From IMG/VR virus record IMGVR_UViG_2562617057_000004, positions 1 to 10,981 of that record: a stretch of 10,981 nt of DNA; one strand, written 5' to 3'. Made by a program: the position numbers and the translations under genes. The notes under the pieces were generated by a model, which was not told the origin of the DNA, ran no database searches, and saw only the letters and a program-made list of their open reading frames with translations. This DNA is from a virus (Duplodnaviria > Heunggongvirae > Uroviricota > Caudoviricetes). This document shows positions 1 to 10,981 of the stretch, in pieces (positions within the stretch are counted from its first letter, which is position 1; each line of letters begins with the position of its first letter).

Positions 1-7184: not shown

Positions 7185-7412
7185 TTATTCTCCGGTGTGA
7201 TGCGCGTTATTATTCTCGTGAATTGCCATAGCCTTATTGAGTTCATCAATAACAGGTGTCAATAATGTCCGAACAGCGGCAAACATTAATGACTCTGATT
7301 CTTTTCCGGCTTCCGGTATTTCCATTAATTTTCCTAACAGCGCATTCATTTCACGCGCTTTAATTAATGCGTTTTCAGAGTGGATTAATACTTCAAAAGG
7401 GATTTTATGCAT
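7185..7412 (-). CDS. Hypothetical protein
   Basis: 75 aa from ATG at 7412, which overlaps the TGA of the upstream Icd-like gene. Confidence 0.5.
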   Translation of the reverse strand: MHKIPFEVLIHSENALIKAREMNALLGKLMEIPEAGKESESLMFAAVRTLLTPVIDELNKAMAIHENNNAHHTGE

Positions 7413-7579
7413 CACAAATTTTCTCCCTGGCGAATACGGGCGACAAAAATCAGATGTGCGTGCGGCAGCTGCGCACGGGCTTCGTGCTCACTGGCGGCGG
7501 TAACGGTGTGAAGGCGGATGTTTTTACCGTGGCACTGCATAAAGCGCCAGACAAAGTAAGGGCGTGTGAATACAGCCAT
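7412..7579 (-). CDS. Icd-like cell-division inhibitor family small protein, copy 2
   Basis: 55 aa MAVFTRPYFVWRFMQCHGKNIRLHTVTAASEHEARAQLPHAHLIFVARIRQGENL; GGGAG SD; paralogous to copy 1 (Fx[20 protein letters not shown]). Confidence 0.7.
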   Translation of the reverse strand: MAVFTRPYFVWRFMQCHGKNIRLHTVTAASEHEARAQLPHAHLIFVARIRQGENL

Positions 7580-7589
7580 GTGAAAGGCT

Positions 7590-7800
7590 CCCAATTTAAT
7601 GTTAAGGAGTCTCGCTACTACGCTGCTAAACGGGGTGGCGAGACGTAACAGGGTTAGCAGACTGGCAAATTGGGAAACCAGCGAGCGCAAAGGCTCCCCC
7701 GTTACGCCCCGCCATAATGCGGGTATGGGTAGGTTTACGGACACAAAAAAACCGCTTATCGGATATGGGCGGCTGTCCGCCAATTTATTCAGGCTGCTAA
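7590..7800 (-). ncRNA. Untranslated leader with candidate C4/CI-type antisense RNA, module 2
   Basis: Leader CCCAAATT (rc of 7667-7674) is complementary to AAATTGGG at the Icd RBS; hairpins and a T7 run (rc of 7741-7750); no credible coding. Confidence 0.3.
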
Positions 7801-7865
7801 ACCCGGTCGCCATGTGGGCGACACAGGAAGAATACAGCCCTGTGATAATTTTTTGCAAGCGGTTT

Positions 7866-8054
7866 TTACACATGGGCCACCCCCTGACGAATACGGGCAG
7901 CGAATACAGCAACACAACCAGACGGGCAACGGCTACGCGCTTCGCGTTCCGTCCAGGCGGTTACGTGGATGATTTGATGTTCTGACGCGCCAAAGGCAAT
8001 AAAGCGCCAGATAAAGGCAGTTTGAGAATGTACGAGGGTAGGGGTAGTAGCCAT
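7866..8054 (-). CDS. Icd-like cell-division inhibitor family small protein, copy 1
   Basis: 62 aa [71 protein letters not shown]; forms the C-terminus of a spurious 415-aa ORF. Confidence 0.7.
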
Positions 8055-8214
8055 GTTGGCAGCCTCCTCAGTGTGGTTAAGATAACCGCCACGCAAAAGG
8101 CTAATTTCGCTGGTGGCGGACTGTACAGGGTTAGCCTTACCGGACACTGAAGAAACCGGCGCGGATTGCTCCGCCCCCGTACAGCCCACCATTGATAAGG
8201 TGTGGCTATGCGGC

Positions 8215-8300
8215 ACAAAAAAACACGCAGGGCGCGTGCTGTGCGCTTCAGTTGTTTTCAGGAGGCTAATCCCGGCACCCGTTTTATAAGGTGCACGCGA
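8215..8300 (-). ncRNA. Candidate C4/CI-type antisense RNA with intrinsic terminator, module 1
   Basis: Minus strand AGCCUCCU (rc of 8260-8267) is complementary to the Icd SD AGGAGGCU (rc of 8061-8068); followed by hairpin CACGC-gcccu-GCGUG and U7 (rc of 8217-8238). Confidence 0.35.
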
Positions 8301-8499
8301 ATCATAGCCCTGGCTGGCAGTGGCGATCAACTGGTTTTTCATACCCGCTTTATTCAGGTTGTGCGAGTCCCGCCCTTGCGGGTGTGTGGTATGATTTAAC
8401 ATAGCTACCTCGATACGCTTTCTATCGTTGGTGGTTAGAAGCCCGGTTAGTGTTCGCGCACTGCCGGGTTTCGTCGTTTCTGGACCTTGCATCAACAAG

Positions 8500-8572
8500 G
8501 TGTTGAACACCAATTTAAACCCAGGTGTTAAACACGTCAAGTGTTGAACACTTATTTTTTTTCCTGCATACT
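8500..8572. promoter_or_regulatory. Divergent promoters sharing three operators (candidate genetic switch)
   Basis: GTGTTGAACAC at 8500-8510 and 8541-8551, GTGTTAAACAC at 8525-8535; rightward TTGAAC -17- CATACT (8544-8572); leftward TTGACG -17- TAAATT (rc of 8535-8540 and 8512-8517). Confidence 0.6.
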
Positions 8573-8601
8573 GCATTTGTTTTTTGTGAGGGGTACACAA
8601 C

Positions 8602-8781
8602 ATGGCGACAAAAGCAGTAAACGCAAAATCACAAACAGTTGCGGCAAGGGTTCCGCATGAAGTTATGAACAATGTTGAGGCGGTAAAAATGCTTGGTGAA
8701 AGTACAGGGCAGTTTGTAACAGCAGCATTAAAGCGAGAAGTTGAGTACCGCCAGCGGCGCAAGGCCAAAGAACCAGAGTAA
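8602..8781 (+). CDS. Small DNA-binding protein, possibly ribbon-helix-helix; candidate repressor
   Basis: 59 aa [67 protein letters not shown]; below the ORF-track size cutoff; directly downstream of the operators. Confidence 0.55.
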
Positions 8782-8823
8782 TCACCATCAGCGCCGTGGT
8801 GTAAGGTATTACGGCGCATTGCT

Positions 8824-9012
8824 ATGCAGGACAACACAATGACCGATAAAGAATTGACCAAAACATTATCACCGGCACGGAAAAGACGGCGCAGAAAGAT
8901 AGAGCATGAATCAGAAAGATTCGCGCCATGTGCTTTTGCCCTTGAGCAATTCCTTAAAGAGTACAGGGAAACGCGCCCATTGCAGGTATGGCAACGAACT
9001 GAACCAGACTGA
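8824..9012 (+). CDS. Hypothetical basic protein
   Basis: 62-aa ORF downstream of the RHH-like gene and upstream of a plus-strand terminator; weak RBS. Confidence 0.3.
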
Positions 9013-9076
9013 TTGCATTGCCCACCAGCCGACAACCTAGTATTCTGGATATGCTCAAGTTTAGTGTTATGCCACT

Positions 9077-9104
9077 GGCGACCGCCCCCGGTCGCCTTTG
9101 TTTT
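9077..9104 (+). terminator. Rho-independent terminator closing the rightward unit
   Basis: GGCGACCG-cccc-CGGTCGCC followed by TTTGTTTT. Confidence 0.6.
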
Positions 9105-9123
9105 ATGTGTCATATGCTCCCCT

Positions 9124-9333
9124 TTACGCTGCCTTGCCTGAATTAATGCGATCCCGGCTTTTAACCCATTCCATAACCTCGGACAGCAGCCACCCTACAG
9201 AACGACCGCCCAGATTAAGACGTGACGGAAAGCGCCCTTTTTTCTCCAGTTCGTAGCGTGTAGTGCGGCACACTCCAGTTAACTTACGACATTCATCCTC
9301 ACGGATTACGCGATCTTCATTTATTTCACGCAT
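9124..9333 (-). CDS. alpA: AlpA-family transcriptional regulator
   Basis: [50 protein letters not shown] fits the AlpA HTH pattern; ATG at 9333 gives 69 aa; the GTG at 9420 (98 aa) has its SD abutting the start codon. Confidence 0.8.
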
Positions 9334-9742
9334 ACAAAAACCTACATAAAAATTACGTATATAAACTTTTCTCTTAGCTGTAGATATATGAGATCGGATA
9401 TTACTTAGATTCTTTTTCACCTCTTAAATTAAAAACACAACCTTGCTAAAGGCTTTGTTCGCTAAGGTTCGTAGAAGCTCGTTAGTGTTTAAAATCGTGT
9501 CACGAGTTTTTAAGAGACGCAACAAAAAATGTCGTCATTTGGCACTTTGCTTGAATTATCACATATAAAACAAACAGATAAACCATCGATTATGGAAACA
9601 ATCAAAAAACAGAGAATAAGAATTCAGAAGAAGACATTTCAATTTTTTCGATGGTTGACAAATAAAAACACAACGAACTTTGTCGATATTCGTCGATTTA
9701 TTCACGGCTGTAATCTCTTAAAGAAAAAACAGCCGTAATTTG

Positions 9743-10981
9743 TCAAGAATTTTGAGTGCAAATTCGCGGGGTCATAACAACGATTTTTTCATCATTATTC
9801 TGGAGAAGCTCGAGACGTTCTACCCATAGATTAAGAGCATCACGTTTTGCATCAAGATAGCGGGAGTGGTTATAGACTCGTTGCATCCCTGGCATCTGGT
9901 GGGCTGTAAGCTGCTCGACAATATGCGGATCCACGCCTAAATCGTTCAGCATGGTTGTAAATGTGTGCCGGATATCGTGTAACGTCCAGGGGGCTTGATT
10001 AATTCGTCTGTGCGCTGTTCTTCCGTACTCTGCTACCGAAGATTGTCCTTTCAGTTCACCAAGCAATAAGCCCGTGTGTCTGTTCTGCTCCACCAGCTGC
10101 GTGACGAACGGCAAAATGCTTTCCGGTATTGGCCTGAATATGGCGACCTTCGTTTTGCTGTGCTCCTTCGGTACTGTCCAGAGCATTTCTTTAAAATCCC
10201 ACTCCTGCACCTCAGAGCGCCTTAGCTCGGTGGTACGGCATCCAAAAACAATCAGGAGGCGAATTAGGGCGCTGTAGTACGGCGGGAATATTTTGTCATC
10301 CAGAACGCGGAGTAATTCCCCGAGCTCCTTGTTTGTTAGTACGCGCTCGCTCACTTCTGCTTTTTTTCCCACATCACCGACAACCATATCATCAAGAACG
10401 TTGCTGATTGCGTATCGTCGTTTTCGGCAGTACTTAAGCGCCTGTTTGCATACCTGTAGCAAAAATCCGGCAGATACTGGGCTTCGCTTTGCCATCTGGT
10501 CAAAACATGCCAACCAGTGCCGTAGCTCGCATTTTTCCAGTGGCATAGCGCCAATCTGGCTGATTATGTGTTTATTGATTCGGCTTTTCAGTGATTCGTA
10601 GTCAGTGCGCTTTTCCTTTGCATACGATTCAAGCCAGTAAGTGAGCGCTTCCTTAACTGTCACGGGGGCTAACGTATCCTGTACAGCACGATTAAGCTCA
10701 TAGCGCGGATTTTTCCCCTCAGCCAGCCAGGCGCGACACTGTGCCGCTTTTTCCCTGGCTGCTTTAAGGCTCAGATCGGGATAATTGCCCAGCCTCAGAC
10801 GTTCCGGTGATACCTGCCTACCAGTTCCGGCCCTGTAAGTGAAATACCAGGTTAACAGGCCATTGGTTGAATGCCTTACGCTAAGGTTGCCACCATCATT
10901 AAAAAAGGTGTTTTTTGTGGTTGGTGATCCGCTTAATTTTCGTAAAAGAGTGTCGCTAAGTCTATGAATTGCCCTGCTCAT
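9743..10981 (-). CDS. int: Tyrosine integrase, P4 type
   Basis: 412 aa; N-terminal arm-binding-like LSD..GGNLSVRHSTNGLLTWYFTYR, catalytic HDIRHT and YNHSRY motifs; ATG at 10979-10981 is the window edge, so the true start could be further upstream. Confidence 0.92.
   Translation of the reverse strand: MSRAIHRLSDTLLRKLSGSPTTKNTFFNDGGNLSVRHSTNGLLTWYFTYRAGTGRQVSPERLRLGNYPDLSLKAAREKAAQCRAWLAEGKNPRYELNRAVQDTLAPVTVKEALTYWLESYAKEKRTDYESLKSRINKHIISQIGAMPLEKCELRHWLACFDQMAKRSPVSAGFLLQVCKQALKYCRKRRYAISNVLDDMVVGDVGKKAEVSERVLTNKELGELLRVLDDKIFPPYYSALIRLLIVFGCRTTELRRSEVQEWDFKEMLWTVPKEHSKTKVAIFRPIPESILPFVTQLVEQNRHTGLLLGELKGQSSVAEYGRTAHRRINQAPWTLHDIRHTFTTMLNDLGVDPHIVEQLTAHQMPGMQRVYNHSRYLDAKRDALNLWVERLELLQNNDEKIVVMTPRICTQNS

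Follow-up and report, generated by a model that had tools for sequence, protein, structure and literature searches.

The antisense-RNA switch of P4 and P1 is a classic system which, to our knowledge, has been studied so far as a single unit. The CI factor of P4 is established as acting as an RNA, and the C4 RNA is a stable RNA of about 77 nt that is excised by RNase P from a longer transcript. In Gifsy-1, one promoter gives rise both to a short terminated RNA and to a read-through mRNA, and a processed stable RNA lies downstream of IsrK (PMC4825925); IsrK has been equated with seqA and C4 with CI (PMC3632133). Mageeney et al. (2023; PMC10111431) report that the Rfam C4 and isrK models detect relatives of CI and seqA in several Gram-negative and helper-embedded PICIs, and propose that these C4/isrK zones give immunity.

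Our analysis of a 10,981-nt stretch of DNA (the window) points to two such switches in series, standing before the replication operon of a phage satellite integrated in E. coli, a reading to which we give a probability of roughly 70%. This reading is carried by family membership, RNA structure, target covariation, orthogonality of the modules, reading-frame signals, conserved order and prevalence. The component parts are ordinary and belong to a known system; only their pairing in series appears to be undescribed. Positions 8330 to 7412 hold two complete modules with all parts on the minus strand. In each, a promoter-like site is followed by an IsrK/seqA-type leader (with candidate decoy sites a1 and b1 and a U7 terminator), a C4/CI-type antisense RNA, target sites a2 and b2, and a small Icd-like gene whose ribosome-binding site is overlain by b2. 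The upstream module comprises:

8301..8330, minus strand: promoter-like site (TTGATC, 18 nt, TATGAT; promoter scan)
8218..8294, minus strand: IsrK/seqA-type leader (Rfam isrK, RF01394, 63.5 bits, gathering 50)
8269..8263, minus strand: putative decoy site a1 (TTAGCCT)
8252..8246, minus strand: putative decoy site b1 (ACTGAAG)
8240..8217, minus strand: terminator hairpin with U7 run (8223..8217)
8109..8196, minus strand: C4/CI-type antisense RNA (Rfam C4 75.4 bits; our own model 101.9 bits)
8158..8144, minus strand: b' loop of this RNA
8138..8131, minus strand: a' segment of this RNA
8104..8097, minus strand: target a2 (TTAGCCTT)
8074..8060, minus strand: target b2 (ACACTGAGGAGGCTG), spanning the SD GGAGG at 8067..8063
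8054..7866, minus strand: icd2, Icd-like (P4 kil-like) gene, 62 aa (NF033153, 62.1 bits)

The downstream module comprises:

7829..7858, minus strand: promoter-like site (TTGCAA, 18 nt, TATTCT; read from the sequence)
7745..7835, minus strand: a1b1/IsrK-type leader (c4-a1b1 42.7 bits, isrK 37.6 bits)
7800..7794, minus strand: putative decoy site a1 (TTAGCAG)
7787..7780, minus strand: putative decoy site b1 (TAAATTGG)
7774..7750 (stem) and 7751..7745 (U7 run), minus strand: weak terminator
7631..7719, minus strand: C4/CI-type antisense RNA (Rfam C4 74 bits)
7676..7666, minus strand: b' loop of this RNA
7660..7654, minus strand: a' segment of this RNA
7629..7623, minus strand: target a2 (TTAGCAG)
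7598..7588, minus strand: target b2 (TAAATTGGGAG), spanning the SD GGGAG at 7592..7588
7579..7412, minus strand: icd1, Icd-like gene, 55 aa (NF033153, 58.1 bits)

The stop codon of icd1 overlaps the start of the next ORF (TGATG, 7414..7410, as read from the sequence), which opens the operon that the modules would control:

5141..7412, minus strand: controlled operon, made up of the three genes below
7412..7185, minus strand: 75-aa ORF
7179..6892, minus strand: DUF4222 protein
6895..5141, minus strand: D5/P4-type primase-helicase, 584 aa

Within the window the element has the genes of a capsid-carrying phage-inducible chromosomal island, namely those for integrase, AlpA, a D5/P4-type primase, SSB, the major head protein and head decoration.

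The covariance-model search that the initial annotation had suggested was positive: Rfam C4 (RF01695; gathering threshold 45 bits) matches both copies at full length, model positions 1-87, with E-values of 1.1e-13 for the upstream and 2.5e-13 for the downstream copy, and isrK matches the upstream leader. The stem of the upstream RNA opens with GGT and is followed by ACCA, that of the downstream RNA opens with GGC and is followed by ACCC. Both Icd-like genes are small ORFs with their own SD, placed directly after C4, and both score above the cut-off of the NCBIfam model NF033153 (phage_ICD_like, 25 bits); the proteins share 40% identity, in line with the two diverged paralogues that had been proposed. 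Both inner promoter-like sites are moderate matches to the consensus (8-9 of 12 positions). The predicted start of the upstream site is the first base of the isrK match, while the downstream -10 falls within the unpaired 5' part of the c4-a1b1 match; relatives keep the downstream site as TTGCAA or TTGATC with TATGCT, TATTCT or TATGAT. By score the downstream leader is a slightly sub-threshold member of isrK/c4-a1b1 at full length (c4-a1b1, RF03163, 42.7 against a gathering score of 46.7 bits; isrK 37.6 against 50), near-identical leaders in loci L017 and L073 score 46.8 bits with c4-a1b1, and the leader fits by function, its a1 and b1 matching the cognate C4. The intrinsic terminators predicted earlier are present in both leaders, the downstream stem being weak (6 bp with a 13-nt loop); an alternative hairpin in the fold of the downstream leader overlaps that terminator, and binding of C4 at b1 might toggle termination there. 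The length claimed for the downstream leader, about 290 nt, agrees with the 286 nt between the icd2 stop and the icd1 ATG. The upstream leader measures 240 nt from the isrK start, and the length claimed for it is approached (about 450 nt) only from an outer promoter-like site described below.

Complementarity to the Shine-Dalgarno regions, as had been described, is found in both modules. The upstream module has two such stretches, one in the C4 loop (TCAGTGT, 8150..8144, part of a 15-bp pairing that includes G-U over the SD GGAGG) and one in the IsrK-like leader (AGCCTCCT, 8267..8260), about 20 nt 5' of the terminator hairpin. The second fits the 8-nt complement that the initial annotation had placed before a hairpin and U7 run, and its 'module 1' therefore fits the module that is first in transcription. 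In the downstream module, TCCCAATTT (7675..7667) lies in the C4 hairpin loop and is the sole Watson-Crick stretch of 7 nt or more against the downstream ribosome-binding region. Pairing of C4 with its targets extends over 8 bp at a2 and 15 bp at b2 (4 of them G-U) in the upstream module, and over 7 bp at a2 and 11 bp at b2 (2 of them G-U) in the downstream module.

A comparison of 165 related loci bears on the specificity of these RNAs. A first profile search of genome contigs with a two-protein alignment gave 2 loci only, its patterns being too narrow; a broader alignment was then run against viral and metagenome collections. The 165 loci carry 31 distinct a'/b' loop alleles, which co-vary with their own upstream and downstream target sites. 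In 51 unique modules, the mean complementarity of b' and b2 is 9.27 for cognate and 5.36 for non-cognate pairs (95th percentile, 7.5), and that of a' and a2 is 7.06 and 4.81, respectively. Counted from the end of C4, the targets hold fixed positions (+3 to +5 for a2, about +35 for b2), a1 and b1 upstream match accordingly, and the variable positions of downstream-type leaders gather at a1, b1, b', a', a2 and b2. The two RNAs of the window differ in their a'/b' sequences and each pairs with its own module only. Duplex energies from RNAduplex show the same direction (cognate versus non-cognate, -33.0 versus -16.3 and -22.8 versus -19.5 kcal/mol), but the input included stem bases and hence we relied on contiguous complementarity instead. 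For the C4 structure, 98.3% of cells in 23 distinct sequences are paired, as against 39-50% with the partners slid, and 12 of 27 pairs show compensatory change on both sides, in a long closing stem around two hairpins; this alignment had been fitted to the covariance model and is hence biased towards that structure. The loci are related to one another, and counts of covariation and of open frames are of non-independent events.

The tandem form is present in 19 of the 165 loci, in 12 distinct specificity combinations, and its order is invariant, with an 88-nt C4 type first and an 86-87-nt type second. The spacing of the modules is constant at about 478-480 nt, and the own-target score exceeds the cross-target score in 10 of the 12 combinations. 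Single-module and C4-less architectures also occur. At least 91 of 5,426 complete E. coli genomes contain the icd-icd junction. The duplication, which had been called unusual, is so in relation to P1 and P4, which are single, but not within this satellite family, where the tandem form is not rare. A tblastn search of phage genomes with Icd2 returned one record only, and the Icd2 type is thus essentially absent from deposited phages, a result with no bearing on tandem modules in phages.

These data also speak to the suggestion that recombination between satellites has left one of the modules (most likely that upstream) as a relic in decay, with only the proximal module working. The region is indeed a mosaic, in which the upstream module is fused to an 18-codon opening segment from a C4-less icd gene; deletion end points differ between relatives; and in L089 and L090 the downstream b' no longer fits its own b2. 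However, both C4 copies match at full length with about 75 bits, perfect cognate pairing and intact Icd ORFs with coding-type substitution are found in both modules, and the two-module form recurs across loci, allele combinations and genomes as described above. We consider a relic to be very unlikely. A different possibility, which we would back only tentatively, is that the second module mainly widens immunity in trans, its C4 RNA of different specificity helping to shut down incoming or co-resident satellites of two immunity types, while the proximal module suffices for the element's own operon. The loops a' and b' are hypervariable, their 31 alleles have matched targets, as would be seen under diversifying selection for specificity, and upstream and downstream alleles have been reshuffled into 12 combinations. 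Each module has a promoter-like site of its own, and architectures with one module or without C4 exist. Heteroimmunity of P1 and P7 rests on such loop differences (PMC5320573, with reference to Citron and Schuster). The constant order, the constant spacing and the conserved overlapping stop and start argue instead for a cis-acting unit rather than a free-standing extra gene. Immunity in trans is compatible with two switches in series and differs from it only in which effect is selected.

The initial annotation had treated the long ORFs over the leaders (167 and 415 aa) as misreads of untranslated RNA. Two frames have to be distinguished:

8402..7866, minus strand: long eta-like reading frame 2, 178 aa (Pfam Phage_ASH and PHROG matches, stop avoidance)
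7873..7412, minus strand: long eta-like reading frame 1, 153 aa, whose ATG overlaps the icd2 stop (ATGTGTAA, 7873..7866)

The opening 18 codons of frame 2 are those that begin a C4-less Icd gene; the frame then traverses the inner promoter, IsrK-like leader and C4 to finish as Icd2. Frame 1 crosses the downstream leader and C4 and ends as Icd1. The ORFs noted earlier do exist, but they are probably not simple misreads, nor the leaders simply untranslated, because the icd frame avoids stops and the start/stop overlaps are conserved. In-frame stops number 0.43 per leader for the 178-aa frame and 0.10 for the 153-aa frame, as against 1.1-5.2 in other frames, and an ATGnnSTOP overlap, with the ATG on the upstream icd stop, is in frame and open in 19 of 21 unique downstream leaders; in-frame stops are present, as exceptions, in L142, L143 and L145. 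The family phrog_29966 matches residues 235-414 of the 415-aa ORF with 356.8 bits, and phrog_6928 scores 76.9 bits on the window's long ORF and 299.8 bits on P4 eta. The 415-aa ORF has a good SD (AGGGGAG) and an ATG 10 nt past the alpA stop. We rejected the whole of it as an alpA-coupled homologue of eta: residues 1-234 match no family, and the strand opposite them carries ylcI and a 62-aa ORF in codon register. That part is probably a shadow ORF, and the supported frame is taken to begin at 8402. A partial 'Icd-like' pseudogene that PGAP places at about 8777..9038 in strain VL40 was considered as a third module and likewise rejected; an Rfam E-value scan of 8600-9800 gave nothing relevant and our own Icd profile found no third Icd domain in the window. 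The pseudogene call probably stems from database proteins that were derived from the long ORF.

An open frame raises the question of whether the long ORFs encode functional Ash/Bro-type regulatory proteins, the RNA-family matches being incidental. The translated upstream leader matches Pfam Phage_ASH (PF10554) over 8306..8025 with 41.5 bits, above the cut-off of 26, although the downstream leader stays below it; PHROG families labelled transcriptional repressor or regulator match the long ORF; the frame is kept open; and PGAP calls an 'ash family protein' here in strain VL40. This match seems to be the coding potential in the leader that the initial annotation had named as evidence against its RNA reading. 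However, Phage_ASH maps exactly onto the 'cI protein' ORF of P4, which lies over the CI RNA gene in the translated seqA/CI region, and CI acts as an RNA. Among relatives, substitutions in both icd genes show a third-codon-position excess (0.091/0.100/0.164 and 0.116/0.137/0.206), unlike the leaders, where none is seen (0.254/0.231/0.260 and 0.111/0.105/0.071). Variable positions in the leaders are concentrated in the six pairing sites, where the changes follow complementarity, and as C4 measures 86, 87 or 88 nt, the frame is shifted from one relative to another. We do not assign the region to the Ash proteins, and we regard a regulatory protein encoded by the long ORFs as extremely unlikely.

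Upstream of both modules are two further candidate elements:

8490..8550, minus strand: outer promoter-like site P0 (TTGACG at 8540..8535, 17 nt, TAAATT at 8517..8512; promoter scan)
8403..8475, plus strand: candidate SymR-like cis-antisense small RNA, about 73 nt (sub-threshold Rfam symR)

Three GTGTT(N)AACAC palindromes overlap with P0, which is turned towards the divergent ylcI gene. In L153, L149 and L032, the homologous region is the regulatory one of C4-less Icd-like genes. P0 may function as a regulated promoter. Facing the SymR-like candidate on the other strand are the 5'UTR and SD of the long ORF starting at 8402. The candidate matches Rfam symR at full length but below threshold (32.6 bits against a gathering score of 61; 33.6 bits in L153), and an extended -10 (TGgTATGAT, 8387..8395) predicts a start near 8403. 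The candidate folds with -35.1 kcal/mol (z = -4.9); in 17 loci, 88.6% of cells pair and 9 pairs show compensatory change, and many G-U pairs are possible on the plus strand only. It suggests that a further layer of RNA control acts on Icd-like genes. SymR is a type I antitoxin, and the SymR-like cis-antisense RNA of C4-less Icd-like genes can be taken together with the antisense RNA paired with each Icd-like gene, which would block its translation, as pointing to type I toxin-antitoxin-like addiction units, two of which would retain the island more strongly. Cell division is inhibited by P1 Icd, and over-expressed P4 Kil is lethal, as is well established (PMC10111431). The modules are, on the other hand, always at the head of the replication operon and translationally coupled, a placement that fits control of the operon, and we think an addiction function unlikely.

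We return to two switches in series, for which RNA processing, termination, the decoy role of a1 and b1 and the bypass are taken by analogy from known systems. Each module would have its own weak constitutive promoter, as in P1, P4 and Gifsy-1, and most transcripts would end at the leader terminator to give a short IsrK/seqA-type RNA carrying the decoys a1 and b1. Read-through transcripts would carry the C4/CI RNA, which, as in P1 and P4, would be cut out, with RNase P making the 5' end, and would accumulate. Its a' would bind a2 and its b' would bind b2, the site over the icd SD, on transcripts of this same type; icd translation would be blocked, the untranslated RNA terminated and the downstream genes silent. 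As the two RNAs differ in a' and b' and each fits its own module only, transcription from upstream would meet two independent locks before the 75-aa ORF, the DUF4222 gene and the primase, and the element would make two immunity RNAs of different specificity. If the downstream promoter is active, the upstream lock may not be strictly needed, and 'two locks in series' may overstate the dependence. A bypass would parallel the nested eta and kil genes of P4, where, according to Mageeney et al., a long frame translated from an upstream promoter overrides immunity and prevents termination (PMC10111431); our model of it rests also on the P4 sequence. Transcripts from P0 would carry the start codon at 8402, from which the frame is unbroken through the first leader and C4 into icd2. 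Translation could restart at ATGTGTAA, pass through the second leader and C4 into icd1, and restart again at TGATG; the RNA structures would be melted by ribosomes moving along this relay, and termination would not take place.

In a sizeable minority of E. coli satellites, then, two orthogonal switches stand in series with conserved order and freely recombining specificity loops, and the locus offers a natural system for studying diversification of RNA-only immunity and mutual exclusion of satellites by RNA matching. If the RNA genes are translated on transcripts from the outer promoter, this would account for the escape of such islands from their own RNA repression on arrival of a helper phage. 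A bolder proposal, possible but in our view rather doubtful, is a combinatorial RNA immunity code, in which a fixed pair of paralogous C4 classes, each available in many exchangeable specificity alleles, forms a two-input lock on the replication operon with an induced frame-relay bypass. If this were so, neither derepression nor cross-immunity between satellites could do without a match at either of the two positions, and immunity would be diversified by reshuffling alleles at two positions and not one. There is a consequence for annotation as well, since pipelines call 'ash family protein' genes and 'frameshifted Icd-like' pseudogenes across these RNA genes in error.

Resemblance to the immunity regions of P1 (c4) and P4 (CI) was already proposed in the initial annotation and is upheld: P1 and P4, scanned alike, show the identical layout once. 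The annotated P1 record gives promoter, a1, b1, c4, a2, b2, icd and ant, which is the order found here with similar spacing; as here, a1 is 7 nt and b1 8 nt long, a2 lies just after C4 and b2 lies over the icd ribosome-binding site, and icd overlaps the next gene in both. The downstream-type leader fits the c4-a1b1 family defined by P1 (51 bits in P1), and the annotated P1c4 -10 (1719-1724) is at the 5' end of the P1 match (1718-1770). The immI region of P1/P7 differs in that the single module of P1 controls the antirepressor gene ant rather than a replication operon, and the element here has no ant homologue. With isrK/orf45 (STnc1160)/anrP of Gifsy-1 in Salmonella, the upstream leader shares its isrK family membership; there, translation of the read-through transcript is switched on by the short IsrK RNA, which also governs an antirepressor. 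The short leader RNAs of the present element may activate, serve as decoys or favour termination. The passages of Mageeney et al. (PMC10111431) that we consulted describe no tandem modules, orthogonal specificities or overlapping-frame relay. In P4, whose immunity region comprises PLE, seqA, the CI RNA, seqC, the nested genes eta and kil and the alpha primase operon, the same parts occur in the same order once, with Rfam C4 at 74.9 bits on CI and isrK at 60.8 bits on seqA, and its kil is Icd-like by NF033153 (73.9 bits; P1 Icd, 52.6 bits). The eta ORF of P4 (214 aa, with three Met codons side by side) crosses seqA and CI and continues into kil, much as the long frame does here. Eta is coupled to an AlpA/Vis homologue, whereas the supported frame here begins at 8402, with a divergent promoter and a candidate antisense RNA lying ahead of it. 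In both elements the region heads an operon ending in a P4-family primase, of 584 aa here and 777 aa in P4, and the capsid and head-decoration genes make the present element PICI-like rather than P4-like. Critically, P4 has one module, whereas here there are two, of different specificities, joined by an overlapping stop and start.

Besides the two modules, the window carries genes for a tyrosine integrase, AlpA and, divergently, YlcI/YnfO, as well as for a DUF4222 protein, an SSB and a primase of the D5/P4 family, together with a 75-aa ORF; major head and head-decoration proteins are encoded too. The element is a capsid-carrying PICI-type satellite whose replication operon is headed by the modules, as that of P4 is by its single module. 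The matches below make up two full modules, in each of which a promoter-like site is followed by a leader ending in a U7 terminator, then by the C4 RNA, its target region and icd:

8294..8218, minus: isrK, upstream leader (Rfam, 63.5 bits, threshold 50)
8196..8109, minus: upstream C4 antisense RNA (Rfam, 75.4 bits, model positions 1-87, threshold 45)
8054..7866, minus: icd2, 62 aa, Icd-like (NCBIfam NF033153, 62.1 bits, cut-off 25)
7835..7786, minus: c4-a1b1 ('a1, b1 targets of C4'), downstream leader (permissive Rfam scan, 42.7 bits, slightly below the threshold of 46.7)
7822..7745, minus: isrK, downstream leader (permissive Rfam scan, 37.6 bits)
7719..7631, minus: downstream C4 antisense RNA (Rfam, 74 bits, model positions 1-87, threshold 45)
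7579..7412, minus: icd1, 55 aa, Icd-like (NCBIfam NF033153, 58.1 bits, cut-off 25)

At gathering thresholds, Rfam gave only three matches over the whole window (two C4 and one isrK), all on the minus strand. The initial annotation had proposed a duplicated resemblance to P1 c4/P4 CI immunity, to be checked with the Rfam C4 covariance model; the search was positive for both modules (75.4 and 74 bits), and the resemblance holds, with two full-length C4 matches, an isrK match and the order and spacing of P4 and P1. The modules can be aligned end to end, with ~60% identity at aligned positions and leader indels of 1, 3 and 5 nt. Icd1 and Icd2 share 40% identity.

Each C4 RNA has two pairing segments (a', single-stranded and 3'; b', in the loop of the second hairpin), with targets after C4 (a2, b2) and putative decoys in the leader (a1, b1):

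8269..8263, minus: upstream a1, UUAGCCU
8252..8246, minus: upstream b1, ACUGAAG
8158..8144, minus: upstream b'
8138..8131, minus: upstream a', AAGGCUAA
8104..8097, minus: upstream a2, UUAGCCUU
8074..8060, minus: upstream b2, ACACUGAGGAGGCUG (15 bp, 4 of them G-U; overlies the Shine-Dalgarno (SD) sequence GGAGG)
7800..7794, minus: downstream a1, UUAGCAG
7787..7780, minus: downstream b1, UAAAUUGG
7676..7666, minus: downstream b'
7660..7654, minus: downstream a', CUGCUAA
7629..7623, minus: downstream a2, UUAGCAG
7598..7588, minus: downstream b2, UAAAUUGGGAG (11 bp, 2 of them G-U; overlies the SD GGGAG)

Neither C4 RNA of the window showed complementarity to the other module's targets comparable to its own-module pairing. 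The 8-nt anti-SD segments noticed initially are real: TCCCAATTT lies in the downstream C4 loop and AGCCTCCT at 8267..8260 in the upstream leader, the second such segment of the upstream module being in its C4 loop. The placement just before a terminator, initially given for module 1, fits the upstream leader, where AGCCTCCT is ~20 nt 5' of the terminator hairpin and U7 tract; directly ahead of the downstream terminator is a same-sense copy of the target (b1) rather than a complement. A 10-nt direct repeat, GGGAGCCTTT (minus, 7689-7698 and 7583-7592), has one copy in the downstream C4, within its first inner hairpin, and the other at the ribosome-binding site of icd1; as both copies have the same sense, they do not form a pairing site. 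The downstream leader (7745-7790, minus) also contains a GGCGG...CCGCC hairpin. Its 5' arm overlaps b1 at the end, and the hairpin shares bases with the 5' arm of the weak terminator; a similar overlap occurs in P4. Binding of C4 at this b1 could shift the balance towards termination.

Comparison with relatives supports a functional role for both RNAs and their targets. For it, 160 loci with Icd2 relatives were gathered from viral and metagenome contigs, and all collected loci were searched with a purpose-built C4 model. Across 23 distinct C4 sequences, 98.3% of cells were paired versus 39-50% with slid partners, and 12 of 27 pairs had changes on both sides. The a' and b' segments are hypervariable (31 allele combinations in 92 parsed modules), and each allele fits its own sites at fixed positions, with a2 at +3 to +5 after C4, b2 at ~+35 and a1/b1 upstream. 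Pairing scores averaged 9.27 for cognate b'-b2 versus 5.36 for non-cognate combinations (95th percentile, 7.5), and 7.06 versus 4.81 (95th percentile, 6.0) for a'-a2. In downstream-type leaders, variation is focused on the six pairing sites and most remaining positions are invariant or nearly so. Family membership, structure, target covariation and target-SD overlap are direct results of these computations.

Conserved coding potential in the leader had been named as evidence against an RNA module. Pfam Phage_ASH does match the translated upstream leader (residues 270-363 of the 415-aa ORF; 8306..8025, minus), over a span that takes in isrK, C4 and the targets. In P4 (NC_001609 8329-8521, minus) it falls on the old 'cI protein' ORF, at precisely the position of the CI RNA gene. 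The translation of the seqA/IsrK plus CI/C4 RNA region is thus what Phage_ASH, and also several PHROG families labelled 'transcriptional repressor', correspond to (window 8025-8306, minus; P4 8329-8521, minus; compared loci L001 9786-10304 and L002 5985-6449). As a result, PGAP calls pseudogenes over RNA genes: an 'ash family protein' at the upstream leader and a 'frameshifted Icd-like' one over the downstream leader. Among relatives, diversity at codon positions 1/2/3 has a coding signature in icd (0.091/0.100/0.164 and 0.116/0.137/0.206) that is absent from the leaders (0.254/0.231/0.260 and 0.111/0.105/0.071); hence, the leader amino-acid sequence seems not to be under protein-type selection.

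The claim that the long ORFs are misread over untranslated leaders is probably too simple: the icd frame is kept open, and 42 of 48 unique leaders lack an in-frame stop. Mean stop triplets were 0.43 in the icd frame versus 4.93 and 1.11 in the others for upstream-type leaders (28 unique), and 0.10 versus 5.15 and 4.70 for downstream-type leaders (20 unique). An ATGnnTAA motif (ATGTGTAA in the window, 7873..7866) has its ATG overlapping the upstream icd stop; of 21 unique downstream leaders, 19 have this ATG in the icd1 frame with the frame open. The icd1 terminus, TGATG, overlaps the start of the 75-aa ORF. These open frames and overlaps match the eta/kil arrangement of P4. There, a 214-aa frame containing three Met codons in a row extends from where the AlpA homologue ends, across seqA and CI, into kil. 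A phrog_6928 match is shared by P4 eta (299.8 bits) and the long ORF of the window (76.9 bits). As summarised in PMC10111431, only transcripts from the regulated promoter upstream are translated to give eta, and this translation keeps them from being terminated. On these grounds, we read the stretches 8402..7866 (178 aa) and 7873..7412 (153 aa), both minus, as eta-like frames in which translation would matter rather than the encoded product.

The 415-aa ORF matches phrog_29966 over residues 235-414 (356.8 bits), with no family match for residues 1-234 (8410-9113, minus). These 234 residues are antisense to ylcI (8602-8781) and to a 62-aa ORF (8824-9012), and codon positions are aligned between the strands. 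The ORF is nevertheless preceded by a good SD (AGGGGAG), its ATG follows the alpA stop by 10 nt, and 23 of the 48 unique leaders of upstream type have an in-frame extension of at least 978 nt. The N-terminal part may be a mere shadow ORF, or the antisense overlap may be genuine.

Upstream of the first module, 8620..8348 shows homology to C4-less Icd genes, covering their regulatory region and first 18 codons, and 8348-8402 (minus) holds a remnant of such a gene, with SD, ATG and 18 codons joined to the module's inner promoter. The extent retained varies among relatives; as some keep more (~46 codons in locus L032), the IsrK-C4-icd unit appears, from sequence comparison, to have recombined into an older icd gene. 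The region also has a strongly conserved hairpin, present in 139 of 165 loci. Two further features lie here:

8540..8512, minus: outer promoter-like site, overlapping three GTGTT(N)AACAC palindromes
8403..8475, plus: candidate SymR-like cis-antisense RNA, ~73 nt (also at 2389-2461, minus, in locus L153, and in 139 of 165 loci)

The palindromes (8490-8550, in the divergent region beside ylcI) look like operators of some regulator. The candidate RNA faces the long ORF starting at 8402, opposite its SD and 5'UTR. Rfam symR matches it at full length but well below threshold (32.6 bits in the window and 33.6 in L153; gathering score, 61). It has an extended -10 element (8387..8395), two hairpins, a T-rich tail and a fold with z = -4.9; across 17 loci, 88.6% of cells are paired, with compensatory change in 9 pairs, and the opposite strand would have mismatches in place of many G-U pairs. 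Covariation and strand-specific G-U pairs support a putative plus-strand RNA.

The architecture census comprised 165 sequences (the window, 4 E. coli/Shigella loci and 160 contigs): 87 had one Icd gene and no C4, 45 one of each, 14 two Icd genes and one C4 (a C4-less icd, then a downstream-type module), and 19, including the window and the E. coli VL40 island (L001), two C4 modules in tandem. In all 19, an 88-nt isrK-type module precedes an 86-87-nt a1b1-type module with a period of ~478-480 nt. The tandem alleles form 12 distinct combinations; in 10 of these, both C4 RNAs fit the target of their own module far better than that of the other. A 241-nt junction query (icd2 3' end to downstream leader, coverage of at least 80%) was found in at least 91 of 5,426 complete E. 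coli genomes, and the full 1.2 kb of the window's own combination in 10. These results indicate that the arrangement is old, maintained and recombining. The duplication, initially considered unusual, is indeed missing in P1 and P4, but satellites have it not infrequently. Orthogonality, conserved order, prevalence, stop-codon avoidance and stop/start overlaps are all computed observations. The VL40 island is 99.2% identical to the window across 1.2 kb; in it (L001 5917-8596), the primase gene is split by IS1A and truncated beside an IS421 copy, and the RNA modules are intact. This copy is probably replication-defective. In a few relatives (L090 1207-1292, L089 2838-2923 and L134 726-811), the downstream C4 loop is mismatched to its own b2, and that of L090 fits the upstream module's target instead (9.0 versus 4.5); this could reflect cross-regulation or decay.

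From P1, P4 and Gifsy-1, we infer that each inner promoter would give mostly short terminated leader RNAs and some read-through, from which C4 would be excised and accumulate. C4 at a2/b2 would block icd translation, and the untranslated RNA would be terminated before the operon; a1/b1 may compete for C4 or modulate leader termination. Upon induction, ribosomes would enter outer-promoter transcripts at 8402 and cross both modules through coupled frames in relay, and the transcripts would thereby escape both locks. Having two locks could tighten control in cis, broaden immunity in trans, or do both.

In P4 (NC_001609), the same tools place C4 on the CI RNA gene (8507..8420, 74.9 bits), isrK over the seqA region (8692..8615, 60.8 bits) and an Icd-like match on kil, the next ORF after the CI RNA gene (73.9 bits). 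The deposited P1 annotation lists promoter P1c4, a1, b1, a 77-nt C4 RNA, a2, b2, icd and ant overlapping icd, and Rfam c4-a1b1 and C4 matches coincide with the annotated features. Both phages agree with both window modules in part order and spacing. IsrK and C4 are structural homologues of P4 seqA and CI RNA (Barquist et al., PMC3632133), and several Gram-negative PICIs match both Rfam models, isrK and C4, according to Mageeney et al. (PMC10111431). The single module is therefore already known, this element class included, and has already been noted in PICIs. In the passages retrieved by a limited literature search on C4, isrK, CI RNA and PICIs, the tandem form is not described. The novelty apparently lies in the serial, orthogonal two-module architecture and its predicted read-through frame relay.

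Follow-up and report, generated by a model that had tools for sequence, protein, structure and literature searches.

Gene content of the window

The DNA analysed here, a stretch of 10,981 bases called the window below, is an EcCICFT073-type phage-inducible chromosomal island (PICI). Pfam matches and gene order placed it in this Gram-negative group, with int, alpA, primase, SSB, lambda E-like capsid and D-like decoration genes, and both the order and the sizes of its genes match those at 1377930-1388654 of CFT073 (capsid, 351 aa; decoration protein, 111 aa; a 137-aa protein; primase, 584 aa). An 831-base region of the window was matched in 1671 of 5426 complete E. coli genomes. In the part studied here, a leftward operon running through icd-like genes to the primase is followed by a rightward gene for an RHH protein and then by leftward alpA and int, an order kept in about 25 Enterobacterales loci and in EcCICFT073. 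The alpA gene (9124-9333, minus strand; Pfam Phage_AlpA, E 2e-16; annotated by RefSeq in a 69-aa form) converges on the RHH operon. AlpA is the activator in islands of this type, is needed for the induction of EcCICFT073, and induces that island by itself when overexpressed (PMC6092414). True phages were not accepted as carriers of the module: the one tblastn match came from a 16.5-kb "phage" that resembles a PICI, and the intergenic operator DNA had no real match among true phages. A 415-aa minus-strand ORF (7866-9113) spanning the whole region was also rejected as a gene, because it crosses the promoter region and is missing in close relatives (gene calls of the related island L035), and because it is the plus-strand ORFs that match known families and show substitution patterns typical of coding sequence.

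A 59-aa YlcI/YnfO-family protein with a predicted RHH fold

A sequence-only reading of this DNA had proposed an RHH-like gene of 59 aa, missing from its ORF list, at 8602-8781 (plus strand). The ORF is present, with a ribosome-binding site (GAGGGG) at 8588-8593, and its product is the repressor proposed below. The HMM search suggested by that reading returned NCBIfam NF041551 (E 6.8e-16; 58 bits against a cut-off of 30; residues 9-50), which makes the protein a member of this family; it also matched phrog_949 (E 6e-21) and is the RefSeq entry WP_000201458.1, and was named YlcI/YnfO family accordingly. Substitutions in the RHH gene were distributed over the codon positions as 812/442/1642, the bias expected of coding sequence.

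A monomer model predicted the beta-strand, helix, helix arrangement of about 45 residues that characterizes the RHH fold, so that the DNA-binding fold on which the earlier reading had staked its proposal is indeed modelled. The best structural matches were RHH antitoxins and plasmid regulators (CopA_SO of prophage CP4So, CopG, omega and ParD). None of the Pfam RHH models (RHH_1, Arc, MetJ, CopG and similar) matched the protein, nor did any Pfam family at E <= 1, and a PDB sequence search gave no match; its membership of the RHH superfamily is therefore assigned by fold only. The protein presumably binds its 11-bp sites as dimers through the N-terminal beta-strand (residues about 10-17). The family profile was not significant against K-12 YlcI alone or against the alternative RHH protein of O157. 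K-12 YlcI is thus only a distant family member, and we do not claim the same subfamily for either protein. Furthermore, K-12 ylcI adjoins cos/nohD without triple repeats and therefore gives no functional lead.

Three repeats overlap two predicted divergent promoters

Three GTGTTnAACAC repeats were found exactly where they had been reported, namely O1 (8500-8510, GTGTTGAACAC, an exact match), O2 (8525-8535, GTGTTAAACAC) and O3 (8541-8551, GTGTTGAACAC), with centre-to-centre spacings of 25 and 16 bp. These putative operators are the sole matches with at most one mismatch in the 10,981-base window, compared with a mean of 0.42 matches in shuffled sequences, none of which (0 of 200) reached three. 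When two mismatches were allowed, no excess was detected elsewhere in the window (6 found, 5.1 expected).

A promoter scan predicted a sigma-70-like leftward promoter, PL (8512-8540, minus strand), consisting of TTGACG (8540-8535), a 17-base spacer and TAAATT (8517-8512), which is predicted to drive the operon of isrK/C4/icd-like elements, DUF4222 and primase. The rightward promoter PR (8544-8572, plus strand) was read from the sequence as TTGAAC (8544-8549), a 17-base spacer and CATACT (8567-8572); this -10 hexamer stands at position -36, where relatives carry TATACT, TATAAT or TATATT. Both promoters are consensus-level predictions, with transcription expected to start near 8505 (leftward) and near 8579 (rightward). 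O1 begins 1-2 bases past the -10 hexamer of PL and covers about -6 to +5 of this promoter; O2 lies in the PL spacer and abuts the -35 hexamer; O3 contains the -35 hexamer of PR and lies just upstream of the PL -35 hexamer, which it abuts. A PL equivalent (score 8-10 of 12) was found in 24/24 loci, with O2 in its spacer and O1 at its start site in every one. The overlap of the repeats with divergent promoters therefore held up, the promoters being kept in all 24 loci examined.

The leftward operon and a candidate antisense RNA

The start of the leftward operon (7412-8402, minus strand; Rfam, NCBIfam and Pfam) comprises two tandem isrK/C4/icd-like units, which precede DUF4222 and a D5-type primase. 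The first unit holds an isrK-like leader with a terminator (8294-8218; Rfam isrK, 63.5 bits, gathering score 50), a C4 RNA (8196-8109) and an icd-like gene (8054-7866), while the second holds a c4-a1b1/isrK-like element (7835-7745; Rfam c4-a1b1, 42.7 bits, just under the gathering score of 46.7), a C4 RNA (7719-7631) and an icd-like gene (7579-7412). The two C4 copies scored 75.4 and 74 bits (gathering score 45), and the two icd-like genes matched NCBIfam phage_ICD_like (E 4e-17 and 7e-16). A C4 RNA, its target/isrK leader and an icd-like gene in one unit define antisense-RNA immunity of the P1/P7/P4 type, and all three are present here. In addition, a 178-aa ORF (8402-7866) spans the first unit, and Pfam Phage_ASH matches its residues 33-126. 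The Icd-primase operon named in the sequence-only reading is thus present, but its first product is not simply Icd, as an isrK-like leader and a C4 RNA come first. The RNA control and the AlpA activator assumed alongside the protein were both recovered, by Rfam (C4/isrK) and Pfam (AlpA), respectively. A tight link between the RHH gene and C4/isrK was rejected, with only two of 20 relatives (L036 and L039) reaching the Rfam gathering score.

On the opposite strand lies a candidate cis-antisense small RNA (8396-8482, plus strand; covariance model R1 and RNAalifold). Its hairpin 1 (8404-8435) would expose an anti-Shine-Dalgarno CCUC in the loop; just 5' of this hairpin and within the model match is CAT (8400-8402), the complement of the start codon of the first leftward ORF. 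Hairpin 2 (8438-8472) and a U-rich tail form a putative terminator, and a possible promoter, TGgTATGAT, is located at 8387-8395; the expected plus-strand transcript is ~80 nt long (8402-8481). RNAalifold on 22 loci gave 25 pairs, 15 with compensatory changes, and a consensus energy of -29.9 kcal/mol on the plus strand versus -6.0 on the minus strand; 82 G.U but only 3 A.C combinations occurred among the pairs. R1 found one site per locus in 21 of the 32 sources searched (E 1e-11 to 1e-19), always on the RHH-sense strand, and at least 16 of these 21 matches lay outside the model's alignment; among the 21, the window, EcCICFT073 (L050) and L001, a 100%-identical copy of the window, belong to the training set, while L035 and L003 differ little from sequences in it. 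The only Rfam match was a sub-threshold one to symR (RF01809; 8403-8475; 32.6 bits against a gathering score of 61; E 0.005), and the candidate is like SymR in architecture only. The candidate small RNA is conserved and, apparently, undescribed.

The RHH gene has no conserved downstream partner

Downstream of the RHH gene lies a second small gene (8824-9012, plus strand; 62 aa; phrog_21027, E 3e-16), which is more likely to encode 57 aa from the ATG at 8839. In EcCICFT073, a 57-aa homologue follows the RHH gene. The 62-aa window ORF had no tblastn match in any of 33 related loci and matched no toxin family in Pfam, NCBIfam or PHROG. The E. coli relatives L035, L037, L038 and L039 carry a small, variable second ORF behind the RHH gene, and in L010, L011, L013, L014 and L016, for example, no more than about 250 nt separate the RHH stop from a convergent alpA. 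The RHH gene often stands alone, and the conserved adjacent toxin gene that marks a type II toxin-antitoxin system was not found. The rightward operon ends at an intrinsic terminator (9077-9106, plus strand; GGCGACCGCCCCCGGTCGCC then TTTGTTTTAT; terminator scan and sequence), which has no U-tract in the alpA (minus-strand) direction.

The sites co-vary with the N-terminal part of the RHH protein

Conservation of the repeats in related islands, which the earlier reading had made decisive, was observed: about 35 related loci, the prototype EcCICFT073 among them, share the layout. Relative to the RHH ATG, the sites stand at roughly -102, -77, and either -32 or -61. In 24 loci an O1 homologue lies at about -102; its distance from O2 is 22-26 bp throughout, and it starts -2 to +3 nt past the leftward -10 hexamer. 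The O2 homologue is at -76 to -78 in all loci, with (C)GTCAA, or TTGAC(G) on the leftward strand, directly behind it. In EcCICFT073 the RHH protein is WP_000190587.1 (gene C_RS30120) and its site is GTGTGGCCCAC; the site of L035 is GTGTCTTACAC. A site at -60/-61 occurs only in the GTGTTnAACAC class (the window, L003, L006, L043 and L047), and this class alone has three adjacent sites, while in most other loci the third site is at -32, just past the rightward -10. The family-wide layout is two sites on the leftward promoter and one on the RHH gene's own promoter, about 45 bp apart.

In 12 related loci (6-21 kb each), the locus-specific 11-mer was found only upstream of the RHH gene. The 11-mer varies between loci, and all sites within one locus change in concert (mean identity within a locus, 9.5/11). 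It tracks residues 11-15 of the RHH protein and not AlpA, integrase or the replication proteins. Mean site identity was 9.87/11 between loci sharing residues 11, 12, 14 and 15 (n=28) but 7.16/11 between loci differing there (n=248), a difference reached in 0 of 5000 permutations of the protein labels, which were uncorrected for relatedness; the control for relatedness consists of dissociation pairs and is qualitative. Predictions from protein to operator, made beforehand, were borne out in all five further variants examined. E. coli P0038 (KKLEA) has GTGTCAGCCAC three times, the same as Xenorhabdus, and Salmonella P0048 (KRFDV) has GTGTCGGACAC three times, the same as Pectobacterium; P0019 and P0024 (QT[IL]AA) have GTGTTnAACAC sites; and P0028, with a new N-terminus and the same C-terminus, has a new site, GTGTCTTACAC. 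Residues 11-15 alone do not fix specificity, because L027 and L029 have these residues in common (QKIQA) but differ in their sites (GTGGAGTACAC versus CTGGATTCCAG), and L007 and L025/L026 have K12 and S14 in common but differ likewise.

The dissociation pairs locate the exchange more closely. Comparison of the window with L035, an island at the same att site, delimits a swappable cassette (8503-8693) that contains the operators, both promoters and RHH codons 1-31: its flanks are 93.5% and 88.8% identical, but the cassette itself only 55%. RHH residues 1-31 are 52% identical between these islands and residues 32-59 are 96% identical; their AlpA (97%) and integrase (96%) are nearly the same, yet the operators differ. 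Conversely, L037 and L039 have identical RHH proteins and operators, although their AlpA proteins are 24% identical and their replication proteins different, while CFT073 and L037 (AlpA 95% identical) belong to different operator classes. Overall, the cassette falls into at least nine putative specificity types, and the co-variation of the sites with residues of the N-terminal strand across islands suggests that the repeats behave as operators of the 59-aa protein.

A proposed repressor of the early operon

We consider it quite likely that the 59-aa RHH protein is a site-specific, self-regulating repressor of the replication ("early") operon with exchangeable specificity types, and it is to date the strongest candidate for a repressor in Gram-negative islands, which had been believed to have none. 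We infer its binding, stoichiometry and direction of regulation from the sequence, the last of these because of the positions of the sites. Protein bound at O2, within the spacer, and at O1, over the start site, would block RNA polymerase at PL, which would keep the operon of isrK/C4/icd-like elements, DUF4222, primase and SSB silent in the integrated island. At O3, over its own -35 hexamer, it would exert negative autoregulation, a part that the site just past the -10 would take in most relatives. The operators and RHH codons 1-31 would form an exchangeable cassette analogous to phage immunity types, and therefore co-resident or incoming islands would not cross-repress. The RHH protein is not expected to be an unconditional lock, because overexpression of AlpA alone induces EcCICFT073 (PMC6092414). 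Speculatively, AlpA-driven transcription from alpA may, upon induction, run antisense through the RHH operon into the leftward operon, since there is no intrinsic terminator in this direction, and may thereby bypass and interfere with the repressor; the adjacent antisense small RNA might in turn silence leaky leftward transcripts.

Other roles for the protein or for the repeats were weighed against this repressor. The RHH protein could be the antitoxin, or the autoregulator, of a toxin-antitoxin-like pair with the downstream 57/62-aa gene, in which case the repeats would autoregulate only that pair and overlap PL incidentally; the poor conservation of that gene, its lack of a toxin family match and the fact that PL carries two of the three sites in 24/24 loci make this very unlikely. 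It is also unlikely that the protein, once bound, serves chiefly in activation or DNA architecture, for example as a cofactor of excision or recombination directionality or as a centromere binder of the partition type, given that the spacer and start-site positions kept in 24/24 loci are classical repressing positions, that no ParA or relaxase partner is nearby and that the sites are far from the att ends.

Another island protein might be the ligand, since the repeats lie upstream of a replication operon, the alpha protein of P4 recognises short repeated motifs and proteins of the AlpA family bind elements close to promoters; the repeats would then be primase/initiator iterons (cf. P4 ori/crr) or AlpA elements. 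However, identical sites accompany unrelated replication proteins (DUF927, AAA_25, D5-type, Toprim, or none but KilA-N) and AlpA proteins only 24% identical, different sites accompany AlpA proteins 95-97% identical, and the sites change along with RHH codons 1-31, which renders this reading extremely improbable. As the terminator scan marked O1 as a weak, terminator-like minus-strand hairpin, the palindromes could instead act in RNA, as a hairpin, terminator or processing site in the leftward leader. However, the leftward transcript is predicted to start downstream of O2 and O3, O1 is flipped relative to O2 in L035, and many classes keep their sites with cores that are not self-complementary (GTGTCAGCCAC, GTGTGGCCCAC, GTGTCTTACAC); because of such non-palindromic cores, GTGTCAGCCAC for example, we excluded a hairpin role, which is scarcely credible.

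Relation to known switches

The layout had been likened to lambda OR (CI/Cro, PRM/PR), and part of this comparison stands: the promoters are divergent, the operator region is tripartite and the regulator's own promoter is a target. In contrast to lambda, the leftward side encodes no antagonist, with an Ash/Icd-like ORF and RNAs but no DNA-binding, Cro-like regulator; the protein is RHH, not HTH; and the spacings are 25 and 16 bp, adjacent triple sites being confined to one class and most relatives having 2+1 sites about 45 bp apart. The two antagonistic regulators with a shared tripartite operator that make a lambda-type bistable switch were thus not found. Because no second regulator faces the RHH gene, the switch resembles P22 Mnt/Arc more. 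In immI of this Salmonella phage, Mnt and Arc are small RHH repressors divergent from the operon they silence, and the N-terminal beta-strand sets specificity. Likewise, the RHH gene here is divergent from its target, and in 24/24 loci the operator lies across the target promoter, one of two arranged back to back; for the window we also propose that an auxiliary operon of "immunity I" type is silenced while the island is integrated and that the N-terminal strand sets specificity. The two systems differ in that they share no detectable sequence homology (no Pfam Arc, Mnt or RHH match), that P22 has two RHH genes and one 17-21-bp operator, whereas the islands have one gene with many specificity types and three (or 2+1) separate 11-bp sites, and that P22 regulates an antirepressor gene, whereas the target here is the satellite's C4/icd-like and replication operon. 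KilA-N or ORF6N genes occur in this operon only in some relatives; the window has icd-like genes, DUF4222 and primase.

With P1/P7 immI and P4 immunity, the window has in common a leftward operon that opens with isrK-like and C4 RNAs and icd-like genes, above the Rfam/NCBIfam thresholds. The P1 immI operon is additionally under the protein repressor C1, which acts at Op51, so that a protein layered on RNA control has precedent. P1 C1 is large, has no relation to RHH proteins and is encoded elsewhere, and P4 is not known to have a protein immunity repressor; the regulator here is, by contrast, a 59-aa RHH protein encoded beside its sites, and its module also occurs in loci without C4/isrK at the Rfam gathering thresholds. 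In Gram-positive PICIs (SaPIs), the genes of the Stl/Rpr master repressors are divergent from the satellite's replication/excision operon (PMC6092414), and the RHH gene holds the same logical position. Stl repressors, however, are large HTH proteins that are co-oriented with int and relieved by helper-phage proteins, whereas the RHH gene is opposite to int and alpA, and nothing suggests a helper-phage contact with its product. CopA_SO, CopG, omega and ParD, the best matches of the structure model, are likewise short, autoregulatory proteins that bind repeats in their own promoters; the window protein differs in having no conserved toxin or partition partner and in that two of its three sites serve another, divergent promoter.

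Implications for Gram-negative islands

A search of literature readable without a subscription found no description of the RHH protein or the small RNA. A repressor was called "unclear" in a 2018 PICI paper, the gene appears in a later survey only as an accessory "prophage-associated protein" (PMC13612085), and the islands have been described as essentially unidirectional with RNA immunity (PMC10111431). The analysis supplies a concrete candidate repressor with an operator code in nine or more classes, locates the same module in the laboratory model EcCICFT073, and provides in the window and L035 a natural swap pair that is directly testable. The uncharacterised YlcI/YnfO family thereby gains a probable function, and these orthogonal, very small repressor/operator pairs could serve as genetic parts.

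Gram-negative PICIs and their relatives are widespread and mobilise virulence and anti-phage genes, and our findings touch on how they stay silent and whether immunity types exist among them. Tentatively, and with somewhat less than even confidence, we propose that YlcI/YnfO-type RHH proteins are the missing maintenance ("immunity") repressors of Gram-negative PICIs, capsid-forming PICIs (cf-PICIs) and some P4-like satellites, EcCICFT073 included, in which the hypervariable cassette would define heteroimmune classes, AlpA-driven convergent transcription would override repression, and the cis-antisense small RNA may act as a second lock.

Gene content of the island

The features of the window were identified using Pfam, NCBIfam and Rfam. 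On the minus strand these are an integrase gene (9743-10981), alpA (9124-9333/9420), an isrK-like leader (8294-8218), a C4 RNA (8196-8109), an icd-like gene (8054-7866), a second isrK/C4/icd-like unit (7835-7412), a 76-aa ORF (7185-7415), and genes for DUF4222 (7179-6892), a D5-type primase (6895-5141), SSB (4596-4174), a lambda-E-like capsid protein of 351 aa (3553-2498) and a lambda-D-like decoration protein of 111 aa (2486-2151), while the 59-aa gene and a second small gene (8602-8781 and 8824-9012) lie on the plus strand. The C4/isrK RNAs and AlpA, which the sequence-only reading had set alongside the switch, are thus found in the window. Gene order and sizes agree with those of EcCICFT073, the prototype Gram-negative phage-inducible chromosomal island (PICI) of the CFT073 chromosome, and the late region (1055-3792, minus strand) matches its capsid-redirection genes (a 79-aa ORF, capsid, decoration, and 137-aa and 99-aa ORFs), by which the window was assigned to that PICI lineage. 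In E. coli VL40, a degraded island copy beside cspD/macB has a regulatory region (831-nt query) 100% identical to that of the window.

The whole isrK-like/C4/icd-like unit is tandemly duplicated (8294-7866 and 7835-7412, minus strand), with the two C4 copies scoring 75 and 74 bits and having unlike stem sequences. The Rfam int-alpA RNA motif (RF02996) lies between int and alpA in related loci L002 (6853-6921) and L045 (5198-5266), and was not detected in the window by the Rfam search. The longest alpA ORF encodes 98 aa from a GTG; RefSeq and the homologues favour a 69-aa form starting at 9333. The second small gene, in the operon of the 59-aa gene, matches phrog_21027 and encodes a strongly basic product (RKRRRRK); translation probably starts from the ATG at 8839, which would make the product 57 aa long, like its EcCICFT073 counterpart. 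Some E. coli relatives have a different small ORF at this position, and nothing comparable was found there in most other loci.

A minus-strand frame of 415 codons (7866-9113) spans the icd-like gene, the C4/isrK RNAs, a small RNA described below and the operators, and is also antisense to both small plus-strand genes; a single gene of this extent is very improbable. In RefSeq, pieces of the frame appear as pseudogenes ("ash family", "Icd-like"). Since a Pfam Phage_ASH match (residues 33-126 of a 178-aa ORF, 8402-7866) coincides with the isrK and C4 RNA genes, this family may consist largely of RNA genes read as protein, or may be a nested leader ORF of the P4 kind.

A small protein with a predicted ribbon-helix-helix fold

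The unlisted 59-aa ORF proposed at 8602-8781 is present, with a GAGGGG ribosome-binding site 8 nt upstream. RefSeq names it "YlcI/YnfO family protein", and its CFT073 counterpart has the late-added locus tag C_RS30120. Substitutions among its homologues number 812/442/1642 at codon positions 1/2/3, a pattern indicating that the ORF is translated. The protein passes the NCBIfam YlcI/YnfO model (58 bits, cut-off 30) and matches phrog_949, a function-unknown family; its short, full-length homologues come only from Enterobacterales, and an exhaustive profile search of 1.84 billion proteins gave just 79 clusters (50% identity). Structure prediction bore out the DNA-binding fold suspected from the sequence: the AlphaFold2 model (30-sequence alignment; mean pLDDT 84.6) has an extended N-terminus followed by helices at residues 19-28 and 35-56, which supports a ribbon-helix-helix (RHH) protein. 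Because the Pfam search returned no match, this assignment is based on the predicted fold and not on the sequence.

Proposed operators overlap two predicted divergent promoters in a conserved geometry

Three 11-mers precede this gene as described, GTGTTGAACAC at 8500-8510 (O1), GTGTTAAACAC at 8525-8535 (O2) and GTGTTGAACAC at 8541-8551 (O3). They are the sole matches in the window at up to one mismatch (shuffled windows held a mean of 0.42 matches and reached three in 0 of 200 shuffles), and a two-mismatch search of the window gave no surplus of matches outside them. The proposed overlap with promoters in both directions also held. A promoter scan placed a sigma-70-like leftward promoter at TTGACG (8540-8535) and TAAATT (8517-8512) with a 17-base spacer, such that O2 lies within the spacer, O1 covers the predicted start and O3 abuts the -35 hexamer; the rightward promoter, as read from the sequence, would consist of TTGAAC (in O3), a 17-base spacer and CATACT (8567-8572).

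Related loci were obtained from a one-genome-per-species scan (33) and by exact-protein look-up (14), and EcCICFT073 was fetched separately. The order of leftward replication operon, rightward RHH gene, and leftward alpA and int is kept in Escherichia, Salmonella, Klebsiella, Edwardsiella, Kosakonia, Pectobacterium, Serratia, Proteus, Xenorhabdus and others. The repeats are conserved in these islands in that 11-mers always lie 5' of the RHH gene, at about -102 and -77 plus -32 and/or -61, with a sequence that differs locus by locus. On the leftward strand, all 24 of 24 loci have TTGAnn straight after O2, a 16-18-base spacer containing O2, a TAnnnT hexamer between O1 and O2, and O1 starting -2 to +3 nt past that hexamer. 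In the rightward direction a TATACT-like -10 hexamer is kept at -36, with the third site directly behind it in most loci. The -32 site is lost in the window, L003 and L047; the -61 site, whose TTGAAC half also serves as the -35 hexamer, is confined to the GTGTTnAACAC class. From this geometry only, we infer that the sites would be repressing at the leftward promoter and autoregulatory at the rightward one.

As a portable module, the RHH gene with its operators also stands at the head of operons starting with KilA-N (Salmonella) or ORF6N/Bro-type genes and of PerC plus DNA methylase operons (Klebsiella), and it occurs in a P4-like element whose genes include those for a Toprim/DUF927 primase and P4 epsilon ("Derepression") (loci L040/L041, L043, L045 and L047).

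Operator sequence co-varies with the predicted DNA-contacting strand

Operator classes follow residues 11-15 of the RHH protein. QT[VIL]AA accompanies GTGTTnAACAC (the window, Edwardsiella, Kosakonia, Pectobacterium, Klebsiella and an E. coli P4-like element), KKLEA accompanies GTGTCAGCCAC (Xenorhabdus, E. coli), KRFDV GTGTC[CG]GACAC (Leclercia, Pectobacterium, Salmonella), KKIDV GTGTCAGACAC (L045, L046), QSVTA GTGTCTTACAC (L035, L036), QALKA GTGTGGCCCAC (EcCICFT073), QK[LV]Q[AT] GTGGA[CG]TCCAC (L018, L023, L024) and QKMSA CTGGCACCCAG (L025, L026). Sites within a locus are identical at a mean of 9.5 of 11 positions; between loci the figure is 9.87/11 if residues 11, 12, 14 and 15 are shared and 7.16/11 otherwise, a difference reached in 0 of 5000 permutations of the protein labels. 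As this test ignores relatedness, forward predictions, natural swaps and converse pairs weigh more. All five protein variants looked up after the class table was made agreed with it: known strand residues came with the expected site, and new residues with a new one. The window and L035, which occupy the same att site, are 97% identical in AlpA, 96% in integrase and 89-94% in the flanks, whereas identity falls to 55% in a 190-bp cassette comprising operators, promoters and RHH codons 1-31, and the sites differ; RHH residues 32-59 are again 96% identical. Conversely, L037 and L039 have identical RHH proteins and sites, with AlpA 24% identical and different replication proteins, and the AlpA comparison between CFT073 and L037 agrees with this dissociation. 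In each of 12 loci examined, the class-specific 11-mer had no other occurrence in 6-21 kb.

Two exceptions, namely L027 and L029 (common residues 11-15, related but non-identical sites) and L007 versus L025/L026 (K12 and S14 in common, different sites), indicate that further residues contribute to specificity. Islands of different class are co-resident in Xenorhabdus innexi (L011, L027) and X. mauleonii (L015, L029). The number of classes, together with the cassette structure, suggests that types which do not cross-react have been selected for.

Other readings of the repeats and the small gene were considered. A toxin-antitoxin pair was rejected, as the partner gene is not conserved; iterons or AlpA sites were rejected on the dissociation of the sites from AlpA and the replication proteins; and RNA hairpins were rejected since many classes are non-palindromic.

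A predicted antisense small RNA adjoins the operators

The interval separating O1 from the start codon (8402) of the first leftward ORF contains a predicted two-hairpin RNA, conserved and on the plus strand (8396-8482). It is antisense to that start codon and its ribosome-binding site, and ends about 20 nt before O1. The loop of hairpin 1 holds an anti-Shine-Dalgarno CCUC, with the start-codon complement just 5' of the stem, and hairpin 2 with its U-rich tail would form a terminator; a possible promoter is TGgTATGAT (8387-8395). In an alignment of 22 loci, compensatory changes occur at 15 of 25 pairs, the consensus energy is -29.9 kcal/mol for the plus strand versus -6.0 kcal/mol for the minus strand, and the pairs include 82 G.U versus 3 A.C. 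Of 32 sources searched with a covariance model, 21 gave a single hit each, always on the RHH-sense strand; these hits are mostly independent, five being training sequences or near-identical copies (the window, its identical copy L001, EcCICFT073 (L050), L035 and L003). Most related islands, EcCICFT073 included, have the RNA once per locus; it is absent from L040/L041 and L047/L048. Rfam contained no family for it, the sole match being sub-threshold SymR. Its features suggest a cis-antisense small RNA, one that would prevent the first leftward ORF from being translated. Premature termination is influenced by translation of that ORF in P4-type systems.

The linker between the hairpins, GGTTAGA(A/G)GCC (8431-8443, plus strand), is nearly invariant across genera and partly complementary to the single-stranded CUAACC of C4 RNA; it is also conserved in loci without a C4 hit at the Rfam gathering threshold. 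In an E. coli O157:H7 island at roxA (L051, 3770-3990), a different, unannotated RHH-like 57-aa ORF (MSTPLEKRSPPYQMRLPEDF...) preceded by two GGTAATTACCATG palindromes sits in the RHH slot between the small RNA and a homologue of the second small gene (orf62), where RefSeq has an "Icd-like" pseudogene on the opposite strand. Another E. coli island (L037, 3480-3864) has two RHH modules in tandem, the second with an unrelated RHH-like 59-aa ORF and its own TGTGTATATACACA-like palindromes, and upstream of it is a comparable terminator-like hairpin bearing the GGTTAGA motif and a T-run.

Discussion

In the mechanism that we propose, which is ordinary for an RHH protein, the 59-aa protein on O1 and O2 would block initiation of the C4/icd-like and replication-gene operon and, via O3, would restrict its own synthesis. 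Binding, repression, stoichiometry, transcript ends and the role in induction are what we infer from sequence, structure prediction and comparative patterns. The closest working analogue is Mnt/Arc (immI) of P22, where an RHH repressor gene diverges from an auxiliary operon whose promoter carries the operator; P1 immI offers a precedent for a protein repressor on top of C4 RNA control. The earlier comparison with lambda OR stands for the divergent promoters and three sites, and its likeness ends there, as an antagonist regulator is absent. Stl/Rpr of Gram-positive PICIs hold the same logical position but are unrelated HTH proteins.

EcCICFT073 is induced by AlpA overexpression alone (PMC6092414). 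Between alpA and the operators, the single strong terminator (9077-9096/9106) has a U-tract on the plus strand only, so alpA transcripts may continue unstopped, antisense through the RHH operon; two weak minus-strand terminator-like matches are at 8657-8640 and O1 itself. Speculatively, alpA transcription may run antisense across the RHH operon into the leftward operon.

In the literature searched, we found no paper on YlcI/YnfO/DUF3950 function and no RHH repressor described for Gram-negative PICIs. The island zones and C4/isrK RNAs are covered in PMC10111431, which does not describe the RHH gene, and PMC13612085 gives that gene as an accessory "prophage-associated protein". A repressor for Gram-negative PICIs has been called "unclear" (PMC6092414); the candidate RHH repressor would fill this acknowledged gap, and the model island allows it to be tested directly.
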